Source of the DNA: a virus
Taxonomy: Duplodnaviria > Caudoviricetes
Length of the DNA: 64,000 bases
Direction: 5' to 3' (one strand)
Virus record (IMG/VR): IMGVR_UViG_3300020578_005808
Coordinates: 1 to 64,000 of that record
Program-made: the position numbers and the translations under genes
Notes under the pieces: generated by a model
The model's database searches: none
Told to the model about the DNA's origin: nothing
What the model saw: the letters and a program-made list of their open reading frames with translations, nothing else
Shown here: one piece after another, positions 1-64,000 of the stretch
Layout of the letters: each line of letters starts with the position of its first letter
Position numbering within the stretch: the stretch's first letter is position 1

Positions 1-2
1 GT

Positions 3-122
3 AATCCAGAAGCTTATGTCACTAATATTGATTTAGCAGTTGTAAGAGCTTATAATAAAGCTTTATCTGCTTCAGAAATATTGCAAAACTACAATACCAC
101 AAAAGGCAGATTTGGATTGTAA
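3..122 (+). CDS. C-terminal fragment of a LamG/concanavalin-A-like domain protein (5' truncated by window)
   Basis: Frame 3 reads NPEAYVTNIDLAVVRAYNKALSASEILQNYNTTKGRFGL*, matching the typical YNxALSxxEIxQNYN...RFGL ending of phage LamG-like proteins. Confidence 0.7.
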   Translation, partial: NPEAYVTNIDLAVVRAYNKALSASEILQNYNTTKGRFGL

Positions 123-129
123 TTTTTTA

Positions 130-135
130 GTGTAA
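130..135 (+). promoter_or_regulatory. GTGTAA motif 8 nt upstream of GTG start; candidate phage-sigma (late) promoter
   Basis: Same hexamer at the same 8-nt spacing precedes the ATG at 3077 on the minus strand. Confidence 0.35.
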
Positions 136-143
136 TTAACTTT

Positions 144-668
144 GTGAAAGTTGTAGATATAGCCCAAGAAATATACATGGACTTAGGCACTCCTAGTGAC
201 TTAAGTATTGCCGCCTTGTCTTATTGGCTCCGGGCTAATGTGGGGAGATTAAATAGTTTAATTTTTTCTAACTTTTATGTTAGTGATTCTTCTTTAGAAA
301 TTTTAGATTCTGATAATAGCGACTCAGAAATAGATTTTAATGCTGCTGCAATATTAAAAAAACTATACATGATTAATAGGTATGCTGTTATATTAAGGTC
401 TAAATTATCTGATATAGCTACCGATGATGTTGTAGAAGTGAGAGATCAAGATACAAATGTGCGTCGCCTTGATAAAACTCAACTTATTAGAAGCATAACT
501 GCCGAAAAAAAGCAAGAAGAAGATGAACTTCGTTATTTAATTAATGCTTACAGAGCTAGAAAATTAAATCCGAAGCAAGTTGTTGGGGACGATATAGTTA
601 TGGGAACTTATCCAGAGTATTATCCTTACTTAACTAGAAATCGCAATTACGGATATACGGCCTATTAA
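144..668 (+). CDS. Hypothetical protein, possibly virion head/neck associated
   Basis: 174-aa ORF with phage-like codon usage; no diagnostic motif. Confidence 0.7.
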   Translation: MKVVDIAQEIYMDLGTPSDLSIAALSYWLRANVGRLNSLIFSNFYVSDSSLEILDSDNSDSEIDFNAAAILKKLYMINRYAVILRSKLSDIATDDVVEVRDQDTNVRRLDKTQLIRSITAEKKQEEDELRYLINAYRARKLNPKQVVGDDIVMGTYPEYYPYLTRNRNYGYTAY

Positions 669-671
669 GAT

Positions 672-702
672 AAAAAAAAAGAGGGAAGCTTTCGCTTCCC
701 TC
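672..702 (-). terminator. Rho-independent terminator for the 715..906 gene
   Basis: Perfect 9-bp stem GAGGGAAGC/GCTTCCCTC (681-689/694-702), GAAA loop on the minus strand, followed by 9 U (A-run 672-680). Confidence 0.9.
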
Positions 703-714
703 GGGGGTTTGATA

Positions 715-906
715 TTAACGAGTTCGACGGGTTGCTCGCTTAGCCGTTAGAGAAGTTGCGCTAGTCTCATCTGCAAATGCAAATGTAGCATTCGGCATCT
801 TCTTTGTCTCGGTACGGTATTGATTAATCTTAACCGCTCTCTCGACTCTAGCGACAGAGAACTTACCGGCATCTGACTCGTTAACTGTAATGGTATACTT
901 ATTCAT
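715..906 (-). CDS. Small basic hypothetical protein
   Basis: 63-aa ORF flanked by its own sigma70-type promoter (913-942) and terminator (672-702). Confidence 0.8.
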   Translation of the reverse strand: MNKYTITVNESDAGKFSVARVERAVKINQYRTETKKMPNATFAFADETSATSLTAKRATRRTR

Positions 907-912
907 ACAAGT

Positions 913-942
913 AAAATATGAGCTTTTATTTTAAAATGTCAA
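913..942 (-). promoter_or_regulatory. sigma70-type promoter, leaderless transcript
   Basis: TTGACA-18nt-TATTTT, ATG 6 nt after the -10 box, no SD. Confidence 0.75.
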
Positions 943-1289
943 GTTATTTTAACTGAAATTTCTTTTGGTGTTTCGCTATCTCGCTTGGGAATAAAAACAT
1001 TCAATACTCCATTTTCTAAAGACGCTGAAGTTTTTAAGGTATTTGCTATACTTGGCATTTTGTAAACAACTTCAAACTTAGAGCGCTTATTATTTTCATT
1101 CGGTTTGCCATTAATTAAAATATAATTACCTCGGCATTTTAATTCAATTTCTTCCTTTGAAAAGCCGGGAATGTCTATTTCAAAAGCATATTTATCATCA
1201 TGTTCTTTCCAATTTCCATACTCTTTAATTTCAGAGCTGATTGAATCTGGTGATGTTGATGTTGTATAAGTTGATGTTGTATAATACAT
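939..1289 (-). CDS. Small heat-shock protein (Hsp20/alpha-crystallin family)
   Basis: YAFEIDIPGFSKEEIEL and ASLENGVLNVFIPK alpha-crystallin motifs. Confidence 0.92.
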   Translation of the reverse strand: MYYTTSTYTTSTSPDSISSEIKEYGNWKEHDDKYAFEIDIPGFSKEEIELKCRGNYILINGKPNENNKRSKFEVVYKMPSIANTLKTSASLENGVLNVFIPKRDSETPKEISVKIT

Positions 1290-1300
1290 AGTGACTTACT

Positions 1301-2017
1301 TCAAGCAATTGACGTGCCAACTTTTTTGCTTGTTTTTAATAGCTTTTTGACTTTCAGAGTGTCATTTTGGCTCTCTTGCGAAATATATGTCTCATTTATT
1401 TGCTGGGCAATTTTATAAACAGCTTTGATTGCAGCTTTGTTGTTTTCTGGATTTTCGGGAGAACAATCTTGCCACTCTAGTATATAATCTGCCATTTTTT
1501 CTACTACTGGCGTATTCGTTTCTTCTTCAGCGTTAACTGGAGTTGAATATGCTTTTTTAATTCCGGTAGTTCTCCCAAAAGAAAAGTCTGAAATTAATTT
1601 AAATTTCTTAACATGAATGTGTATCCCATTATTCTTTTTAATCCATTGGCACTCGTCATCTGGATAGGTAGCGTGTCTAATATCAGGTACGCAAATAATT
1701 GTTTTTTCATTTGCTATATCAAGCATTTTCTTGTAAGCTTCTGTTGTCCAATAAGTTCCTTTTGGTTCTTGAAGTCTTTTTATCTTGCCATAAAATACTA
1801 GAAAGTCTCTAATCTTATCTTTTTGTTCTCTTGTGCAATAAAGGGGATTTATTCCAAACAAATCGACGCAAGCATCTCTACAGTCTAACTTCAACTTATC
1901 AGCTAAAGAAATTCTATAAAATTGATATTTTGTTTTTTCTAAAAAGAACTTATGCAAAATTTTGCAAACCGTATCTTTTCCATCTCCTGCTAATCCTGAT
2001 ATGCCTATTATTTTCAT
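1301..2017 (-). CDS. Deoxynucleoside monophosphate kinase (phage dNMP kinase-like)
   Basis: N-terminal P-loop IIGISGLAGDGKDT, SLADKLK, VPDIR motifs. Confidence 0.8.
   Translation of the reverse strand: MKIIGISGLAGDGKDTVCKILHKFFLEKTKYQFYRISLADKLKLDCRDACVDLFGINPLYCTREQKDKIRDFLVFYGKIKRLQEPKGTYWTTEAYKKMLDIANEKTIICVPDIRHATYPDDECQWIKKNNGIHIHVKKFKLISDFSFGRTTGIKKAYSTPVNAEEETNTPVVEKMADYILEWQDCSPENPENNKAAIKAVYKIAQQINETYISQESQNDTLKVKKLLKTSKKVGTSIA
1304..1320 (-). promoter_or_regulatory. sigma54 (RpoN) -24/-12 promoter upstream of hsp20
   Basis: Minus strand reads TTGGCACG-TCAA-TTGCT, an exact match to YTGGCACG-N4-TTGCW; ATG begins 15 nt after the final T. Confidence 0.75.
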
Positions 2018-2631
2018 TTGTTGATAAAAAAATTCCAGTCTACATGCTCGCTATAGTCAATATATTCTGGGAAAGCTATTGGAAGTAAAGGTTTTGGTTT
2101 TTTAATTAATCTTAGGCCAGCTTCTTCAGGAGTTTTGCGCCCCTTTTTAGAATTAATATCTTTGTGGCATAAAACCATATTTTCCCATGAATTCTCACCA
2201 CCTCGACTTCTAGCTATTATATGGTCAATATTAGCTTCTTCTTTTTCTAATTTTCTTCCCGTATATTGACAAATACCTTTATCACGAAGCCAAATATTTT
2301 TCTTTGATAGTTTAAATTTTTTAAATGGAATTTCCTTGTAGGTCGATGATACTAAAATAGTTGGAACTCGAATTGTCATTTTTGACGTTCGAATTTCCAA
2401 ATCACATTCCCTGATTGGAAGTCGAATCCAGTCGTTCCAGCCTAAAGCTTCTACATTTTCTATGTTTGAGTAATCAAAAGATCCATCGTCGTTAGTCTTG
2501 TATAGTATATTTAATGCAAAACAACTAGGATGAACTAATTCACTAAAAGCTTCTTTAACAGTCTTTGCCCCAATCGGTTGCCATGTTTTATTTAGGCAAA
2601 GACAAATCCTTTTATTTTCTATACCGGTCAT
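2014..2631 (-). CDS. HNH endonuclease (McrA-like)
   Basis: LRDKGICQYTG...NIDHIIARSRGGENSWENMVLCHKDINSKKG. Confidence 0.9.
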   Translation of the reverse strand: MTGIENKRICLCLNKTWQPIGAKTVKEAFSELVHPSCFALNILYKTNDDGSFDYSNIENVEALGWNDWIRLPIRECDLEIRTSKMTIRVPTILVSSTYKEIPFKKFKLSKKNIWLRDKGICQYTGRKLEKEEANIDHIIARSRGGENSWENMVLCHKDINSKKGRKTPEEAGLRLIKKPKPLLPIAFPEYIDYSEHVDWNFFINK

Positions 2632-2636
2632 TAGAA

Positions 2637-2665
2637 AAGTTAGGATTGCTATATTATAAAGTCAA
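2637..2665 (-). promoter_or_regulatory. sigma70-type promoter, leaderless transcript (HNH gene)
   Basis: TTGACT-17nt-TAACTT, ATG 5 nt later. Confidence 0.65.
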
Positions 2666-2671
2666 GTTTTT

Positions 2672-2700
2672 TTGATTTTCCCCACCTTTTTTTTTACAAT
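2672..2700 (+). promoter_or_regulatory. sigma70-type promoter, leaderless transcript (52-aa ORF)
   Basis: TTGATT-17nt-TACAAT, ATG 6 nt later. Confidence 0.75.
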
Positions 2701-2706
2701 AATTGC

Positions 2707-2865
2707 ATGAAAAAAATTCGTAAAGCCACTAAATCAACCGCTGCAACAAACTCAGGAAACGTAGGTAGCTCGGGTAATGTAAGTTCAACCAAAGTAACCA
2801 ACACAAAGAAATCCTCTTCCGGAACGTCTGGTTCATCCGGAGCTGCGGGCAAAAAGAAAACTTGA
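2707..2865 (+). CDS. 52-aa basic Ser/Gly/Thr/Lys-rich microprotein (missed by ORF track)
   Basis: MKKIRKATKSTAATNSGNVGSSGNVSSTKVTNTKKSSSGTSGSSGAAGKKKT*; dedicated promoter directly upstream; fills an otherwise empty gap. Confidence 0.75.
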   Translation: MKKIRKATKSTAATNSGNVGSSGNVSSTKVTNTKKSSSGTSGSSGAAGKKKT

Positions 2866-2876
2866 TTTTTTGTTTT

Positions 2877-3077
2877 TTAAAATAATATAAAAGATTCGTC
2901 CGAGAAATCTTCCCAATCTAGATCTGAAGCTTTTGCTTTTTTCCTTCTCATTTGAGAAAGACAAACAGCAATTCTTTGTTTCTGGGCTGGGAATTCTTTT
3001 TTCATAGTTTCGTCACCCATGCATTTACTCATAAATGCGTTTTGATCTTGACCTTTTGTCGGCTTAGGTATAGGCAT
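2877..3077 (-). CDS. Conserved small phage protein (MPIPKP...F..CM.D..M..EFP...QR.AVC type)
   Basis: 66-aa ORF; pattern recalled from many tailed phages; GTGTAA motif 8 nt upstream. Confidence 0.75.
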   Translation of the reverse strand: MPIPKPTKGQDQNAFMSKCMGDETMKKEFPAQKQRIAVCLSQMRRKKAKASDLDWEDFSDESFILF

Positions 3078-3085
3078 ATTACTCT

Positions 3086-3091
3086 TTACAC
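3086..3091 (-). promoter_or_regulatory. GTGTAA motif 8 nt upstream of ATG 3077
   Basis: Minus strand GGTGTAAAGAGTAATATG; same spacing as at 130-143. Confidence 0.35.
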
Positions 3092-3274
3092 CTAATCTAT
3101 AGACCTAACATCAAAAATATCTACCGCGACTAATGAGTCACCATTAGACACTATAAATGTATCTTGATCTTTTACGTCTACTATTTCGCCTAACCATTCA
3201 AACTCATTATCTAAAACCTTAATGGTTTTACCTATCATTCTTTTATTTATTTCAAGTTTGCTAGAATCATTCAT
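3092..3274 (-). CDS. Small hypothetical protein (SH3/Sm-like beta barrel pattern)
   Basis: 60 aa, IGKTIKV...GEIVDVKDQDTFIV; coupled to the upstream ORF by a 4-nt overlap. Confidence 0.65.
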   Translation of the reverse strand: MNDSSKLEINKRMIGKTIKVLDNEFEWLGEIVDVKDQDTFIVSNGDSLVAVDIFDVRSID

Positions 3275-3582
3275 TTGATTTGGATGCGCTTATCATTTGT
3301 TACAAATGTTAAATAAACACTTGAGTATTCACCATTTTTACTAAAAATTTGACCGAGTTTATCCAGAGTTGGTTTCGACAATGATTCAACCCTGTTTAAA
3401 TACAAACCGTCTAAATCAGTAGCCATTTTTTTATTCTTTTGCCTGCAATTACAGTCTACAACTGAAGTGTAGCAAAAATTTAAAAATCCCTGCAGCTCCG
3501 CGTCTTGAGTTATCTCGTTGGGAAAACCAGCTAAAAATCTACAAAAGTCAAATATATTTTTGATTTCTAAACTTCTTTCCAT
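3271..3582 (-). CDS. Hypothetical protein
   Basis: 103-aa ORF in a tightly packed minus-strand operon; contains CNC. Confidence 0.7.
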   Translation of the reverse strand: MERSLEIKNIFDFCRFLAGFPNEITQDAELQGFLNFCYTSVVDCNCRQKNKKMATDLDGLYLNRVESLSKPTLDKLGQIFSKNGEYSSVYLTFVTNDKRIQIK

Positions 3583-3584
3583 TT

Positions 3585-3917
3585 TTATTTCGTTGTTATT
3601 TTATACATTATTAAAAACATTGCGTAGCTTATGAGAAATTTTGGACTAAATACATTAAGCCCAAAACATAACCAAAAACCTAAACAATACGGACAAGAAA
3701 TCAACCTAGTAAAAAAACAATCTTTTTTTTGCTTAAGAAAGTCTAAGTAATTACCTTGCCCACCGTTTGCTATTTTATAGCAATAATATTCATTTAACCT
3801 AGCTATTTTATCTAGCCTTAAAAGCTTTAAGTATTCTGGTAAAGCTTCTGTTTGAAAGGCTAAATACAATAAACTAACAACAGCCGATGCGTGAACGAAA
3901 TTATCCTGAATGTCCAT
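3585..3917 (-). CDS. Membrane protein, DUF1360-like
   Basis: Hydrophobic segments and LISCPYCLGFWL motif. Confidence 0.6.
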   Translation of the reverse strand: MDIQDNFVHASAVVSLLYLAFQTEALPEYLKLLRLDKIARLNEYYCYKIANGGQGNYLDFLKQKKDCFFTRLISCPYCLGFWLCFGLNVFSPKFLISYAMFLIMYKITTK

Positions 3918-4323
3918 ATCCTTTTTGTCCTCTTGTTGTGTCTCTTAATGTTTCTGATTTAACCCAGTAAATACCGTGGCATTTTTCAATAATGATTTGA
4001 GCTATTTTATCGCCAATTTTCACTTCGAAATCGTTATTTTTATCTGAGTTATATAGTATTACACCTACATCTCCACGATAGTCGGCGTCAATAACTCCCG
4101 CCATTACATCAATGCCATGTTTGTAAGCTAAGCCAGACCGAGGAGCGATTCGACCGTAAAACCCAATCGGTATGCTCGTTGAAATATTCGTTTTTATGAG
4201 CTTCCTCTCTTGTTTACCGATATTTACGTTTTCAGCAGCAAATAAATCATACCCTGCTGAGCATTCGGTTGCTTGAACTGGAATTTTACCGTTTTCAGAT
4301 AAAAGCTTAATATGAATATCCAC
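3901..4323 (-). CDS. dut: dUTPase (trimeric)
   Basis: SAGYDL, GRIAPRSGLA, GVIDADYRG, KIAQII, RGQKGYGHSG motifs I-V. Confidence 0.97.
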   Translation of the reverse strand: MDIHIKLLSENGKIPVQATECSAGYDLFAAENVNIGKQERKLIKTNISTSIPIGFYGRIAPRSGLAYKHGIDVMAGVIDADYRGDVGVILYNSDKNNDFEVKIGDKIAQIIIEKCHGIYWVKSETLRDTTRGQKGYGHSG

Positions 4324-4327
4324 ACTT

Positions 4328-4357
4328 AAAATATGGAAATATGATAAAAAAAGTCAA
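4328..4357 (-). promoter_or_regulatory. sigma70-type promoter, leaderless (dut)
   Basis: TTGACT-18nt-TATTTT, GTG start 4 nt later. Confidence 0.65.
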
Positions 4358-4365
4358 ACTAAAGT

Positions 4366-4394
4366 TTGCTTTTTTTTAAATTTTATCATTATTG
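4366..4394 (+). promoter_or_regulatory. sigma70-type promoter, leaderless (4400 ORF)
   Basis: TTGCTT begins 34 nt before ATG 4400; AT-rich -10 region (TATCATTATTG). Confidence 0.5.
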
Positions 4395-4399
4395 ATGGT

Positions 4400-4807
4400 A
4401 TGACAATATTAGACGCATATCAAATGTTGAATGAGTTTTTTAACTCAAACCACGTTTTAAACCTTAACCGAGATTTTAAAAAAATTATATCGATTACCGA
4501 AACAGAGCAGGAAGATAGGGCCGCTATACTTTGCGCTCTAAAAGAAATGGAGTCTGGGAATTTAATTAAATCAACTATTGTAAATAATGTTGAGTACTGG
4601 GTTCTTTTTAAACCTCTCGAAAGCTTTTCTCAGCCTATAGAATTAAATTATTTATTGGCTGCTGGTATAGCAAGTGTAATAAATAGAGTCTGCGATGTTC
4701 TTGAAAACGATTCTGACAGATGTAACCCGAAGGAAATAACTGATAAAGATCTAAAAAATCTGATATTTATTGCTTCGAAAGCTTCTGTAGAAAATTTAAA
4801 GAACTAG
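4400..4807 (+). CDS. Hypothetical protein (possible winged-helix)
   Basis: 135-aa ORF; AILCALKEMESGNLIKS...YWVL resembles a wHTH pattern, weak. Confidence 0.7.
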   Translation: MTILDAYQMLNEFFNSNHVLNLNRDFKKIISITETEQEDRAAILCALKEMESGNLIKSTIVNNVEYWVLFKPLESFSQPIELNYLLAAGIASVINRVCDVLENDSDRCNPKEITDKDLKNLIFIASKASVENLKN

Positions 4808-4808
4808 C

Positions 4809-4836
4809 TTGACTTTTAAGGAAAACGGATCATTGT
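4809..4836 (+). promoter_or_regulatory. sigma70-type promoter for the structured RNA
   Basis: TTGACT-16nt-CATTGT; by the spacing seen at other genes the TSS falls at about 4843. Confidence 0.55.
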
Positions 4837-4842
4837 TCTTTA

Positions 4843-5272
4843 CCTAACTTAGCGGGAGGTAGCTTGAGCAAAACCATGCTCACTTAAGCTTTAAATAGCT
4901 TATTTAAACTCGTAAGAGACAACAAGCCCGTAAAAAGACCGCAGGCGGTTGGGGTAATTCCCAGCGTTATTTCGGGAGAAGCGGCGTCCTAAAAAGACCC
5001 CTGCGTAAAAATGCTAGAAACTTCTTCCTCTCAAAGGAAAAGGCGATGGCTGTCAGAAGTAAGTCACCCGCAAACTGAGTTAGAAAAAATAGCCGATCTT
5101 AGTTGCTAGCTACACGGACTCACTAAAGCCGGGGATGCAAGGACTAATGCAGGTAAGATCGGGGTTAAATAAACTGAAATAAAAAACATTTCAGTTGACT
5201 TGCTATTTCTTCTAGCCAGCTCAAGGAAAAGTTAAAGGCGATGGCTGTTTCCGCAAGAAAAAAGGAAACACC
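4843..5272 (+). ncRNA. Candidate large structured ncRNA / cis-regulatory leader of the sigma-factor gene
   Basis: No long ORF; 115/240 G+C in 4921-5160; many helices (TGAGCA/TGCTCA, TTTAAATA/TATTTAAA, CGCAGG/CCTGCG, CCGATCTT/AAGATCGG, AACTGAAAT/ATTTCAGTT), GNRA-type loops GTAA and GGGA; own promoter. Confidence 0.65.
5039..5248 (+). repeat. 15-bp direct repeat AAAGGCGATGGCTGT (5039-5053 and 5234-5248)
   Basis: Exact duplicate seen in sequence; both copies preceded by TCAA(A)GGAA. Confidence 0.9.
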
Positions 5273-5878
5273 ATGAATAAAGTAAAAAAAGAAATTAACG
5301 AATCAAGTCTTATCTCCAAGATTAAAGACTCTAATTGTAACGAAAGTTTTAATAAGCTTTCTAAACTATACGATAATTTTTATTATTCTATAGCTCAAAA
5401 ATATTCTTCCGCTCTTGTTAAGGCGGGTATGAATAAGGATGACATAAAACACGAAAAAGATTTTATTCTTTTTAAAGCTATAAAGTCTTTTGATCCTTCT
5501 CAGAAAACTAAGTTCTCTACTTGGTTTTGCAACTGCACAAAATATCACTTCTTGAACTATATTAATGCTAATAAAAAATATATGTTAACAGAAGAGAACA
5601 AAATAGACTTCTTTAATAATAAAGATATATTAATGTCTTTTGATAAAAATACTGATGTCTTGTCTTATTTGAACTCTCTCCTCTCCTCATTTAAAGATGA
5701 AAGAGTTAAAAAGGTTTATGAACTTAGATATTTTTCTGGTGGTGAAAAGTTGGCTACTTGGAATTCTATAGCGAAAAAGATTGGAGTCAGTACTCAAACA
5801 GCTATTAACCTCCATGAAAAAACAAGAGTTTTTCTTAAAAATAAAATCTTAAGCAAAAATTCTTTTGATTTTGTTTGA
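5273..5878 (+). CDS. Phage-encoded sigma70-family RNA polymerase sigma factor
   Basis: Region 2 FKAIKSFDPSQKTKFSTW and region 4 HTH VYELRYF...TWNSIAKKIGVSTQTAINL. Confidence 0.8.
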   Translation: MNKVKKEINESSLISKIKDSNCNESFNKLSKLYDNFYYSIAQKYSSALVKAGMNKDDIKHEKDFILFKAIKSFDPSQKTKFSTWFCNCTKYHFLNYINANKKYMLTEENKIDFFNNKDILMSFDKNTDVLSYLNSLLSSFKDERVKKVYELRYFSGGEKLATWNSIAKKIGVSTQTAINLHEKTRVFLKNKILSKNSFDFV

Positions 5879-5904
5879 CTTCCACTGGGGCGTTTCCATA
5901 CTGT
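5875..5904 (+). promoter_or_regulatory. sigma70-type promoter, leaderless (5910 ORF)
   Basis: TTGACT-18nt-TACTGT, ATG 5 nt later; -35 overlaps the sigma-factor stop codon. Confidence 0.7.
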
Positions 5905-5909
5905 GCTGA

Positions 5910-6209
5910 ATGAACGACAATAAGAACGACAGCAACTGGACGCGCCGAGAAGTCGGCGCATTGTGGACCAAGCTCAGTAAGGACAAGAGCCAAAAATACA
6001 TGACTGGTCACATTCAGACATCCCTAGAAGGAAAGATTGACATCGTTATCTTTTCTAATAAGGATAAGCGGACTGATAAAGCTCCTGATTTCAGGGTTTA
6101 TCTTTCCGAAAAGAAAAAGGAAGACGTTATTGCTTCACCGAAGACAGAGGCTAAGAATAAAACTCAATCTAGAGAAGAAACCTCTTCTGACGAAGTAGAC
6201 GTTCTTTAA
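5910..6209 (+). CDS. DUF736-like protein, putative ssDNA-binding
   Basis: EVGALWTK...YMTGHI...IVIFSNKDK...PDFRVYLS pattern and acidic C-tail SSDEVDVL. Confidence 0.6.
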   Translation: MNDNKNDSNWTRREVGALWTKLSKDKSQKYMTGHIQTSLEGKIDIVIFSNKDKRTDKAPDFRVYLSEKKKEDVIASPKTEAKNKTQSREETSSDEVDVL

Positions 6210-6231
6210 AAAAAGATAGAAATTCCTTTTC

Positions 6232-6262
6232 ACCTACCTATAAATAATAGGTAGGTTTTTTT
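6232..6262 (+). terminator. Hairpin plus U-tract (terminator-like) ending at the next ATG
   Basis: Perfect 10-bp stem ACCTACCTAT/ATAGGTAGGT (6232-6241/6247-6256), then TTTTTT and ATG 6263. Confidence 0.65.
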
Positions 6263-7345
6263 ATGCAATTTTCCGTTCAAGTTCCTCTTAATCAATTAAG
6301 TTTTGGGCAAGTTAGTTATAATTTGCTTTATGAATTTTATAAAATGGGTTTTAATCCATCTATTTTTAAAGCTTCTGATCATGCCGTTGATCCTTCGGCC
6401 TATGATTTCGATCAAGAATTTTTCAACTGGGTTAATGTAAATCTTTCTAACGCTGTAGTTAATCATAATAGAAATTTACCTGTAATAAGAGTTTGGCATA
6501 TTAATGATTCTTGGAGGAATTATTCTAACAATCAAGTATTGTTAACTTTTCACGAAACAAATCAACTAACTCCAGTAGAAGTTAATATAGCAAAACACAG
6601 CAAAATATGCGTCTCTTCTAAATTTTCTCAAGATGTTTTTAAAGCTCACGGAGTAGATGCTGAAGTTGGTCATTTAGGTTTTGATTCTAGGCATTTTAAA
6701 AAACTAGATAAAACCTATTTTGATGATGGAAGAATTACATTTAACCTATGCGGAAAATTTGAGAAAAGAAAACATCATGCTAAAGTTATAAAAGCATGGG
6801 TCAAAAAGTACGGTAGAAATAAAAAGTATTCGTTACAATGTTCATTATTTAATGTCTTTTACCAAGACCCTAATGAACTTAAATTAATATATAGCGATCT
6901 TTTAGACGGAAAAAGTATTTTTAATGTTTCTTTCTTAAATTTTATGCCGAAAAATTCCGTCTACAATGACTATTTAAATTCAGGGGACATTGTAATTGGA
7001 ATGTCCGGCGGGGAAGGATGGGGGTTGCCAGAATTTCAATCAGTTGGTTTAGGCAAGCATGCCGTTATTTTAAACGCAACAGCTTATAAGGAATGGGCAA
7101 ATGAAGAAAATACGGTACTAGTAAATCCCTCGTCTCAAGAAGAAGTTTATGATGGCAAATTCTTTTTCAAAGGAAGTCCATTTAATCAAGGGCAAATATA
7201 TGATTTTAATGAAGACGACTTTATTGATGGATGTGAAAAAGCAATTGCTAGAGTAGAGCAAGATAGAGTAAATAAAAAAGGATTAGAAATCCAAAACAAT
7301 TTTAAATACGAAAATTTAGCAAAAAAACTTTTATCGATGATTTAA
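6263..7345 (+). CDS. Glycosyltransferase, GT-B/GT4-like
   Basis: GKFEKRKHH and GMSGGEGWGLPEFQSVGLGK (EGxGLP donor-binding motif). Confidence 0.85.
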   Translation: MQFSVQVPLNQLSFGQVSYNLLYEFYKMGFNPSIFKASDHAVDPSAYDFDQEFFNWVNVNLSNAVVNHNRNLPVIRVWHINDSWRNYSNNQVLLTFHETNQLTPVEVNIAKHSKICVSSKFSQDVFKAHGVDAEVGHLGFDSRHFKKLDKTYFDDGRITFNLCGKFEKRKHHAKVIKAWVKKYGRNKKYSLQCSLFNVFYQDPNELKLIYSDLLDGKSIFNVSFLNFMPKNSVYNDYLNSGDIVIGMSGGEGWGLPEFQSVGLGKHAVILNATAYKEWANEENTVLVNPSSQEEVYDGKFFFKGSPFNQGQIYDFNEDDFIDGCEKAIARVEQDRVNKKGLEIQNNFKYENLAKKLLSMI

Positions 7346-7346
7346 T

Positions 7347-7718
7347 ATGCCTCTATATCTTTTTCGTAATCCAAAAACCAATAAAATAGTTCAGATATTT
7401 CAAGAAATGAATGCTGAACATGTCTATGCTGAAAACGGAATAATTTTCGAAAGAGTTTTTACTGTTCCAAATACAGCAATAGATTCTGAAATTGACCCTG
7501 ATTCCGCAACTCAATTTGTAGAAAAAACCGGTAAAATGAAGGGCACCCTTGGAGAAATCTGGGATTATTCAAAAGAATTAAGCGAAAAGAGAACCCGCGA
7601 AAAAGGATACGATCCGGTAAGAGAAAAGGCAGAAAAAAACTATTCTAAAAAACGCAAGGGATTAAAATATAAAGAAAAAATAAACCCCTCTGAAATCCCC
7701 AAGATATCGCTTGACTAA
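7347..7718 (+). CDS. FmdB-like small protein lacking the zinc-ribbon cysteines
   Basis: MPLYLFRNPKTNKIVQIFQEM mirrors MPxYxYxCxxCG..FE..QxM without Cys. Confidence 0.5.
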   Translation: MPLYLFRNPKTNKIVQIFQEMNAEHVYAENGIIFERVFTVPNTAIDSEIDPDSATQFVEKTGKMKGTLGEIWDYSKELSEKRTREKGYDPVREKAEKNYSKKRKGLKYKEKINPSEIPKISLD

Positions 7719-7740
7719 TCTTAACTTCTTTCCTTAATAA
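7711..7740 (+). promoter_or_regulatory. sigma70-type promoter for nrdJ (short leader)
   Basis: TTGACT-18nt-TAATAA; ATG 14 nt later. Confidence 0.55.
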
Positions 7741-7754
7741 ACAATTCTTTCAAC

Positions 7755-9722
7755 ATGACAATTCTTTCTAAAGATTTCGTAAATAGCTATAAAAATAAGC
7801 AGCCCAACTGGGGTTTTAATGGGTTAGGTTATATTGTATATAAAAGAACTTATGCTAGACTTAAAGATGACGGAGCTACTGAAGAATGGCACGAAACAAT
7901 AGAAAGATGTATAAACGGAGCCCAAAAAATTGGAGCAGATTATACACAAGAAGAAGCTGAAAAGTTATTTGATCTTGCATTTAATCTTAAATGCAATTTT
8001 GCAGGAAGAATGTTGTGGCAGTTGGGTACTAGTACTGTAGACAGATTTGGCGCTAATTCTCTTTTAAATTGCTGGTTTACCAGCATGAAAGAACCAAAGG
8101 CATTTTTATTTTTGTTTGAAAATTTAATGCTGGGTGGAGGAGTGGGCTATAGCATTCGAAGAGAGGATGTTATGGAATTACCCAAGATTAAAACTGGAGT
8201 TAACATAACTCATCAGCAAACTAAAGACGCTGATTTTATTGTTCCAGATTCAAGAGAGGGATGGGTAAAACTTTTAGAAAATCTACTGACTGCATTTTTT
8301 CAAACAGGTAAAAGTTTTTCTTACAGCACTATCTTAATCAGAGGCGCTGGAGAAAAGATAAATGGATTTGGAGGAAAAGCAAGTGGATCTGCTATTTTGG
8401 TTGATGGTATTAATAAAATTACAAACGTATTTCACTCTAGAGAGGGTAAAAAATTTCGTTCTATTGATGTACTTGATATTTGCAATATTATTGGAAGCAT
8501 TGTGGTTGCTGGCAATGTGAGAAGATCTGCTGAAATTGCTTTAGGGGATCCGGACGACATTCTTTATCTACGGGCTAAAAATTGGAATACAGGAAATGTT
8601 CCAAATTGGCGAGCAATGTCTAATAATACTTTATATGTAGATGACTATTCTCATTTGCTCGATGAATTCTGGACTAACGGATACGAGATTAATAAGGATA
8701 CTGGATTTGCAAATGGAGAGCCTTATGGATTTTTTAACTTACCTCTTTCTCAAAAGTATGGGCGACTAAAGGATGGTCCGATCAAAAATTCAGATCTATA
8801 TCCTACTAATATAGATAATGTCGTAGGCACAAATCCTTGTGGTGAAATTAGTCTTTCTGATTATGAATGCTGTAACCTTTGCGAACTATATTTAAATAAT
8901 ATTGAATCTAAAGAAGAACTCATAGAGTCCGCTAAATTACTTTATAAAACTCAAAAAGCTATTGCAGCACTACCATTCTTACATGAAGAAACAAATAACA
9001 TTGTTCACAAAAACATGCGCCTCGGTCTTGGGGTTACTGGTATTTGCCAGTCTCTTGATAAGCTTGATTGGCTTGATGACTGTTATGTTGCTCTTCGGAA
9101 GTTTGATAAATTATGGAGCAAGCAAAAAGGATGGCCTAGAAGCATTAAATTAACTACAATTAAGCCATCTGGAACATTGAGTTTATTAGGTGGAGCTACG
9201 CCCGGAGTACACCCGGCTTATTCTAAATATTACATGAGGACTGTAAGAATGAGCAGTGACGACAGGCTCGTTCAAATTTGTAGGGATTTAGGTTATCATA
9301 CCGAATTCTTATTAAACTTTGATGGTACAGAAAATCGGGATACTATTGTTGTGTATTTCCCATGCGAAACTCCGGATGGAGCTATTTTAGCCGATGATAT
9401 GGGCGTTATTAAACAGTTAGACATGGTCAAGACATTACAAGATGTGTGGAGTGATAATGCTGTATCTGTTACTGCTTACTATTCTCCTGAAGAACTAGAT
9501 GCATTAAAGAGTTGGCTTAAAGAGAACTATAAAAACAATATAAAGAGTGTTAGTTTCCTACTTAGACAAAAACATGGTTTTAAGCAAGCTCCATACCAAG
9601 AAATAACAAAAGAAGCTTATGAATTAGCAAAGTCTAAAGTAAAGCCTCTATCAAATATTAATATAACAGGAGAAACTTTGCAAGGACTAGAATGCGAAGG
9701 TGGAGTTTGCCCTATAAGGTAA
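7755..9722 (+). CDS. nrdJ: Class II (adenosylcobalamin-dependent) ribonucleotide reductase, monomeric RTPR type
   Basis: SLLNCWF, TNPCGEI, ECCNL, TTIKPSGT, C-terminal CEGGVCPIR; no beta-subunit gene nearby. Confidence 0.93.
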   Translation: MTILSKDFVNSYKNKQPNWGFNGLGYIVYKRTYARLKDDGATEEWHETIERCINGAQKIGADYTQEEAEKLFDLAFNLKCNFAGRMLWQLGTSTVDRFGANSLLNCWFTSMKEPKAFLFLFENLMLGGGVGYSIRREDVMELPKIKTGVNITHQQTKDADFIVPDSREGWVKLLENLLTAFFQTGKSFSYSTILIRGAGEKINGFGGKASGSAILVDGINKITNVFHSREGKKFRSIDVLDICNIIGSIVVAGNVRRSAEIALGDPDDILYLRAKNWNTGNVPNWRAMSNNTLYVDDYSHLLDEFWTNGYEINKDTGFANGEPYGFFNLPLSQKYGRLKDGPIKNSDLYPTNIDNVVGTNPCGEISLSDYECCNLCELYLNNIESKEELIESAKLLYKTQKAIAALPFLHEETNNIVHKNMRLGLGVTGICQSLDKLDWLDDCYVALRKFDKLWSKQKGWPRSIKLTTIKPSGTLSLLGGATPGVHPAYSKYYMRTVRMSSDDRLVQICRDLGYHTEFLLNFDGTENRDTIVVYFPCETPDGAILADDMGVIKQLDMVKTLQDVWSDNAVSVTAYYSPEELDALKSWLKENYKNNIKSVSFLLRQKHGFKQAPYQEITKEAYELAKSKVKPLSNINITGETLQGLECEGGVCPIR

Positions 9723-9726
9723 AAAT

Positions 9727-10509
9727 ATGAAATATTATATCAGAGGAGGAGTGGGAGATATTCTTCAATCTCTATGGTTTATTAAAACTTATCCCGAAAA
9801 AGAATTTATTGTTCACACTCATTATAAAGGAGCAAAAGAAATATTTTCTCATTTCGGCGCTAAGAACGCTCATTTTTATGAGTTTGATGATCTTGAAAGT
9901 CATAATACTCAAGTAGATTTCATAAAGGAAGATCATGCTAAAGAAAGCCAAAAAGACATTGCAGATACTCCAAGGGCATTCTATAGCGATTTTGATTTTG
10001 GCGCAGAAGCAAATGAGGCGGCTAAGAAATTAGTCGAATCATTTCAAGAACAAAAAAACATTATAGGAATTCATCCATTTAGAAGCGGCTTCGCCCAGTC
10101 TGTATATGATGATTTTAATCTACCCGCTAAGGAACTGCCAGTAGAAATCTCAAAAAACGTAATTAACGATAATAGTAATTATTTACTATTCGGTTCTAAA
10201 AATGAACTTCTTCAGTATGGAATACCAGAAAGCAAAAATGTAAAGTTTGTTTGCTTTAGCGATATTATTTATAGTTTAGCAACAGTAAAGTATTGCAAGA
10301 CTCTAGTTGGTCTCGATAGTTGTTTTAAAAGCATGTCCTCAATGCAAAGAATAAATACGATATGCATAATTGGTAATTTTAATGATCCAACTAGAGATTC
10401 TATGTTTATCAATCAGTATCAAAAAGATGGAGTAATGAAAGTATACAAAGTAAATAATATAGAGGAAGAGAAAGAAGAAATATCAGAGTTCATCACTAAG
10501 AATCTATAA
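9727..10509 (+). CDS. GT9 (heptosyltransferase)-like glycosyltransferase
   Basis: N-terminal RGGVGDIL, IGIHPF, LVGLDS motifs. Confidence 0.6.
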   Translation: MKYYIRGGVGDILQSLWFIKTYPEKEFIVHTHYKGAKEIFSHFGAKNAHFYEFDDLESHNTQVDFIKEDHAKESQKDIADTPRAFYSDFDFGAEANEAAKKLVESFQEQKNIIGIHPFRSGFAQSVYDDFNLPAKELPVEISKNVINDNSNYLLFGSKNELLQYGIPESKNVKFVCFSDIIYSLATVKYCKTLVGLDSCFKSMSSMQRINTICIIGNFNDPTRDSMFINQYQKDGVMKVYKVNNIEEEKEEISEFITKNL

Positions 10510-11186
10510 TGAAATCTTTTTACGCTCACATTGATCTGGGCGATTTAGTTTATTCTTTATATTATGCAAAAAAGCTAGGCTTTGAAAAATATATTATTGA
10601 TGGAGAAAGGGGAATTTGTAAATTTAACAATGAATCAAAAAAATTCATAAGTCCTTTTATATCTTCTCAACCTTATATTAAGGAAATTGAAGATTTTACC
10701 GGCCAGCCTTATGATGTAGATTATGGATCTCACCCCGAAGGAAAAGAAGTTGTAGTTGGAACAAATTTAGTAGAATATCACTCTTCCAAGTTTAAGATAG
10801 ACTGGAAAACCGTAAATGAAGCTTGGTTAACAGCCCATTCGATAAACATAAACAAAAAAGTAGTCATAAACAGAACTCCTAGATATCAAGGAAATTATTA
10901 CTTTTATAATGACTTTCTCAGGCATATTAATATAAGCGATTGTGTTTTTGTAGGACTTAAAAATGAATGGGAAAGATTTTGCTTTGAATTTAAAAAACCA
11001 GTCGATTATTACCCAACAACTTCATCTATTGAGTTAGCAGCTGTAATAAACGGGACTGAGTTTTTTCTCGGAAATCAATCCCTATCCTTAGCAATAGCCA
11101 CCGGATTAGGCAAAAGATGTTTTGTAGAAAAAGGACAACAATGCGCTAATTATATTTTCAACTCAAAAAAGATTGTATATTTTTAA
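10509..11186 (+). CDS. GT9-like glycosyltransferase
   Basis: DLGDLVYSL and LAAVING..FFLGNQSLSLAIA motifs. Confidence 0.6.
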   Translation: MKSFYAHIDLGDLVYSLYYAKKLGFEKYIIDGERGICKFNNESKKFISPFISSQPYIKEIEDFTGQPYDVDYGSHPEGKEVVVGTNLVEYHSSKFKIDWKTVNEAWLTAHSININKKVVINRTPRYQGNYYFYNDFLRHINISDCVFVGLKNEWERFCFEFKKPVDYYPTTSSIELAAVINGTEFFLGNQSLSLAIATGLGKRCFVEKGQQCANYIFNSKKIVYF

Positions 11187-11917
11187 TGAAAATTGCTGTA
11201 ACAAATATTTATACAAAAAACATAAAAGAGCTAGCAATAATAACAACAGAATATAACAAAAGAAAATATTGCGAAAAGCACGGCTACGATTTAATAGTGC
11301 AAACTGATAATTTTGCCCTCCCTCATTTAGGTTTTGAAAAATTAAACTTAATAAAAAATACTATCCAAACAAATAAATACGACTGGGTTTATTGGTGTGG
11401 CACAGACACCATGATAACAAATTATAAAATAAAACTAGAAGACATAATAGATGAAAATTATTGTTTTATAATCGCTCCCGACCTCTGGGATTGGAATGTA
11501 GATTCAATGTTGTTTAAAAACGACGAAAGAACAATTAGATTTCTAGAAACTATAATATCTCGATACTCAGACTATATAGACGAAAACGGGAATCCGAAAA
11601 TTAATAAAGTAAAAAGAAAAGATGGTAACTGGGTAGCTTGGGCTGAAAACGGAGCAATAATAGAAGAGTGTAAGGGAATTGATTTTACGACAACCATAAA
11701 GAAAGAGTATCAAAATTTCGTAAAAGAGGTCCCACAAAAAACAATGAACTCTTACTTGTATAATTTATATGCAACTCCAGAGCATTCAAAAAAATTAGAT
11801 TATCAAAATAGAAATGGACAATGGTCAAAAGGAGATTTTTTAGTGCATTGGCCGGGAACTCACAATAACCTAAAGTTGCAACTAGCTTTAGCAACAGTTC
11901 AACAAGTACAGGAGTAA
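11186..11917 (+). CDS. GT34 (GMA12/MNN10)-like glycosyltransferase, paralog 1
   Basis: KRKYCEKHGYDL, YDWVYWCGTDTMITN, GDFLVHWPG. Confidence 0.75.
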   Translation: MKIAVTNIYTKNIKELAIITTEYNKRKYCEKHGYDLIVQTDNFALPHLGFEKLNLIKNTIQTNKYDWVYWCGTDTMITNYKIKLEDIIDENYCFIIAPDLWDWNVDSMLFKNDERTIRFLETIISRYSDYIDENGNPKINKVKRKDGNWVAWAENGAIIEECKGIDFTTTIKKEYQNFVKEVPQKTMNSYLYNLYATPEHSKKLDYQNRNGQWSKGDFLVHWPGTHNNLKLQLALATVQQVQE

Positions 11918-11918
11918 A

Positions 11919-12650
11919 ATGAAAATTGCTTTAATAAATATATACACCACAAACATTAAAGAGCTAGCAGTTATAACAACAGAATTTAATAAAAGAAAGT
12001 ATTGTGAAAAACATCAATACGATTTAATAATAGAAACAAAAAATTTTTCGCTGCCTCACTTAGGATTTGAAAAGCTAGCTTTGATAAAAAGAACGCTTGA
12101 GTCTAATAAATATGATTGGGTTTATTGGTGCGGAACTGACACCATGATTACTAATTATAATATTAAAATAGAAGATTTAATTGACGATAACTATTCATTC
12201 ATAATAGCTCCGGACGTGTGGGATTGGAATTCTGATTCAATGCTCTTTAAAAATAGCAAAGAATCACTTCAATTTCTAGAGAAAGTTATTTCAAAATATG
12301 ATAAATACGTGGATGAAAATGGAAACGCAAAAAGCAATAACATAAAACTTAAAGATGGATGCACAATAACTTGGGGAGAACAAGCCGCTTTAATAGAAGA
12401 ATGCAAAGGAAAATTCTTTTCAACAGAAATAAAAGAAGAGTATAAAAATTTTGTTAAAGAAGTTCCGCAAAAAACAATGAACTCTTACCTGTATGAACTT
12501 TATCCAACTCCTTTTCACGCTCAAAAAAAGGATTATAGAGGAAGAAATGGAGAATGGTCTGAAGGTGATTTTTTAATGCACTGGCCCGGTACAAACAATA
12601 ATGCTAGAATTCAAATAGCGTTAAATATGATTAAACTAGTAAAAGAATAA
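11919..12650 (+). CDS. GT34-like glycosyltransferase, paralog 2 (tandem duplicate)
   Basis: Same length (243 aa) and long identical blocks with the preceding ORF. Confidence 0.75.
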   Translation: MKIALINIYTTNIKELAVITTEFNKRKYCEKHQYDLIIETKNFSLPHLGFEKLALIKRTLESNKYDWVYWCGTDTMITNYNIKIEDLIDDNYSFIIAPDVWDWNSDSMLFKNSKESLQFLEKVISKYDKYVDENGNAKSNNIKLKDGCTITWGEQAALIEECKGKFFSTEIKEEYKNFVKEVPQKTMNSYLYELYPTPFHAQKKDYRGRNGEWSEGDFLMHWPGTNNNARIQIALNMIKLVKE

Positions 12651-12651
12651 T

Positions 12652-13962
12652 ATGGATAGAATTTTAAATGAAATAAAAAAATACGCAGATGAAAACATAT
12701 TAAAGAAAAATTGGGAGGCCGGAAAAGACTGGGTTCAGTATTCAGGTCCTTATTTTTCATCAGATGAATATGTAGCGGCAGTTAAATCTTTACTAACCGG
12801 ATGGATAGTAATGTCAGAAGATTCATTATCTTTTGAAAATATTTTTCCTAAATATCTTGGAAAAGAATACGGCATCTTAACTAATAGCGGTAGTAGTTCA
12901 AATTTAATAATGATGTCTGCTTTGACATCTAAGCGTCTTTATAATTTACCTAAAGGAACAAAAGTTATTACTCCTATAGCTGGTTTTCCAACAACAATTA
13001 ATCCTATCTTTCAAGTTGGATTTGAGCCTCTTTTTGTTGATATAGAAATTGATACTTTGAATTTAAATTTAGACCAAGTAGAAGAGCAGGCTAAGAAAGG
13101 AGCAAGAGTAATCACATTTGCACATGTTTTGGGCAACCCACCAGACATGAATAGGTTAATGGAAATAGTAAAAGAATATGAATTAATCCTTTTAGAAGAT
13201 TGTTGCGACGCTTTAGGATCGTCTTATAACGGACAACTGCTAGGAAGCTATGGTGAATTTGCTAGTTGCAGTTTTTATCCAGCTCATCATATGACTATTG
13301 GCGAAGGAGGATTTGTTGCCTGCAACACAAAACAACAAGAAGTAATAGCTAGAAGTTTTAGAGAATGGGGGCGAGGATGTTATTGTGTTGGCAAGAAAGC
13401 TAACCTTTTAAAAAACGGGACATGCAATAAAAGGTTCCATAATTGGCTTCCTTCAATCCCAGATGAAATTTTTGATCATAAATATGTATACGATGAAATA
13501 GGATATAACTTAAAACCAATAGAATTACAAGCTTCTATAGGTTTGCAACAAATTAAAAAGCTCCCAGAAATCCACAATAGAAGAAAAGAAAACCACGCTT
13601 TATTAACTAATGTATTTAAAAAGCATGAAGAATTTTTCCATATTCCTATTGCTACTCCTTGCTCGGACCCCAGTTGGTTTGCGTTTGCTGTTACAATAAA
13701 AGGTTCATCTCCATTCAAGAGAAGACAGATCGTTGACTTTTTTGAAAGCAACAAGATTCAAACCAGACCATATTTTGCGGGAAACATTATGCTACAACCG
13801 GCTTATGAAGGTTATATTAGCAATGAAGATGTGATTAAGAAATTTCCAGTGTCAAGAAAGGTTACTTCAGACACCTTCTTTTTAGGAACTAGCCCAGTAA
13901 TATCATTGCCGCAAATACAATATATAGAAGAAAAACTTGATTTGTTTATTGCTAATCTGTAA
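12652..13962 (+). CDS. rfbH: NDP-4-keto-6-deoxyglucose 3-dehydrase (RfbH/DdhC, PLP/PMP-dependent)
   Basis: LTNSGSSSNL, EDCCDALGS, SFYPAHHMTIGEGG, EWGRGCYC, FDHKYVYDEIGYNLK. Confidence 0.9.
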   Translation: MDRILNEIKKYADENILKKNWEAGKDWVQYSGPYFSSDEYVAAVKSLLTGWIVMSEDSLSFENIFPKYLGKEYGILTNSGSSSNLIMMSALTSKRLYNLPKGTKVITPIAGFPTTINPIFQVGFEPLFVDIEIDTLNLNLDQVEEQAKKGARVITFAHVLGNPPDMNRLMEIVKEYELILLEDCCDALGSSYNGQLLGSYGEFASCSFYPAHHMTIGEGGFVACNTKQQEVIARSFREWGRGCYCVGKKANLLKNGTCNKRFHNWLPSIPDEIFDHKYVYDEIGYNLKPIELQASIGLQQIKKLPEIHNRRKENHALLTNVFKKHEEFFHIPIATPCSDPSWFAFAVTIKGSSPFKRRQIVDFFESNKIQTRPYFAGNIMLQPAYEGYISNEDVIKKFPVSRKVTSDTFFLGTSPVISLPQIQYIEEKLDLFIANL

Positions 13963-13973
13963 AATATTTTATT

Positions 13974-14933
13974 ATGTCTAAGGTGGTTTATATAACTGGT
14001 TGCTTGGGCCTTATTGGTTCTTATTTGACAAGAGCTTGCTTAAAGCAAGATTATTATGTAATTGGCATAGATAAAATTACATATGCTGCAAGACCAGATC
14101 TTTTAAATGAATTTTTGTCATATGAAAGATTTAAATTTGAAGAGCAAGACATTTGCGACATAAATAGACTTGTAGATTGTGATTATTTTATTAATGTTGC
14201 AGCCGAAACCCATGTTGATAATTCTATTAGAAAAAGCGATGAGTTTGTTAAATCTAATATAAACGGAGTTCATAATATTCTTGAACTTATCAAAGGATAT
14301 AAAAAGGAAGGTATTATTATTCCAACTCTACTTCATTTTAGCACCGATGAAGTTTATGGAGATATTTCTAGCGGCGAACATATTGAAACAGACTTACTGA
14401 AGCCAAGTAATCCTTATGCTGCCACAAAAGCCGCCGCAGATCAATTAATTTTAGCTTGGGCCAGAACTTACAAAATTCCATATGTAATAGTAAGACCTAC
14501 TAACAATTATGGAATTGGTCAATATGTAGAAAAACTTATACCTAAGACTTGCAAGTGCTTGACTCTAGATAGAAAGGTTCCCCTTCATAATAATGGTACT
14601 CCATATAGAAACTGGCTACATGCTAAAGATACCGCCGATGGAGTTCTAACAATAATAAACAGTGGAGTCAAGAATGAAATATTTAATATCGCAGGAGGCT
14701 TTGAACAAAGCAACATTGTAACTGTAGAAAAAATAATAACAGAATATTTCGGAAAACTTCCTAGTGATTATGTGGAAAAACATCTAGACCTTTCATTGTC
14801 TAGAGATGGCCAAGACGTAAGATATGCTCTTAATGATAACAAGCTGAGAGCTTTAGGTTGGAAGCCTAAATGCAATTTTGATAAAGAGCTAAAAGAAATC
14901 GTCAAATTTTATAAGAACAACTTTTTCTGGTAA
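13974..14933 (+). CDS. rfbB: dTDP-glucose 4,6-dehydratase-like
   Basis: TGCLGLIGS, AAETHVDNSI, STDEVYG, NPYAATKAAAD, QDVRYALN. Confidence 0.88.
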   Translation: MSKVVYITGCLGLIGSYLTRACLKQDYYVIGIDKITYAARPDLLNEFLSYERFKFEEQDICDINRLVDCDYFINVAAETHVDNSIRKSDEFVKSNINGVHNILELIKGYKKEGIIIPTLLHFSTDEVYGDISSGEHIETDLLKPSNPYAATKAAADQLILAWARTYKIPYVIVRPTNNYGIGQYVEKLIPKTCKCLTLDRKVPLHNNGTPYRNWLHAKDTADGVLTIINSGVKNEIFNIAGGFEQSNIVTVEKIITEYFGKLPSDYVEKHLDLSLSRDGQDVRYALNDNKLRALGWKPKCNFDKELKEIVKFYKNNFFW

Positions 14934-14938
14934 AAAGT

Positions 14939-15079
14939 ATGACAATAAAAGAAGTTTGCTAAAAAGTTCGATTATCTTTTATCAACAAATACAATATAAT
15001 ATTATTAAAACAAAATTACGATTTATTTATAGATGACAAAAATATAAACGCTAAAGATTTCGATAATCTGCCAATATGA
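14939..15079 (+). pseudogene. Remnant of a HAD-like (capsule biosynthesis) phosphatase gene with an in-frame nonsense codon
   Basis: Frame reads MTIKEVC*KVRLSFINKYNIILLKQNYDLFIDDKNINAKDFDNLPI*; YDLFIDDK motif; TGA overlaps the neuB-like ATG (ATGA). Confidence 0.6.
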
Positions 15080-16119
15080 ACAATCAAATTTTTGAAAATC
15101 TATTAATTTTAGAACTCGCCAATAATCATTGGGGATCGCTAGAAAGAGGCAAAAAGATAGTTAGAGAATTTGCTAAGGTCGTAAAAATTAATAGAGTAAA
15201 AGCGTCTATTAAACTTCAGTTTAGAGATGTAGATAATTTTATTCATAAAGACTTCAAAAATAATAATAGCAGATATATACAAAAAACTACTAAAACTAAA
15301 TTATCTTTCTCTGAGTTTAAAGAACTAATTACTTATATCAAAAAGCACGACTGTATTCCTATGGCTACTCCATTTGACGAAACATCCGTCGATTGGTGTG
15401 TGGAGCTAGATCTTCCTATAATTAAGATTGCTAGTTCAGATATTAATGATTGGTTGCTGATCAACAAGATTGCTACCACCAAAAAGCCTGTAATTATTTC
15501 TACTGGTGGAGCAAATGACAAGCAAATAGATGATGTAATTAAATTCTTTACAAATAGAAATATATCCATAGCAGTCAACCACTGCGTTTCTAAGTATCCC
15601 AGCTCAGATGACGAACTAGAGCTAAATCAGATAAACTATTTAAAAAATAAATATCCAGACCTCATAATTGGTCTTTCAACTCATGAGCATAATGATTGGC
15701 ACTCTTCGATGCTTATTTCTTATGCCAAGGGGGCTAGAACTTGGGAAAGACACATCGACATACCATACCCATCCAATCATGAGCAAAAAGAAGTTTCGCC
15801 TTATTGCTCTTTACCTCATCAAATAGATGAATGGTTTAAGGCTTTTAATAAAGCCGTTTCTATGTGCGGAACATCTTTAGAAAACAGAAGAGTTATAGAC
15901 GATAAAGAAATAAACTATTTAGAGTCTTTGTATAGAGGATTATATCTGAAGCAAGATTTGAAAAAAGGAAGCAAAATTTTTCTTAATAATATCTATAGCG
16001 CGATTCCTTATCAAAAAGAAATTGGGCATATTTCTTCTAGAGATTATTTTGATGGAGAATTTATTCTAAATAAGAATCTTAAAAAAGATAGCCCGCTTAC
16101 AAAAGACGACATTTCCTAA
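15076..16119 (+). CDS. NeuB-family PEP-dependent ulosonic acid synthase with SAF domain
   Basis: ELANNHWG, KLQFR, TPFD, KIASSD, IISTGG, HCVSKYP, ERHI. Confidence 0.88.
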   Translation: MNNQIFENLLILELANNHWGSLERGKKIVREFAKVVKINRVKASIKLQFRDVDNFIHKDFKNNNSRYIQKTTKTKLSFSEFKELITYIKKHDCIPMATPFDETSVDWCVELDLPIIKIASSDINDWLLINKIATTKKPVIISTGGANDKQIDDVIKFFTNRNISIAVNHCVSKYPSSDDELELNQINYLKNKYPDLIIGLSTHEHNDWHSSMLISYAKGARTWERHIDIPYPSNHEQKEVSPYCSLPHQIDEWFKAFNKAVSMCGTSLENRRVIDDKEINYLESLYRGLYLKQDLKKGSKIFLNNIYSAIPYQKEIGHISSRDYFDGEFILNKNLKKDSPLTKDDIS

Positions 16120-17855
16120 TGAAATTATCAGATATTGTTATAAATTTTCTTCAAGAAAAAAACATCGACACAGCCTTCACCGTATCTGGTGGAGGTTGTA
16201 TTCATTTGATAGACTCTCTTAGGAAGTCTAAACTATCTACATTTTGCGTTCACCATGAGCAAGCCGCACTAATGGCAAGTGAAGGCTACTTTAGGATGAA
16301 TAATAAAATGGCTGCCAATATTGTAACAACTGGACCGGGCGGCACAAACACTGTCACTGGCTTGCTTGGACTTTGGCTAGACAGCATACCATCAATTATT
16401 ATTTCTGGGCAAGTGCAGAAAAGCCAACTCTCTTCTGGCACCGGATGCCGCCAAATTGGAGATCAAGAGTTTGATATCACAAGCGTTGTTAAGCCAATGG
16501 TCAAATACGCTACTATGATTGTAGACCCTCAATCAATAGTAAAAGAATTAAATAAAGCTTATAATATTGCTTTGTCTGGCCGTCCGGGTCCAGTTTGGAT
16601 AGACATCCCATTAGATATGCAGGGATGCGATGTCAATTTAGAATTACTTTATCCCAATGAAGAGATTCAGACTACTCCAAAAGCCACTTCAAAACAATTA
16701 CTTGAGCTAGAGCAACTTCTCAGCAAATCAAAAAAGCCTCTTGCTATAGTTGGCAATGGAGTCAGACTTTCTGATTCTTATGATGAATTAAATAAGTTTC
16801 TAATTAAAAATGGAATCCCTGTTGTAACTGGACCTCATTCAGGGGTGGATTGCGTAGATAATACTTACGAATACTACTGCGGAAGAATCGGAATCTTGGG
16901 TCAACTTACTTCAAATCAAATAGTTCAACAAGCTGATCTTTTAATTTGCCTTGGATCAAGGCTTCCATTTAAGATGACAGGCTATAATATACCTGAATTT
17001 TCTCCAAATTCTAAAAAGGTTATTATTGATATAGATGGGTTTGAAATTAAAAAGCATAAATTTCAAGTAGATTTGCCAATTGTGTCAGACTTAAAGTTCT
17101 GCCTAAAAGAAATGAATACTTTTGATACAAACAAAAACTATTCCTCATGGCAGAAAAAGGTAAAATCTATTAGAAGGCATCAAAAGAATTTTCATCCAAA
17201 ACACAAAAATCTAAAAGACCATGCAAGCTTTTATTATTTAATTAGTAAGGCTCCTAAGTTTTTTGATAATGCACCAATTGTAACAAGCAACGGAACCGCC
17301 CACGTTATAACCCTTCAAACTTATAAATTAAATAAAAACCAAAGACTATTTACAAATGTTGGTTGCGCAAGTATGGGTTATGGCCTTCCGGCAGCAATTG
17401 GAGCTTGCATTGCAAATGATAAAAAACCAGTGATTTGCGTAGAAGGAGACGGCAGCATCATGATGAATCTCCAAGAGTTACAGACCATTAAAACATATAA
17501 TCTTCCTGTAAAAATCGTGCTGATTAATAACGACGGATATCTATCAATTAAACTATCTCAGGAATCATTTTTTAAAGGTCAAGAATTTGCCAGCGGCCCA
17601 TCTAATGGGGTTACCGTACCAGAATTTAAAAAGATAGCAAAAGCTTTTGGCATTCCATATCTTTCTATATCTAAGAATGGCCAAATAAATAACAATCTTA
17701 AAAAGATGATGAATTCATCTGGGCCAACTTTTGTTGAAGTATTTACTCACCCCAAAGAGCGGCATGAACCAAAAGTCACACACAAGGGAATCGACGCTAA
17801 TGGTAAAATCATACCCGGAACTTTGACAGATATGTTTATTTCTGATTCATTTTGA
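16119..17855 (+). CDS. ThDP-dependent enzyme, acetolactate synthase/YerE-like
   Basis: HHEQAALMASEGY, TTGPGGTN, GRPGPVWIDIPLD, GDGSIMMNLQEL...NN ThDP motif. Confidence 0.92.
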   Translation: MKLSDIVINFLQEKNIDTAFTVSGGGCIHLIDSLRKSKLSTFCVHHEQAALMASEGYFRMNNKMAANIVTTGPGGTNTVTGLLGLWLDSIPSIIISGQVQKSQLSSGTGCRQIGDQEFDITSVVKPMVKYATMIVDPQSIVKELNKAYNIALSGRPGPVWIDIPLDMQGCDVNLELLYPNEEIQTTPKATSKQLLELEQLLSKSKKPLAIVGNGVRLSDSYDELNKFLIKNGIPVVTGPHSGVDCVDNTYEYYCGRIGILGQLTSNQIVQQADLLICLGSRLPFKMTGYNIPEFSPNSKKVIIDIDGFEIKKHKFQVDLPIVSDLKFCLKEMNTFDTNKNYSSWQKKVKSIRRHQKNFHPKHKNLKDHASFYYLISKAPKFFDNAPIVTSNGTAHVITLQTYKLNKNQRLFTNVGCASMGYGLPAAIGACIANDKKPVICVEGDGSIMMNLQELQTIKTYNLPVKIVLINNDGYLSIKLSQESFFKGQEFASGPSNGVTVPEFKKIAKAFGIPYLSISKNGQINNNLKKMMNSSGPTFVEVFTHPKERHEPKVTHKGIDANGKIIPGTLTDMFISDSF

Positions 17856-17856
17856 T

Positions 17857-18489
17857 ATGAATGTATTTCTTACTGGAGCTAGTGGCGGAATAGGACAAGA
17901 GATTAAGTCTGTTTTAGCAGGAGACGGTGTCAATGTTATATCTTATTCTTCAAAAGAAATGGACCTTTCTGGAGATTACGATGTTTCTAATATTCCAACG
18001 CTTGATGGATTTATCCATGCGGCTGGCATAAATTCTTTGGCTTTCCACAACAGATTAAACCAAAATGAATTATTAAAACTCTTTAATATCAATGTTTTTA
18101 GCTTTGTGAATTTATGTTCTAAATTAAAATTTAATGATTGCGCGAACATTATAGCCATAGGATCTTTTTACGCAGAAAATACCAAAGAAAGCAGAATTCA
18201 ATATTCTATGTCAAAGCACGCTTTATTTGCTGCCGTGAAAACTATAGCTTTAGAAAAATCGCAAAATCTTATTAAAGTAAATATGGTCTCTCCGGGATTT
18301 GTAGATACAGCATTGACTAGGAAAAATAACTCAAGCGAAAGAATAAAAGACCTTCAATCAAACATACCACTAGGATTAGCGGAGCCAATTCATATTGCAA
18401 ATATGTGTTCTTATCTGATAAATAAAAATCATGGAATTACCGGCCAAAACATGCTAATAGATTGTGGGTACTCTTTAAAACACCTATGA
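17857..18489 (+). CDS. Short-chain dehydrogenase/reductase
   Basis: TGASGGIG, HAAGIN, YSMSK (YxxxK), VNMVSPGFVDT. Confidence 0.92.
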   Translation: MNVFLTGASGGIGQEIKSVLAGDGVNVISYSSKEMDLSGDYDVSNIPTLDGFIHAAGINSLAFHNRLNQNELLKLFNINVFSFVNLCSKLKFNDCANIIAIGSFYAENTKESRIQYSMSKHALFAAVKTIALEKSQNLIKVNMVSPGFVDTALTRKNNSSERIKDLQSNIPLGLAEPIHIANMCSYLINKNHGITGQNMLIDCGYSLKHL

Positions 18490-19511
18490 ACCATTCTTTT
18501 TCTATCAATGGCAAAACTTTTTCATGCTCTGATGAGGAGCTAGACCAACTAGAGATACAGTCACATCCTAGAAAATATTCTGTTTATTTTGACAAGTTCA
18601 ATAAAAACTTTCCTGAAAAGAGTGTTGTTCTTGCAGACCAGAAAGTAAAAAACCTATATAATATTAATCACCATACTGTAATATCTATAGAATCAATAGA
18701 AGAAAACAAAAATATAAAAACCGTTCTTGAAGTATGCGATACTTTGATGCGCGTTAATTTTGACAAGTCTTGGACTCTGTACGCTATTGGTGGCGGCATA
18801 ATTCAAGACATAGCAGCGTTTACATCTAAGATTTTTAAGAGAGGAATTGATTGGGTATTTGTTCCTACTACATTGCTATCTCAATGCGATAGCTGTATAG
18901 GCGGTAAAACTGCTCTTAATTTTAACCAATATAAAAATCAATTGGCTTTGTATTCAGCCCCGAAGAGCGTTATCATCGATGTTGATTTTTTGCAAAGCCT
19001 GTCTTTTCAAGATATAGTTTCTGGATATGGAGAAATTGTAAAGCTGTTTTTGATTGGTGGAGATTTTTATATTGAGAATCTGCATTCTTTTTCTTTAAAG
19101 CAGGCGATTTTTCATTCATTAATGATAAAAAAAGCTGTCGTAGAATTTGATGAGTTCGAAAATTTAGAAAGAAAGTCTTTAAACTATGGCCATTCTTTCG
19201 GTCACGCAATAGAATCTGCCGCGAACTACAGCATCCCACATGGAGAGGCTGTGCTACTTGGTATTGAAATAATCAATAAGCTATTCACAAACTCAAAAGA
19301 CATATCAAATATAATATCTAGATATACAAGTTTAAACAAAATCAAGCATTTAGATTCTTTTAAATTAATCAATAGCCTAAAGACAGACAAAAAGATATCA
19401 GGAGGCAGAATATCTTTTGTCGTTGTTGATGACCCGGGAAATACTATTTTTCTAGATAGTCCTATAGATGAAAAATTAGAGCGCAAAATTCATGACATAC
19501 TTACTAATTGA
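18486..19511 (+). CDS. 3-dehydroquinate synthase-like sugar-phosphate cyclase
   Basis: GGGIIQD, PTTLLSQCDSCIGGKT, DEFENLERKSLNYGHSFGHAIE, HGEAV; start placed at ATG 18486 (ATGA overlap with SDR). Confidence 0.88.
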   Translation: MNHSFSINGKTFSCSDEELDQLEIQSHPRKYSVYFDKFNKNFPEKSVVLADQKVKNLYNINHHTVISIESIEENKNIKTVLEVCDTLMRVNFDKSWTLYAIGGGIIQDIAAFTSKIFKRGIDWVFVPTTLLSQCDSCIGGKTALNFNQYKNQLALYSAPKSVIIDVDFLQSLSFQDIVSGYGEIVKLFLIGGDFYIENLHSFSLKQAIFHSLMIKKAVVEFDEFENLERKSLNYGHSFGHAIESAANYSIPHGEAVLLGIEIINKLFTNSKDISNIISRYTSLNKIKHLDSFKLINSLKTDKKISGGRISFVVVDDPGNTIFLDSPIDEKLERKIHDILTN

Positions 19512-20439
19512 TTTTGGAGCTTCATTTATTAAAGTTGCGTCTTATGATAATGTTTCTAAGAAAATAAAAAACCTAGAAACAACAAACTCTCCTTTCCAAA
19601 ATAAATATCAAGTCAAGGCAACCGAAATAGAAAATATATTAAAAAATATAGTAGAAAGAAATTCTCCAGCGGATGGAATTCTTTGCTGCTCAATCCTAGG
19701 AGGATCTTATCACGGGCAATGCTACCACTCATGGAAAGATAATCCTTATAAAGAACATCAATCTTGCGTCATAAGCGGAGTATTTTACGATAGCCCAAAC
19801 TATCACGTTCACTCTCATTTTTCTAAAAACGGAACTAAAGACCTGAAAGTTTTAGGCCATATAAATAGCATTCCAGTTTTTACATGTTTAGGAGATACCA
19901 ATTGCGTAATTGAGTCTTTGCCTCTAGATGATAAAAATCTATGCATCAATATTGGCACTGGATCTCAAGTTATATATCTGAAAGACAACGAAGTCCAAAC
20001 CCATAAATTCATTCCGGCAGGAAGGGCGCTTTTAACTTTTAAGAATTTCTTTGATTCAATTGGAGTTGATTTTTTTAAGTTATTAAATGAAACATCTTTT
20101 GAAGATGTAATAAATTCTAATCTAAAAGTAGACCTAAATGTTTTCAAGCAATCCCACCAATATAATGGAGGAGGCAGTATACTTAGGATAAACGAAGAAA
20201 GTTTTTCTGCTAATAATTTAACTGGATCTATTTTAAAAAACTTAGTGCTTCAATATGAAAAATATATTGCCAGCTCCGGAAAGCGAAAAATATTACTAAG
20301 CGGTGGAATTCCTAAGAAAATTAAAATTTTACCAGATTTATTTAGACATTTTTATCCCTGCTTTGAAGTTTCCCTTTTGTCTGGCGACATAGAAGCTACC
20401 CATATCGGCCTAGCTAAATACATAAATAAATATTTATGA
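19492..20439 (+). CDS. FGGY/ASKHA carbohydrate kinase (sedoheptulokinase-like)
   Basis: LIDFGASFIK, LGDTNC, INIGTGSQV, LSGG motifs. Confidence 0.7.
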   Translation: MTYLLIDFGASFIKVASYDNVSKKIKNLETTNSPFQNKYQVKATEIENILKNIVERNSPADGILCCSILGGSYHGQCYHSWKDNPYKEHQSCVISGVFYDSPNYHVHSHFSKNGTKDLKVLGHINSIPVFTCLGDTNCVIESLPLDDKNLCINIGTGSQVIYLKDNEVQTHKFIPAGRALLTFKNFFDSIGVDFFKLLNETSFEDVINSNLKVDLNVFKQSHQYNGGGSILRINEESFSANNLTGSILKNLVLQYEKYIASSGKRKILLSGGIPKKIKILPDLFRHFYPCFEVSLLSGDIEATHIGLAKYINKYL

Positions 20440-21206
20440 GAATTTTAATTACCGGATCTAATGGATACATAGCAAAAGCAATTATTAAATGTTTAAAACA
20501 AGAACATTCTATAACGTGCTTATCTAGAGCCGAAGCGGATCTTACTTCTATTGATAAAGTTAATGCTTTTTTTGATAAGCATGAATCTTTCGATGCATTG
20601 ATACATACGGCTATAACCGGCGGCAGAAGATTAAAATCCGAAAATGGAGACACTATAGATCAAAACATTAAAATGTATTATAATCTGCTAGAAAATAAAA
20701 ACAGTTTTGAAAGATTTATCTCTTTTGGATCCGGAGCAGAGCTATTAGCTTTAGATACGCCTTATGGAATAAGCAAAAGACTCATAGCTGATTCTATGAA
20801 GTTCAAGGATAAGTTTACTAATTTAAGAATATTTGGTTGCTTTGATCATAATGAATTAGACAATAGATTTATCAAAGGGAACATATTACGATATATAAAT
20901 AAAGAGCCAATACAAATATATGAAAACAAGAAAATGGACTTCTTCTTCATGGATGATTTGATTTCTTTAGTCAAATATTGTTTAGTTCACGACTCCCCAC
21001 CTAAAGAAATTAACTGCTCATATAAAGAAAAATATTCCCTGCATCAAATAGCCGAAATAATAAATCGTTTGGGCGCTCATAATGTTTCTATTTTTTCAAA
21101 TAATTTATCTGGCAAAGATTATATTGGCGAGTCCAATTTGCCGATTGAACACATTGGGCTGGAAAAAGGTATTAGATCTGTTTATAATAAATTAGTTAAT
21201 TCATAA
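20436..21206 (+). CDS. NAD-dependent epimerase/dehydratase (extended SDR)
   Basis: ITGSNGYIA, SFGSGAE, PYGISKR, NLRIFG. Confidence 0.88.
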   Translation: MRILITGSNGYIAKAIIKCLKQEHSITCLSRAEADLTSIDKVNAFFDKHESFDALIHTAITGGRRLKSENGDTIDQNIKMYYNLLENKNSFERFISFGSGAELLALDTPYGISKRLIADSMKFKDKFTNLRIFGCFDHNELDNRFIKGNILRYINKEPIQIYENKKMDFFFMDDLISLVKYCLVHDSPPKEINCSYKEKYSLHQIAEIINRLGAHNVSIFSNNLSGKDYIGESNLPIEHIGLEKGIRSVYNKLVNS

Positions 21207-21258
21207 AAAAATATGTTTTCCGCAGATGTTTTCTGTAACGTTTAAATAAAATATAATT

Positions 21259-22167
21259 ATGATATTTGAAGCTTCAATGTTTTTTCAAGAGAATGATCTT
21301 TTAGAAATTAAATTAAACCAACACTGGGAATTTGTTGATAAATTTATAATTGTTGAAGCTGGAGAAACACACACAGGAATCAAAAAGAACTTTTTATTTA
21401 ATCACCAAAGATTCAAGAAATACTCTGACAAAATAGTATATAAGTCTTTTAATTCTTTTCAAGAGATTTACGATTTGTATCCAAACATAATCTCTAAACA
21501 TATTTATAAAACCGTAAGTTCGCAGCCTCATCTTAATTTAAATGACTGGATAAGAGACCATCTGCAAGCCGAATATTTGACTGTAGCTTTATTGGAGCAG
21601 CAACCGAAAGATTCAGATATTGTTTTATTTACATGTCTAGATGAAGTATTAAATGAATACGCTTTCTCAGAGGCTAAAAATATTTTTTCAGAAAATAAAA
21701 CCTATAACCTTTATTCTCATTTAGAAAAAAGATATATCACTAATTCTTGCGACTATGCTCCCGTATTTGGATTCGACTTAGATATGTATGTTTATAAATT
21801 AAATCTATTTAGTAAGAAAACCCCAGTCGGCTGCATGACGCTGTTTTCTAATTTAAATAAAATTAAGCACACTGAACTTAGATATTTTTCTCTATCTACC
21901 CATCATCCAATAGAAAACGCCGGATGGCACTTTACTTTTTTAGATGATACTAGAGGCGAAAAAGCTTTAAAAAAATATAAAAGCTGGGCGCACTCAAGAG
22001 ACGGAGGGCATGATGTATCTTATTTTGATATTAATACTCCTTTAGAAGCGGAGCGAAGAGTGTTATCAGATTACAATACTCAAATGGTTCAAATATCTTC
22101 TAAAACTCACCCTGAATGGCTAATGAATAATCTATCCAAATATTCTAGCTATATTTATTCTACTTGA
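21259..22167 (+). CDS. GT17-like glycosyltransferase
   Basis: FFQENDLLEIKL..VDKFIIVEAGETHTG, LDEV, AGWHFTF. Confidence 0.8.
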   Translation: MIFEASMFFQENDLLEIKLNQHWEFVDKFIIVEAGETHTGIKKNFLFNHQRFKKYSDKIVYKSFNSFQEIYDLYPNIISKHIYKTVSSQPHLNLNDWIRDHLQAEYLTVALLEQQPKDSDIVLFTCLDEVLNEYAFSEAKNIFSENKTYNLYSHLEKRYITNSCDYAPVFGFDLDMYVYKLNLFSKKTPVGCMTLFSNLNKIKHTELRYFSLSTHHPIENAGWHFTFLDDTRGEKALKKYKSWAHSRDGGHDVSYFDINTPLEAERRVLSDYNTQMVQISSKTHPEWLMNNLSKYSSYIYST

Positions 22168-22178
22168 ATATAATCAAT

Positions 22179-23240
22179 ATGAAAAAAATTCTTATCACTG
22201 GTATTTTAGGTCAGGATGGAGCAAACATGGCTGAATATTTGCTCCAGAATACTGAGTATTTAATTTTTGGCATGATGCGAAGAAGTTCTAATCCTAATTT
22301 TAAAAACTGCGAAAAGTTTTATAATAATTCCAGATTTCAATTCGTTTATGGAGATTTAACGGATAGCGTTAGCATCGATTCTCTTGTTTCAAATATCCAG
22401 CCAGATTATCTTATTAATTTTGGAGCCCAAAGTTTTGTGGGATGTAGTTGGGATATGCCTTTGCAAACTTTTGAGGTTAATGCTACTGGAGTTTTAAAAT
22501 GCTTAGAAGCAATTAGAAAAAATAAACCAAGTTGTCGATTTTATTCAGCTGGATCATCGGAAGAGTTTGGGGATGTTTTAACTATACCTCAAGATATTAA
22601 TCATCCGCTACGACCAAGGAGTCCATATGGAGCTTCTAAAGCTGCTGCGAGAAGCATAGTAAAAGTATATAGAGAATCGTATGGTTTATATGCTGTACAT
22701 GGAATATTATTTAATCACGAAGGAACAAAACGAGGAGAAGAGTTTGTTACAAGAAAAATAACGAAAGGAGTAGCTAGAATAGTAAAATCTCTTAAAGAAA
22801 ATACACCTTTTTCTCCAATCGAATTAGGAAATTTGGAGTCTAAAAGAGATTGGTCCGATAGTGAAGATTTTGTAGACGGAGTTTGGAAAATGCTTAATCA
22901 AGAAAAGCCAAAAGACTTTGTTCTCTCAAGCAATGAAACTCATTCAATAAGAGAATTCGTTGAACTTGCTTTTAAATACGCAAACATTGAAGGAGCATGG
23001 CACGGAAACGGAATAATGGAAGAATTCTCTTTATCGGGAGAAATGAAATCAATTTATAATTTTCAATCATCAATCCTAGTTAAAATAAATCCAAAATTTT
23101 ATAGACCAGCTGAAGTAGATTTATTAATTGGAGACTCAAATCCTGCAAGAGGAGAACTAGGATGGAGTCCAAAAGTATCATTTAATGAGCTAGTTAAAAA
23201 AATGGTTGAAAACGACATTCATCTCTTGACTAATGCTTAG
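22179..23240 (+). CDS. gmd: GDP-mannose 4,6-dehydratase
   Basis: ITGILGQDG, SSEEFG, PRSPYGASK, GILFNHE, GEEFVTRKIT, FYRPAEVDLLIGD; start placed at ATG 22179. Confidence 0.95.
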   Translation: MKKILITGILGQDGANMAEYLLQNTEYLIFGMMRRSSNPNFKNCEKFYNNSRFQFVYGDLTDSVSIDSLVSNIQPDYLINFGAQSFVGCSWDMPLQTFEVNATGVLKCLEAIRKNKPSCRFYSAGSSEEFGDVLTIPQDINHPLRPRSPYGASKAAARSIVKVYRESYGLYAVHGILFNHEGTKRGEEFVTRKITKGVARIVKSLKENTPFSPIELGNLESKRDWSDSEDFVDGVWKMLNQEKPKDFVLSSNETHSIREFVELAFKYANIEGAWHGNGIMEEFSLSGEMKSIYNFQSSILVKINPKFYRPAEVDLLIGDSNPARGELGWSPKVSFNELVKKMVENDIHLLTNA

Positions 23241-23255
23241 GTCTATCAATACTTT
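23226..23255 (+). promoter_or_regulatory. sigma70-type promoter heading the replication operon
   Basis: TTGACT within the last gmd codons; AATACT/TACTTT -10; GTG start 33 nt from the first T. Confidence 0.6.
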
Positions 23256-23258
23256 AAC

Positions 23259-23609
23259 GTGCCAGAAGGCAAAAAGCCTAGAAAATTAAGCAATCATCAA
23301 AAATTAATTATTGCATTTCTTGTAGATCATCAGAAATGTAATTGGGCTAATGAGATGAGGATAGCAAATAAACTCATCAAAGAGCATGGCTTTGAATTTT
23401 TGATATCCCTAAAAGGCAGGACTAAATTAATATCTTTAGTTTGGTTTCTTGGCGAAAACGGTAAAAAGTTCCTAAACGATATTAAAAAATATCAATCTCT
23501 TTCTTTCAAAAAAGAAACTTACCAATTAGAAGAACAGCCTGTCGCCCCACCAGTCGAGATAGAAAAAAAGCCTAAAACAGTTCAAGAATTTTTAAACCTA
23601 TTTAAATAA
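23259..23609 (+). CDS. Hypothetical protein
   Basis: 116-aa ORF, GTG start, coupled to recA. Confidence 0.7.
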   Translation: MPEGKKPRKLSNHQKLIIAFLVDHQKCNWANEMRIANKLIKEHGFEFLISLKGRTKLISLVWFLGENGKKFLNDIKKYQSLSFKKETYQLEEQPVAPPVEIEKKPKTVQEFLNLFK

Positions 23610-23610
23610 T

Positions 23611-24723
23611 ATGGCAAGACCTAAAAAAGAATCTACCGAATCTACGGCAATCGAGTCTAAAAACAAACTTAAAGTTTTAGATGAAATTTTAAATCAAAAC
23701 AAAGACTACCATTATGCTTTTGACAATAATATAGACTATGTCGTTAGCAGCGGCAGCCTTACTATGGACATAGAAATGGGCGGAGGCATTCACCCCGGAA
23801 TTGTTCGATCCTCTGGAATCACAGAGGGAGGGAAAACAAGCAACGCTCTTTCTTTTGCGAAAAACTTTCAGATTCTTCATCCAGAAAAGGGTTGTGTGAT
23901 ATATGTAAAGTCAGAAGGAAGATTAAGCGAAGAAATGGTCAAGAGATCTGGAGTTGATACTGATCCAGAAAAATGGAGAGTTATTCCTACAAACGATTAT
24001 GAATTTGTTATTGATAAGATGAGAAGACTTATCAAAGATAACGACGACGGGAATATCTACTTCTTTATTTTAGACAGTTTAGATGCTTTAGTACCTCGCA
24101 ATGATTTAGCAAAATCAGCAACTGAAGCTAATAAAACTGCAGGTGCAGCTTTGCTTACCGCAGATCTTTTAAGGAAGATGGCCGCTGCATTTTCAGCAAG
24201 AGGGCATATTTGTTTTATTATATCTCAAGTAAGATCTTCTATTAAGATAAATCCTTATGAGAAAGGAGATCCAAAAGTTACCAACGCAAGCGGTGGAAAT
24301 GCAGCTCTTCATTATTCTGATTGGATTTTAGAGTTTCAGCAAAGGTGGAATAAAGATCTAATTTACGCTACGGCAAAACAGGATGGCAATCCTGTTGGTC
24401 ATTGGTGCAAGGTTATCTTTAGGAAAACTCCAAATGAAAAATCAGGAAGAGAAATTCGATATCCTATTAAATATGGAAGAACGAATGGATCTAGTATTTG
24501 GATAGAATACGAAGTTGTAGACCAATTATTGGCTTGGGAGTTCGCTCACGCTAAGGGAGCTTGGATTACTATAACTGACGAACTAATTAAAGAGTTGTCT
24601 GATAATGGTTTAGAAATGCCGAAGCAACATCAGGGAGAAGCAAATCTAAAAAACTTCCTCGAAGAAAATCAAACCATCACCAAATATCTCTTTAATAAGT
24701 TTATCAGTGTTTTAAAGAAATGA
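23611..24723 (+). CDS. recA: RecA/UvsX-like recombinase
   Basis: SSGSLTMDIEMGGG, Walker A GITEGGKT, Walker B FILDSLDAL, ISQVR, GGNAALHYS. Confidence 0.92.
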   Translation: MARPKKESTESTAIESKNKLKVLDEILNQNKDYHYAFDNNIDYVVSSGSLTMDIEMGGGIHPGIVRSSGITEGGKTSNALSFAKNFQILHPEKGCVIYVKSEGRLSEEMVKRSGVDTDPEKWRVIPTNDYEFVIDKMRRLIKDNDDGNIYFFILDSLDALVPRNDLAKSATEANKTAGAALLTADLLRKMAAAFSARGHICFIISQVRSSIKINPYEKGDPKVTNASGGNAALHYSDWILEFQQRWNKDLIYATAKQDGNPVGHWCKVIFRKTPNEKSGREIRYPIKYGRTNGSSIWIEYEVVDQLLAWEFAHAKGAWITITDELIKELSDNGLEMPKQHQGEANLKNFLEENQTITKYLFNKFISVLKK

Positions 24724-25136
24724 AGCTATACAACATTTATGGAAAAGTTGTAAGTAAAAATGTCTCTGACTATTTAATAGAGTGGGAAGGGAAATCTAGA
24801 TCTAAAATCCAATACAAAGTAAAACAATTTCTAAAACAATATTGGAAAAATCATATTGTTTATGAAGAGTTTCCTGTATTCGGCAGCAAGTTAAAAGTTG
24901 ACATTTTAAATGCAACTCGCAAGATTGCTGTGGAAGTTCATGGTCCACAGCACTCTTCTTTCAATAAATTTTTCCATGGAGAATCTCGGCTTAATTATTT
25001 AAAATCAATTAAAAGAGACGTAGCAAAAGAAAAGTGGCTTGTTTTAAATCAATTTACTCTGATTGAAATCTATCACGATGAAGTTGATAAAATAAGTGAC
25101 AAAACGATCAAAGAGAGATATAATATTATTTTATAA
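24720..25136 (+). CDS. PD-(D/E)XK endonuclease (DUF559/Vsr-like)
   Basis: YEEFPV...KVDIL...IAVEVHGPQH, RD..KEKW. Confidence 0.75.
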   Translation: MKLYNIYGKVVSKNVSDYLIEWEGKSRSKIQYKVKQFLKQYWKNHIVYEEFPVFGSKLKVDILNATRKIAVEVHGPQHSSFNKFFHGESRLNYLKSIKRDVAKEKWLVLNQFTLIEIYHDEVDKISDKTIKERYNIIL

Positions 25137-26599
25137 TGGCTATTTATTCACTTCAGATTGAGAAGTATGTTTTATCAGGGATAATAAAGCATCAGGATGT
25201 TTTCGGGGACATAGAAAGTTTTATCAATGAGAATGATTTTATTAATGATGTCCATTATACCGTGTTTTGTGTTTATAAGGACTGCTTTAATAAAGGGTCC
25301 TCTATAGATAAAATTCTAATTGCAGAAAAAGCTAAAAATTTAGGAATTACTTTTAAAGATCAATCGATTGATATTTTTAATTATATCAATAGCATTTGCT
25401 TAATACCAACAACTAAGCAAGGGCTAATTGAGGCCGCAAAAGAACTTCTTACTTTAAGAATAAGGAGAGAGCTTGAGGAAACTGGTGAAACTATAAAAAA
25501 ATATGTAAATACCTGTTCCGATAAACCAATTCAAGACATCATATCCAACTGCGATAAGATATATAATGAAAAAATAACTCCATATGCTAAAGAAAATAGC
25601 AAGCCGGAGGATATAGTTTCAAATATAATTGAAATAATTGAAGAAAGAGGAAACAATCCAGAACAGGAAACGGGATTAGTAACCCCATATGCTAATTTCA
25701 ATAGATTATACGGCGGAATCCGACCCGGTAATATTTACGCTTGGGTAAGTCGCCCAAAACATGGAAAGTCTACAATATTAAACGATTTAGCTTTAAAAAT
25801 TACATCTATTAATAAAGGGGTAAAAGCTTTAGTTCTTGATACTGAAATGTCTACTTTAGACATGAAGTTTCGCATAGCTTCTTCTCTCACTGGAATACCC
25901 GTTTGGCATTTAGAAACCGGCAATTGGAAAAAGAATACCTCTTTATATAATAAATTCCAAGATAGCAAAACAAAAATTAAGGAATTACAAAATCAAGTAG
26001 ATCATTTGCAAGTTTCTGGAAAACCTATTCAAGAAGTAGTTTCTATTATTAAGAGATGGTATTTTACTAAGGTTGGACGAGGCAATCCTTGTGTTATAGT
26101 ATATGATTACATTAAATTAACAGGGGAATCTGATAAAACAAAGCAAGAATATCAATTAATTGGTGAAAAAGTTAATGCTTTAAAAGAGCTTTGCTCGGAA
26201 TTAAATATTCCTATTCTAACTGCTTGTCAATTAAACAGAAGCGCTGAAAGTGGTGTGGATGATAGTAGCGCGATTTCTCAATCTGATCGATTACAATGGT
26301 TCGCTTCATTCGTGGGTATTTTTAGAAGAAAAACAGTAGAAGAAATTGCCGACGATGGAGAAGAATTTGGTTCTCATAAATTAATTCCACTCGCAACGAG
26401 ATTTCAAGGAAAAGATTCAGCAGGGCATCACGATCTAGTTAGAGTAAAAGAAGGAAAAAAAATTAAGTATATGCCTAACTACCTCAGCTTTAATATTTCA
26501 AGTTTTAATGTAGAAGAAAAGGGCACTCTTGAAGATATAATATCTGCAAAAGCTTTGCGACCCGACCTAGACGACTCTGGAGATGGTGAATTATTATGA
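25136..26599 (+). CDS. dnaB: Replicative DNA helicase
   Basis: Walker A SRPKHGKST, DTEMS, VYDYIKL, ACQLNR. Confidence 0.95.
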   Translation: MAIYSLQIEKYVLSGIIKHQDVFGDIESFINENDFINDVHYTVFCVYKDCFNKGSSIDKILIAEKAKNLGITFKDQSIDIFNYINSICLIPTTKQGLIEAAKELLTLRIRRELEETGETIKKYVNTCSDKPIQDIISNCDKIYNEKITPYAKENSKPEDIVSNIIEIIEERGNNPEQETGLVTPYANFNRLYGGIRPGNIYAWVSRPKHGKSTILNDLALKITSINKGVKALVLDTEMSTLDMKFRIASSLTGIPVWHLETGNWKKNTSLYNKFQDSKTKIKELQNQVDHLQVSGKPIQEVVSIIKRWYFTKVGRGNPCVIVYDYIKLTGESDKTKQEYQLIGEKVNALKELCSELNIPILTACQLNRSAESGVDDSSAISQSDRLQWFASFVGIFRRKTVEEIADDGEEFGSHKLIPLATRFQGKDSAGHHDLVRVKEGKKIKYMPNYLSFNISSFNVEEKGTLEDIISAKALRPDLDDSGDGELL

Positions 26600-27528
26600 A
26601 TGACTGCGAATCGGTAAGAAAAATCTTACAAGATCTAGGATATATTTTAACAGATAATGGCAGAGAATTTAGAACAAAACCCCTATATAGGGATTCAGAT
26701 AACGATAACGTTTTAAGGATTTGGAAGAATTCTGGTCAATGGGTAGACTTTAAAGAAAACAAGAGCGGATCGCTAGAAGAACTAGTTAAGTTAACCTTAA
26801 AGTTTCAAAGCATTGATGAGGCAAAAAATTGGATTTCATCACAAGGTGTTGTTTATCAAATAGAATCCTCAGGAAAACCAAAAGTAGTAACAAAGCAAGT
26901 TCAGATATTTGACAAATCATTATTGTTAAAACTGACAAAAAATGACGAGTATTGGAACCAAAGAGGCATTTCAAGTTCTACATTAAGTCCTTTTCACGGA
27001 GGGCTAGCGACTACGGGAAAAATGTTTAACAGATATACTTTTCCTGTTTACGACAATAAAGATAACATAATAGGATTTTCAGGAAGAGACGTTTCTGAGA
27101 ACTCTTCAAAAGAACGACCTAAATGGAAACACATCGGAGACAAGAAAGAATGGGTTTACCCGCTTAAAGTAAACTTAAATGATATTAAACTGCAGAAGAA
27201 AATAATTCTTGTTGAGAGTATAGGCGACATGCTAGCTCTTAGAGAAAACAAAATAAACAATACTATTGTTACATTCGGCTTAAACCTATCTGCTAAAATA
27301 ATATACAGCCTAATAGCTATTAATCCATCAAAAATTATTATAGCGTTTAATAATGACTCCGAAAATAATAGCGCTGGAAATGAAGCTGCTGAAACAGCAA
27401 AAGAAAAGCTGTTAAACTATTTTGATCCAAAACAAATAAGCATTAATTTACCAACCGAAGCAAAAGATTTTGGTGATTTAAATCTTCAAGATAATAAACT
27501 AATCTTAAAATGGCTAGCAACAATTTAA
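26596..27528 (+). CDS. dnaG: DNA primase (DnaG/TOPRIM type)
   Basis: FPVYD...IIGFSGR, KWKH, VESIGDMLAL, FNND, KDFGDL. Confidence 0.88.
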   Translation: MNDCESVRKILQDLGYILTDNGREFRTKPLYRDSDNDNVLRIWKNSGQWVDFKENKSGSLEELVKLTLKFQSIDEAKNWISSQGVVYQIESSGKPKVVTKQVQIFDKSLLLKLTKNDEYWNQRGISSSTLSPFHGGLATTGKMFNRYTFPVYDNKDNIIGFSGRDVSENSSKERPKWKHIGDKKEWVYPLKVNLNDIKLQKKIILVESIGDMLALRENKINNTIVTFGLNLSAKIIYSLIAINPSKIIIAFNNDSENNSAGNEAAETAKEKLLNYFDPKQISINLPTEAKDFGDLNLQDNKLILKWLATI

Positions 27529-28472
27529 AAACAAAAGAAAAAGTCAAGCTTAGTGCCAGCAAAATCAAGACGATAGAAGGATGCAGTTGGCTTTTCCATT
27601 CTAAATACAATCTTAAGTATCCTGATATTTCTAACTCTGGAGCTTCTAGGGGTACAATATGTCATTTAATATTTGAGCTTCTTTTAAACGATAGGCATAA
27701 AAAATATTTTACTGACTTATGCTCTGGTAAATCTGGAATTATAAAAAATCCAGCGATTCATCGATTAATCCTTAAAAATGCTAAAAAATTAAAAGTGGAT
27801 GACGAAGAGAATTTGAATCTTATTTACGATATGATTCAAACAGGTCTTCAAAGTGACTTTTTTTGTTCCGGAGCGGTAGCAGTTTTGCCAGAAGAAGAGT
27901 TTTTAATTGAAGAAAATGATTATATAATCAATGGATTTATTGATAAGCTAGCCACCTATAAAGATGGTTCTTATAAAATCTTTGACTACAAAAGCAGTAA
28001 AGGAAAATTCTCTAAAGAGGAAATAGATTTCAACCTTCAAAATCTAATGTATTCTTTAGCTGTATTTAAAAACAAAAAGACCATCCCTGATGTTTCGTTC
28101 ATTTTTCTTAAATTTAAGAAACAACCTATTCAAGAAGCCCCCAAGCCAACTGAAGAACAATTAAATGGTTTTAAAGAATACTTATCTTATGTAGCAGGAT
28201 ATATATCTAACTTCGATGAAAAATCTGCCGTTCAAAACTTAGCTGCTAAATCACCTAAGAAAAAATGGATGTGTGGCAGTGATGTCGAAGGAAAATGGAT
28301 TTGTCCGTCTAGAAAGCCCGGCATATATTATATAGGAGTTGATAAAAACGAAAAATTTATCAGATCTTCTTTCAATAGAAATGAACTTTTAAGCGACAAT
28401 AGAATTGAACTTATAACAAAAATAGAATATAAAGGATGCCCATTTTGGAGAAAAGACGACCCAACTTTCTAG
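27510..28472 (+). CDS. PD-(D/E)XK exonuclease, Cas4/AddB/RecB-like
   Basis: LSASKI..C, RGTICH, GFIDKL, IFDYKSSK, QNLMYSLA, C-terminal cysteines. Confidence 0.85.
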   Translation: MASNNLKTKEKVKLSASKIKTIEGCSWLFHSKYNLKYPDISNSGASRGTICHLIFELLLNDRHKKYFTDLCSGKSGIIKNPAIHRLILKNAKKLKVDDEENLNLIYDMIQTGLQSDFFCSGAVAVLPEEEFLIEENDYIINGFIDKLATYKDGSYKIFDYKSSKGKFSKEEIDFNLQNLMYSLAVFKNKKTIPDVSFIFLKFKKQPIQEAPKPTEEQLNGFKEYLSYVAGYISNFDEKSAVQNLAAKSPKKKWMCGSDVEGKWICPSRKPGIYYIGVDKNEKFIRSSFNRNELLSDNRIELITKIEYKGCPFWRKDDPTF

Positions 28473-28501
28473 TTGACCTAAGAATTTTCCTAGCATACAT
28501 G
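28473..28501 (+). promoter_or_regulatory. sigma70-type promoter (PHP gene)
   Basis: TTGACC begins 33 nt before ATG 28506; -10 box weak. Confidence 0.45.
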
Positions 28502-28505
28502 ACTT

Positions 28506-29267
28506 ATGTTTTCGGCTGTACCGCTTTTTAAATCTCATTATAGTTTAGGCAAATCTATACTAACTCTTGCTAAAGTAAATTCTAGCGATGCTGATGAGCC
28601 TAGCTCTATTATTGATATAGCAAAAAAATTAAATCTAGAAAGTCTTTATTTAGTTGATGATTCTATTTCGGGATTTCTAGAAGCTTATAAATCTTGCGAG
28701 GAAGCAAAATTAAAACTAAGATTCGGACTGAGGATTACGGTTTGTGATGATATAAATAATAAGTCTCAGGAGTCTAAAGATAGAGAGCACAAAGTAATAG
28801 TGTTTGCTAAAAACACTAAGGGATATTATTCTTTAGTAAAGATCTCGACGATAGCCTGCGCCGAAGGATTTTATTACTATCCTAGAATAGACTGCAAACA
28901 ACTAAAATCTTTATGGACTGAAGATTTATTGCTAGCAATTCCATTTTATGACTCATTTATCTATAAAAATAATTTAACTTATAGCATATGCGTTCCTGAT
29001 TTTAGTTTCTGCAAGCCTACTTTCTTCATAGAAGATAATAATTTACCTTTTGATAATTTATTAAAACAGAAAGTTCAAGAGTATGCTGGGGCTGACAGCG
29101 AAATCTTTTCCTCACAATCAATTTATTATGAAAACAAAGAAGATTTTTTAGCATATTTAACTTTTAGATGTATTTCGGAAAGAACTACTTTAAGCAAACC
29201 TAATTTAGAACACTGTTCCTCAAACGAATTTTGCGCGGAATCATTCAAAGACAAATATGGAAAATGA
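28506..29267 (+). CDS. Stand-alone PHP domain of DNA polymerase III alpha (degenerate metal ligands)
   Basis: FKSHYSLGKSIL, LVDDSISGF, LRFGLRI, VFAKNTKGYYSLVKI, YYYPRID. Confidence 0.85.
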   Translation: MFSAVPLFKSHYSLGKSILTLAKVNSSDADEPSSIIDIAKKLNLESLYLVDDSISGFLEAYKSCEEAKLKLRFGLRITVCDDINNKSQESKDREHKVIVFAKNTKGYYSLVKISTIACAEGFYYYPRIDCKQLKSLWTEDLLLAIPFYDSFIYKNNLTYSICVPDFSFCKPTFFIEDNNLPFDNLLKQKVQEYAGADSEIFSSQSIYYENKEDFLAYLTFRCISERTTLSKPNLEHCSSNEFCAESFKDKYGK

Positions 29268-29895
29268 ATTACTAAGGTTTGATAAATCAAAAAAGCTAGT
29301 CTTTATTGATTGCGAGACGCTAAATCTTTGTCTTAATTTCTGCCAAAATCTTCCTTGGCAAATCGCCATGTTAAGCACGGTAGGCGGAAAAAAAATTGAT
29401 GAGCGAGATTTCTTGATTAAATGGGATACTAATCTTAAAATATCAGACGATGCGCGAAGAATTACCAGATATCCCGAACAACTTATCCAAACGACTGGTA
29501 AGAAATTTGATGATATCTTTGATACTGTTAGGGATTGGCTCGACTCTTCTGACTATATTGTCGGTCATAATATTCTTGGTTTCGATTTGTATCTAATAAA
29601 AGAAATGTATTTGCTTAAAGGTTTAAAAGTAAAACATTTGGTTGATAAAATTCTAGATACTAATTGCTTAGCAAAAGGCATTAAATATGGCATTCCAAAA
29701 ATGCCAAAAGAAACAACTCTAGAATACCAGTATAAGTTGTTACATACTTATCGAAAAGGAATTAAAACAAATTTAACTGCATTAGGAAAAGATTATTCAA
29801 TTGATCACGATTACGATAATCTTCATAATGCTATTGTTGATCTAGAATTAAATCTTAAAGTTTGGAATAAAATTAAATTTCAAGTAGAAATATGA
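29257..29895 (+). CDS. DEDDh 3'-5' exonuclease (DnaQ-like proofreading subunit)
   Basis: FIDCET, VGHNILGFD, LHNAIVD. Confidence 0.92.
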   Translation: MENELLRFDKSKKLVFIDCETLNLCLNFCQNLPWQIAMLSTVGGKKIDERDFLIKWDTNLKISDDARRITRYPEQLIQTTGKKFDDIFDTVRDWLDSSDYIVGHNILGFDLYLIKEMYLLKGLKVKHLVDKILDTNCLAKGIKYGIPKMPKETTLEYQYKLLHTYRKGIKTNLTALGKDYSIDHDYDNLHNAIVDLELNLKVWNKIKFQVEI

Positions 29896-32480
29896 AAGAC
29901 TTTGATCTCAATTTTAATACGCTTGAGCTGCCTCTTTATGGAGTGAGATTGCCGGAATTCAACATAGAGAATCGCCTTAAGAATAAATATAATTTACAAG
30001 ATTCTGCCTCCAATTATGATTTTTTGATTCAAGTTTGCCGAGCTAATTTTAAAAAGCTTAATATTTCTAAAGAAGACTACTCTAAATATTCAGAAAGAGT
30101 AAAGTATGAATTGGAAACCATTAAAGAGCTTGGATTTCTTGACTATATTCTTTTGGTGTGGACTGTTATTAATTACTGCAACGAAAACTCTATTCCTGTC
30201 GGTCTTGGGCGTGGTTCTGCTGCTGGTAGCCTTATTTTGTATTTATTGGGAGTTACTAAGGTAGATCCAATTAAATACGAATTGTTCTTCGAGAGATTTA
30301 TATCTAAAATCCGTGCGAAAAAACAAATCGTTGATGGAATAACTTATCTTGATGGGTCTTTAATGTGCGATATTGACGTAGATATCTGCTACTATAATCG
30401 ACATAAAGTAATTAAATTTCTAGAACAACTATTTTCAGGCAGAACTTCTAAGATATTAACGCTAACCACATTAAGCAGCAAGCTCTTAATTAAAGAGTGC
30501 GGCAAAATAATAGAAGAAAAAGCTGAAACAGAAATGAACACTGTTAGCGGTTTAATTCCTAAAGTGTTCGGTCAGGTAAAAGATCTTAAAGAATCATACC
30601 AAGAAGTAAAAGAGCTTCAAGAATGGTGTGATTTAAACCCAAGGGTTTATAAAACAGCTTTAAAGCTAAGAAACTTAATTAAGAATAAGAGCGTTCATGC
30701 ATCTGGGATGATGCTTTCATACTATCCCATTGAACAAAGCTGTCCTACTGAACTTACTAGTGATAAGGAACAGGTCTCTAGTTATGATATGAATTGGGCT
30801 TCCATTTTTAATGTGAAGCTTGATTTGCTTGGTCTTAGAAGCGTTTCAATTGTTGATAGAGTTTGTTCTTTAGTTGGAATAAAAGTTAATGACATAGATT
30901 TTAATGATTCTTTTATATACCAACAGCTTCAAGACCTTAAGACTCCTCACGGCATCTTCCAAATAGAAGCTGATACAAATTTTAAAGTTTGTAAAAAAGT
31001 TAAACCTAAGAATCTTGAAGAATTGAGCGGTGTATTAGCTTTGGCTCGCCCCGGAGCACTTGAGTTCGTAGATCAATATGCAAACTATACCAATAACAAT
31101 CATTATGAACCAATTCATCCGTTCTTTGATTCAGTCTTAAATTCTAGTGGTGGCGTAGCTCTTTATCAAGAGCAGTTGATGAAAATGTCTCATAAGATTG
31201 GATTTACTCTTGATGAAGCAGAAGTATTGCGTAGAATCGTAGGCAAAAAGAAAGTAGAAGAAGTTAAAAAATGGCAAGAGAAAATTTCTGAAAAAATAAA
31301 AGAAAATAACTTAGCCCCAGAGATAGGAGATATTTTATGGCGTATTCTTGAAAACTCAGCAAATTACTCGTTCAACAAATCCCATTCGATGAGCTATGCT
31401 GCTCTTGCAGCTTGCACAATATATTTAAAGTTTAAATATCCAAAAGAATTCTTTTTAGCTCTTTTGGAAATGACTAAGCATGAACCAAATCCTCTAGAAG
31501 AAATATCTAAAATACAAAAAGAACTAAGGCATTTTGGAATTACTCTGCTAGGGCCTCACATTCTTAAATCTGAAACTGATTTTGCAATTCAAGGAAGTGA
31601 TATAAGATTTGGTCTTTCTTCTATCAAAGGAATTTCAGAGAAAACGATGGAAAAGTTAAATCGTTTTAAGTCTGATCATTCAAATAAGTTCGAGGTATTT
31701 GAAGCTGCGAAAGAAGTGGGGTTATCTATTGGAGTCGTTTCTGCTTTAATTCAGGCGGGAGCTTTGGATGGATTTTCTGCGTCGAGAAGCAGAGTTGTTT
31801 TAGAGGCTCAGTTATGGAATCTATTAACCGAAAAAGAAAAGGTTTTATGCAATCAATTCGGCCCAGATCACCAATATGATCTTGTTAAGTTGTTAAAATT
31901 CTTATCTCAAGCGAAGAACGAAAACGGCAAACTCTTAATTAAAGAAAGTCGTTTTCAAACAATTAAAAAGAAATACGAACCTTATCTTCAAATTTACCTT
32001 CAGAATAATAAATCTGAAAGTTTTGCTAATTGGTACTATGAAAATAAACTTCTAGGATATACCTACAACAAATCCTTAAAAGATATATTTTCTCCTAAAA
32101 TAAATAAACTATCCACAACAGCGGAGATAAATAACTTGCCTAATAATGCTAATATTTTTTTAGTAGCAAAAGTATTAGAGGCTTCCCAATGGGTATCTAA
32201 AAATGAAAAGAAAACAAGAACATTTAAAATGCTAGTTAGTGATGAATTTGGCTCTGTTTCGGTATTAATGTTTAATGATAAAATCGATAATAATAAATCA
32301 GCTAACAACGATACTCTACCAGATAAAGAAGATATTGTAATAATAAAAGGAAACAAAAAGGAAGATTGTATTTTTGCCGATACTATTGGTATTCAAACAC
32401 TTAAGATATATACAAAGCTATCCGAGTTGAAAGAAAAAATTCTTGACAATTCTGAAGAAAAAACCAATGATATAACATGA
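29892..32480 (+). CDS. dnaE: DNA polymerase III alpha, catalytic portion lacking PHP
   Basis: GLGRGSAAGSL, FERF, DIDVD, SVHASG, KLDLLGL, GIFQ, LYQEQLM, YSFNKSHSMSY, C-terminal OB fold. Confidence 0.95.
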   Translation: MKDFDLNFNTLELPLYGVRLPEFNIENRLKNKYNLQDSASNYDFLIQVCRANFKKLNISKEDYSKYSERVKYELETIKELGFLDYILLVWTVINYCNENSIPVGLGRGSAAGSLILYLLGVTKVDPIKYELFFERFISKIRAKKQIVDGITYLDGSLMCDIDVDICYYNRHKVIKFLEQLFSGRTSKILTLTTLSSKLLIKECGKIIEEKAETEMNTVSGLIPKVFGQVKDLKESYQEVKELQEWCDLNPRVYKTALKLRNLIKNKSVHASGMMLSYYPIEQSCPTELTSDKEQVSSYDMNWASIFNVKLDLLGLRSVSIVDRVCSLVGIKVNDIDFNDSFIYQQLQDLKTPHGIFQIEADTNFKVCKKVKPKNLEELSGVLALARPGALEFVDQYANYTNNNHYEPIHPFFDSVLNSSGGVALYQEQLMKMSHKIGFTLDEAEVLRRIVGKKKVEEVKKWQEKISEKIKENNLAPEIGDILWRILENSANYSFNKSHSMSYAALAACTIYLKFKYPKEFFLALLEMTKHEPNPLEEISKIQKELRHFGITLLGPHILKSETDFAIQGSDIRFGLSSIKGISEKTMEKLNRFKSDHSNKFEVFEAAKEVGLSIGVVSALIQAGALDGFSASRSRVVLEAQLWNLLTEKEKVLCNQFGPDHQYDLVKLLKFLSQAKNENGKLLIKESRFQTIKKKYEPYLQIYLQNNKSESFANWYYENKLLGYTYNKSLKDIFSPKINKLSTTAEINNLPNNANIFLVAKVLEASQWVSKNEKKTRTFKMLVSDEFGSVSVLMFNDKIDNNKSANNDTLPDKEDIVIIKGNKKEDCIFADTIGIQTLKIYTKLSELKEKILDNSEEKTNDIT
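32443..32471 (+). promoter_or_regulatory. sigma70-type promoter, leaderless (32477 ORF), inside dnaE 3' end
   Basis: TTGACA-17nt-AATGAT, ATG 5 nt later. Confidence 0.6.
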
Positions 32481-33052
32481 TTCAATTCTATAAGCCGAAT
32501 TCAAAAAATACTGGTAGCGGTTGTTCGTTTAATTTTTCAGCTAAAGATGAGTGTGTATTTGTTAACTTAATTAAACAGTCTAGTTGGGACGAGTCTAAGA
32601 AGCGAGGCTCTTTCGCTGGTAACTCTCAAAATCCCAAGATGTCGTGTTCAGTTAAGCTAAGCACAACTGAAGCTGGAGATATTATTTCCGCGATCAGAAG
32701 GAATTCTGAGTTTACTGGCTTTCACGATTCCCCTAAGCAAGTTACAAGAATTAAATTCTCTCCTTACAACAGGCCCAATAAGGATAACCCACAGCAGACT
32801 GTTCAAGTAGGATTTTCTCTTTCTATTTCTAAGGAAAGTAAGGAAAATGCCCAAGATAAGACCTCGTTTTTAATGGGCTTCACTTTCGGCGAAGCTGTTA
32901 AACTCGAAGCTTATTTAAGCATGGTCTTAATTAAGACTTTTGAAAATGCGATTAAGAATCAAGAGTCTAAGGCTCCAGCTTCTTCTCAAAATGCGCCTAA
33001 AAAGGAAGACGCTCCTCCAAAGACCGAGTCTGCCGAAGACGATCTCTGGTGA
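32477..33052 (+). CDS. Putative ssDNA-binding protein (Whirly/PC4-like fold)
   Basis: Internally repeated beta-beta-beta-alpha pattern, VKLSTTEAGDI, acidic aromatic tail ESAEDDLW, directly after dnaE. Confidence 0.5.
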   Translation: MIQFYKPNSKNTGSGCSFNFSAKDECVFVNLIKQSSWDESKKRGSFAGNSQNPKMSCSVKLSTTEAGDIISAIRRNSEFTGFHDSPKQVTRIKFSPYNRPNKDNPQQTVQVGFSLSISKESKENAQDKTSFLMGFTFGEAVKLEAYLSMVLIKTFENAIKNQESKAPASSQNAPKKEDAPPKTESAEDDLW

Positions 33053-33070
33053 GTTAGATTTTTTTAAAAT

Positions 33071-33100
33071 AAAGCCTGCGAGAAATCGCGGGCTTTTTTT
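33071..33100 (+). terminator. Rho-independent terminator ending the replication operon
   Basis: Stem AAAGCCTGCGA/TCGCGGGCTTT, GAAA loop, 7-T tract. Confidence 0.9.
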
Positions 33101-33172
33101 GTGTATATAGATTCTATTTAATATTGAAAATATCTCTATTTTAACAAATAATAACACTACATAGGCAATCTA

Positions 33173-35044
33173 ATGTCAGAGCAAAGAAAGAAAAAAATTG
33201 TATATCAAAGTGATTTTGCACTAAGCAAGACGGGTTTCGGCAGAAACACAAAAGCAATTTTGTCATATTTATTCAATACAGGTAAATATGAAATAATTTC
33301 TATTGCTGGTGGATTATCTAAAGCGCACCCAGAATTAGAAAGAACTCCATGGAAAAGTATAGGAGTAGTTCCTTTATCAGGCCCAGAACTCGCTGATTAT
33401 AACAGCTCCGCTGAAAAAGCTCGATCTTATGCTTATGGAATTTTTGAAGCAGATAAGGTAATTAGAGAAGAAAAGCCTGATATTTTTATTGGAGTTCAAG
33501 ATTTTTGGGGTGTTGATTTTGCAATTACTAAACCTTGGTTCAATAAAATAACCTCAGTAATTTGGACTACTTTAGATTCTTTACCAATTTTACCAAATGC
33601 AGTAAAAGAAGCTCCAAAGATCAAAAATTATTGGGTATGGTCTAATTTCGCGGAAAAAGAATTACATAAACTTGGCCACACTCAAGTAAAAACAGTTCAT
33701 GGCAGTATTGAAGTTGAACATTTTAAACCTTTAACCAAGGACGAAAGAGAGAAAATAAGAGAAAAAAATAACATTTCCGAAAGCGAATTTGTAATTGGAT
33801 TTGTATTTCGCAATCAATTAAGAAAATCGGTTCCAAATTTACTTCAAGGATTTAAAATTTTTAAAGATCAAAATCCTCTTGTTTCTGCAAAACTTTTACT
33901 TCATACAAATTGGCAAGAAGGCTGGAACATAGCCAAATTATGCGGAGAAGCAAATGTAAAATTAACAGATATTTTAACCACATACATTTGCAAGACTTGT
34001 AAAAGCTATGAAATAAAAAACTTTGAAGGTCCAGAAATAACTTGCCCATTTTGTAAAACAAAAAGTTCTTTTGTAACTACTGGAGTTACTAATGGAGTAA
34101 ATGAAAAGCAACTAAATGAAATATATAATTGCATGGATGTTTACTGTCATCCGTTTACAAGCGGTGGGCAAGAAATACCAATTCAAGAAGCTAAGTTAGC
34201 CGGACTAATAACATTAGTTACTAATTATAGTTGTGGAGAAGAAATGTGCTGTGCAGAAGCTTGTTCTTTACCATTGTCTTGGAGCGAGTATAGAGAATTC
34301 GGAACCGAATTCATCAAAGCTTCAACATGTCCTAAATCTATAGCTGAAAACTTGCAAAAAGTTTTCTCTATGCCAGAGCAAGAAAAACAAAAAATGGGCA
34401 AAAAAGCTCGCAAATGGGCAATAGAAAATTTCTCAGTAGAATCAATAGGAGCAAAAATTGAAGCCTTTATAGACTCGGCTCCTTTCGCAGAACATTCCGA
34501 GGAACCTCCTCCCAAACCCATTGTTGATCCTGACGTTGAAATTCCTGATATTCAAGATAAACTATTATGGGTTAAAACTTTATATGATAAAATTCTTGGT
34601 CGAAAAATGCCAGACGATGATGAGGGAGTAATTCATTGGATTCAAAAAATTGAATCCGGCATGTCAAAGCAAACAATTATATCCTATTTTAGATCTGTAG
34701 CCAAACAAGAAATTTCTAAATTTAAGCCCACTACATTCAAAGATATATTTGGAGAATCAGGAGCAGAAGATAGAATTTTAGTAATTATTAATTCAAGCAA
34801 AGACAACATATTTCTCGCAACGAAAATAATCAATAGTCTTAAACAAAAATATAACCAAAAGAAAATTTTTATTTATACAAATAAAGAAGGAGCAGAAATA
34901 TTTTTAGGTAACGATAATGTTTCTGATGTTTTAATTCAAGGCAAAGAATTTAAAAATCCAGATTTTATTAAAGAAAACTTTTATGAATGTTACTCTCTAG
35001 ATGATTTTTCATTAAACAGCAACCATTTTTCGTTTTTAAAATGA
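33173..35044 (+). CDS. Multidomain GT4-like glycosyltransferase with Zn-ribbon insert and DUF4214-like domain
   Basis: KTGFGR, RNQLRKSVP, HPFTSGGQEIPIQEA; CKTC...CPFC insert; LYDKILGR.PDDDEGVIHW. Confidence 0.8.
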   Translation: MSEQRKKKIVYQSDFALSKTGFGRNTKAILSYLFNTGKYEIISIAGGLSKAHPELERTPWKSIGVVPLSGPELADYNSSAEKARSYAYGIFEADKVIREEKPDIFIGVQDFWGVDFAITKPWFNKITSVIWTTLDSLPILPNAVKEAPKIKNYWVWSNFAEKELHKLGHTQVKTVHGSIEVEHFKPLTKDEREKIREKNNISESEFVIGFVFRNQLRKSVPNLLQGFKIFKDQNPLVSAKLLLHTNWQEGWNIAKLCGEANVKLTDILTTYICKTCKSYEIKNFEGPEITCPFCKTKSSFVTTGVTNGVNEKQLNEIYNCMDVYCHPFTSGGQEIPIQEAKLAGLITLVTNYSCGEEMCCAEACSLPLSWSEYREFGTEFIKASTCPKSIAENLQKVFSMPEQEKQKMGKKARKWAIENFSVESIGAKIEAFIDSAPFAEHSEEPPPKPIVDPDVEIPDIQDKLLWVKTLYDKILGRKMPDDDEGVIHWIQKIESGMSKQTIISYFRSVAKQEISKFKPTTFKDIFGESGAEDRILVIINSSKDNIFLATKIINSLKQKYNQKKIFIYTNKEGAEIFLGNDNVSDVLIQGKEFKNPDFIKENFYECYSLDDFSLNSNHFSFLK

Positions 35045-36201
35045 ATTTATTAAAATCTTTCGAAGCTACAAGTTTAGTCAAAGCAACTAGTGGATATTTA
35101 TATGAAAAATTCTACCCATTAGCTTTTCAAAAATATATTATAATAAACACTGATAATGAAGATCAGAATTCTAATTATTTATTTTGGAATCGAGTTGTTC
35201 AATTAATAACTCCCTATTTAGAAAAACAAGAAATAAATATAGTTGAATTCGCAGAAAGCAAAAAATTTAATTTTGATCATCTTATAATTGACAAGACCGT
35301 TTCCTTAGCGGAAAAAACTTATTTAATAAAGAAGGCTAAATTTTTTTGCGGCAGCTCTAAATTTTATTCTTTAATCGCTTCAGAATACAATGTAGACCAA
35401 TGTGTGTTGAGATACGATTATGAAATAGATAATTTATTAGCCGAAAAAAATCAAATAATAGAATCTAGAGAAAAAAGGAAGGGATTTTTGAATCCAGTCG
35501 GGAACAATATTAACAATATACGACCAGAAGAAATTGCGGAGGTAATTATTAAAAGAGTATGCGGTGAAATAGAATTTAAATGTGATAAAACTCTATCTAT
35601 CGGTAAAGTTTTTTCTATTCCAAGCATAGATTTAATTCCCGACTGCAACTTTAAAATATCTAATTCAAAAACCCCAAATGAAACAATTATTAGAATGGAT
35701 TACTTCTTTTCTGAAGAAAATTTAGTAGCCCAACTAAACCATTATCCTTGTTCAATAGTAACGAACAAACCAATAAATAAAGATATATTAAACAGCGTTA
35801 AAAAAAGAATAAAAAAATTATACTTCAAAGTTGAGCAAAATTCAGATGCTTCTTTTCTCGATGACTTAGACTCACTTAATATAAACTACGATATAATAAC
35901 AAATTTAAAAGAAAAAGAACTTGAGAAAGAAAAAATTAAATATTTAGATTATAAAAAAATCAACAAGCTAAATTTAGTAGATCTAAGCTTCATTAATGAT
36001 ATAGACAAAAGCAAAGTATACTTTAGAACAAATAAAATTTTAATTAAATCAGGCAATACATATGGTAGCAGATGGCATTTAAAAAATAATTTACCAACTA
36101 AAGAAATAAGAAATGCAAACTTTTCCCTTCCTCCAGAAATAGATGATTCTTTTAGGGAGGAGGCTGATAATTTTTACTTCTTGACTTCTGAGGATCTGTA
36201 A
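35041..36201 (+). CDS. GT9-like protein, possibly inactive
   Basis: NYLFWNRVVQLI and SLAEKTYLIKKAKFFCGSS...IAS resemble the GT9 C-domain. Confidence 0.45.
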   Translation: MNLLKSFEATSLVKATSGYLYEKFYPLAFQKYIIINTDNEDQNSNYLFWNRVVQLITPYLEKQEINIVEFAESKKFNFDHLIIDKTVSLAEKTYLIKKAKFFCGSSKFYSLIASEYNVDQCVLRYDYEIDNLLAEKNQIIESREKRKGFLNPVGNNINNIRPEEIAEVIIKRVCGEIEFKCDKTLSIGKVFSIPSIDLIPDCNFKISNSKTPNETIIRMDYFFSEENLVAQLNHYPCSIVTNKPINKDILNSVKKRIKKLYFKVEQNSDASFLDDLDSLNINYDIITNLKEKELEKEKIKYLDYKKINKLNLVDLSFINDIDKSKVYFRTNKILIKSGNTYGSRWHLKNNLPTKEIRNANFSLPPEIDDSFREEADNFYFLTSEDL

Positions 36202-36208
36202 CCACAAT
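36181..36208 (+). promoter_or_regulatory. sigma70-type promoter, leaderless (36215 ORF)
   Basis: TTGACT-16nt-CACAAT, ATG 6 nt later; -35 inside the upstream CDS. Confidence 0.6.
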
Positions 36209-36214
36209 TAGCAG

Positions 36215-36922
36215 ATGAGTTCTACGCCTCCTAAAACTTTTTCAAGAAATGAGTATGGTTTACTAATCGATCCACCTATTCCTTATGTATTTAATGAAGA
36301 TGGATCTGTAAATTGGCGAAAAATGATTCGTCCAGAATTTCTTGTGCCCAACAAGCAGAGAACGCAAGAAACAGATATTTCAAAACTAGAAGATAAAGAT
36401 CTTCTTATTTTATTAGGTGGAATTAAGGAATTGGCTCAGATTAGAGGATTTACCCGAGTATGTTATGAAGTTCCTGAGGCTAGTTCAAATTATGTTATCG
36501 CTACTTGTTATATCAAGTGGATTGCTAATTATGAAACAAATAATCAAGAAATATCATTTCAGTCTTTAGCTGACGCATCTCCAGATAATACTCAGAGCTT
36601 TGCTAGAAATTATTTGGCTGCTATAGCTGAAAATAGATCATTTGTTCGGTGCGTTCGAAACTTTCTTAAGATTAATATTGTAGGCCAAGATGAAATTGGA
36701 GCAAAAACTAATTTTGAAGAACTAACCCCCGAAAGCCCATTATCTCCAACAGCTGTTCTTTCTAACTTAATGAAAGAAAGAGGGATCTCTTTAGATGACG
36801 TAAAAAAGAGACTTGTGAAAGATAAGTTTGAAAATGCTGATCAAATAACTACTTTAGCAGATATCCCAAAGCCTAAAATATTTGAACTTATAGACAGAAT
36901 TAAGAAATCTGCAAGTAAGTAA
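36215..36922 (+). CDS. Putative single-strand annealing protein (Rad52-like fold)
   Basis: LGGIKELAQIRG, ADASPDN, AIAENRSFVRCVRNFLKI resemble the AETRA..RA.R motif of phage annealing proteins. Confidence 0.45.
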   Translation: MSSTPPKTFSRNEYGLLIDPPIPYVFNEDGSVNWRKMIRPEFLVPNKQRTQETDISKLEDKDLLILLGGIKELAQIRGFTRVCYEVPEASSNYVIATCYIKWIANYETNNQEISFQSLADASPDNTQSFARNYLAAIAENRSFVRCVRNFLKINIVGQDEIGAKTNFEELTPESPLSPTAVLSNLMKERGISLDDVKKRLVKDKFENADQITTLADIPKPKIFELIDRIKKSASK

Positions 36923-37186
36923 TTACCATTTCCCAGCGGGACAGCTTTCAAAATCTAATCGAACCTTTATTGAAACAAAGCACCCGCATAAATCACATCT
37001 ACCTATCCCTTTAGAAAAATTAGGGCACGTATTACAAATATTTAATCTCTGATCTGCATTAAGCGGGTCAGAGATTATTTTTTTTTCATGTTTTATAGTT
37101 GAAAAAGCTTTTTGGCTAGTAGAAGATATACTATTTTTCATCTTCAAACCTTCTTTAAAAAGGTTCTGGAAAAAATTCCCATTCAT
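36923..37186 (-). CDS. Small Cys-rich phage protein
   Basis: RLNICNTCP...RCDLCGCFV..K...SCPAGKW; start placed at ATG 37186. Confidence 0.8.
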   Translation of the reverse strand: MNGNFFQNLFKEGLKMKNSISSTSQKAFSTIKHEKKIISDPLNADQRLNICNTCPNFSKGIGRCDLCGCFVSIKVRLDFESCPAGKW

Positions 37187-37187
37187 A

Positions 37188-40100
37188 TTAAACAACTAAT
37201 ATTATAGACGGATATAGATTAGAATATCTAAAATCTAAAGAAGTTGTAGAGGATGTTCCGCACGATTCACTACAAAAAACAGGAATACCATTAACTCTTC
37301 CGTTTGGTAAAGATAATGAAAAAGCATTTCCAGATGGAGATTCAGAAATAGTACCTTCCTTGAAAAATTGAAATTTACTTGTAGTAGAATATTTTGAAGA
37401 TGGTATAGATGTTGTTGGAGGAACAGTTCTTGGATAAAGATCTCCGAAAACCCCGGGGCAAGCGATAAAAGAAACCCCATTTTCTTTAAATGGCTCAGTA
37501 AAAGTACAAGAGTAATTGTCTTTTCTATAGATACCAAAATATTTGTTAGTAAATTTTTTAATATAATCCATCGGGAAAGCTTTTTCCATCCATGGATGAA
37601 TCATTGCTGAAAATTTAATACTAGATCCATCTTCTGTAGATATAATATAAGTTCCAGCACCAGTGTCTAACTGAGAAGGTACATTTTGCGATTCTAAATA
37701 AGATCTTCCAACGCTTCTACTTGCAGAAACAGAAAATCCAGAATTACTTGGTATAAAATAACTACTTTCAGAAGTATAAGATACCCTAACTCCTTCAGTG
37801 CTAAAGTCTAGCAGTTGATTTTTATTTGCAATATCATCGATTTGATAATACGAGTTACTAAAAGAAACATTGTTCACAGCCCAAACTGTTGGAAGTATTA
37901 ATCTTACTTCATTTAAACTATTTATTCCAATAGCCATTCTATTAAAAAAGCTTCCTGCCCGAGTAATCATATTAGGTAGCGTTCCATAAGCTGGAGAACC
38001 ATCAGATCTCATAGACAAAGGCATTAATGTAAACCATGGAGCAGTATATCTAGGATTATAAAGAAATACAGCTGGACTATTATCAGTATAAACATTTAAA
38101 TAATTTAAAGCAAATGTTTGAGCTGTTTTAGGAACAGAAATATTATTACTATTGTTGACATCTGGAGCTGCGACATCCGTTGAAGAAAAAGAGCTAGTAA
38201 TATCACTAGATAACTCAGAATCTTCTAATTCAGAAGCGCTGGCATCAGTTGTTTCAGTATATATTCTGACTTCATCTACAGGACTTAAAGTTTTTGCAAC
38301 ATATAGTTTAGAAATAGCAAACCAATCAGGATCAAGAATTTCAATCGAAGTGTCATTATTAGAACTAGCATTTTTATTTATATACGGATAAGAAGATCTA
38401 TCCGAATCCTCATCAGGAATATTAGCATTAGAATCAATAATATTATTTCTAGATAAATAATCTTGTAATATTTGAGATTGCTCAGAATTAAGAGCTGCAT
38501 CATTACCTCCAACTTCACTTAGTAATTTACCGCCAAAAACAGATGCTTTTAAATTACTAAAAGAATTATTTACTGGAATAAGTACCTGTTTATTAACATT
38601 TAAATTAGTGCCAAAAATTTTATAAGAAGATTTAACAATTGGAGTTAAGTCAACGAAAAGTTGAGTTCTTTGATCTTGTTTAGTTTTAAATGTTGAGTAA
38701 CCGTAACCCGGATCTATTACTTTAACACCTGAAATTTTTCCATATTCATTTAAGGTAATTTCCGCCTCTGCTTTCTTGCCATTTGGATCAAGATTTGGTT
38801 CTGGCATTGAAACTGATGGCGGTATTAAAAATACATCATCAGGTTTGAATGGTAACTCAACATAACTTATCGTACCAGATCTAACCGGATCTAAGTAAAA
38901 TGCTTTGGCAGATGAACTAAGTTTATATAAAACCTTAGTAGTTTGAATTGATTCTCCGGATCCACTTGAGTCAAAATAATAATATTTAAAATTTGTTATT
39001 TTATCAAAATACTTGAATCCTCTATCTGGGATCTGAATACCTCTCAAAGCTAAATCTCCGAAAGAAATAGCTACTGTATTATCATTTGTATTTCTAGAAG
39101 AAAAACTTATAAATTCATCATAGACAATATATTTCCATCTTGGCGGCAAAAGTAATTTAGAAAAGCTATAATCAACACTTCTATAAGGACTTACGCAGGT
39201 AACTTTATGACTTTCGATTACTATTTTTAAATTGTTAGTTTTATTGTCCTGAATAGTTATTTTATCAAAAAGAGATAAGTATCCAGTTTTATCAACCTCA
39301 GCCCTCGATAGTCTTAATGTAAATTTATTTTCAGAATCATTATAATTTGTAAGAGGACCAGAGAACTGAAGAGAAGTGTTTGATAAAATAGTTCTATAAA
39401 CAGAACCATCAAAATATTTTACGGAAACAGTTAATTCATTTGTAATTATATTAATTGAATTATTAAAAAATTTATAGTTTGGAAAATCATCTATTATTTT
39501 CCAGAAAAGAATAACGTCAGACGTTTTTCCATCGGTTCCCTTTATAATATTAATACATGGTAAAATTTCAGAAACACAAGCTGGATAAAAATGACCTCTA
39601 AAATTATCAGAGGAAGAATTTAGCGGCGTTGCTTCGTAATAAAATCCTTCGAAAAAACCATCTCCAATATTTAATATATTTCCAAAAGATGAATAAACTT
39701 TCCCTTTGAACTTATCAGTATCTAAAAAAGCGTGGTTAAAATTATTATCTTTGGAAGAAGTTATGTTATTAAATATAGATGTAGTGTCTTCAGCTTGATA
39801 GTACGCCTCAGAAATAATAGCAGTTATCTCGTATTTTAACTGAGCTGGCTTTTGCTGAACAACTTCTAAAGAAGGACTAGAAGCATCTGGAGTTGTTATA
39901 CTGCTGGGATTAAGAGCATCGAAAAACAAAAATGTTTGCTTGCTATAAAATTCTCCAATCGAAGTTTTAATTTTTACTAAAAAGAATAAAGCAGAACCTA
40001 TATTAGGAACTGAAACTGATAGTTTACTAAAAACAATTTTATATCCAGTAACGTTATTTCCGCTATCTTTTATATCAAATAAAGAAGTTTGATCAAAGCT

Positions 40101-40676
40101 AAGTTTTATTGGAATCCAACTTAAAGTGTTTTCATTTTTATATAAAAGCTCAACCGAAGAAATAAGAGAAGAATTAAAATTTTCATCAGCAATTAACAAT
40201 ATAGTTCCTTTTATTTGATTAAAAGTTCCGTCTTCTCTAGAAACGGAAAATCCATCTGTTTCATTAAAGATTTTTCCTACTGTTTGTGTATCAGAATACG
40301 CTCTTTTTACGTAAATAGGATCGGAAGAAAAAGAATCCCCAAAGTCATTAGATACAATCAAAGTTAATTTAGTTGCTAAAGTCCTATGAAAAACTACTTC
40401 GTACCCTCTTGAAGATAAATTAGTTACATCTATAATCGGCAAAACCTCTTCAGTAATAAAGTAAACAATCTGTTGGTATCGAGGATCTATCGATCCTACT
40501 TCAATTTTTAATTCAATTTTAGTAGCATTAGAGGCTTTCCATTTTATTACTGCCTTATCTAATAGCCCTAACTGATCTGCTGCCACATCAAAATAAATAC
40601 TGCCAGTTGGAGATCCTGAATTTCCAGCATCATTTCCATCTAACAACAGAGAAATAGTTCCTTGGGCTATAGGCAT
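37188..40676 (-). CDS. Large probable virion structural (tail/baseplate) protein
   Basis: 1162 aa, S/N/F-rich beta-type; GKISGVKVIDPGYGY motif typical of phage tail/baseplate proteins. Confidence 0.7.
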   Translation of the reverse strand: MPIAQGTISLLLDGNDAGNSGSPTGSIYFDVAADQLGLLDKAVIKWKASNATKIELKIEVGSIDPRYQQIVYFITEEVLPIIDVTNLSSRGYEVVFHRTLATKLTLIVSNDFGDSFSSDPIYVKRAYSDTQTVGKIFNETDGFSVSREDGTFNQIKGTILLIADENFNSSLISSVELLYKNENTLSWIPIKLSFDQTSLFDIKDSGNNVTGYKIVFSKLSVSVPNIGSALFFLVKIKTSIGEFYSKQTFLFFDALNPSSITTPDASSPSLEVVQQKPAQLKYEITAIISEAYYQAEDTTSIFNNITSSKDNNFNHAFLDTDKFKGKVYSSFGNILNIGDGFFEGFYYEATPLNSSSDNFRGHFYPACVSEILPCINIIKGTDGKTSDVILFWKIIDDFPNYKFFNNSINIITNELTVSVKYFDGSVYRTILSNTSLQFSGPLTNYNDSENKFTLRLSRAEVDKTGYLSLFDKITIQDNKTNNLKIVIESHKVTCVSPYRSVDYSFSKLLLPPRWKYIVYDEFISFSSRNTNDNTVAISFGDLALRGIQIPDRGFKYFDKITNFKYYYFDSSGSGESIQTTKVLYKLSSSAKAFYLDPVRSGTISYVELPFKPDDVFLIPPSVSMPEPNLDPNGKKAEAEITLNEYGKISGVKVIDPGYGYSTFKTKQDQRTQLFVDLTPIVKSSYKIFGTNLNVNKQVLIPVNNSFSNLKASVFGGKLLSEVGGNDAALNSEQSQILQDYLSRNNIIDSNANIPDEDSDRSSYPYINKNASSNNDTSIEILDPDWFAISKLYVAKTLSPVDEVRIYTETTDASASELEDSELSSDITSSFSSTDVAAPDVNNSNNISVPKTAQTFALNYLNVYTDNSPAVFLYNPRYTAPWFTLMPLSMRSDGSPAYGTLPNMITRAGSFFNRMAIGINSLNEVRLILPTVWAVNNVSFSNSYYQIDDIANKNQLLDFSTEGVRVSYTSESSYFIPSNSGFSVSASRSVGRSYLESQNVPSQLDTGAGTYIISTEDGSSIKFSAMIHPWMEKAFPMDYIKKFTNKYFGIYRKDNYSCTFTEPFKENGVSFIACPGVFGDLYPRTVPPTTSIPSSKYSTTSKFQFFKEGTISESPSGNAFSLSLPNGRVNGIPVFCSESCGTSSTTSLDFRYSNLYPSIILVV

Positions 40677-40678
40677 AA

Positions 40679-43393
40679 TTAATAAATAGGTGTATAGTTT
40701 ACATTTATAGTAACATCATCCTCGTTAAAGTCAGAATCTGGAGAAATATTCAATGAGTATGTAAAATTATTAATCTTATTAAATGTTACACCTTTAAGCT
40801 CTTCATTAGGATTAAGATAAGATTCAAAAGAAAAGAAAAGCGCTTCTGGATCTAAAGAAATATACTTATAATAATCAGAGATATTAATTACCGAATCGTC
40901 AATTGCTTTTAATATTAAATGAGCGTAAATTGTTTCTTCTTTTTTGAAATTAGATATTTCAGTTGTTAAACTAGAATCACTATAAAATTTTACGATAGCT
41001 GGATTTTCCATAGAAAGCCTCAGTGGCAAAATATAAACAGAACTTGATGCACTAGCTGTTCTTATGGTTTCAATTCCAGAAGAAGCGTATAAACTTCTTG
41101 TTGTAACTTTTACAGAAAGACTTTTTGAATTAACTAAAGAAAAGTACTCAGTTGTTATCGTTGAAGAATTAGAGGAAGTCGAATAATCTAAAAGTTGAGT
41201 TGAAGAGTAAATGACATTAGATTGATCATTTATAATTTCAATTAAGACATCAGTAGAATTTGAATAATCAAAAGAAAAAGTTAAACTAATAGAGTCTAAA
41301 TCACTATATTCTTTATTTAAAATTGAAACATTAGATACAGTTGGCGTAGTAGTTACATATTCTTTGAAATAAAATGGAAGAGTGAATTCTGTTCCATCTG
41401 TTAAAATAGCAGTTAAATTTACTTTTTTATCACTACCTAAGCCGAGAAGTAAATCCTCTTTTGAAATTTCATAATAGTTGCCATCTGGTATTTCTACAGA
41501 ATCGTATTCACCAAAACGAAATTGTAAATTGCTCCCGTAAACATACTCTAATAAAAATCTAAAATTATCCGAACTAGATCTTAAAAAATAATAAACATAT
41601 GTTAATGGAGAACTCTGAGTAAAATCTGTTCCGGAAACAGCAGAATAAACATTACCTTCTAAATCATAAAAATTTCCTAATATCGCTCCTCTATAAAGTT
41701 TTAAAGAAAAGGAATCTATAGAAATTGACTTTTCTATTAATATTGAATCTGAAAAAGAAAAAACACTTGCTTCTAGCGAGTCAAACTCATAAAAATAATT
41801 TCTTACTTCAACATGGAGAGTTCCATATTTACTAGCGGTACTAATATTAGTAATTTGATTAGTACCATCAATAGAATCTGTAATATTTACAGTAGTTGGA
41901 ATTTCATTTTCAAAATAATAGATTAATTTAGTAGCATAGTTAGATATTACTTGTACTGTATCGTCAGATAATTTTTTTAAAGACAAGGTCGGAATTTTAA
42001 CGGTTGGATTAAAATCAACCAAGTACTCTGTTGTATTAGTCCCATCAGTACCTTTAAATCTATATGTAAATATAAAACTCTGCTCAAAATAACTTGGATC
42101 GAATCGATATGAAAAATAAAATGATAAATCTAAACTTTCATTCTCGTATTTTTGAGTAGTTGTTTGAAGAGATCCATTTCCTAAAAATGATTCTTCTGTT
42201 TCGTCGCTTTTTATGTATTTAAGGTATGTAAAATTATAAGCGTATACATTTAATGCATTAGATAAAATAGGTAAATCTTTATAAAGATACGCTGCCGAAT
42301 CTATTACATTGTCAACTTTAAATAAAACTGCTTGAGCTGCACCGCCACATAATTGTTGATCCGCTACAATTTGAACTGGTCCACCATTATATTGGATCAT
42401 GATGTTTCCACCAAGATCGCAAGCCATTGTATCTAAAGGTAAACTAGAAAAACTATCATCAGTATTTATTTTGCCATCCTCATTAAGGCAAACAGTAGGC
42501 AATTCAACTGACAATTCTAATAAATCATCTTGCCCTATTGAACCAGTCTCAACAAAAGATCCATCAACAATTACGGAAAAAGGATAAAGCAACGTAAATA
42601 AATATAAAGAAGACGCTGTTGAAAAAGATGTAGAATCTGCATCTGTAAAATCTTGCAGCACTTTATCCTCAGACAAAGAATCCCTAAAAACTAACACAAA
42701 AGTAGAATAATAAAAACTATCACTTGAAAAATCATAATTTTTAGAAACAAAAATATAAACTTTACATTTTCTATAGGAAGAAAATATTTTTTCAGACACG
42801 TTTGGATAATCTAAATCTTCATAATCCCAAGGATATTGCAATTCATTAACCTTAGATAATGATATTTTATATTTATCTAAAAATATACCCTCGTATTCTC
42901 TAACTTCTGTATAAACATCATTAGATCTAGTATCATCAATAAAAGTATCAGAGTTTTGAACTCCAAAGTAAGCTGTATCTAAAGAGTCTATGCCGTTATT
43001 ATAAATTTTATAAGAGCCTATTAAATCAGATGTATTTAGTGTGCCATCATTATTTATAGAAAGACAATTTTTTTGACTCGGATTCTTATATTTGCATAAA
43101 ATAAATAAATTTGCTAAGCTAGAGTTAATTTCTTGAATCTCACTTCTGTAGGATTCATTATATTGCGCAGCGCTACTTAAACTAGAAGACTCTAAAATTA
43201 TATTATGATAAAAGTTACTTAATTCTGTTTTATTTGATAAACTAATAGAGTTATAGAATTCCCTATTAGTTATGTCTTTAATAAAAGCAGAACTTATCTG
43301 AGTAGAAATATTAGTAGCTTGCTCTCCTATTGGTTTAATAGTTAAAGATTCAATGCAAGCGTTAATATTTAGATAAAATAACTGACTACTCAT
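40679..43393 (-). CDS. Large acidic probable virion structural protein
   Basis: 904 aa, S/Y/D-rich, Ig/FN3-like stretches (TTTPTVSNVSI...ITT), within structural operon. Confidence 0.7.
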   Translation of the reverse strand: MSSQLFYLNINACIESLTIKPIGEQATNISTQISSAFIKDITNREFYNSISLSNKTELSNFYHNIILESSSLSSAAQYNESYRSEIQEINSSLANLFILCKYKNPSQKNCLSINNDGTLNTSDLIGSYKIYNNGIDSLDTAYFGVQNSDTFIDDTRSNDVYTEVREYEGIFLDKYKISLSKVNELQYPWDYEDLDYPNVSEKIFSSYRKCKVYIFVSKNYDFSSDSFYYSTFVLVFRDSLSEDKVLQDFTDADSTSFSTASSLYLFTLLYPFSVIVDGSFVETGSIGQDDLLELSVELPTVCLNEDGKINTDDSFSSLPLDTMACDLGGNIMIQYNGGPVQIVADQQLCGGAAQAVLFKVDNVIDSAAYLYKDLPILSNALNVYAYNFTYLKYIKSDETEESFLGNGSLQTTTQKYENESLDLSFYFSYRFDPSYFEQSFIFTYRFKGTDGTNTTEYLVDFNPTVKIPTLSLKKLSDDTVQVISNYATKLIYYFENEIPTTVNITDSIDGTNQITNISTASKYGTLHVEVRNYFYEFDSLEASVFSFSDSILIEKSISIDSFSLKLYRGAILGNFYDLEGNVYSAVSGTDFTQSSPLTYVYYFLRSSSDNFRFLLEYVYGSNLQFRFGEYDSVEIPDGNYYEISKEDLLLGLGSDKKVNLTAILTDGTEFTLPFYFKEYVTTTPTVSNVSILNKEYSDLDSISLTFSFDYSNSTDVLIEIINDQSNVIYSSTQLLDYSTSSNSSTITTEYFSLVNSKSLSVKVTTRSLYASSGIETIRTASASSSVYILPLRLSMENPAIVKFYSDSSLTTEISNFKKEETIYAHLILKAIDDSVINISDYYKYISLDPEALFFSFESYLNPNEELKGVTFNKINNFTYSLNISPDSDFNEDDVTINVNYTPIY

Positions 43394-46300
43394 AATCTTG
43401 ATTTAATATTTGAACTGCTGAATCATTGTTAAAATCTTCAACATTTAAAGTTGGCATTGAAGACATTTTTTCTAAAGAAATTGTAATATCAAAAGTTGAT
43501 GTTTTTAATTGAGATGGTGTTTCTGTATCTATTTGCAATAGACTATTTCTTGGCAAAGAACCAAAAACAAAAGCTTTATCAGAATATAAATAATCGTCAA
43601 CGTAATATTTATTAATTACACTACTCTTAAATTTATTTTTTTGAGATGGCGTTAATCCGTAATCGAATGCTGTAGTTATTTCTCCTGTGTCACTCATTAC
43701 TAATTTTTCCTGCAATGCTGAGTAAAAAGTATATCCATAATTTAAAATAGGAGATTTCAATATACCTTTTTTAAATGCACACTTAACAAAAGAAAGTTCT
43801 TTAGTTTCTCCATTTTCTTGGAAAGTAAGCTTCACTGTAGAGTCTGGGTAAATTGTTTGAATAGACCAAATATCTTTATTAAAGTTAGATTCTAACCAAA
43901 AAGCATTTTGACTATCAGGTATCCAACAAAGAGAAGCTACTTCTCCGTATTTCAAAGATAAAGAAGAGCCTATATTACTAAAAATAAAATCTTTAAAACC
44001 GGCTAATTTATCAGAATTTTCAGTTTCAATAATAGTAAGATCAGCTAAACCCTCTTCGATTTGAGATTTGGGATCAGCGATAAAACCCTCCGGAATTTCT
44101 CTAACTACCTTAGAGACTCTAACATAATTTGGATAATCAATTTCGTACCAAAATGATTTTCCACCAATAAAAGATTGACCATTGTAATATGTCTTACCCA
44201 TGTAACGAACCGATCCAAAACTAATAGTAGAATCATTAATTTTATCGCCAAGAAAAAGATTATAAAATAAACCTTCGTTTATTTCAACCATGTATTCAGT
44301 TCCTTCTTTTATTCCGGGCAGCGTATAATAATTACTAGAAGGATCAAAGAATAAAAACTTGTAAATAGTTTCATGCCCAATTCCAAGCTCGTAGGCTAAT
44401 ATATTTTGCGGGCAATCGTTTGGAATTTCAGCTCCTTTATAATAGTTTTCAAAATTTAAAAATACAGTCTCAGTCTGATTGTTTTTAGAATATAATTTTA
44501 AATAAGATTGAGTTTGAACAAAATCAATATTAGAAACAGGTAAAATTTCTTGGTGTTGTTCGATCCCTAAAACAAGACTTACTTCCCTCTGAGTAGAAAT
44601 TAAAGTCTTAGGATTAAATACAGCATAGCATTCATCTTTATTTTTAGCTTTCTTCAGATATCTAAAAGAAGAATTATTAATAACCAAAACTGTATTATGG
44701 TATAAAGAAACATTATAATCAGGAGTTTTAACTAAAATATCGCTAGCTGTATTATTAACTAAAAATGTATTGTTAGAATAAGGGGTTAAAGAAACGGTAC
44801 TTTCTTGATTCGTTATTATATAATGCCCATGAGATGTTAATTTATAAGTAGGTTTTAGCAAAGCTACAGGAGATGAATACCAATCTCTAGAACCAAAATA
44901 AGATATAGTAGGAAAACTATATACAGACAAAGAATTTATAAAGTTAACTCCCGGAAGAAAATCTGGAGTTAAATTTGTTAAAAAGGAATGATTAAAATAG
45001 CAAGACGCAAATTTTCCTGAATGTAATGTTAATAAAACATCTGAAGCTATGTTATCGTTTTCATTTTCAATAATAGATAAACTTCTAACATCAATAGTCT
45101 GGCAAGAATCAACGAAAAGAGAAATATTTTTATCTAAAAGGAAATTGGTATTCTTATTTCTATAAGAAATATAAAATTTACTTGTTTGATGAGATTCGCA
45201 ATACTTAAATTTTAAAACTCCAGACTCTTTATATATTACAGCCAATCTTAAAGGATCTAAACTTAAAGAGTAAGTGGAGTCATCAAAATATATTTTTAAA
45301 ATCCCTAAAGTATTATTAAAAAAGAAAAATGAATCATTTATAATGTCGCATCCAGTTAATCTTAATTCACATTGATCAAAAACATAACCATTTTGATTTC
45401 TTATGGAAGATCCATAAATAAACAATTTAGAATTTGAATCATAAGTTTCTAAATCAAAAAGATTTAAAAAAGCATAATTTTGAGCACTTTCTATATCTAC
45501 TGGTGACCATAATCCATCTTTAGCTTTTAATAAAGAAAAAAATCTTTGACTTCTAATGTCAGATTGATAGTAATTTAATTTTAAATAAGAATTTTCAGCT
45601 GGTTTCGGAAAAGAAACATTTGCAATACCAACAAGCTGATCAGATTTTGGAACTTGCAAAATTTCAGATTCAATAAAATTAGTGCTAGCATTATATACTA
45701 TTGGATTTATTGTAAAAGAAGATCCATTAAAAGAAACTCTATTAAAAGGAGCTGAAGAAGAAGATAGTTTTAAAACAGAAGAATTATTGAATATAACAGA
45801 TAGAGGATAATTGCAGGAGTTATAAACGTAAAAATTTTGAAATTGTTTATTTTCAAAACTATCCAAAGAAATCTTGAAAGTATTCAAGTTTGGCAAATAA
45901 ACAAATTCATTTCCGCTTGTTACATTAGAACAAGATTCTAAAGAAATTCCTTTTAAATTTTTAAGTTCAGCAAAGCAATTTTGAACTTTGGGAAGAGCGA
46001 CCGTTTGTTTTTTCCACTCGTAATTAGCGCCATTTAAGTAAACGTAAAAAATGCAAACAGAATTTACCTCTGTTAAATTTGTATTTGTTGTCGTGTCTGA
46101 ATAGTTGTATATTTGATTTGGTGAATTTGTATTATTTTTAACCAAATTAACAAAAACGAATTTCTTGTCTTCTAAAAGTTCACCTAAGGTAAAACGATTT
46201 TCATTAACAGAAACAGAAGCTTTAAGATTAGGAAGATAAAAAGTAACGCATTCTCTATAAAAAGGAATTAATAATAAACCCCCTAAATCTTCAATATTAA

Positions 46301-49300
46301 TTTTTTGATATTTACCTTCGAAAAAAGAACCAATATCAACATGAGTTCTAGTAATAATATTTGGTTTTTTAGGTAAATCATTTGTTTTTCTTCTAGCAAA
46401 CTCATTTCCCCAAACATGTTCTTTTAATAATATCGTTTGATCATTCGATTCACCCCCAGAAGAACATTTCAAATATAAATAAAAATCATTTAAAATGTAT
46501 GAAATATTTTCAGAAATTTGTAAGTCAGGACCTTTTCTTCCAAAGCAAAATATAAATGGCTCACCTGAAGCTTCAGAATTAGTCTTGCTATCAATAGTTA
46601 AATCTTCGCCTAAATCAATAATTGAATAATTTAAATCGTCTAAATTAATAAAAGTTTTTTCAACTTTTTCTAGTGGCGTAAAAGCTTGAGTGATTGAATC
46701 AGAAATTGATTGAGATGATTTAGAATAACCTTGATTTTGCCATAATGATTTAAAAATATGATTCTCTTCAATCTCAAAATTTTGATTTTCATACGCTACA
46801 CTTAAACCTCCTTCGATTGGTATTTCTCCGTCAGAAGCAGGATTATAATTAGCATAGTTCCAAGTTGATGCTGATACTGAAAGTGTTTTATTATCATTAG
46901 GCTCTAGTGTAATAATTTTACCAGTAGATGAAATTAATTTTAAATCAATAGGTCTTGAACCAGAATTTAAAAATACAAATTTGCTAGCAATTCCATTGGC
47001 GTCAGGTAAAATTATTGAGTTAACATCTGTTGCGTAAGTAATTCGATAAAAATAAGAGTCTTCATTGTCAACATAATAATCTCTTGCTACTTCCTCTTTT
47101 GAAGAAGCAATAAAAAATTCTTCATTATTGTAAATAGGATTTGTTACTAAAGAATTATTTATAATTCTATTTTTACAAAGATCAACAGCTTCACTAGAAA
47201 GCCTTACTCGGTCATAAGAAAAATTAGCGCATAAATGACCAGCTTTTAATTCAGTAATAGTTTTTAATGCGTTATTTTGATTCTGCTCGTTAAATATTTG
47301 AATATCTCCATCTGTCTTGTCGAAAATTATGGACCCATCTGGAGAAGTTCCTTGATCAAATTTAAAATCAAAACTGTCTCCTTTATCGAATACTGGTGTT
47401 TCTTTATTCTCATCAAAAGAAAGAAGTTGCAGGTTTCTAGGAGTGCTACAAATTACTTTTCCATTATAAGATCCTTCTCGATTATAAAAATCAGAAACAG
47501 TTAAATTATTAAGCCCCGTATCTCTTATGTAAAAAACATCAAACTCATGAAAAGTTGAATCACTATCATAATAGCCAAAAACAGAAGAAGTTTTTTCTCC
47601 AAAAACACTATTCAAATTTATTTGATCAACTTCTAGACGAGCTAAAGTAGGAATTGTATCGGAAGAATTTTTTCTATAAAGTTTTAAAATCTTAGAGTTG
47701 CCTTTTATTAATTTATTTTCTAAAAGATCTTGATCTTGTTTAACTGCTATATTTTGAATTAAATTTGGCGCAAATCTGTTTTTATTAATTAAAAATGTTC
47801 CAGAGTCAGCAAAATTACTAGCGGCGGGAATTTCTAATTCAGTAGAACAAAATTTTAAATTTAATAAATTAATTCCAGATGCGCCAGTTAGATATATAGA
47901 GGGATCAATGTTAAAAAATAAATGATTATAAGCTTCAGAAATTTCGACAATCGATGCTCTACCGCTACCTTTTTCTAAAACAACTCTAGCTATTTTATTG
48001 TTAGCTAAAGAAAATACAGTTTGAGTTAAATTACGAGAAAACTCCAATGGAGTAGTTGATTTGTTGATAAAGTAAACAAAGGATGTAGATTTTAAAGCTG
48101 ATTCAATATATCCCACATCTATTTTTGAAGAAGGAGTTTTTACGACAATTAACTGTTCTTTATCATCAGTTATTACAGTCGAAAAATCATTTGAAGGGAA
48201 AAGAATTTTTTCACTGATTACCCCCTTCGAATCTTTAGTTATTGTTAATTTAAAATCTTCCGATCCCCTAGGTAAAAAATATTCATTTGTCCCATTTTTA
48301 ATTTTTAAATTTAAAGATCTATTAATTGAATCGTCTTTAAGAAAAAAGTATTCAACTGGTTGTTGATTAGAATTATCAGCTCCGAAATGAGAAATAATAA
48401 TTTCAGTATCATCTTTTAAAACAAAAATATTATTAGGTTCATTTTCAGTCCCTTTAAGAAAAACTTTTATTGAATCAAAATAATTTTTCTTATTTACTGT
48501 TGGAGCTGCGGCAGACCCATCCCAAGAAACTAAGTTGAAAGAATCAGCATCTAGATCAACATCTCCATTAATAGACAAAGGCTCTTTAGAAAAATTATAA
48601 ATTCCAAGATTTGAATAAGATTTTGGTTTTAATTCTAATAAAGAATGATTAAAATTGACCAAGTCTTCATCAGAACTTATATAAGAAACTTGACATTCTA
48701 CATTATTATAACTAGTGTTTTCGACAACCGTTGGATTATAAGATGAATTCCAGCCATTTGAAAAGTCGATCTTTTTAGTTTGATTAGCAGCGATACTAAT
48801 CGAAGCTGAGTTATAGCTTATAGTTATTGAACTAGAACTATCATTAATAATTGTAGCGGTAAAAGTTTTTAAAACCCCTAGAGAAAAATCTCCGGGATTA
48901 ACACTTGCGTTCGCTGTTAAATATAAAAATCCACCATCTTCAACTTCAGCAGTTAAACTAGGCAAACTTGAAATTGCAGAAGTAGTTTTTGAAGGATAAT
49001 TTGCTACAACACCTACATAATTAGATGAGATTGATGTTGATCCCCCATTAACAGAATCAGATAAAGAACAACTACTTGCTCCCGTATTAGCAACGTAAAA
49101 CTCTAAACCATCAAAAGCACTTGTAATAGAAGCAGATTTACCATCTGTAATAAAATAATAACCACTGTAATTAGAATTAATTGTAAAACCACTTTGTTTT
49201 GATTCTTTATTATCAAATTGTATTAATGAAGAATATGTAGCTCCAGCTAATAAATTATAACCGCTTTCGTAATTAGTATTTTGAATTGTATTAACTGTCA

Positions 49301-52300
49301 TTGGAAGATCTGTTCCATCATTTCCAATGGGATTATTGTTAAACAATGCGGAAGCATTAACAGAAGCTTCTTGAGTAGTTGGCAACGCCCCTGAAACTAT
49401 AATATTATAATATCCAGAACCATTTACCGGAAAGTTAGCCAATCCTAAATCAAAATACTGTTGTTTAACATTTGGTATAACAAAAGAAGTGTTATTGTTA
49501 ACCGTTTCTGTATTTAGCAATCGATAATTATTGCCACTATCTACTTGATAAATGTTAAAATATTTTGATTTATTATCCCAATTCCAATTTACTTGAATGG
49601 GTAAAAAATTAACTTTTCGGATAATATCAACAGTTTCAAAAGGAGAATGAAGTTTTTCGTATTTAAAAACTCTAAATTCGTAATCACTATCATCTAGAAA
49701 TCTTGAAAGATTAGTTCTAAAAGCTATTAAAGATAAATAATTTGGAGTTGAAGTATCTTTTAACTTGTAAGAATAAGGACTTAAAAAAGAAGAAACAGAC
49801 CCAATGGTTCCATTTGTCAATTCTTCAGAATTAGGCATTTCAGACCAAGAGTTGTTAGTTTTCTTTTTGTATTGTAATTTATATTCCCACCCATCATTTT
49901 GCTCTATCGAATAAGGAAATCCACTATCTCCTAAAATAACTAAATCTTTGACGTAAAAATTATACTTTACTTTAATTATTTTTAATCTTCTTGTTCTAGA
50001 AAAATTATTCACGCCGCCGACAATTAAATTTTCTTTAAATAAATTGCCATCGTCTTGAGTGAAATTTAAAATATAATCATTTTCTACCTCATAATTTGAT
50101 TTAGCTTCTTTAATAACTAACGTATTATTTAAAACTCCATCAGCAAAACTATTTACATCGCCTCCCTTAAGAGGTGTTCCTTCGTAATTTTTAGAAGTTG
50201 TAGGGCCATTAGGCAAGTTCAGCAAAATTTCCCCTATTGATTTTTTATCCTCTGGAGCATCTTGGAAAAATCTAGGAACAGTTAATCCAAATGAATCATT
50301 TGCACCATAATTATCATCATTAATAGGATTTTGTTTGTGAGTAAACCAGCTAGTAGACGAAATAGAAGGAATTGCTGAATAGTTGTATTTTTGTAAATTA
50401 AAAAATACTTTTGATTCATCAACTAAATTATTACTACCATCAACAACTGAAGTATCAATTGCTCTGTATTCTACACCATTGACTGTTATTAAATAAGTTT
50501 TATGTCCAAGACCTTTTTTAATAAATTTTAAAACAGCTGCTTTACTTAGTGAAGTAGATGCAGTTTCAGCGTTTTTAACATTAGCTTTTACTAAAGTTAA
50601 TAAATCTGTATTGAGAGTATATTCATATAAATGATAAGAATAATCTCTTTCATTTTGATCCGGTATAGAAATTGTATTATTTTGTAATCCATTCCAAGCA
50701 ACAAAATCAGACAACCCATTATAAGAGAAAGCGCTTCCAGTTACATACTCCAATCGATACATTTGATTAGCATTAAGCTTTGTATCTGTAGAGTATACTG
50801 TACCATAAGAATCTCCTGTTCCATATGTTAAAACGGAGTCTCCATTTGAGTTCGTTCTTGAAATAAAACTATCAAAAATTATGTTTTCCTGATAATCGTG
50901 AGACTTAAAGTAAAAAACACCCTTATCATCTCTTGCTGCAAAATCTTTATCAAAAACTTGAACTGCATATAATTTTTCCTGAGGAGTGTCAGATAATTCA
51001 ACATTAGCAAAAGAATTAAAACCTGTATCTAAAATATTATTTAATAAACCTATTTGATCTTTATCGTAACTTTCTACATAAATCTCTCTTTCTACAAAAA
51101 CAATTGGTGTTTTTTCCCCTTGAGGATCTTGAGAAATAAAATCTCCAGAACCTTTACTTACTAAACCATAAGCATTTCCTAAAGCTTTAGATAAAGCAAC
51201 TCGTCTTGCATTTACAGAATCAGTTGGGAAAATATCGCAAGATGAAATATAATTTTTTACATAATAATAATTTAAATTATCAGCCCATCGATCAGTAGTT
51301 ATATAATTAGATTTAGTAATAACTCCATTTGCAGGAATTGCTGTATCAATTCCATTCAAGAAATATATCCCATCGATATAAGGCATGCTAGCGTAAATAG
51401 CAGTATCCCCAACACACAGACCTGTTTTATTAATGTAAACACCACCGCAAGTAGAATTAACTATTGTTCTATAAAATTTATCATTATATTCGTCAATATA
51501 ATAGCCAAGCTGGCCATAACCATCTCCATAATAAATATAATTAATATTACTATTATAAGAATTTAAAGGCAAAGCTATGTAATTTTCTCCAGAATTTAAA
51601 TAGTTAGAGTAATAACTTTCTTCCACTGATTCTTTGGGCAATGGTAAAACAGGAAGAGTAAATTTTTCAATTATTCCCTGAGAATTAGAATTATTTAAAT
51701 CTTGAATTTCCTTATCATCAACCCATCTTCTTGTTACATCATCAGAATTTAAAGACCCTAAGCTTGGATTTGAGAATGGATCATCTTGTAAAAGTTGATT
51801 CATTAAATCTAATCTACTACTAACATCTTGCTTCAGATTTTTAACTAAATTACTTTCGTCGCCATAATCTACATTCGCCGCAGCTTCTTGAGCATATTCC
51901 TCGCTGTAAATTAAATCATCAACATTGGCTAATTCTAAAAGTTGATTTGTATTTAATTTTGAATAAGGCAGAACTCGGGGGTAAACTCCTGAATCTGTTG
52001 TAACATGATATACTATTGCTGAAGATCCGTTTCCTGTGTCAACTCCTGTTAAAAGGTAACCTATAACATCTGCCTTTGAAGTAGCGTTGTATCTATCTAG
52101 GCTAAAAGATAATCTATAAATATCAGAAAAATTTCCTGTTGGCAATATTCTAAAATTAAACTCATCTTCGTTATCTTTAACGCTTCTAAATAATTCTATT
52201 CCTGTAATTGTTGAATCATTAATTGGTCTTATTACAGATTGATTGTCTTCTAAATTATCAAAAACCCCTTTTGGAAAAACTAATTTATCTAAAGTATTAA

Positions 52301-53087
52301 ATTGATAAGAAACTCTAGAAGCAGCTACAGAAGAAACTTCATCTTGAAATTGAGAATAATCAATAAGTATTTTCCCATCTTCAGTAACCTCAGGAATATA
52401 ATAAGATCCAAGGGGATTGCTTTTTCTACAAATTCGATATTTTATTCTTGTTCCATCTTCTATCGTTACGGAAGGTTCAAAAAGAGAAATATTTTGAACC
52501 TCAGAATTATTTTCATCATCATATAAAAATTTATATCTTGTAGCGACCTCATTGGAATATCCAGAATATTGATAGTCATAATATCCATATTCTCTATCAG
52601 TATTATTCGAATTTACTGAAATATTTGTTTGAATCCAATCTTCCCCTGACAAATTTAAAACTTCATAATCACCAACAATAGACTTGGTTAAACCAGTAAT
52701 TTCTTGTTTTCTATATAATTTACCAGCGTTATCCATATCTGGCATTATAATTAATGGTTTATAACCACTTACAAAAGAAGTACTAATGTCTGCTGCTATT
52801 TGTGTATCTGCGTAATTTTCAACTCCTTTAGTTCCTGAAGTTAGAAAAAATCTAGCGTCAGGATATTTCCCATCAAAATTGTAAAAAGAAAATACTTTTC
52901 CAGTTATTACATAATCAACAGTGGTGATGTCTTGTATTATTGGTCTTGGATAAATATATCCATTAGGAGAGGAGTTAAGATTATCAAAAACTGTAGCCCA
53001 AAGGCCAAAAACATATAAATCAAAATCAACATTAGGATCGTTTAAAATTCCAGTAACAAAAGACTTATTTTGATCTAAAACACTCAT
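43386..53087 (-). CDS. Giant (3233 aa) probable tail/fibre protein with degenerate beta-sandwich repeats
   Basis: Uninterrupted 9.7-kb ORF; recurrent LP...[FY]xxN[ST]xxx[LI]x[IV] modules. Confidence 0.75.
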   Translation of the reverse strand: MSVLDQNKSFVTGILNDPNVDFDLYVFGLWATVFDNLNSSPNGYIYPRPIIQDITTVDYVITGKVFSFYNFDGKYPDARFFLTSGTKGVENYADTQIAADISTSFVSGYKPLIIMPDMDNAGKLYRKQEITGLTKSIVGDYEVLNLSGEDWIQTNISVNSNNTDREYGYYDYQYSGYSNEVATRYKFLYDDENNSEVQNISLFEPSVTIEDGTRIKYRICRKSNPLGSYYIPEVTEDGKILIDYSQFQDEVSSVAASRVSYQFNTLDKLVFPKGVFDNLEDNQSVIRPINDSTITGIELFRSVKDNEDEFNFRILPTGNFSDIYRLSFSLDRYNATSKADVIGYLLTGVDTGNGSSAIVYHVTTDSGVYPRVLPYSKLNTNQLLELANVDDLIYSEEYAQEAAANVDYGDESNLVKNLKQDVSSRLDLMNQLLQDDPFSNPSLGSLNSDDVTRRWVDDKEIQDLNNSNSQGIIEKFTLPVLPLPKESVEESYYSNYLNSGENYIALPLNSYNSNINYIYYGDGYGQLGYYIDEYNDKFYRTIVNSTCGGVYINKTGLCVGDTAIYASMPYIDGIYFLNGIDTAIPANGVITKSNYITTDRWADNLNYYYVKNYISSCDIFPTDSVNARRVALSKALGNAYGLVSKGSGDFISQDPQGEKTPIVFVEREIYVESYDKDQIGLLNNILDTGFNSFANVELSDTPQEKLYAVQVFDKDFAARDDKGVFYFKSHDYQENIIFDSFISRTNSNGDSVLTYGTGDSYGTVYSTDTKLNANQMYRLEYVTGSAFSYNGLSDFVAWNGLQNNTISIPDQNERDYSYHLYEYTLNTDLLTLVKANVKNAETASTSLSKAAVLKFIKKGLGHKTYLITVNGVEYRAIDTSVVDGSNNLVDESKVFFNLQKYNYSAIPSISSTSWFTHKQNPINDDNYGANDSFGLTVPRFFQDAPEDKKSIGEILLNLPNGPTTSKNYEGTPLKGGDVNSFADGVLNNTLVIKEAKSNYEVENDYILNFTQDDGNLFKENLIVGGVNNFSRTRRLKIIKVKYNFYVKDLVILGDSGFPYSIEQNDGWEYKLQYKKKTNNSWSEMPNSEELTNGTIGSVSSFLSPYSYKLKDTSTPNYLSLIAFRTNLSRFLDDSDYEFRVFKYEKLHSPFETVDIIRKVNFLPIQVNWNWDNKSKYFNIYQVDSGNNYRLLNTETVNNNTSFVIPNVKQQYFDLGLANFPVNGSGYYNIIVSGALPTTQEASVNASALFNNNPIGNDGTDLPMTVNTIQNTNYESGYNLLAGATYSSLIQFDNKESKQSGFTINSNYSGYYFITDGKSASITSAFDGLEFYVANTGASSCSLSDSVNGGSTSISSNYVGVVANYPSKTTSAISSLPSLTAEVEDGGFLYLTANASVNPGDFSLGVLKTFTATIINDSSSSITISYNSASISIAANQTKKIDFSNGWNSSYNPTVVENTSYNNVECQVSYISSDEDLVNFNHSLLELKPKSYSNLGIYNFSKEPLSINGDVDLDADSFNLVSWDGSAAAPTVNKKNYFDSIKVFLKGTENEPNNIFVLKDDTEIIISHFGADNSNQQPVEYFFLKDDSINRSLNLKIKNGTNEYFLPRGSEDFKLTITKDSKGVISEKILFPSNDFSTVITDDKEQLIVVKTPSSKIDVGYIESALKSTSFVYFINKSTTPLEFSRNLTQTVFSLANNKIARVVLEKGSGRASIVEISEAYNHLFFNIDPSIYLTGASGINLLNLKFCSTELEIPAASNFADSGTFLINKNRFAPNLIQNIAVKQDQDLLENKLIKGNSKILKLYRKNSSDTIPTLARLEVDQINLNSVFGEKTSSVFGYYDSDSTFHEFDVFYIRDTGLNNLTVSDFYNREGSYNGKVICSTPRNLQLLSFDENKETPVFDKGDSFDFKFDQGTSPDGSIIFDKTDGDIQIFNEQNQNNALKTITELKAGHLCANFSYDRVRLSSEAVDLCKNRIINNSLVTNPIYNNEEFFIASSKEEVARDYYVDNEDSYFYRITYATDVNSIILPDANGIASKFVFLNSGSRPIDLKLISSTGKIITLEPNDNKTLSVSASTWNYANYNPASDGEIPIEGGLSVAYENQNFEIEENHIFKSLWQNQGYSKSSQSISDSITQAFTPLEKVEKTFINLDDLNYSIIDLGEDLTIDSKTNSEASGEPFIFCFGRKGPDLQISENISYILNDFYLYLKCSSGGESNDQTILLKEHVWGNEFARRKTNDLPKKPNIITRTHVDIGSFFEGKYQKINIEDLGGLLLIPFYRECVTFYLPNLKASVSVNENRFTLGELLEDKKFVFVNLVKNNTNSPNQIYNYSDTTTNTNLTEVNSVCIFYVYLNGANYEWKKQTVALPKVQNCFAELKNLKGISLESCSNVTSGNEFVYLPNLNTFKISLDSFENKQFQNFYVYNSCNYPLSVIFNNSSVLKLSSSSAPFNRVSFNGSSFTINPIVYNASTNFIESEILQVPKSDQLVGIANVSFPKPAENSYLKLNYYQSDIRSQRFFSLLKAKDGLWSPVDIESAQNYAFLNLFDLETYDSNSKLFIYGSSIRNQNGYVFDQCELRLTGCDIINDSFFFFNNTLGILKIYFDDSTYSLSLDPLRLAVIYKESGVLKFKYCESHQTSKFYISYRNKNTNFLLDKNISLFVDSCQTIDVRSLSIIENENDNIASDVLLTLHSGKFASCYFNHSFLTNLTPDFLPGVNFINSLSVYSFPTISYFGSRDWYSSPVALLKPTYKLTSHGHYIITNQESTVSLTPYSNNTFLVNNTASDILVKTPDYNVSLYHNTVLVINNSSFRYLKKAKNKDECYAVFNPKTLISTQREVSLVLGIEQHQEILPVSNIDFVQTQSYLKLYSKNNQTETVFLNFENYYKGAEIPNDCPQNILAYELGIGHETIYKFLFFDPSSNYYTLPGIKEGTEYMVEINEGLFYNLFLGDKINDSTISFGSVRYMGKTYYNGQSFIGGKSFWYEIDYPNYVRVSKVVREIPEGFIADPKSQIEEGLADLTIIETENSDKLAGFKDFIFSNIGSSLSLKYGEVASLCWIPDSQNAFWLESNFNKDIWSIQTIYPDSTVKLTFQENGETKELSFVKCAFKKGILKSPILNYGYTFYSALQEKLVMSDTGEITTAFDYGLTPSQKNKFKSSVINKYYVDDYLYSDKAFVFGSLPRNSLLQIDTETPSQLKTSTFDITISLEKMSSMPTLNVEDFNNDSAVQILNQDYE

Positions 53088-53088
53088 G

Positions 53089-56000
53089 TTAATATTTTGA
53101 TTCGAATTGAGCCCTTAAAACAGTTTGATGATCCGCTGGCATATCATAAACGCTACGCATCAAATCTTCAAATAAATAATCTCCCACGGCTGAATCATAC
53201 CCTCCGGGCAAATCCATACCAGTTAACCCTTCATTAATAATAGCAATCATTTGATCTGGAGATAATTCAGTATCTCTATTTATAAAGCCATTACACATAG
53301 CTCTTAAATAGTATTCCATTTGATTATAATGATCCGAATACATTACTGTTTGAGGCGCAACCCTAGGAATAAGCTTGGTAAAATAAAATCTAGGATAGCA
53401 GCAGCCGAATGGTCTTTGCTTGCTCCAAAATTGATTATTATCTAAAGCAACATCTCCTATTATACCCCTAGGACAAGATCTTTTAGTAATTATATGTAAA
53501 ATATAATCTATAACAGCAGACTCGTCACTCCTAAATTGAAACGCATTAGCTTTATTTATATAATCATTTAAATTTTCACTTACTTTACCACTAAATTGAG
53601 GCACTTGACCATTAATATCACTAGGACTTAATCTTGAATTTAACGTAACTTTAATAATTTCACAATTAGGGTCATAAGGATTTACTCTAACTGCAGATTC
53701 TATATAATAAGGGGGAGTGTAGACTGGGCAGCTTAAAGCAAATCTTGGAGCGTAAAGAGGATCTGAATTTCCCGCTTTAGAAATATTAGTATTAGCACTT
53801 TCAATATAAGTATAACCCGGCGGAGCTTCTACAACCAATGGAATATCGTTTGCTCTACTAGTAACATTAGCTAAATGTTTTTTTACATTTTTAGAAGTGA
53901 ATCGATTATTTTCCAAAGCATCACTAGAGGTTAAACAACGACCATTTAAAGCGCCCATGATGTCACCATACATTTCTGGCTTCCAAGCGGAAGAATTAGA
54001 CCAATGATATAAATTATAAGATAAAAACATGGTCCATTCGTTTGTTATATTACCATTAGCATATTGTTCGTGCTTTCCGTCAGGAGCAATTTTACTTTTC
54101 GGTTTATCAAACTGAGCGTTGTAAGAAGTAATTCCTTCTAATTCATAAACACCTATCGATGGCGAAGATGTGTATGAAACATAATAAAAATCACCACCTA
54201 GGAATTTTTGACCGTGAACGTATTTCTTAACCTCTTTTTGAGCGCTTTTATATAAAATGAAATTGTTTGGATCTTTCGCCGAATCTAACACTATATACCA
54301 ATTACCTTTTATAATAGGAATAAATTGCTCAGTTTTAGAACCAATTATATTACGATTTCCAACTGGAGTAATAGATGGACCTAAACCTCTAAATATATCC
54401 ACACCAGTATTTTTCATCCCATAAGCAAATCTAGAAAAATATAAAACAGATTTGCCATTTTCAACTTCATAATCAACTAAATTTACCCTATCAGCTAATT
54501 TAATAATACTTGATATAAATTTTCTAGTAGACTCATAAACAGGATTAGCGCTTACGAAAGCGTCATTTTGATATAATATAGAATCAGGTCTTAAAGTATA
54601 AGCTACTCCAAATTTGTAATAATTGCTGAAAACTTTTTTACACATGTCCCCATTAAAATGACCTACGGGATCTAATGTTCCGATGTCTCTTCCTTGTCCC
54701 TCCGTAGTCGCCACTCTCATCATCACGTAAGCGTCTGCTACGGTAGGCTTCATTTCAAACACATGAGCTAATTTTAAAAAGATAGAAAATTGATTAAGTT
54801 GATAAGTCGGAGATCCACCGTTTATAGAATCAGAAATTAATTTTCCCACATTTAAAAAACCATCATTTTCTGAAGAGGTAGATCTAACCTTAAAAGTAAC
54901 TTTACCCTTTACTGGATATTCAAAATAATAAATTTTGTTATATTGAAAAACTTGATATTGATTACTAGAAGCTGTAATTCCATTATTAATTGCTCCAGTT
55001 CTGTTATTTACAATATAACGAGACTCGTTACCAACAGAAATGCCAACATAAAATTTACCGTCAACATAAATATCAATCGATAATCCTTTTAATAATTCTG
55101 GACCTTCGGATAAAAAAGTAGAAGCAATATCGGAAGTCTGAATAAACAAAGCTGCCAAACAAAATTTGTTGTCAGATCCTTTGGGATTAGTATCAAAAAT
55201 ATAATTGTCTCCATTTTTAAACGTGAATCCATCATTTGGATTATCAGCTACAGCATTTATCGAATTTAAACATTTAACATAGTTAAAGCCAGTAGGGTTT
55301 TTTAATGGCGCGGACCAAACAAAACTTTGAGTTTCTGGAAATAATTCTGGATAGCCAATGTTATCATATTTAATTACATTGTTTCCAAGTTTATCTTTTT
55401 TTATTTGACCGTTTTGATCCAGTTCAAATTTGGGATTTGCATAATTAGGAGCCAAAATAAATTGTTTAGCAAAAAAAGTCTCATAATTAAATCCATGATC
55501 TGTTACATTTGGAAATACTTTATTGTGTCGCGCCCTTTGATCTTCGGTTCCTCTGAAGTAGGATAAGTAATAAAACATTGCTTGATCCACTTGATCTTTA
55601 ACTGCGTTTTTCTTTCTAAATACTCCTCCTTTTCCATTTACATCTGGAACGTAACTTGGAGCATATCTTCCCATTGAAGCAGTTTCCATTACAAAACGTA
55701 AATGTTTTCTAGCAGCACCAGCGATCCCTAAAGAAAGTAACTGTAAAGTTTTTTCTTTTACTATTCCATTAGAATCAACATATTTATAATTAGGAAGAAA
55801 AGCGCAACATCCCCTTTGAATTTCAGAATCTTGCCAAACTTGATTTAATCTGGGATGCCCACTAGAAGTTTTCAGAACTCCTTCGGCAGCAGTTGTTTTA
55901 GGAAATTTTACCTCTAATCCTGTTAATCTAACTCCTTCCGACCAGTAACCGTGAATTCTTTCTTTTGTTTCGTCTGTAATTCCATTGACTTGTTTTACTT

Positions 56001-56337
56001 TACTATTATTACCAAAAAGCCAAGCCATGAATGGGTTAGCTACATTTGCTCCCTGAGGTTCTCCTGCTGGAGCTTCAGGCCAACTAAATTTACCAAACAT
56101 CATTTTGGGCTCTAAATAAGCGTAAAACTTAAACCACTCATCTTGAGCTGGATAATTATCTCCATCTGGATTTCTCATACCCCTAAACATCGAGTATGCG
56201 TAATAAAAAATTCTCCAAGCGCAATCTCCAACTCCAGAAAGAATTCTAGAATTAAAAGCGTCAGCCAAGCGATTATGATCTTTAGCGAGCGGCCTTGTTT
56301 TTTGAACAACTAAATTAGCATTAGTAATTTTAATCAT
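53089..56337 (-). CDS. Large probable virion structural protein
   Basis: 1082 aa; tightly coupled to neighbours; shares a Y..GQ.F.GG module with the 3233-aa protein. Confidence 0.7.
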   Translation of the reverse strand: MIKITNANLVVQKTRPLAKDHNRLADAFNSRILSGVGDCAWRIFYYAYSMFRGMRNPDGDNYPAQDEWFKFYAYLEPKMMFGKFSWPEAPAGEPQGANVANPFMAWLFGNNSKVKQVNGITDETKERIHGYWSEGVRLTGLEVKFPKTTAAEGVLKTSSGHPRLNQVWQDSEIQRGCCAFLPNYKYVDSNGIVKEKTLQLLSLGIAGAARKHLRFVMETASMGRYAPSYVPDVNGKGGVFRKKNAVKDQVDQAMFYYLSYFRGTEDQRARHNKVFPNVTDHGFNYETFFAKQFILAPNYANPKFELDQNGQIKKDKLGNNVIKYDNIGYPELFPETQSFVWSAPLKNPTGFNYVKCLNSINAVADNPNDGFTFKNGDNYIFDTNPKGSDNKFCLAALFIQTSDIASTFLSEGPELLKGLSIDIYVDGKFYVGISVGNESRYIVNNRTGAINNGITASSNQYQVFQYNKIYYFEYPVKGKVTFKVRSTSSENDGFLNVGKLISDSINGGSPTYQLNQFSIFLKLAHVFEMKPTVADAYVMMRVATTEGQGRDIGTLDPVGHFNGDMCKKVFSNYYKFGVAYTLRPDSILYQNDAFVSANPVYESTRKFISSIIKLADRVNLVDYEVENGKSVLYFSRFAYGMKNTGVDIFRGLGPSITPVGNRNIIGSKTEQFIPIIKGNWYIVLDSAKDPNNFILYKSAQKEVKKYVHGQKFLGGDFYYVSYTSSPSIGVYELEGITSYNAQFDKPKSKIAPDGKHEQYANGNITNEWTMFLSYNLYHWSNSSAWKPEMYGDIMGALNGRCLTSSDALENNRFTSKNVKKHLANVTSRANDIPLVVEAPPGYTYIESANTNISKAGNSDPLYAPRFALSCPVYTPPYYIESAVRVNPYDPNCEIIKVTLNSRLSPSDINGQVPQFSGKVSENLNDYINKANAFQFRSDESAVIDYILHIITKRSCPRGIIGDVALDNNQFWSKQRPFGCCYPRFYFTKLIPRVAPQTVMYSDHYNQMEYYLRAMCNGFINRDTELSPDQMIAIINEGLTGMDLPGGYDSAVGDYLFEDLMRSVYDMPADHQTVLRAQFESKY

Positions 56338-56338
56338 T

Positions 56339-56890
56339 TTAACTCCATACTCCTATGCCGCCTGATCCACCAGTTGATTCTCTAAATCTAGATCTCCCTT
56401 TGATATTTGTGTCTCTAAATACAAGAGTTTTATTTTTTGAGACTACGGGGCTTGAAACTCCATTTATAGTTTGGAGAGTTAAAATAGACTCATAAGATGC
56501 TGAAGCTCTAATTTTTTCTCCATAACGATAAGGAGATGATAATTTACTTGGAGACATATTAATAAAGTCTTCAGGCATTTTTACGATACTAAATTTTAAA
56601 CCTCTAGAAACAGCATTAGCTGTTTTAAAAGTATCTTTATTTAATAATACTGGAGTATTAACGCATAAAATTTTACCAGTGGCATAGTTAATAAAGTTAT
56701 ATCCAAATTCCCCAGAAGGATTATTTATTTGACTAGCAATTTTATTTTTTAAAGCAGTATATTCAACGGGGATAGAATCAAAACCGAAAGCACTTTGAGA
56801 ACCATTAAAATTAAAAATATATAAATCTACATAACTAGATCTAAACGGAGAATTTTTAATAGGTTGAATTTGATTGGTTCTATTATTCAT
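56339..56890 (-). CDS. Hypothetical structural-operon protein
   Basis: 183-aa ORF, 1-nt overlap/spacing with neighbours. Confidence 0.7.
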   Translation of the reverse strand: MNNRTNQIQPIKNSPFRSSYVDLYIFNFNGSQSAFGFDSIPVEYTALKNKIASQINNPSGEFGYNFINYATGKILCVNTPVLLNKDTFKTANAVSRGLKFSIVKMPEDFINMSPSKLSSPYRYGEKIRASASYESILTLQTINGVSSPVVSKNKTLVFRDTNIKGRSRFRESTGGSGGIGVWS

Positions 56891-58560
56891 TATCGAACTC
56901 CTGTTATATATTGATTTATTAAATTATTATCAATTCCGCTAATTGTTAATTTAGCTACCAACGGATTTATATCGTAAGTTGTATTGTAAGATACTTTTAA
57001 ATTAATTGGAGAATCAAAATAAGAAAAATTATCAGATCTTAAATATCCGCTTACAGATGTATAATTATAAGATTTAAAGCTCCTATAATCACTATTAATT
57101 CCAGTAAATAAATCATAACAACCAGTAAAAGATTTAGTATAACTCAAAAAGTCCGCATTTCCAGAAGCCAAAGTAGGAGTAGTATTATTAATTATACCAG
57201 TACCCCCAGAAAAAATTATTGCTGGCGCAGATGTATATCCAGATCCAAAAAAAGTTAATTCAACAGAACTCACTTGATCGAAATCGCTTGTTGTCGTTCC
57301 TAAATAAGCAATACCGGCAGCTAAAGCATTGGGATTATAATAAAAAAACTGCCCTCCTCCAGTATTTGTTATGTCTAATACTGTTCCGCCCCTACCAGTT
57401 GAAACAGTAAACAGTTCTGGATCACCCGGAAAAGTAGTTTTGACATAATAAATAGTATTAGATTTTATTGGATTAGGCAAAGCTATCCCTGATTTAGCAT
57501 AAAAAGAAATAGGATCTCCAGTTGCTAAATTAAAAGCAATACTATCTGATCTCACCAATCTTTCGTTAGAAATATCCAATATGCTAACTTTTTGATGATC
57601 AAATCCACCGCTAAAAATTATCGTTGGCGTCGTTAAGTATCCATTGCCGCCACTAGCTACACTAACATTATAAACTAAACCATAATATCCCGTTTGACCT
57701 GATACATAAGACAAGGATACAGAAATTGGTAATGAGGAAGGCTCCAATGAAGTATAATTTGTAGCATATGAATAGAAAAATTCATTTTCCGCAATCTTCA
57801 CAGACCCTGTTTCTTCGGAAGGATTAATTATAGCATTAACCCAATCGTTAGATGGAGTTGTATTTTCTTCTGTTTGATTAAAATTAAAAATATAATCTAA
57901 AAACGGTTTTTCCACTCCCGTAATTAAAAAATCATTTTCGTAAACTCCAGCATTTGTATCTAATGTAAACGAAGTAATGAATTTATTAACTGCTGGATCT
58001 TTTTGTTTTATTATTGTTTGACCGCTTGTATTGGTAGTTATATATCCAGTTGGCAAACTTAAAAACTCAAAAGAAGATAAATCCTCAAAAAAACCTGTGA
58101 AAACTTTGATTCCACTAATACTATTAGTTGTTAAATAACCAGTTATGTTTTGACCAGTTATAAAAGTGGAAGGCGAAGATAATTGCAAAGTTGGTTTTTC
58201 ACTTTTAATTAATATTGAAGCATCGATAGAAACACCAGAAGGATCTATAAAAAAATTATCTACAAAAAAATTATCCTTCAATCCAGAATAAGTTACTACT
58301 TCATTATTTATTGAATAGTCATAAGCTGATCCAGAAAAATTAGTAAATAAAGTGAATAAATCATTTGGAATGTATGAAGAAAAATATCGATTTTGATTAT
58401 CTAAAATTCTTCCACTAATAAAAGAAAATCCATATGTTTTTTCATTTCCACTGAAACCAATCCTTGCTGAACCAGTAACATTAGAAAATGATAAATCAAA
58501 AGATGCAGAAAATGCATTATTTCTCACCAAACCTCGATATTTCAGTCCGGAAACAATCAT
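56890..58560 (-). CDS. Probable tail/baseplate protein with GxGY-P repeats
   Basis: VSVASGGNGYLTTPTIIFSGG and LTFFGSGYTSAPAIIFSGG repeats. Confidence 0.7.
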   Translation of the reverse strand: MIVSGLKYRGLVRNNAFSASFDLSFSNVTGSARIGFSGNEKTYGFSFISGRILDNQNRYFSSYIPNDLFTLFTNFSGSAYDYSINNEVVTYSGLKDNFFVDNFFIDPSGVSIDASILIKSEKPTLQLSSPSTFITGQNITGYLTTNSISGIKVFTGFFEDLSSFEFLSLPTGYITTNTSGQTIIKQKDPAVNKFITSFTLDTNAGVYENDFLITGVEKPFLDYIFNFNQTEENTTPSNDWVNAIINPSEETGSVKIAENEFFYSYATNYTSLEPSSLPISVSLSYVSGQTGYYGLVYNVSVASGGNGYLTTPTIIFSGGFDHQKVSILDISNERLVRSDSIAFNLATGDPISFYAKSGIALPNPIKSNTIYYVKTTFPGDPELFTVSTGRGGTVLDITNTGGGQFFYYNPNALAAGIAYLGTTTSDFDQVSSVELTFFGSGYTSAPAIIFSGGTGIINNTTPTLASGNADFLSYTKSFTGCYDLFTGINSDYRSFKSYNYTSVSGYLRSDNFSYFDSPINLKVSYNTTYDINPLVAKLTISGIDNNLINQYITGVR

Positions 58561-61500
58561 TGGAAGTAATTTGTATTTAAAAGTTTGATATTAGGTTTAT
58601 TTTTTCTTATTAAAGTTTCCAAATTCTCCATAGTTTTTGGATAACTTTCAAAAGAACAGTTTAAGGTTAAACCATTTTCAGCAAGATTTATTGTTAACTT
58701 GGTAAGTCCTTTATCAACAGTTAAAAGTTTTTGTAATTCTTGTGGGATATCATTACAAAAAATATCAGCTGTAAATTTTACATTTGGTTGGGTCAAGGAC
58801 TTAACGCTTGAATCATAATAAGCTTTCAAAGCAGAATGGAATCCGTTAAAGGTATTAAATTCGTAAGAAGGATTATCTCCATCGTAGCCTTGGTATTCTA
58901 TGAAAACTGGATAATTTGCCACCTTAGACAAATCGACTGGAGCACTAATAAACGAAGGATTAGTTTCGTCACCAAATAATTCTCTTACATTTGGAGTAAT
59001 ATTATTAACTTCCAAAGCAACTGAAAAATTTTCATTATTTATAATTTTTAATAAATCATCTGCATTTTCTAAACCACCTAAGACATAATTCCTAAACGGT
59101 AAAAAAACTTGGCTAGATGTTTTACTAATTAATCGAATTTTATATTTGTTTTGAGATGGAGCAACTATTGATTCATATTGAGAAGTAGTTTTAAATTTAG
59201 AATAAGTTACATTTCCGGGTGCTCTTAAACTTTGTACCAAGATAGATTGGTGTTTGGAAGGATCTACGAAAGCCTCTAAACTTAAATTACCATTCGCAGT
59301 GCTAGATCTAAAAATTTGACCTAAAACATAATTATCTAAAAAAGCAGAATTATTTCTTAATATTCGAACTTGAAAGCAAGAATATGGATTTGGACCTGAA
59401 GCAAAATCTATAGAATCATCATTTCCAGAATTAGTTTGAGATTGCTCACATGGTTTAATGCAGGTCTCATAAAGAAGAGTTTTATTGCAAGTTTTTTGAT
59501 TTCTCGCAACGGTACTTTGAGCGCCAGAAGAATTAATTCTTAATATTTCAGAACATCTAGCATAAATACTATTTTGGACTTCTATTGGATTAGCTTGATT
59601 CGCGTAAGACCTAAAACTAAAAATTTGTCTTCTTTGATTTACCCCTATCAAGGTACCAAATTTAAAGGAACCTAAAGCAACATTTTGTAAATTAATGGGT
59701 AAAACAGATTGTAAAAGACCAAGAGAAACTGGAGAAAGTTCTTTAAAAACAGGCGAATAAATTTCGCTCAGGTCAACGTTTTGAGGTGCTGCTGTAGTGT
59801 CTCCTGCGATTGAAATTTTTAAATTAGCAATGTCATTAATAAATTCTTGATAAACACCATAAGCAGCAGAAGATCTTTCGTAAAAAAATCTATATTTTCT
59901 AAGCGTATAAGAATTACCTTGCATTTGAGCGAAAGCATCTTTTGCTAAATTGCAAATATTATTAATGTTTGCTGCCGCATCTGCTAGAGTTCTATACGCT
60001 TCAAAATATTGAGTAGTACCAGTAGAAAAAACAGCAGAAATAGAATTTAATAAATATCTAGCTTGTTTAAAAACATCTAAATTATAAAGTTGCCCAACTA
60101 AAACTTTTTGAACTGGAGCTGAAGACGTTAATTCATATTTACCATAAAAATCTTCATTTCCATATTCTCCATCTTCGATTTGTAAAGGATCAGACCAATA
60201 ATATCTACCAATAAAATCTGCAATAAAAGATTCCATTGATAATACTGCTCTAGACAACTCATCATTATAAAACCCTAAGTGAACATTGTAATTGGGGGTA
60301 GCGTCGTCTTCTGAAAATAAATTTTGAGATTGAATTTCTAAAACTTGAGAAATAGCCTCTGTATAAAGTAAAGTATTATCATTTGATAACGCTACTTGAG
60401 ATAAAGAAGGGTCTCCATAAAAAGGAATAAAACCTAAAGCCTCAAAAGCTCCAATACTATAATTATAAATTTCCCTTAATCTAGGAGAATGTTTTCCTAA
60501 AATAGCAGACGTAATAACTTGCTCATATGTTCTATAGGCTCCTGAAAAATCCCTTGTTGGAATTAAATCTTTAGGCTTACTACCAAAAAGTTGCGGAAAT
60601 TGAGCGGCTAAATCAATATTATAAAAATCTATATTTCCCAAATCATTTTCGTAAACAATAGATTTTTCTTTAGCATCTTTGAAATAAAACGAAGAATATA
60701 ATTTTAATTGCTGCTGAGAAATATCGTAAGAAAAATCTTGGGATCTTACAACAAAAGATGAGTTGTTTGTAGCTGACTCTAAATCTTCGAGTTCTAATTT
60801 AGCGGATAAAACTGCTTCCTTAGATAAACTAGAAGATAAATCAATTCCCTTTAAAGTAAATGATGTAGAACTTGTTTTAGTAAAATCAACACAATAACTA
60901 AAAGCATAATCTTCGCACCATTGATTTAATACTTGTTTTAAAGTGCCATGGTAAGATTTTTTTAATTTACCATTAGATTTATCTCTTAAACTATCAAAAT
61001 TTATATCCGAAGATTTATTTGGATTAAAATTTGCAGGCTTTTCATTTTCTACAATTTTAATGCCTAATGATTTTACAGCTTTTAATAAAGAGTCGAAAGA
61101 GTAAGAAACTTCAGCAGGAGAGCATGGGGCATCTTTAAATTCTTCTTCTCCTAAAATGATTACAGCACCATATCCTTTAAAAATGGTTTTATTTGGGGAA
61201 GATGATGTTATCGTTATGTAATTAGTTCTAGCTTCGCTTGAAGAATTATCGTCTGAATTGATTTTAAAACTAGAAGCTAAGTTGGTCGAAATTTTTTCAA
61301 AAAACTTATCTTTTAAATTTTGATTAGAAAAATGTAAAGTTTGTTTTAAGTTGTCAAGAGTTACTGTTCCAGCAGCGCAAGTTGTACCTACTTGAGGGCA
61401 TGAAATTTTAATACCGCTTACTAAAGCGTCCGCTTCGGATCTTTCATCTAGAGCAACCTGTTGTCCTAAAAGACCAACAAAAATTTTATCAAGTACAAAA

Positions 61501-62021
61501 GAGTTATCTTTTAGTGTTAGAGTTAAAATCTTCTGATCATTTTTTTTGCTTATTGAAAAGGAAGTAATTTTAAAATTCTTAAATTCATAACTTGGAGCGC
61601 CTATTTCATTATATATTCCAATATCATAAGAACAATTAACACCAATGTAATTAGGATCTATATTGAAATCTTTATCTGAGATTTTTGCTATTTCATTTTG
61701 AGTTCCTAGATATGTTCCAGCTCCTGCATTACCTAAATTGCCAACAAAATTTTGCGGAGCAGCTTTTTGAGAGGCGACTAAAGATTTTACTCTTTTAATG
61801 TCTCTCTTTCTGTCCGAAATAGTATCCGAATTTCGTTTTACTTGATTTAAAGTTTTATTCAGCGCTAAGTTTAGTGTTAAAGTACTAGACTCTCCATTAT
61901 AACCAACATCCAAAGACATATTAAAAACATAACCATTAAATAATTTATTGGAAAGGTTTTCTATACTTGTCCCTATCCGTCTGGTTATATTTATCGAACT
62001 GTTGTTTTTTACTGCTCCCAT
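58557..62021 (-). CDS. Probable baseplate hub / tail protein
   Basis: 1154 aa; N-terminal pattern (FKITSFSISK...LTLTLKD; GTLKQVLNQWCEDYAFSYCVDF) reminiscent of hub proteins, weak. Confidence 0.55.
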   Translation of the reverse strand: MGAVKNNSSINITRRIGTSIENLSNKLFNGYVFNMSLDVGYNGESSTLTLNLALNKTLNQVKRNSDTISDRKRDIKRVKSLVASQKAAPQNFVGNLGNAGAGTYLGTQNEIAKISDKDFNIDPNYIGVNCSYDIGIYNEIGAPSYEFKNFKITSFSISKKNDQKILTLTLKDNSFVLDKIFVGLLGQQVALDERSEADALVSGIKISCPQVGTTCAAGTVTLDNLKQTLHFSNQNLKDKFFEKISTNLASSFKINSDDNSSSEARTNYITITSSSPNKTIFKGYGAVIILGEEEFKDAPCSPAEVSYSFDSLLKAVKSLGIKIVENEKPANFNPNKSSDINFDSLRDKSNGKLKKSYHGTLKQVLNQWCEDYAFSYCVDFTKTSSTSFTLKGIDLSSSLSKEAVLSAKLELEDLESATNNSSFVVRSQDFSYDISQQQLKLYSSFYFKDAKEKSIVYENDLGNIDFYNIDLAAQFPQLFGSKPKDLIPTRDFSGAYRTYEQVITSAILGKHSPRLREIYNYSIGAFEALGFIPFYGDPSLSQVALSNDNTLLYTEAISQVLEIQSQNLFSEDDATPNYNVHLGFYNDELSRAVLSMESFIADFIGRYYWSDPLQIEDGEYGNEDFYGKYELTSSAPVQKVLVGQLYNLDVFKQARYLLNSISAVFSTGTTQYFEAYRTLADAAANINNICNLAKDAFAQMQGNSYTLRKYRFFYERSSAAYGVYQEFINDIANLKISIAGDTTAAPQNVDLSEIYSPVFKELSPVSLGLLQSVLPINLQNVALGSFKFGTLIGVNQRRQIFSFRSYANQANPIEVQNSIYARCSEILRINSSGAQSTVARNQKTCNKTLLYETCIKPCEQSQTNSGNDDSIDFASGPNPYSCFQVRILRNNSAFLDNYVLGQIFRSSTANGNLSLEAFVDPSKHQSILVQSLRAPGNVTYSKFKTTSQYESIVAPSQNKYKIRLISKTSSQVFLPFRNYVLGGLENADDLLKIINNENFSVALEVNNITPNVRELFGDETNPSFISAPVDLSKVANYPVFIEYQGYDGDNPSYEFNTFNGFHSALKAYYDSSVKSLTQPNVKFTADIFCNDIPQELQKLLTVDKGLTKLTINLAENGLTLNCSFESYPKTMENLETLIRKNKPNIKLLNTNYFQ

Positions 62022-62036
62022 ATGCCTTATTTGTAA

Positions 62037-63827
62037 TTACACGTTAAAAAATCCCGTATCATTATTATAAATAATGTCTTGATAAGGCTCTAATGAAAAT
62101 GTAGTATATTTTAAACTGAAATCTGAAAGTTTTTCATAATCGGCATATTTAACTTGCCTTAATCCATTGATCCATACCTGCTCGTCAAATAAAGGGGTAG
62201 AGGTTTCAAAATTATTATTATTGTAACCAGTATATCTAACTAAATTACTATTATGCTTTGGTAATAGAACTATATCTCCAGCGCAAAATCCACTAGGCGC
62301 TAACACCGCAAAAGATCCAGAAGGACTATAATCAACACCAGAAATCATTTTGATTCCATTTAAATAAATATCTCTATTATTAATAAAAGATAATGGTATA
62401 TTAATAAATCCATTTGTTTCATCAGAACTTGAAGCTCCAGTTATTGAACCCGAGCCTTGGATAAAATCATAGACAGCAATATCATCTCTATCAAAAAACC
62501 CCTGAGAATCTAAAAAATTTCCAGACGGAACTAATTCTCCAGTATAAGAGTCGGAAAAAGCTGTAGTTAAAATCTGAGCTAATCCATTAACATAAAAGTT
62601 AATATTTTCTCCACTTCCAGTATTTAGTACAGAAAACTTAAGATTTGGATTAATAAAAGCTGCATTTAAATTTATATCATCACTATTTCTTCCAGAAAAT
62701 GAGTAAACTTCCTTATATGAGTCATCAAAGTTGTTAAATGATAAAATTTTTGAATTACAAAAACTCATTATGTATTTGTAATCTGGTAATCCACTAGAAG
62801 CGGTAAGCGTCATTAACTCATAATCCCCAGTGACTATTCCAGTTAATTCTATTAATTGTTCGCCATATAAGTTTCCAGTTAATCCAGAGTAGCTGTAAAT
62901 AGGAGTTGTTTGACCATTTATAGTTTCATAACCTTTTAAATACTGAGCGTATCCAGTAATTCCAGTCCTAATTAAAACATTTTCATACCTTACTCCGGTT
63001 ACTACATTATAAGAATTTGTTAAACCTAAATAATTTTCTGAATTATAACCCGAACAAAAAAAAGCCTCCGAAAAAGTATTTCTTTCTGGAAAATCTAATC
63101 CTTTATTAATAAATACAAATTGATCAACATAACCACTGAAATTTCTATAATCCAAACCAGAGGTTTCAAGACCTCCTATATAAAATTGGTAAGATGGGTT
63201 ATAATCAATAAGTGAAAATTTATTTTCGATAGAAAAAGAATTTAAATCTTCATATTGATGAAGACCAATATATAAGTCAGAATCTATTTTAGAAATAGAT
63301 GCTAAATTTTTATTATCTAATTCTTTATTTAAAGTAAAAATTCTTTTTCCAGAACTAGGCGTGTCGTATTCGTAGAATAATCTATTGCAACCATTAATAC
63401 CAAAAATAAATCCAGAAGTAGACGATACATTTTTCTTGCTTGAAATTAAAACTTTATTTTGATTAAAAAGCCCAGTTTCCAAATGCTTAAAAGCAATATA
63501 CATTGTCCAATCTTCATCTGTCACGTCACCTAAAATTCTATATTTAGAAAAACCATTAAAATTTCCACTGACGATAGCTTTATTAATTGATGAAGAGTCT
63601 GTAATACTAAAAGCTGGGTGTCCTGTATCTATTATTTTTGTTCCGTCATACTGAACCGACGAATCTTGCTCTAAGTTATAGAATAAATATCCAGTAACAT
63701 TAGATCCAAGATCGATAGTTTTATATTCATTATCTACTGAAGTGTTTAAAAATGAATAATCAATAATTAAATTTTCTCTCGGTAAGAAAATTTCATTTAA
63801 AAAACCAGATTTTACAATATCATTCAT
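62037..63827 (-). CDS. Structural protein with LamG-like domain and xNG-repeat C-terminus
   Basis: FYIGG...FSGYVDQFVFINK (LamG-like); FYVNGL, IYLNGI..ISGVDY, VWINGLRQ repeats. Confidence 0.72.
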   Translation of the reverse strand: MNDIVKSGFLNEIFLPRENLIIDYSFLNTSVDNEYKTIDLGSNVTGYLFYNLEQDSSVQYDGTKIIDTGHPAFSITDSSSINKAIVSGNFNGFSKYRILGDVTDEDWTMYIAFKHLETGLFNQNKVLISSKKNVSSTSGFIFGINGCNRLFYEYDTPSSGKRIFTLNKELDNKNLASISKIDSDLYIGLHQYEDLNSFSIENKFSLIDYNPSYQFYIGGLETSGLDYRNFSGYVDQFVFINKGLDFPERNTFSEAFFCSGYNSENYLGLTNSYNVVTGVRYENVLIRTGITGYAQYLKGYETINGQTTPIYSYSGLTGNLYGEQLIELTGIVTGDYELMTLTASSGLPDYKYIMSFCNSKILSFNNFDDSYKEVYSFSGRNSDDINLNAAFINPNLKFSVLNTGSGENINFYVNGLAQILTTAFSDSYTGELVPSGNFLDSQGFFDRDDIAVYDFIQGSGSITGASSSDETNGFINIPLSFINNRDIYLNGIKMISGVDYSPSGSFAVLAPSGFCAGDIVLLPKHNSNLVRYTGYNNNNFETSTPLFDEQVWINGLRQVKYADYEKLSDFSLKYTTFSLEPYQDIIYNNDTGFFNV

Positions 63828-63831
63828 TATG

Positions 63832-63999
63832 TTAAGTTAAAAATTGATTAGCGGATTTAATTATTCTTCTTGAATTTTTCTCAGTATCATTTAATTCATA
63901 AGAGTAAACTTTAGATAAACCAATTGTTGCTCCAAATTGATTAATAGTTAATGATGTTTTCGAGCTTGAGCTTTCAGTAGAAAAAACAGAAGCTTCTTC
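63832..63999 (-). CDS. C-terminal fragment of upstream structural-operon protein (5' outside window)
   Basis: Minus frame reads EEASVFSTESSSSKTSLTINQFGATIGLSKVYSYELNDTEKNSRRIIKSANQFLT*, stop 4 nt before ATG 63827. Confidence 0.7.
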   Translation of the reverse strand, partial: EEASVFSTESSSSKTSLTINQFGATIGLSKVYSYELNDTEKNSRRIIKSANQFLT

Positions 64000-64000
64000 T

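Follow-up and report, generated by a model that had tools for sequence, protein, structure and literature searches.

A conserved sigma-54-type promoter element before hsp20 suggests that phages tie a chaperone gene to a host stress-response switch

The junction between the dNMP kinase and hsp20 genes of this uncultured aquatic phage contains a sequence that resembles a sigma-54 (RpoN) -24/-12 promoter, and the locus raises the question of whether this element drives phage hsp20 and so links it to a stress circuit of the host. Sigma-54 promoters are silent until an ATP-driven activator fires, and they are the tightest on/off switches in bacteria. A phage gene that lies behind such a promoter, in a phage that encodes no activator, must therefore listen to a host signal. 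We analysed the locus in a window of 64,000 nucleotides (the whole stretch of DNA, to which all positions refer) and in related viral and metagenome contigs.

Four genes (HNH, kinase, hsp20 and a 63-aa ORF) lie head to tail on the minus strand, with a single strong terminator (702-681) at the end. The HNH endonuclease gene (2014-2631; PF13395 and PF01844) is the first of the HNH-kinase-hsp20 same-strand run, and it overlaps the start of the dNMP kinase gene (1301-2017; 238 aa; phrog_139, E 1e-14) by 4 nt. hsp20 (939-1289; phrog_432) begins 11 nt past the kinase stop codon and encodes a 116-aa alpha-crystallin small heat-shock protein, in which the Hsp20 alpha-crystallin domain is present (PF00011 profile positions 2-101 of 102 covered, E 4e-17). 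Because an in-frame TAA lies three codons 5′ of the hsp20 ATG, no earlier start is possible. The 63-aa ORF downstream of hsp20 (715-906) has unknown function and is conserved in relatives; the intrinsic terminator that closes the unit (681-702) consists of a 9-bp stem with 6 GC pairs and a T-run, and its identity in relatives is 1.0. Comparison of upstream sequences revealed two sigma-70-like promoters on the same strand. TTGACT-17-TAACTT (2637-2665) ends 5 nt before the HNH ATG and is a possible source of hsp20 mRNA by read-through. TTGACA-18-TATTTT (913-942) is the promoter of the 63-aa ORF, and the hsp20 stop codon falls inside its -35 box.

The window also encodes an RNR, DnaB, a DnaE-type polymerase, UvsX, a sugar-synthesis cluster, very large proteins and a sigma-70-family factor (5273-5878; PF04542). 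The phage has 31% GC, with a range of 28-34% across the window. About 10 gene starts are preceded by a TTGAC[TA] box 33-36 nt before the start codon and a TAnnTT-like box whose end is 3-6 nt from that codon, and a Shine-Dalgarno-like 4-mer was found for only 6 of 43 long ORFs in the window. Since its promoters lie 33-36 nt before starts and Shine-Dalgarno sequences are rare, many mRNAs of the phage appear to be leaderless or nearly so. Searches of GenBank phages with the DNA and the kinase protein gave no match to a cultured relative, matches of the DnaE-type polymerase to GenBank phages were all below 35% identity, and alignment of the kinase against GTDB genomes revealed no relative.

Read directly from the window, the minus strand from 1320 to 1287 is T-TGGCACGTCAATTGCT-TGA-AGTAAGTCACT-ATG. 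The 16-nt TGGCACGTCAATTGCT (1319-1304) agrees with TGGCAC-N5-TTGCW at 11 of 11 specified positions. Its GG (1318-1317) and GC (1306-1305) are exactly 10 nt apart, and the hsp20 ATG is located 30 nt downstream of its first base on the same strand. With 0 mismatches, this was the sole match on both strands of the 64-kb window (0.03 expected), and 3 of 100 shuffled windows contained a match. It was still the sole match on both strands when one mismatch was allowed (0.79 expected), and the relaxed pattern GGCAY-N6-TGCW again found 1319-1304 as the only site in the window. A sequence-only reading of this DNA had described an exact RpoN -24/-12 consensus on the minus strand, had called it the sole full match, and had noted that the kinase end V-G-T-S-I-A-stop spells the motif. 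Our counts agree on the first two points, a scan for further -24/-12 sites gave no second one in the window, and the translation places the last six kinase codons across the motif. The same reading had predicted that only about 4 nt separate the transcription start from the hsp20 ATG. When we set C1305 as -12 and counted 12 nt onward, the predicted start fell at ~1293 (1291-1295, minus strand), again 4 nt upstream of the ATG at 1289, with a leader of 2-5 nt.

Relatives were compared to determine how far the element is conserved. hsp20 homologues were gathered by hsp20 alignment from viral and metagenome contigs, blind to the motif, and the best -24/-12 match upstream of the start was scored at each locus (cut-off E <= 1e-18). 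The motif YGGCAYR-N4-BTGCT was present in 45 of 45 evaluable loci, on the hsp20 strand and 29-30 nt before the ATG; three further loci end before the start codon and are outside the 45. The motif was also found 29-30 nt before the ATG in 29 of 29 loci reached via kinase or hsp20 proteins. Strand and position of the motif are shared by 74 related loci. In more distant hsp20 genes located in other contexts, the motif was not found.

The motif-bearing loci gave 26 distinct motif sequences with 14 different 5-nt spacers; this set was chosen by motif presence, and the unbiased evidence is that from the loci gathered by hsp20 alignment. GGCA and TGCT were invariant. Variation occurred at position 1 (T/C), position 6 (C/T), position 7 (G/A) and position 12 (T/C, rarely G), and evidently follows the pattern that is tolerated in the published sigma-54 consensus. 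The hsp20 proteins among these loci are only 31-45% identical, and the kinases ~47%. All 26 sequences keep the motif at a fixed 29-30 nt from the ATG, which fits a constraint between start site and AUG.

Comparison of close relatives gave a different picture. An exact-protein look-up identified an identical lineage (L007, L023-28) and two lineages with ~87% kinase identity (L008-16 and L017-22). The latter two read TGGCAT-GACTA-CTGCT and TGGCAT-GCCTA-CTGCT, with kinase tails VGMTTA and VGMPTA, respectively; this form, TGGCAT-N5-CTGCT, agrees with the consensus at 9 of 11 specified positions. Three-way identity at the junction was 0.6-0.75 vs 0.81 overall, i.e., the junction was no more conserved than its surroundings, and identity reached 0.9-1.0 at the sigma-70-like promoter (942-913) and the terminator. 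The three closest lineages had pointed to an element that is not conserved and probably due to chance, a view that was overturned by the deeper comparison. In a lineage with ~47% kinase identity (L029-35), whose hsp20 is 36% identical to that of the window, the kinase ends with TAG and is followed by non-coding TGGCACGGCCTCTGCT, exactly 30 nt before the hsp20 ATG.

The coding context of the motif differed among lineages. In 11 of 16 representative lineages the motif was non-coding, and in nine of the 11 the kinase stop was directly before it. In L068, L074 and L085 the kinase ends earlier, with its stop 43-59 nt upstream, and in L166 the upstream gene encodes a glycosyltransferase and is separated by a 93-nt gap. 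Among the 16 lineages compared, the kinase ORF reads through the motif only in the lineage of the window and in L008, L017 and L057, with tails of the form VG[TM]..A or SGTAFAF. One lineage (L004-6) has the kinase and lacks both hsp20 and the motif; a TTGACT promoter is in place there. On contig G003:C12, which has a glycosyltransferase gene upstream and a 93-nt intergenic gap, the motif is found 30 nt before a stand-alone hsp20-like gene. This is the cleanest version of the cassette and consists of the gap, TGGCACGATTCTTGCT, 14 nt, ATG, a 92-aa hsp20-like gene and its own terminator.

Because the motif is non-coding in most lineages, absent where hsp20 is absent, and present where the kinase is absent, the constraint is on the DNA and not on the peptide. 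These comparisons indicate that the element travels with hsp20 and is constrained as DNA, and that the kinase overlap is evidently a lineage-specific overlay and not the essence of the element. The earlier observation that kinase codons spell the element is correct for this window, and this overlap is peculiar to its lineage and L057; when DNA motif and peptide were compared in relatives, GGCA and TGCT stayed fixed while the spacer and the flanking proteins diverged. The record behind L037, a complete relative of 174.5 kb, has one promoter-like site and three relaxed hits without a start codon at promoter distance. No wider phage sigma-54 regulon was found in the window or in this relative.

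The cis element is, with near certainty, real and functional. Judged from its sequence and conservation, it is probably a working sigma-54 -24/-12 promoter of phage hsp20, not of the kinase. An unlikely alternative is that the conserved blocks are the site of another DNA-binding protein, e.g., a phage regulator or the sigma-70-family factor of the phage itself, and that the likeness to sigma-54 is coincidental. The phage does encode a sigma factor (PF04542), the motif occurs once per genome as would a dedicated operator, and host chaperone genes in the candidate MAGs (see below) use a different -12 block. However, the element agrees with the sigma-54 consensus at all positions of high information, so that mimicry would be needed at each, and where it varies, it does so as sigma-54 sites do (Y at -26 and -21, R at -20, Y at -15). 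A sigma-70-family factor in particular fits poorly: two blocks 5 nt apart do not have -35/-10 geometry, TGGCA is preceded by G in 17, by A in 4 and by T in only 5 of the 26 sequences, so that there is no conserved TTGGCA -35 box, and no -10 box is present at the right distance. TTGGCA was also tried as a sigma-70 -35 box and rejected; TTGGCA-16-TAAGTC is a poor match, and transcription would begin beyond the ATG.

The possibility that the blocks act at the RNA level is smaller still, and we consider it very unlikely. GGCA and UGCU would then form a 4-bp hairpin in read-through mRNA ~15 nt before the AUG, e.g., as an RNA thermometer. RNA thermometers control some small heat-shock genes, and the consensus structure given by RNAalifold is exactly the GGCA/UGCU stem. 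This stem, however, has only 4 pairs including a G-U, an energy of -2.0 kcal/mol, and 0 covarying pairs in 16 lineages. The window sequence folds no better than shuffled sequences (z +0.98), an invariant G-U pair is unexpected under selection for a stem, the start codon is left untouched, and no Rfam family matched. Least credible is a chance match without function, with hsp20 transcribed solely by read-through from the sigma-70-like promoter before HNH: the genes follow each other closely on the same strand and share one terminator (681-702), the site drifts at background rate among the closest relatives, and an event expected 0.03 times per window is less surprising because the sequence-only reading had scanned many motif types, yet this explanation is effectively refuted by the conservation and coding-context data, in which GGCA and TGCT are kept at fixed ATG spacing in 26 distinct sequences, although identity of the flanking proteins is only 31-47% and most lineages have non-coding DNA around the site that cannot be aligned.

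A sigma-54 promoter of hsp20 would require RpoN and an activator. The complete 174.5-kb relative gave no match to Sigma54_activat (PF00158) or to the sigma-54 domain Sigma54_DBD (PF04552), with positive controls, and host factors are therefore needed; likewise, no GAFTGA motif was found in six frames of the window. More likely than not, the host belongs to Flavobacteriales. The high AT content and the scarcity of Shine-Dalgarno sequences are among the clues. The GDP-mannose dehydratase (GMD) had its best genome matches in one MAG of Crocinitomicaceae (74%) and one of an uncultured Flavobacterium (72%). Contig C12 (31.4% GC) of the Flavobacterium MAG, which bears the stand-alone cassette described above, is a fragment of a related phage (protein identity 79% for RNR and 70% for GMD), and the dUTPase region is matched by a second contig of this MAG, C21; the rpoN locus of the MAG itself has 32% GC. 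Full-length rpoN was present in 4 of 4 candidate donor or host genomes (two Flavobacterium MAGs, the Crocinitomicaceae MAG and a Gammaproteobacteria assembly). A search for CRISPR or prophage links to Flavobacteriaceae, with 20 kb of the window run against 301 genomes, yielded only sugar-gene similarity and hits of 25-36 nt, and of the 12 short hits inspected, 0 were located in a repeat array. The T9SS sorting domain, used as a Bacteroidota marker, gave no match, and none in control genomes either.

We also looked at the chaperone genes of candidate hosts. Three Flavobacteriales MAGs have TGGCAY-N5-YTGA[AC] 44-68 nt before groES and dnaK, and several TGTCA/TGACA elements are present upstream of these sites. 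The -24 block is the same as that of the phage, whereas the -12 block has A where the phage has C. The motif was present in 0 of 4 bacterial hsp20 genes examined in the candidate MAGs. Apart from groES and dnaK, sites of the TGGCAY-N5-YTGCW and TGA types in the Flavobacterium MAGs were mostly intragenic or without a nearby start; most canonical TGC-type sites of the candidate hosts appear to lie inside genes or to be random, and no clean host regulon could be defined from pattern hits in the Flavobacterium MAGs. Since the host -12 block differs and host hsp20 genes lack the motif, the phage element does not simply copy any host site that we examined. It is evidently the canonical form of the promoter class that the probable host uses for its heat-shock genes.

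An exploratory analysis of the DNA upstream of the motif revealed speculative enhancer-like elements in the kinase tail on the minus strand (1359-1393): GAGAC at 1393-1389 and TGACAC at 1364-1359. In the same exploratory comparison, all lineages had recurrent G[AT]GAC(A) elements ~45 and ~66-75 nt before the motif. L029-type kinase tails have GAGAC and GTCTC at ~-66 and ~-46 from the motif as an inverted pair, plus further copies. In these lineages GAG was used at 12 of 12 Glu-Thr sites and AAG at 7 of 7 Lys-Ser sites (elsewhere in these ORFs, the share of GAG among Glu codons is 34% and that of AAG among Lys codons 39%); the counts come from related lineages and are thus not independent. The GAGAC and TGACAC elements sit at the distance expected for activator sites, ~70-100 nt before the predicted start site, and are at most suggestive of such sites.

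Under the sigma-54 promoter reading, we propose that host RNA polymerase with sigma-54 would form a closed complex at the GG/GC pair. This complex would be opened by an AAA+ enhancer-binding activator of the host, probably that of the host chaperone genes. Phage hsp20 would then respond to proteotoxic or heat-shock signalling of the host, besides any transcription by read-through from the upstream promoter. hsp20 expression could also come wholly by read-through from 2637-2665. Transcription from ~4 nt before the AUG would produce a near-leaderless hsp20 mRNA, a form that would match the sigma-70-type promoters of the phage 33-36 nt before starts and its rare Shine-Dalgarno sequences. Two points count against a near-leaderless mRNA. 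A leader of 2-5 nt is unusual for efficient translation in most bacteria; furthermore, many lineages conserve a GAG/AAG stretch, rich in purines, 6-9 nt upstream of the ATG, and with a start predicted ~4 nt before the ATG this stretch would lie outside the transcript. In the window's lineage, the kinase ORF would have lost its usual stop and would run through the promoter; its last six residues would therefore be dictated by the promoter sequence.

The conserved promoter element suggests that these phages tie a chaperone gene to a stress-response switch of the host, and the DNA-level conservation in relatives lends support to the sequence-only interpretation that hsp20 is plugged into a host sigma-54 stress circuit. 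Whether phage hsp20 is in fact coupled to the heat-shock activator of the host appears to us almost evenly balanced. Slightly more doubtful is the broader proposal that widespread uncultured aquatic phages, probably on Flavobacteriales, carry a dedicated sigma-54/hsp20 stress-sensing cassette that is fired by the host heat-shock activator, with the promoter fixed at 29-30 nt so as to yield a nearly leaderless mRNA. It is with the same reserve, a little short of an even call, that we suggest that phages with the cassette would read proteotoxic stress of the host, or stress caused by infection, through an activator-gated promoter class so far undescribed in lytic phages. Phage hsp20 genes may, as a rule, have such a cassette in hosts with sigma-54 heat-shock control.

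If this is true, lytic aquatic phages couple a chaperone to the sigma-54 heat-shock circuit of their hosts. In Bacteroidota this circuit is largely a computational prediction, with dependence reported for only a few genes, and the phage element would provide a compact, highly conserved test promoter for it. The fixed AUG spacing would be a natural case for near-leaderless translation from a sigma-54 start, and the kinase tail would be a case of a regulatory element that dictates the C-terminal residues of a protein.

The closest known systems share some of these features. In our literature searches, a deeply conserved near-leaderless sigma-54/hsp20 cassette on lytic phages was not found. Large aquatic phages termed 'moraphages', as described in the relevant passages of PMC12619734, have predicted Flavobacteriia hosts and carry HSP20, DnaK and DnaJ genes. 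They resemble our phage as aquatic phages with hsp20 and predicted Flavobacteriia hosts, but according to those passages they are a different lineage with contractile tails, whereas the phage described here has a DnaE-type polymerase and very large proteins; sigma-54 promoters are not mentioned in the term-searched passages of that paper. In bacteria, sigma-54 promoters have been predicted before GroEL, GroES, DnaK, DnaJ, GrpE and IbpA genes, with the greatest enrichment in Flavobacteriia (2025, PMC12316311), and the same study states that B. thetaiotaomicron and/or F. psychrophilum need sigma-54 for transcription of grpE and groES (PMC12316311). The phage locus has the same gene class (IbpA/COG0071) and probable host clade and, by our prediction, the same sigma factor as this predicted Bacteroidota chaperone regulon. 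It differs in that the host sites examined have A at -12 and lie 44-68 nt from the ATG, whereas the phage has TGCT at a fixed 29-30 nt; PMC12316311 covers bacterial genomes, and phage-borne sites are absent from it.

Sigma-54 sites of E. coli described in the passages of PMC4591121 on intragenic binding likewise lie inside the 3′ end of a gene and face the next gene. Unlike these, the phage element is intragenic only secondarily, its position being intergenic in most relatives. E. coli ibpB, the precedent named by the sequence-only reading, is indeed recorded as a known sigma-54-controlled gene and a ChIP positive control in the passage of PMC2831329 that cites Kuczynska-Wisnik 2001. As in ibpB, a -24/-12 promoter serves, by our prediction, an Hsp20-family gene beside another transcription route. 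The ibpB site TGGTAAATGGTTTGCT (PMC2831329) is off-consensus and ~170-185 nt upstream, whereas the phage site agrees fully with the consensus and begins 30 nt from the ATG; unlike that of ibpB, it is phage-borne and has almost no predicted leader. As far as these passages go, the proposed mechanism is evidently of a known kind, with ibpB (PMC2831329) as an example of sigma-54 control of a small heat-shock gene and the E. coli sites (PMC4591121) as examples of intragenic sigma-54 sites.

In L029, L037, L041-46, L057, L077 and L082, GAGAC/GTCTC inverted and direct repeats lay within the kinase tail, 40-90 nt upstream of the sigma-54-type -24/-12 motif that precedes hsp20. GAG was present at 12 of 12 and AAG at 7 of 7 of the kinase-tail repeat sites, versus 34% and 39% in the rest of the ORFs. 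These findings suggest a DNA-level constraint acting within the coding sequence. In the cassette with a glycosyltransferase gene upstream and a stand-alone hsp20-like gene, a hairpin of the form TGACGC-N5-G[TC]GTCA was found (L166:1373-1435 and L170:735-800). The two copies differ at one position, which gives a G-T wobble in one contig and G-C in the other. After the hairpin, in the gap preceding the stand-alone hsp20 promoter, comes an imperfect palindrome (AAAACGCTTTAAAAGACGTTTT type). The hairpin may serve as a terminator or as an activator site.

Upstream regions of groES and dnaK from three Flavobacteriales MAGs of candidate host type (L183-L185, L187-L189) contained a conserved TGGCAY-N5-YTGA[AC] 44-68 nt before the ATG. 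The 130 nt upstream contained 2-4 TGTCA/TGACA elements, versus ~0.26 expected per sequence. The arrangement resembles a promoter-plus-enhancer layout for heat-shock genes, with a non-canonical base at -12. Phage contigs related to the window were included in the bin of an "uncultured Flavobacterium sp." MAG (G003:C12, 31.4 kb, containing L171 and L172; G003:C21:13660-13988), with identity to the window of 79% (aa) for RNR, 70% (aa) for GDP-mannose dehydratase and 69% (nt) for the dUTPase region. Their presence is circumstantial evidence for the host, or possibly a binning artefact. The "Gammaproteobacteria bacterium" assembly G005 was a mixture of 45%-GC and 32%-GC contigs. Four of its contigs (C239, C311, C314 and C387; L173-L176) were short and had long poly-C/poly-G ends directly 3′ of TGGCACG-N4-TTGCT; these appear to be artefacts of assembly or amplification.

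The L004-L006 lineage, whose kinase is ~52-55% identical, has no hsp20, and downstream of its kinase a TTGACT promoter precedes two small ORFs, so the hsp20 cassette was gained or lost as one unit. Within hsp20 of the window, a 15-nt tandem duplication was found at the N-terminus (1245-1289, minus strand; MYYTTSTYTTSTS versus MYYTTSTS in L008 and L017); the alignment with these close relatives shows it as a gap of 15 nt. In the homologue starting at L067:862, which lies behind an intact promoter motif, codon 8 is an in-frame stop (MSNYTYY*); this may reflect a pseudogene or a sequencing error.

Promoters of the form TTGAC[TA]-N17/18-TAnnTT were present at the window gene starts 906, 2631, 4323, 5910, 23259, 28506, 32477 and 36215. 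For several of them the -35 box lies in the 3′ end of the preceding gene; the TTGACA box at 942-937 encloses the hsp20 stop codon. Because these promoters end only 3-6 nt before the start codons, their spacing implies that the predicted transcripts are leaderless mRNAs. Among the 43 window ORFs of at least 120 aa, GGAG, GAGG, AGGA or AAGG was found 5-22 nt from the start in six, pointing to very low Shine-Dalgarno use in the window. Shine-Dalgarno use is likewise very low in Bacteroidota.

Follow-up and report, generated by a model that had tools for sequence, protein, structure and literature searches.

The stretch of viral DNA analysed here (the window, 64 kb) carries a noncoding gap of 465 bases (4808-5272) before the gene for a phage sigma factor, with stop codons in all six frames, and this raises the question of what occupies the gap and what it does in front of a sigma-factor gene. 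A sequence-only reading had proposed an undescribed phage noncoding RNA class or an elaborate regulatory leader at positions 4843-5272, located in the longest non-coding gap of the window. The gap itself stood up to inspection, but in a crude map that counts only ATG-started ORFs of at least 70 aa it ranks third among the uncovered stretches, the two longer ones containing small ORFs or a GTG-started dUTPase gene. The claimed GC excess (48% in the core against about 30% elsewhere) was borne out, with measured values of 0.437 (4843-5272) and 0.465 (4850-5165) compared to 0.315 for the entire window. The locus is composed of the following elements:

4400-4807, plus strand: upstream gene for a 135-aa protein with a predicted winged helix and a helical C-terminal part
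4809-4837, plus strand: promoter-like element with a -35 TTGACT (4809-4814), a 17-nt spacer and a weak -10 ATTGTT (4832-4837)
4843-5272, plus strand: the entire structured RNA with domain 1, domain 2 and the 3' module, delimited by identity, nhmmer and covariation
5273-5878, plus strand: phage sigma factor gene (201 aa, Sigma70_r2; Pfam 1.1e-06, PHROG 351)

No transcript data are available, and the transcript start near 4843 is inferred. With regard to the promoter that had been claimed at 4809-4836, the -35 element is kept in relatives: 38 of 44 representatives have a TTGAC no more than 170 nt upstream, and in nearly all of these it sits at the lineage-typical distance, between -83 and -116 relative to an internal anchor. 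However, the -10 element is weak, and a strict consensus promoter scan did not call the 4809-4837 element.

More than 150 loci from IMG/VR and from marine and freshwater metagenomes carry homologues, and the RNA is kept in more than 100 uncultured marine and freshwater phage contigs. Close relatives share 75-82% nucleotide identity in the RNA, and nhmmer finds it upstream of distant sigma genes with a protein identity to the sigma factor of the window as low as 33-44%. Since the RNA shows 56-81% nucleotide identity in the relatives compared and the sigma factor 61-82% amino-acid identity, the RNA is conserved at least as well as the neighbouring proteins. A single 25-nt pattern, built from the most conserved junction of the RNA (4905-4939), retrieved at least 118 metagenome loci, and the element was present in all of them. 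In two relatives, one 100% complete (174.5 kb) and one 84% complete (127.6 kb), the RNA is single-copy. Cultured phages (INPHARED) gave no match in blastn searches with three RNA variants or in tblastn searches with the sigma factor, and the 25-nt pattern had no match across 185,579 prokaryotic species genomes. In the literature searched we found no description of the RNA; this includes the catalogue PMC10690425 without its supplementary tables, so that the motif may sit unnamed among the 8,495 IMG/VR candidates which that catalogue contains.

The case for a folded RNA is carried by covariation. For 33 column-aligned pairs in 45 non-redundant sequences, 95.8% of the cells are paired, compared to 35-38% with slid partners, the covariation score is 0.593 versus 0.08-0.125 in the slid controls, and double changes occur at 24 of the 33 pairs. 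Helices in gappy regions were assessed by duplex-energy permutation, comparing cognate with permuted strands; P1, P3, P6b and P7 each pass such cognate-versus-permuted (or non-cognate) tests. Two long-range helices that join domains 1 and 2, PK1 and PK2, covary as well, and both were recovered de novo by mutual information and RNAalifold. Long A-rich stretches are invariant and unpaired. A lack of covariation among homologues would have refuted the sequence-only reading; strong covariation was found instead. In our judgement, which rests on the comparison of sequences, 4843-5272 on the plus strand is a genuine, intricately folded RNA of about 400 bases.

Domain 1 contains:

4844-4856, plus strand: 5' strand of P1, which encloses domain 1 (4844-4851 with 5076-5083, 8 bp; 4852-4856 with 5067-5071, 5 bp)
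5067-5083, plus strand: 3' strand of P1, pairing with 4844-4856
4865-4882, plus strand: hairpin UGAGCA/UGCUCA, a freshwater-clade insertion absent in marine clades
4885-4902, plus strand: P2 hairpin UAAGCU/AGCUUA (strands 4885-4890 and 4897-4902)
4905-4939, plus strand: junction AAAC.CGU.AGAGAC-NN-CA(A/G)GCCCGUAAAAAGAC, the most conserved and mostly unpaired part, with invariant columns and the 5' strand of PK1
4940-5005, plus strand: three-way junction with P3 (4940-4945/5000-5005), P3a (4950-4953/4960-4963) and P3b (4964-4968/4983-4987)

The cognate P1 duplex reaches -16.7 kcal/mol, compared to -11.0 (sd 0.48) for permuted strands, and none of 1000 permutations was as good. P2 forms from differing sequences in all clades examined. 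P3 occurs in more than 20 sequence variants, with a cognate energy of -8.5 versus a non-cognate one of -3.65 kcal/mol, and P3a and P3b are 95-98% paired, with double changes.

Domain 2 and the contacts between the domains comprise:

5093-5162, plus strand: main stem P6 of domain 2 (5093-5106/5149-5162), with the inner pairs G5109-C5138 and C5110-G5137
5115-5117/5129-5131, plus strand: P6b hairpin inside P6
5174-5194, plus strand: P7 hairpin CUGAAAU/AUUUCAG, variable in sequence and length
4920-4923 with 5194-5197, plus strand: PK1, CAAC of domain 1 with GUUG, an inter-domain helix
5062-5066 with 5141-5145, plus strand: PK2, AGUCA with GGACU of domain 2, an inter-domain helix

Eleven of the 13 pairs of the domain 2 stem show double changes. 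For P6b, as for P7 (cognate -3.4 versus permuted -1.4 kcal/mol), none of 1000 permutations was as good. PK1 is paired in 100% of the 45 sequences, its variable pairs being AU 25/CG 20 and AU 28/UA 13/GC 3; PK2 is 98% paired, AGUC(C/A) changing together with (G/U)GACU (CG 27, AU 11), with an A-G mismatch as its final pair in the window itself. An AAUAGC/GCUAUU helix closing domain 2 was rejected because of uncompensated one-sided changes (L128, L178, L103, L104; alignment by eye).

All helices that had been listed from the sequence alone are literally present in it. Covariation confirms CGCAGG/CCTGCG as the helix closing a multibranch domain (P3), the TGGGG..CCCA hairpin (P3a) and the long-range pairing CCGATCTT/AAGATCGG at 5093-5100/5155-5162 (P6), and ACTGAAAT/ATTTCAG, claimed for 5172-5196, is backed as P7 by the cognate-versus-permuted test. 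The TGAGCA/TGCTCA helix has compensatory variants by eye (GAGCG/CGCUC, GACCG/CGGUU), but is limited to the freshwater clade, and TTCCT/AGGAA is found in relatives, but is indistinguishable from permuted controls. The pairing TTTAAATA/TATTTAAA (4890-4908) had been mis-registered, the conserved helix being P2, and TACCT/AGGTA, GTC/GAC, CTC-GTAA-GAG and TTC-GGGA-GAA turned out to be unconserved or ambiguous among homologues. The list was also incomplete, as the long P1 helix and both inter-domain helices had been missed.

An internal stem-loop, module A, recurs at the 3' end of the RNA as module B:

5009-5053, plus strand: module A, with UGCUAG (5012-5017) in its 5' strand, an inner hairpin UUCCU/AGGAA (5025-5029/5035-5039) and box 1, AAAGGCGAUGGCUGU (5039-5053)
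5199-5248, plus strand: module B, with UGCUAU (5201-5206) in its 5' strand, the loop CUCAAGGAAAAG and box 2, AAAGGCGAUGGCUGU (5234-5248)

The two modules fold analogously in 22 lineages. The box, 12-18 nt in length, thus occurs twice per RNA; its copies are identical in 41 of 45 representatives, and at least 12 variants exist between lineages. Both the 64-kb window and the complete 174.5-kb relative contain these two copies only and none on the other strand, and on these grounds we ruled out that the box serves across the genome as a promoter, an operator or an sRNA target. A scan for complementary segments indicated CUGCUAUUGCU after PK1 and UGCUAG in module A as box partners. However, the pairing of the box with the 5' strand is no better than non-cognate pairing (-8.8 vs -9.1 kcal/mol; permutation p of about 0.11-0.13) and is weak in the window itself (-7.8 kcal/mol). 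Since the cognate energies are not significant, the alternative pairing of the boxes remains a hypothesis.

Could the element act as DNA, for instance as an origin, a packaging site or an operator array, or represent an overlooked coding region? Single-sequence folding yields z values of -2.96 for the plus and -3.69 for the minus strand; the minus strand thus folds equally well, which counts in favour of a DNA element, and folding of this kind cannot choose the strand. However, G-U pairs are abundant in the covarying helices (UG 31, UG 31, GU 25, GU 23 and UG 34 at five pairs) and would be C-A mismatches if the opposite strand were read, and long-range compensatory pairs would have no meaning in duplex DNA. 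Together with the -35 kept upstream and an orientation that does not change, the G-U pairing favours a plus-strand RNA over a DNA element, as far as comparative data of this kind can tell. For a coding region speak short AUG-started frames that start in both boxes in the freshwater clade. These frames have 3-29 codons, lack an AUG in marine clades and are not conserved, one being fused to sigma and another cut at 4 codons, which led us to reject a conserved uORF or translational coupling from the box AUG as well as a protein-coding gene or micro-ORF; furthermore, stops occur in all frames and the indels among homologues are not multiples of three. We consider a DNA element or a coding region very improbable.

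A significant match to a known RNA family would likewise have spoken against a novel class. Rfam 15 comprises 4227 models, including GOLLD, ROOL, HEARO, OLE, raiA, riboswitches, T-box, 6S, RNase P, SRP, group I/II introns and small ribozymes. None of them matched the 64-kb window at the gathering score, none matched inside 4808-5272 at E<=10, and none matched in 15 diverse homologue loci at E<=1, so that neither gathering nor loose thresholds gave a hit; known ribozyme families are among the models without a match in the window and the 15 loci. ARAGORN detected no tRNA or tmRNA in the window, nor at the element in 26 homologue loci. The absence of tRNA, tmRNA, RNase P and SRP hallmarks noted before is thus in line with ARAGORN and Rfam. 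For group I introns the same statement holds in so far as no gene is interrupted: the upstream ORF has its own stop (4805-4807), followed by the promoter-like element, and the downstream gene varies, so a group I intron interrupting a gene was rejected. As to an intron core, the claim rests on the missing match to Rfam intron models alone (gap of the window and 15 loci); the core was not inspected directly, and weak sensitivity of the models is not excluded. The Rfam result and the strong covariation support the original proposal, and, within the reach of these searches, the element is an undescribed family of large structured RNA.

GOLLD, ROOL, HEARO, OLE and raiA resemble this RNA in being several hundred nucleotides long and multi-domain, with covariation and long conserved unpaired stretches, and large orphan RNAs such as GOLLD and ROOL share with it that they are phage-encoded, were discovered by comparative metagenomics and have no known function. 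In contrast to them, the RNA described here matches no model, does not lie beside tRNA genes, contains twin-box modules and has a fixed place at the head of a sigma-factor operon. Two stretches are, as we presume, mere look-alikes of tmRNA, namely CGUAAAAAG(A)CCGC, similar to the E. coli PK1 region, and ..GAUAGUC of the marine box, similar to the AAUAGUC before the resume codon. Unlike for tmRNA, ARAGORN and Rfam are negative, a tRNA-like domain was not detected and a conserved tag reading frame is missing. Riboswitches usually consist of a conserved sensor and variable expression platforms. Like riboswitch and T-box leaders, the RNA stands behind a promoter and before an ORF, has a conserved core with a lineage-variable 3' end and holds potentially mutually exclusive pairing sequences; a conserved structured domain in the 5' leader position upstream of an ORF, as expected of a riboswitch, is present. 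However, none of the known aptamer or T-box models matches, features for binding a ligand or a tRNA were not identified, the core has roughly double the size of the largest aptamers, and in some lineages it lies far from the next gene. With the T4 gene 32 pseudoknot and the RegA and gp43 operators it shares the position in a phage 5' leader at the ribosome-binding site of an early or regulatory gene, which makes autoregulation by a phage protein possible, but those operators measure tens of nucleotides, whereas this RNA has about 400 nt and two pseudoknots, and no protein that binds it is known.

The surroundings of the RNA bear on its function. The sigma gene follows, directly or one gene later, in 79 of 92 loci, the next ORF varying by lineage between sigma and a P-loop gene (dNMP-kinase-like and followed by sigma in many marine relatives). 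The distance from box 2 to this next ORF, be it sigma or the P-loop gene, is usually 20-60 nt (most of 34 representatives), and in most lineages there is no terminator between box 2 and the next start codon. In the window, this region contains one further element:

5242-5273, plus strand: hairpin UGG(C)UGUUUCC / GGAAACACCA in the MFE fold, its 5' arm starting inside box 2

This hairpin covers the Shine-Dalgarno sequence AGGA of the sigma gene (5263-5266) and the A of its start codon. It is retained only in a close sub-clade, in which L037 and L187 gain an extra U-A pair; other freshwater members have different downstream hairpins, and in the M1 clade the box-2 hairpin is followed, before sigma, by a terminator-like GC hairpin with a U run. 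In some lineages the spacer to the next gene is long (about 280 nt in L014 and L059, 345 nt in L181), and the spacers of L119, L092 and L126 contain promoter-like TTGACT-17-TAnnnT sequences. On the upstream side, a homologue of the 135-aa protein is directly adjacent in 31 of 39 loci with sufficient flank; in the M1 clade (four representatives examined) the upstream ORF lies on the opposite strand and is not homologous. The protein belongs to no Pfam or PHROG family, and its AF2 model (pLDDT 88.7) has weak Foldseek matches to winged-helix F-112 and MecI/BlaI (best E = 0.039).

The RNA probably controls the phage's own sigma-factor operon. Our main reading, to which we assign a probability of roughly 0.55, is that of a sensor leader acting in cis that switches between alternative pairings, for which no transcript data, ligand or function are known. 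The RNA would form the 5' leader of a phage early operon, encoding sigma in the window and a dNMP-kinase-like protein plus sigma in many marine relatives. Its sensing core would respond to a metabolite, an ion, a protein or an RNA, which of these being unknown, by selecting box 1 or box 2 as the partner of shared 5' strands (..GCUA..). In the window, a free box 2 would pair with 5264-5273 and mask the sigma ribosome-binding site, which would be exposed when box 2 is bound by its own 5' strand (5199-5211); in one marine clade, a terminator-like hairpin would replace the Shine-Dalgarno hairpin at the same position. The leader role is derived from the location of box 2, from the Shine-Dalgarno hairpin of the sub-clade and from the terminator-like hairpin of M1. 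The latter two are expression-platform features, but the alternative box pairing has no statistical support. It weakens the model that this pairing does not exceed the controls, that the Shine-Dalgarno hairpin is confined to one sub-clade, that the conserved part of about 350-400 nt far exceeds known riboswitch aptamers and that no ligand can be named.

Possible, though with less weight than the sensor leader, and a serious rival to it, is a free-standing trans-acting RNA, potentially a ribozyme or the RNA of an RNP, which would be made early and merely kept beside sigma, the twin boxes serving as two sites for one partner or reaction, e.g. processing, and not as a translational switch. The long spacers and the promoter-like sequences in them fit such a discrete RNA gene and argue against a leader, as may the terminator-like hairpin before the next ORF in some lineages. 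By analogy, the size, the two inter-domain pseudoknots and the A-rich unpaired stretches resemble ribozymes and large phage RNAs more than leaders; the RNA is no less conserved than its neighbouring proteins, and the upstream protein of no known family could be its partner, although it resembles, weakly, a DNA-binding winged helix. However, box 2 mostly ends close to the next start codon without an intervening terminator, the 3' module overlaps the sigma ribosome-binding site in the window, and no catalytic motif of a known ribozyme family was detected with Rfam. Alternatively, a protein might bind both boxes and repress or activate translation of the operon, with the 135-aa winged-helix protein, the sigma factor or a ribosomal protein as candidates and the boxes co-evolving with their binder; we regard such a translational operator, for which no binding data exist, as unlikely. 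It would agree with boxes that are identical within a genome, different between lineages and restricted to the RNA locus, with the lack of a co-varying RNA partner for them and with the winged-helix gene conserved beside the RNA, but the M1 clade retains the twin boxes without a 135-aa homologue upstream (four representatives), and a 350-nt core with pseudoknots is not explained by protein binding.

Beyond the sensor leader as such, we can only tentatively suggest a new catalytic or ligand-sensing class of giant RNA, with which large uncultured aquatic phages would decide at infection whether their own sigma factor is made, by a strand-exchange switch between two interchangeable modules. The switch would alternate between a1:b1 + a2:b2 and a1:b2 + b1:a2, a design that would account for the two boxes having to remain identical. 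To our knowledge, neither such a strand-exchange switch nor a ribozyme acting at both boxes has a described precedent.

Few structured RNAs reach about 400 nt and have several covarying long-range contacts, and GOLLD, ROOL, OLE, ribozymes and T-box each opened a line of work. The RNA described here is abundant in viral metagenomes from marine and freshwater sites, without a match in the cultured phages or prokaryote genomes searched, and it is located at the switch point of the phage transcription programme, the operon of its own sigma factor. It is new as an RNA family; a leader role, if true, would be of a familiar kind. Twin boxes that are identical within genomes and diverge between lineages pose a puzzle that can be tested by compensatory mutations, and the size of the RNA and its more than 100 natural variants make it suited to cryo-EM. 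If it is a ribozyme or an RNP scaffold, a new class would be added; if it is a sensor, it would reveal what an infecting phage measures before its takeover of transcription.

The structured RNA at 4843-5272 (+), here called the element, lies upstream of a phage sigma-factor gene in a gap (4808-5272) in which all six frames are interrupted by stop codons. The GC content is 0.437 for 4843-5272 and 0.465 for 4850-5165, compared to 0.315 for the window. The locus comprises the following features:

4400-4807 (+), 135-aa ORF with its stop at 4805-4807, left flank of the RNA gap
4809-4814 (+), -35-like TTGACT, followed after a 17-nt spacer by a weak -10-like ATTGTT
5273-5878 (+), 201-aa sigma-70-type gene (Pfam Sigma70_r2, PHROG 351)
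5910-6209 (+), 99-aa DUF736-like gene, next after sigma both here and in marine relatives

From the spacing of the two promoter-like boxes we infer that the RNA is likely to start near 4843. The sequence-only reading had assigned the element its own promoter. Its -35 box is conserved, with TTGAC up to 170 nt upstream in 38 of 44 non-redundant relatives and, in nearly all that have it, at a distance to an internal anchor that is typical of the lineage; the -10 box is weak. TTGACT boxes point outward at 4328-4357 (-), in the 4324-4399 spacer, and at 4809-4814 (+), at the end of the 135-aa gene, which suggests divergent early units, the minus strand carrying the dUTPase side and the plus strand the winged-helix gene (the 135-aa ORF), the RNA and sigma. 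The 5' part of the DUF736-like gene is GC-rich (0.44-0.50 at 5850-6050), which is unusual for a genome of 31.5% GC, and a terminator-like hairpin at 6232-6256 appears to end the RNA-sigma-DUF736 unit.

Four search routes to related loci each recovered the element. The sigma protein as query led to nine IMG/VR loci, whose upstream gaps share 75-82% nucleotide identity with the window gap across 400-470 nt, and a 19-nt pattern from the gap matched 24 true loci and one chance site. A scan with a sigma-protein alignment extended to sigma genes with just 33-44% identity, all but one of which have the element in front of them, as shown with an nhmmer profile built from the gap. The most conserved junction supplied a 25-nt pattern, which had no match in 185,579 prokaryote species (one genome each) and was found at no fewer than 118 loci in marine and freshwater metagenome contigs; the element was present in all 118 loci listed. 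A 174.5-kb relative rated 100% complete and a 127.6-kb one rated 84% complete each have a single copy. None of 50,697 deposited phage genomes contained anything similar to the gap DNA or the sigma protein. For the class II ribonucleotide reductase at 7755-9722 (+), the best deposited-phage match is Maribacter phage Panino (49.6% identity), which is the sole pointer to relatives or host and only a weak hint.

Homologues were clustered at 92% identity, resulting in 45 representatives. From their alignment RNAalifold derived 26 pairs, of which 21 show double changes; one of the predicted helices is long-range (columns 149-152 with 528-531). An independent mutual-information scan and a stack finder found this helix again, together with a second long-range one. 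The resulting model contains the following parts, all on the plus strand:

4844-4856 with 5067-5083 (+), helix P1, closing domain 1
4865-4882 (+), hairpin, freshwater clade only
4885-4902 (+), helix P2
4905-4939 (+), junction of 35 nt, nearly invariant
4940-4945 with 5000-5005 (+), helix P3 of a three-way junction with P3a (4950-4963) and P3b (4964-4968 with 4983-4987)
5009-5053 (+), module A, a stem-loop
5093-5106 with 5149-5162 (+), helix P6 plus inner elements, carrying domain 2
5174-5194 (+), helix P7
5199-5248 (+), module B, a stem-loop similar to module A
4920-4923 (CAAC) with 5194-5197 (GUUG) (+), long-range helix PK1
5062-5066 (AGUCA) with 5141-5145 (GGACU) (+), long-range helix PK2

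Column alignment is good for six helices with 33 pairs; in these, 95.8% of the cells across the 45 sequences are paired, versus 75.3% after shuffling and 35-38% after sliding. Double changes are seen in 24 of these pairs and in 320 cells (99 shuffled), and the covariation score reaches 0.593 (0.22 shuffled, 0.08-0.125 slid). Helices that MAFFT could not align by column were assessed by the duplex energy of cognate versus permuted strands, which was -16.7 versus -11.0 kcal/mol for P1, -3.4 versus -1.4 for P7 and -6.3 versus -4.6 for P6b (0/1000 in each case); P3, with more than 20 variants, gave -8.5 kcal/mol versus -3.65 for non-cognate strands. When RNAalifold was run per clade, six clades shared the architecture despite differing sequences. 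PK1 varies in relatives as CCUC/GAGG, CCAC/GUGG, CAUC/GAUG and CAGC/GCUG, and in PK2 AGUCC/GGACU interchanges with AGUCA/UGACU, the window copy having one A-G mismatch; through both contacts the two domains form one compact fold. Single-sequence folding could not resolve the strand (z of -2.96 for plus, -3.69 for minus). However, the covarying positions are rich in G-U pairs (e.g. UG 31, UG 31, GU 25, GU 23, UG 34), and we therefore assign the structure to the plus strand. These results confirm the previously proposed structured RNA upstream of the sigma factor, and a non-RNA reading of the element appears highly improbable.

Neither the window nor 15 diverse loci of homologues matched any Rfam 15 family, even with the threshold relaxed to E ≤ 1, and ARAGORN found neither tRNA nor tmRNA at the element, in line with the absence of their hallmarks in the sequence-only reading. 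Two local similarities to tmRNA did not hold up when tested. Gene context rules out an intron, of whose group I type the sequence-only reading had seen no hallmarks: the ORFs on either side are genes in their own right, and which gene comes downstream depends on the lineage. In its size and its link to phages the element is like GOLLD and ROOL, and its position and layout recall those of riboswitches and T-boxes, but it matches no described family of any of these types. The literature search retrieved no description of the RNA; sigma factors go unmentioned in the text of a 2023 catalogue of candidate RNAs from IMG/VR (PMC10690425), and an unnamed earlier listing there cannot be excluded. An undescribed RNA class or an elaborate regulatory leader, as initially suggested, is supported.

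The box AAAGGCGATGGCTGT is present twice, at 5039-5053 (box 1) and 5234-5248 (box 2). An exact repeat of 10-18 nt occurs at the same two places in 41 of the 45 representatives (at least 12 nt in all but two), with a lineage-dependent sequence, e.g. AAAGGCAAAUGGUGGA, AAAGCUGAUAGUC, AAAGGAUAAGCAGUCA, GGAAGGAAGAAGUUAAAA, AAAGCUGGCAGUUC or AAAAGACUAGUGGUC. No further copies were found on either strand of the 64-kb window or of the complete 174.5-kb relative, which excludes the box as a genome-wide promoter, operator or sRNA target. Reading frames from the box AUG span 3-29 codons, one being fused to sigma, and are not conserved; marine boxes lack the AUG. The box provides the 3' strand in each of two stem-loop modules, with (CU)GCUA in the 5' strand and CUCAA(A)GGAAAAG in the loop, and modules A and B fold alike in the 22 lineages examined. 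The interchangeable strands allow for two nested topologies, in which the 5' strands of modules A and B (a1, a2) and boxes 1 and 2 (b1, b2) pair as a1:b1 and a2:b2 or as a1:b2 and b1:a2. A need for both would account for the box identity. Tests for co-evolution of the box with the 5' strand were not significant, and strand exchange is a hypothesis rather than a result.

The sigma gene lies downstream of the element in 79 of 92 loci, directly after the RNA in the freshwater clade, to which the window belongs. In large marine clades the order is RNA, a P-loop gene of about 210 aa (L107:5946-6599; equivalents in L098, L159, L110 and L126), sigma, often with an overlapped start, and a DUF736-like gene, so that the 3' module adjoins the P-loop gene rather than sigma. 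The P-loop gene matches Pfam DNMK (dNMP kinase) only weakly, with an E-value of 1e-05 that falls short of the cut-off. Upstream, 31 of the 39 loci whose flank is long enough have a homologue of the 135-aa protein right before the RNA. The protein has no Pfam or PHROG family; in its AF2 model (pLDDT 88.7) an N-terminal winged helix is followed by a helical C-terminal part, and the fold matches, to SSV1 F-112 and MecI/BlaI-type repressors, are only weak. The protein could be a locus regulator or an RNA partner. In four loci of the marine clade M1 (L102, L140, L165, L085) the upstream neighbour is a long opposite-strand ORF instead of the winged-helix gene, and we regard a protein operator as an unlikely explanation of the element.

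Whichever ORF follows, it starts 20-60 nt after box 2 in most representatives examined. In the window, a strand made up of the 3' half of box 2 and the adjoining UUUCC (5242-5252) pairs with GGAAACACCA (5264-5273), masking the Shine-Dalgarno AGGA together with the A of the start codon, and a close sub-clade retains this hairpin with a compensating extra pair. In the four M1 loci, box 2 and the next 7 nt form a perfect hairpin of 7-8 bp, and between it and sigma come a GC hairpin and a U run (UAAUUUUUU in L102), an arrangement that looks like an attenuator. A stand-alone RNA or ribozyme is a possible, if more tentative, reading, for which long spacers or internal promoters after the element in some lineages speak: L181 has a spacer of 345 nt, and in L119, L092 and L126 TTGACT-17-TAnnnT sits between the element and the next ORF. 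The divergent relative L014/L059 (IMGVR_UViG_3300027754_004594; 845-nt gap) keeps the RNA core with an extra insertion and degenerate twin boxes, and has about 280 nt with promoter-like sequence between RNA and sigma; it may be a natural uncoupled variant that helps to separate the leader and stand-alone models. A large conserved core whose 3' ends differ by lineage, placed where an operon begins, is what a sensing leader looks like, and we therefore favour, with a probability of roughly 0.55, a cis-acting leader that sets sigma-operon expression, the steps from structured RNA to switch being inferred and the signal unknown. From these results we conclude that the element represents a new family of RNA that is widespread among uncultured aquatic phages, folds in a complex manner and carries an internal duplication without an explanation so far; as a leader, it would set the expression level of the sigma operon through alternative pairing of its boxes.

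Follow-up and report, generated by a model that had tools for sequence, protein, structure and literature searches.

In the scheme set out for acyl-branched sugars, decarboxylation of a keto acid accompanies its attachment to C4 of an NDP-4-keto-3,6-dideoxyhexose, after which the resulting ketone is reduced (Steitz 2022, PMC9306805). For yersiniose, RfbH, YerE, and YerF suffice; erwiniose, caryophyllose, and gastriose involve RfbF/G/H together with an enzyme that forms the keto acid, a YerE-like enzyme, and a reductase (PMC9306805). JanthE, a YerE-like enzyme, takes long and functionalised 2-keto acids as well as ketone acceptors (PMC12188165, PMC12247030). In the LOS locus of Mycobacterium marinum, MMAR_2329, annotated as a "3-dehydroquinate synthase family protein", has as neighbours the aldolase MMAR_2331, the ThDP enzyme MMAR_2332, and RfbF/H/G (MMAR_2334-2336; PMC12395582 supplement), and caryophyllose itself bears an open 1,3,4,5-tetrahydroxyhexyl chain that is 2'- and 6'-deoxy (PMC5706390). 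Our search for main texts dealing with M. marinum LOS together with dehydroquinate synthase returned nothing useful.

The window analysed here, 64,000 nucleotides from an uncultured aquatic phage (IMGVR_UViG_3300020578_005808:1-64000), quite likely carries an acyl-branched-sugar pathway, which would be a novel variant of this known pathway type. A sequence-only reading had pointed to six translationally coupled genes at 15076-21206, interpreted as a possible pathway to a carbocyclic sugar. The six ORFs called there (15076-16119, 16119-17855, 17857-18489, 18462/18486-19511, 19492-20439, and 20436-21206) are all intact and on the + strand, and their coupling is confirmed: the first two overlap by 1 nt, the second and third are 1 nt apart, and the three junctions that follow are overlaps of 4 nt (from ATG 18486), 20 nt, and 4 nt. 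The start at ATG 18486 matches that of the database relatives of the fourth protein, which are 341 aa long. Pfam and NCBIfam matches in this region comprise NeuB, TPP_enzyme_N/M/C, adh_short, DHQ_synthase with DHQS_C, and Epimerase. The real unit is larger, and begins at 12652 with an RfbH-like gene and a 4,6-dehydratase gene, making eight genes up to 21206, listed here with their immediate context.

11186-12650, + strand: two tandem GT34-like glycosyltransferase genes, context (Pfam Glyco_transf_34, E ~1e-11 each)
12652-13962, + strand: RfbH/E1-like PMP-dependent NDP-4-keto-6-deoxyhexose 3-dehydrase (NCBIfam RfbH, PDB 3BCX)
13974-14933, + strand: NDP-glucose 4,6-dehydratase, RmlB-like, not RfbG-like (Pfam GDP_Man_Dehyd and Epimerase)
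15076-16119, + strand: NeuB-family PEP-dependent synthase (Pfam NeuB, 137.6 bits)
16119-17855, + strand: YerE-like ThDP-dependent carboligase, putative branching enzyme (three TPP domains, JanthE match)
17857-18489, + strand: short classical SDR, candidate ketoreductase (Pfam adh_short)
18486-19511, + strand: dehydroquinate synthase (DHQS)-like enzyme of a TIGR04425-related paralogue clade (TIGR04425 and aroB models, tree)
19492-20439, + strand: minimal FGGY-type sugar kinase, 315 aa (motifs, bacterial homologues, AlphaFold/Foldseek)
20436-21206, + strand: short extended-SDR, RmlD-like reductase, candidate YerF-like (Pfam Epimerase and RmlD_sub_bind)
21259-23240, + strand: GT17-like glycosyltransferase and GDP-mannose 4,6-dehydratase, context (Glyco_transf_17, 46.8 bits; gmd model, 361 bits)

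A scan for promoters and terminators across 12000-23700 gave no clear excess over shuffles.

The gene set is not confined to this phage. RfbH, NeuB-like, ThDP, SDR, DHQS-like, and kinase genes were found together in about 20 genomes of bacteria and 25 phage contigs of IMG/VR; the arrangement is thus not due to chance, and the view that the six genes form one pathway is supported. ThDP and DHQS-like genes occur jointly on 51 IMG/VR contigs, the version with NeuB and kinase on 25. About 26 further viral contigs have the SDR, DHQS-like, ThDP, and reductase genes without NeuB or kinase, and in the single one of them inspected (L142) an HpcH aldolase occupies the NeuB/kinase place; related loci likewise show HpcH or HMGL-like aldolases where the phage has its NeuB-like synthase. 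The 4,6-dehydratase is kept at 59-84% identity in most cassette-bearing phage contigs, the RmlD-like reductase is conserved next to the RfbH or ThDP gene in bacterial and viral loci, and in 76 of the 84 loci the DHQS-like gene has an SDR of the 17857-18489 family no more than 9 kb away, usually directly upstream. Among GenBank phages, megablast with 12000-24000 found no match, and a tblastn search of phage records with the DHQS-like protein returned distant aroB genes only, many of them in apparently bacterial sequences deposited as phage.

These loci also bear on a reading in which two unrelated pathways merely adjoin, RfbH, ThDP, and reductase giving a yersiniose-type C2-branched sugar from pyruvate, and NeuB-like, kinase, DHQS-like, and SDR giving a separate ulosonic acid or cyclitol. 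Such a division would agree with the short list of enzymes required for yersiniose (PMC9306805), with the sister clade of the DHQS-like enzyme, which operates without a ThDP enzyme in CMP-transferase loci, and with one locus (L006) that has NeuB-like, SDR, DHQS-like, and kinase genes with no ThDP gene nearby. Nevertheless, we consider it quite improbable, given that in the NeuB+kinase clade of the DHQS-like enzyme the ThDP gene is alongside in 25 loci of viruses and about 20 of bacteria, with RfbH in most, that translational coupling embraces all six genes, and that the window has no CMP- or NDP-transferase that could serve a second product.

The acceptor arm, in which the 4,6-dehydratase and the RfbH-like enzyme would yield NDP-4-keto-3,6-dideoxyglucose, is a well-supported prediction, since the two adjacent genes correspond to the supply of the NDP-4-keto-3,6-dideoxyhexose in the known scheme. 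The RfbH-like protein exceeds the NCBIfam RfbH cut-off (443.8 bits, cut-off 423), has Y. pseudotuberculosis E1 as best PDB match (3BCX, E 8e-98, ~50% identity), and retains the His-for-Lys "YPAHH" motif and the four Fe-S cysteines, with a longer loop preceding the last Cys. The dehydratase scores 291 bits with the dTDP-glucose 4,6-dehydratase model (cut-off 365) versus 63 bits with the CDP-glucose dehydratase model; because it is RmlB-like, we leave the nucleotide carrier at either dTDP or CDP. RfbF (glucose-1-phosphate cytidylyltransferase) is present in bacterial versions of the gene set, whereas tblastn with bacterial RfbF gave no match in the window, and three of four whole related phage records had no match to the nucleotidyltransferase family PF00483. 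This absence counts against an acyl-branched-sugar pathway, as does the lack in the window of an E3-type reductase for RfbH.

The ThDP enzyme occupies the carboligase position of the scheme by similarity. Its best PDB match is JanthE of Janthinobacterium sp. HH01 (8RPH), aligned over the full length with 355.8 bits, versus 257 bits for acetolactate synthases, and it has a GDG ThDP motif where JanthE, its nearest relative, has CDG. The full-length match suggests a YerE-like, sugar-branching carboligase closest to JanthE. Both reductases have intact motifs, TGASGGIG and YSMSK in the 17857-18489 SDR, TGSNGYI and YGISK in the 20436-21206 protein, and their roles were assigned by gene-neighbourhood logic alone: the former, which constantly accompanies the DHQS-like enzyme, is proposed to be a ketoreductase acting on the product of that enzyme, and the latter may be the YerF-like enzyme that reduces the C1' ketone of the branch.

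In the keto-acid-forming position, the phage set has no aldolase and a NeuB-like synthase instead, whose gene co-occurs with the kinase and DHQS-like genes. This protein shares the NeuB-family TIM barrel and PEP-dependent condensation chemistry with the nonulosonic acid synthases NeuB, PseI, and LegI, but it falls far under the equivalog cut-offs (PseI model 139 bits versus 340; NeuB model 122 versus 400), and is nearest to the subfamily of the uncharacterised structure 3G8R, its best PDB match (188 bits, versus 79 bits for PseI). The window holds no homologue of CTP_transf_3, i.e. no CMP-synthetase partner, and with scores this low we rejected a sialic, pseudaminic, or legionaminic acid pathway.

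The fifth gene had been called a sedoheptulokinase-like FGGY kinase. The phage protein itself has no Pfam match and, with 315 aa, has lost about 110 residues of the bacterial form, but its longer bacterial homologues match FGGY_N/FGGY_C and, in the PDB, xylulokinase and glycerol kinase. The motifs DFGAS, GD..C, GTGSQ, and SGGIP are retained in the kinase alignment (A2), and the AlphaFold model (pLDDT 92.9) has glycerol, gluconate, and xylulose kinases as top Foldseek matches (TMq 0.64-0.73). The FGGY assignment thus probably holds, as the homologues match this family and the predicted fold matches it best, whereas nothing in these matches favours a sedoheptulokinase.

The DHQS-type motif ascribed to the fourth gene is there, as DEFENLERKSLNYGHSFGHAIE, and the protein retains the residues binding the carboxylate and phosphate of DAHP and the zinc ion. 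It scores 282 bits with TIGR04425, an "AroB-related putative sugar phosphate phospholyase" (cut-off 400), and 229.8 bits with the aroB model TIGR01357 (cut-off 305). Its bacterial homologues of the NeuB+kinase type reach 311-312 with TIGR04425, and among the other homologues tested the aldolase/ThDP type reaches 424 and the CMP-transferase type 381-466. In the tree, the phage protein falls in a phage-dominated NeuB+kinase subclade, sister to the TIGR04425 clade. The aligned Zn, NAD, and DAHP ligand positions of DHQS, which we take to be R130, D146, K152, N162, E194, K250, R264, N268, H271, H275, H287, and K356 in A. nidulans numbering, are all invariant across the DHQS-like clades and AroB, and the DHQS-like clade adds its own conserved residues W131, C145, I146, and G190. 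When 401 genomes from the phylum of an actinobacterial MAG were sampled, only two TIGR04425-like matches appeared.

In formal terms, the chemistry of PEP condensation and then of a DHQS fold whose active site is of the DHQS type fits an auxiliary metabolic module, in which a DAHP-synthase-like step and DHQS would raise the host flux to shikimate and aromatic amino acids. We rejected this reading, which we regard as very improbable. The DHQS-like protein is below the aroB cut-off and, where genomes have both, belongs to a different clade from the housekeeping AroB; its bacterial homologues score 253-285 bits with the aroB model, versus 345-365 for the true aroB, and a separate aroB above cut-off is present in five of five bacterial genomes carrying the DHQS-like gene. 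The glycan loci in which it always lies contain RfbH, ThDP, and glycosyltransferase genes, and, as the sequence-only reading had noted, no other shikimate gene was found among the ORFs scanned (5273-36922). By its sequence relationships, the DHQS-like enzyme is a glycan-locus paralogue and probably not a shikimate enzyme. An EEVS/DOIS-type cyclitol pathway was also rejected, as the carboxylate-binding residues are retained and DHQS is the better PDB match (144 bits, versus 84 for DOIS and ValA).

The kinase, NeuB-like, and DHQS-like enzymes may plausibly act on one ulosonate phosphate, as had been suggested, given the DAHP carboxylate- and phosphate-binding residues kept in the last of them. 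That suggestion went on to a carbasugar, formed when the DHQS-like enzyme cyclises a DAHP-like ulosonate phosphate made by the kinase and the NeuB-like enzyme, so that a carbocyclic sugar or a carbocycle-bearing branch results, either free or after ThDP coupling. Several points favour ring closure: all catalytic and DAHP-binding residues of DHQS are conserved, the characterised members of the superfamily all cyclise (we know of none that does not), and the NCBI label of the nearest model reads "(cyclizing)". Carbocyclic LPS sugars also exist, such as caryose, made by the same bacterium as caryophyllose. Nevertheless, DHQS-type ring closure consumes the C2 ketone, which is required by the YerE-like ThDP enzyme here and by the CMP-transferases of the sister clade, which need a 2-ulosonic acid. 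The clades of the DHQS-like enzyme track their partners, being found with ThDP and aldolase, with NeuB, kinase, and ThDP, or with CMP-transferase, and all these partner types require a free 2-keto acid. Moreover, the caryophyllose of M. marinum is acyclic even though its locus holds a DHQS-family gene (likened to the phage gene by family annotation), and the window showed no enzyme that would activate a free cyclitol. With RfbH and a YerE-like ThDP enzyme always in the set, and the latter needing an open 2-keto acid, a carbasugar end product is not supported; this part of the earlier interpretation is probably wrong, and we judge the carbasugar pathway unlikely. That the DHQS-like enzyme truly closes a ring, whether its substrate is the free ulosonate phosphate or the coupled side chain with sugar C4 replacing the DAHP carboxylate, also seems rather unlikely. 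If it did, phages and bacteria would make a carbocycle-bearing, caryose- or bradyrhizose-like sugar of hitherto undescribed biosynthesis, and this would be the first viral carbasugar pathway.

We suggest instead that the DHQS-like step may be a non-cyclising deoxygenation in which phosphate is eliminated without ring closure, a proposal made by analogy that we hold to be evenly balanced. It follows from the need of the partner enzymes for an intact 2-keto acid and from the open chain of M. marinum caryophyllose, with its DHQS-family gene. Against it, no sequence feature of the enzyme points to a loss of cyclisation, and the enol-pyranose intermediate of DHQS cyclises spontaneously. Literature searches under the TIGR04425 name, on dehydroquinate synthase with nonulosonic acids, and on sugar phosphate cyclase with O-antigen yielded nothing useful, nor did those on aurantose beyond one review.

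Taken as a whole, we think it reasonably probable that the eight genes (12652-21206) serve to make an acyl-branched 3,6-dideoxyhexose like yersiniose, erwiniose, or caryophyllose, by a pathway with a non-aldolase donor arm. The RmlB-like 4,6-dehydratase and the RfbH-like enzyme would convert host-made NDP-glucose into NDP-4-keto-3,6-dideoxyglucose. In the donor arm, the NeuB-like synthase would join PEP to a small aldose, most simply a tetrose, to give a 3-deoxy-2-ulosonic acid, the choice of aldose, and hence the chain length, being a guess. The FGGY kinase would add a terminal phosphate, on the aldose or on the acid, and the DHQS-like enzyme would bind the DAHP-like acid, oxidise it via its bound NAD+, and eliminate the phosphate without consuming the C2 ketone. 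The SDR would reduce the remaining ketone to an omega-deoxy 2-keto-3-deoxy acid, for example 3,7-dideoxyheptulosonate. The NeuB-like, kinase, DHQS-like, and SDR enzymes would thus stand in for the usual aldolase as the source of the keto acid. The YerE-like enzyme would decarboxylate this tailored acid and add the acyl anion at C4 of the keto-sugar, the RmlD-like reductase would finally reduce the C1' ketone of the branch, and the neighbouring phage glycosyltransferases may move the sugar onto its target, the host envelope or the virion.

Such a pathway shares the logic of acceptor, ThDP transfer, and ketoreduction with yersiniose A (YerE/YerF) and erwiniose (ErwE/F/I/J), whose donors, however, are pyruvate or simple aldolase products, with no kinase, NeuB-like, or DHQS-like tailoring enzyme described. 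The caryophyllose sub-cluster of M. marinum, in which mutants of MMAR_2331 to MMAR_2333 accumulate LOS-II*, is closer, having, as in the phage, RfbH, a 4,6-dehydratase, a YerE-like ThDP enzyme, and a DHQS-family gene, together with an enzyme that forms the keto acid, for which the phage has its NeuB-like candidate. A C3 unit derived from PEP or pyruvate combined with omega-deoxygenation would yield exactly the deoxy pattern of caryophyllose, and the branch predicted for the phage (2'-deoxy, terminally deoxy) has this same pattern. The two nevertheless differ in the origin of the keto acid, from an HpcH/citrate-lyase-type aldolase in M. marinum and from a NeuB-like PEP-dependent synthase with an FGGY kinase in the phage; the phage-encoded set also has an RmlB-like dehydratase and no cytidylyltransferase. 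Compared to AroB and the sugar-phosphate cyclases (DOIS, EEVS, DDGS), the DHQS-like enzyme has the fold and the NAD and metal site in common and keeps all the DAHP contacts of AroB, but it differs in its paralogue clade with W131, C145, I146, and G190, in always being paired with an SDR in glycan loci, and in the proposed outcome, deoxygenation in place of ring closure.

Mycobacteria and plant pathogens have acyl-branched sugars, caryophyllose among them, as surface antigens, and the in vitro evidence for the biosynthesis of these sugars concerns the ThDP coupling step only. The gene set suggests where a long, terminally deoxygenated side chain could come from, namely a DAHP-like acid dephosphorylated by a non-cyclising paralogue of dehydroquinate synthase, which, if true, would be a new reaction outcome in a textbook enzyme family. 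In biocatalysis, the enzymes might be used to make chiral tertiary alcohols and deoxy-ulosonic acids. Many uncultured aquatic phages bear the whole putative route (51 IMG/VR contigs with ThDP and DHQS-like genes, 25 with NeuB and kinase), and it may therefore be common for phages to direct the synthesis of rare sugars for glycans of the host surface or the virion.

The region at 12652-21206 holds eight genes, all on the + strand, the last six of which (15076-21206) are linked by overlaps or a 1-nt gap; the sequence-only reading had described these six as translationally coupled.

12652-13962, + strand, RfbH-like dehydrase, scoring over NCBI's RfbH cut-off
13974-14933, + strand, RmlB-like 4,6-dehydratase (family scan)
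15076-16119, + strand, NeuB-family protein, far under the NeuB and PseI cut-offs
16119-17855, + strand, ThDP enzyme with three domains (family scan)
17857-18489, + strand, short SDR (family scan)
18486-19511, + strand, DHQ_synthase-fold protein, here DHQS-like (family scan)
19492-20439, + strand, 315-aa protein without Pfam match
20436-21206, + strand, short RmlD-like reductase (family scan)

The gene set reported earlier for 15076-21206 is confirmed, and the DHQS-type motif is present in the DHQS-like protein as DEFENLERKSLNYGHSFGHAIE. The exception is the label "sedoheptulokinase" for the 315-aa protein, whose 430-aa bacterial homologues match FGGY_N, FGGY_C, xylulokinase, and glycerol kinase. 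The phage kinase keeps the ASKHA ATPase motifs and lacks about 110 residues found in these homologues, the deletion falling in domain I; its predicted structure (pLDDT 92.9) has FGGY kinases as closest folds. This minimal FGGY form is common to all of the phage-clade copies aligned.

The cassette is conserved as one unit. Searching IMG/VR with the DHQS-like protein gave four contigs in which the gene run recurs at 57-81% identity, and a profile scan widened the viral set to 68 contigs with a DHQS-like gene. The ThDP gene is also present in 51 of these 68, RfbH, ThDP, and DHQS-like genes occur together in 35, and the entire NeuB, ThDP, SDR, DHQS-like, and kinase core is found in 25. Among bacteria, searched as one genome per species, the bearers are Brachyspira, Brevinemataceae, Elusimicrobia, Gastranaerophilales, and alphaproteobacterial MAGs, the commonest order being RfbF, RfbG, RfbH, reductase, SDR, DHQS-like, FGGY, NeuB-like, ThDP. 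In 76 of 84 loci the DHQS-like gene has an SDR of this family at most 9 kb away, as a rule directly upstream of it. Some loci have an HpcH/HpaI aldolase (e.g. viral contig L142) and others an HMGL-like protein in place of the NeuB-like and kinase genes; further loci without RfbH and ThDP have a CMP-transferase, an HpcH aldolase, an SIS isomerase, and more oxidoreductases instead. The Brachyspira loci L011-L013, which have no NeuB-like gene, combine a 274-aa HMGL-like aldolase with an FGGY kinase, and a CTP_transf_3 gene ends their operon.

The window comes from an uncultured aquatic phage, has 28-36% G+C, and carries genes for a split DnaE-type polymerase, ribonucleotide reductase, DnaB, primase, and a sigma factor. 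It also encodes two GT34-like, one GT17-like, and one GT4-like glycosyltransferases and a GDP-mannose dehydratase. The GT34-like genes are tandem paralogues of 243 aa each (11186-11917 and 11919-12650), immediately 5' of RfbH, whereas L001, the closest relative, has a single copy. Three conserved ORFs of 260, 225, and 116 aa (9727-11186 and 23259-23609) flank the sugar genes, and none gave a match in a Pfam scan, even at E 0.05.

The eight genes make up a coherent pathway. The best solved relative of the ThDP enzyme is JanthE (8RPH; 355.8 bits over the full length, against 257 bits for acetolactate synthases), a YerE-like enzyme that couples 2-keto acid donors with ketones (PMC12188165, PMC12247030). 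E1 of Yersinia pseudotuberculosis shares about 50% identity with the RfbH-like protein, in which the four cluster cysteines and the His that stands in for the usual PLP lysine are kept; the window showed no E3-type reductase for RfbH. Steitz et al. 2022 put forward one scheme for the branched sugars erwiniose, caryophyllose, and gastriose, and tested parts of it: a YerE-like enzyme joins the CDP-4-keto-3,6-dideoxyglucose from RfbF/G/H to a functionalized 2-keto acid produced by an aldolase, and the branch ketone is reduced afterwards (PMC9306805). The phage cassette agrees with this scheme except in where the keto acid comes from. Together with the gene neighborhoods, this makes a branched-sugar pathway the probable reading of the cassette; we found no description of the NeuB-like, kinase, and DHQS-like steps in the accessible literature.

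No nucleotidyltransferase was found in the window, nor in three of four related phages scanned as whole records, one of them rated 100% complete, so that the phage must depend on NDP-glucose from its host. The dehydratase (13974-14933), RmlB-like (dTDP-glucose-type) and not RfbG-like, points to dTDP as a possible carrier in place of CDP. The bacterial cassettes L007-L022 have RfbF and an RfbG-like CDP-glucose dehydratase only 22-27% identical to the phage enzyme. Since these phages mostly lack any nucleotidyltransferase and have an RmlB-like dehydratase, the carrier may have switched between the bacterial and phage cassettes.

The DHQS-like protein scores 282 bits against TIGR04425 (cut-off 400) and 230 bits against aroB (cut-off 305). 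A separate aroB over cut-off is present in each of the five homologue-bearing bacterial genomes tested; one Elusimicrobium genome has the homologue without a separate aroB. In an alignment of 84 homologues with five true AroB proteins, the residues binding zinc, the DAHP phosphate, and the DAHP carboxylate are all invariant, so that the substrate would most simply be a DAHP-like 3-deoxy-2-ulosonate omega-phosphate, which NeuB-type condensation and the kinase could deliver. W131, C145, I146, and G190 are clade-specific. The family tree, rooted on AroB, shows three clades that track the partner (ThDP with aldolase; NeuB with kinase and ThDP; CMP-transferase), and the window's protein falls in a phage-dominated branch of the NeuB and kinase clade. 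Two loci on MAG contigs labelled Bacteroidetes and Cyclobacteriaceae (L005, L006) have DHQS-like and short-kinase genes nested within the phage subclade, which may reflect mis-binning of phage contigs or point to the host. In L006 the NeuB-like and SDR genes are each present twice, with neither ThDP nor RfbH within 8 kb. A third widespread cassette, with true TIGR04425 proteins, occurs in Pelagibacteraceae, Bacteroides, Leptospira, and nine viral contigs (L024, L058, L079, L033, and others; viral L136-L141, L148-L150). It comprises a GFO/IDH/MocA oxidoreductase, SIS isomerase, D-2-hydroxyacid dehydrogenase, SDR, DHQS-like protein, CTP_transf_3 cytidylyltransferase, and HpcH aldolase, often with DUF386, PF04199, and a Maf-like PF01973 protein, and resembles a pathway to a CMP-activated deoxy-ulosonic acid not described before.

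All characterized relatives of the DHQS-like enzyme are cyclases, which would suit the carbasugar pathway proposed from the sequence. Nevertheless, DHQS-type ring closure destroys the 2-keto acid that all of its constant partners require, namely the ThDP decarboxylase-ligase here and, in the sister clade, the CMP-transferase. The gene set of that proposal is real and coherent, but a carbasugar is an unlikely product. Ring closure is also disfavored by the Mycobacterium marinum LOS locus, which contains, according to the RefSeq annotation in a published expression table, the "3-dehydroquinate synthase family protein" MMAR_2329 beside an aldolase (MMAR_2331), a ThDP enzyme (MMAR_2332), and RfbF/H/G (MMAR_2334-2336), with the housekeeping aroB, MMAR_2177, away from the locus (PMC12395582). 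The sugar of this locus, caryophyllose, is 3,6-dideoxy-4-C-(D-altro-1,3,4,5-tetrahydroxyhexyl)-D-xylo-hexose, whose open side chain ends in a methyl group and is deoxygenated at 2', the position that corresponds to C3 of the keto acid (PMC5706390). Both this locus and the phage cassette have DHQS-family, ThDP, and RfbH genes, the likeness of MMAR_2329, a candidate caryophyllose gene, being one of annotation and neighborhood. We therefore regard cyclization by the DHQS-like enzyme as improbable and favor a non-cyclizing, 4,6-dehydratase-like outcome, to which we give about an even chance. A heptulosonate 7-phosphate would lose its phosphate at this step and the ketone would be reduced next, giving a terminal methyl as in caryophyllose, which would explain the obligatory SDR.
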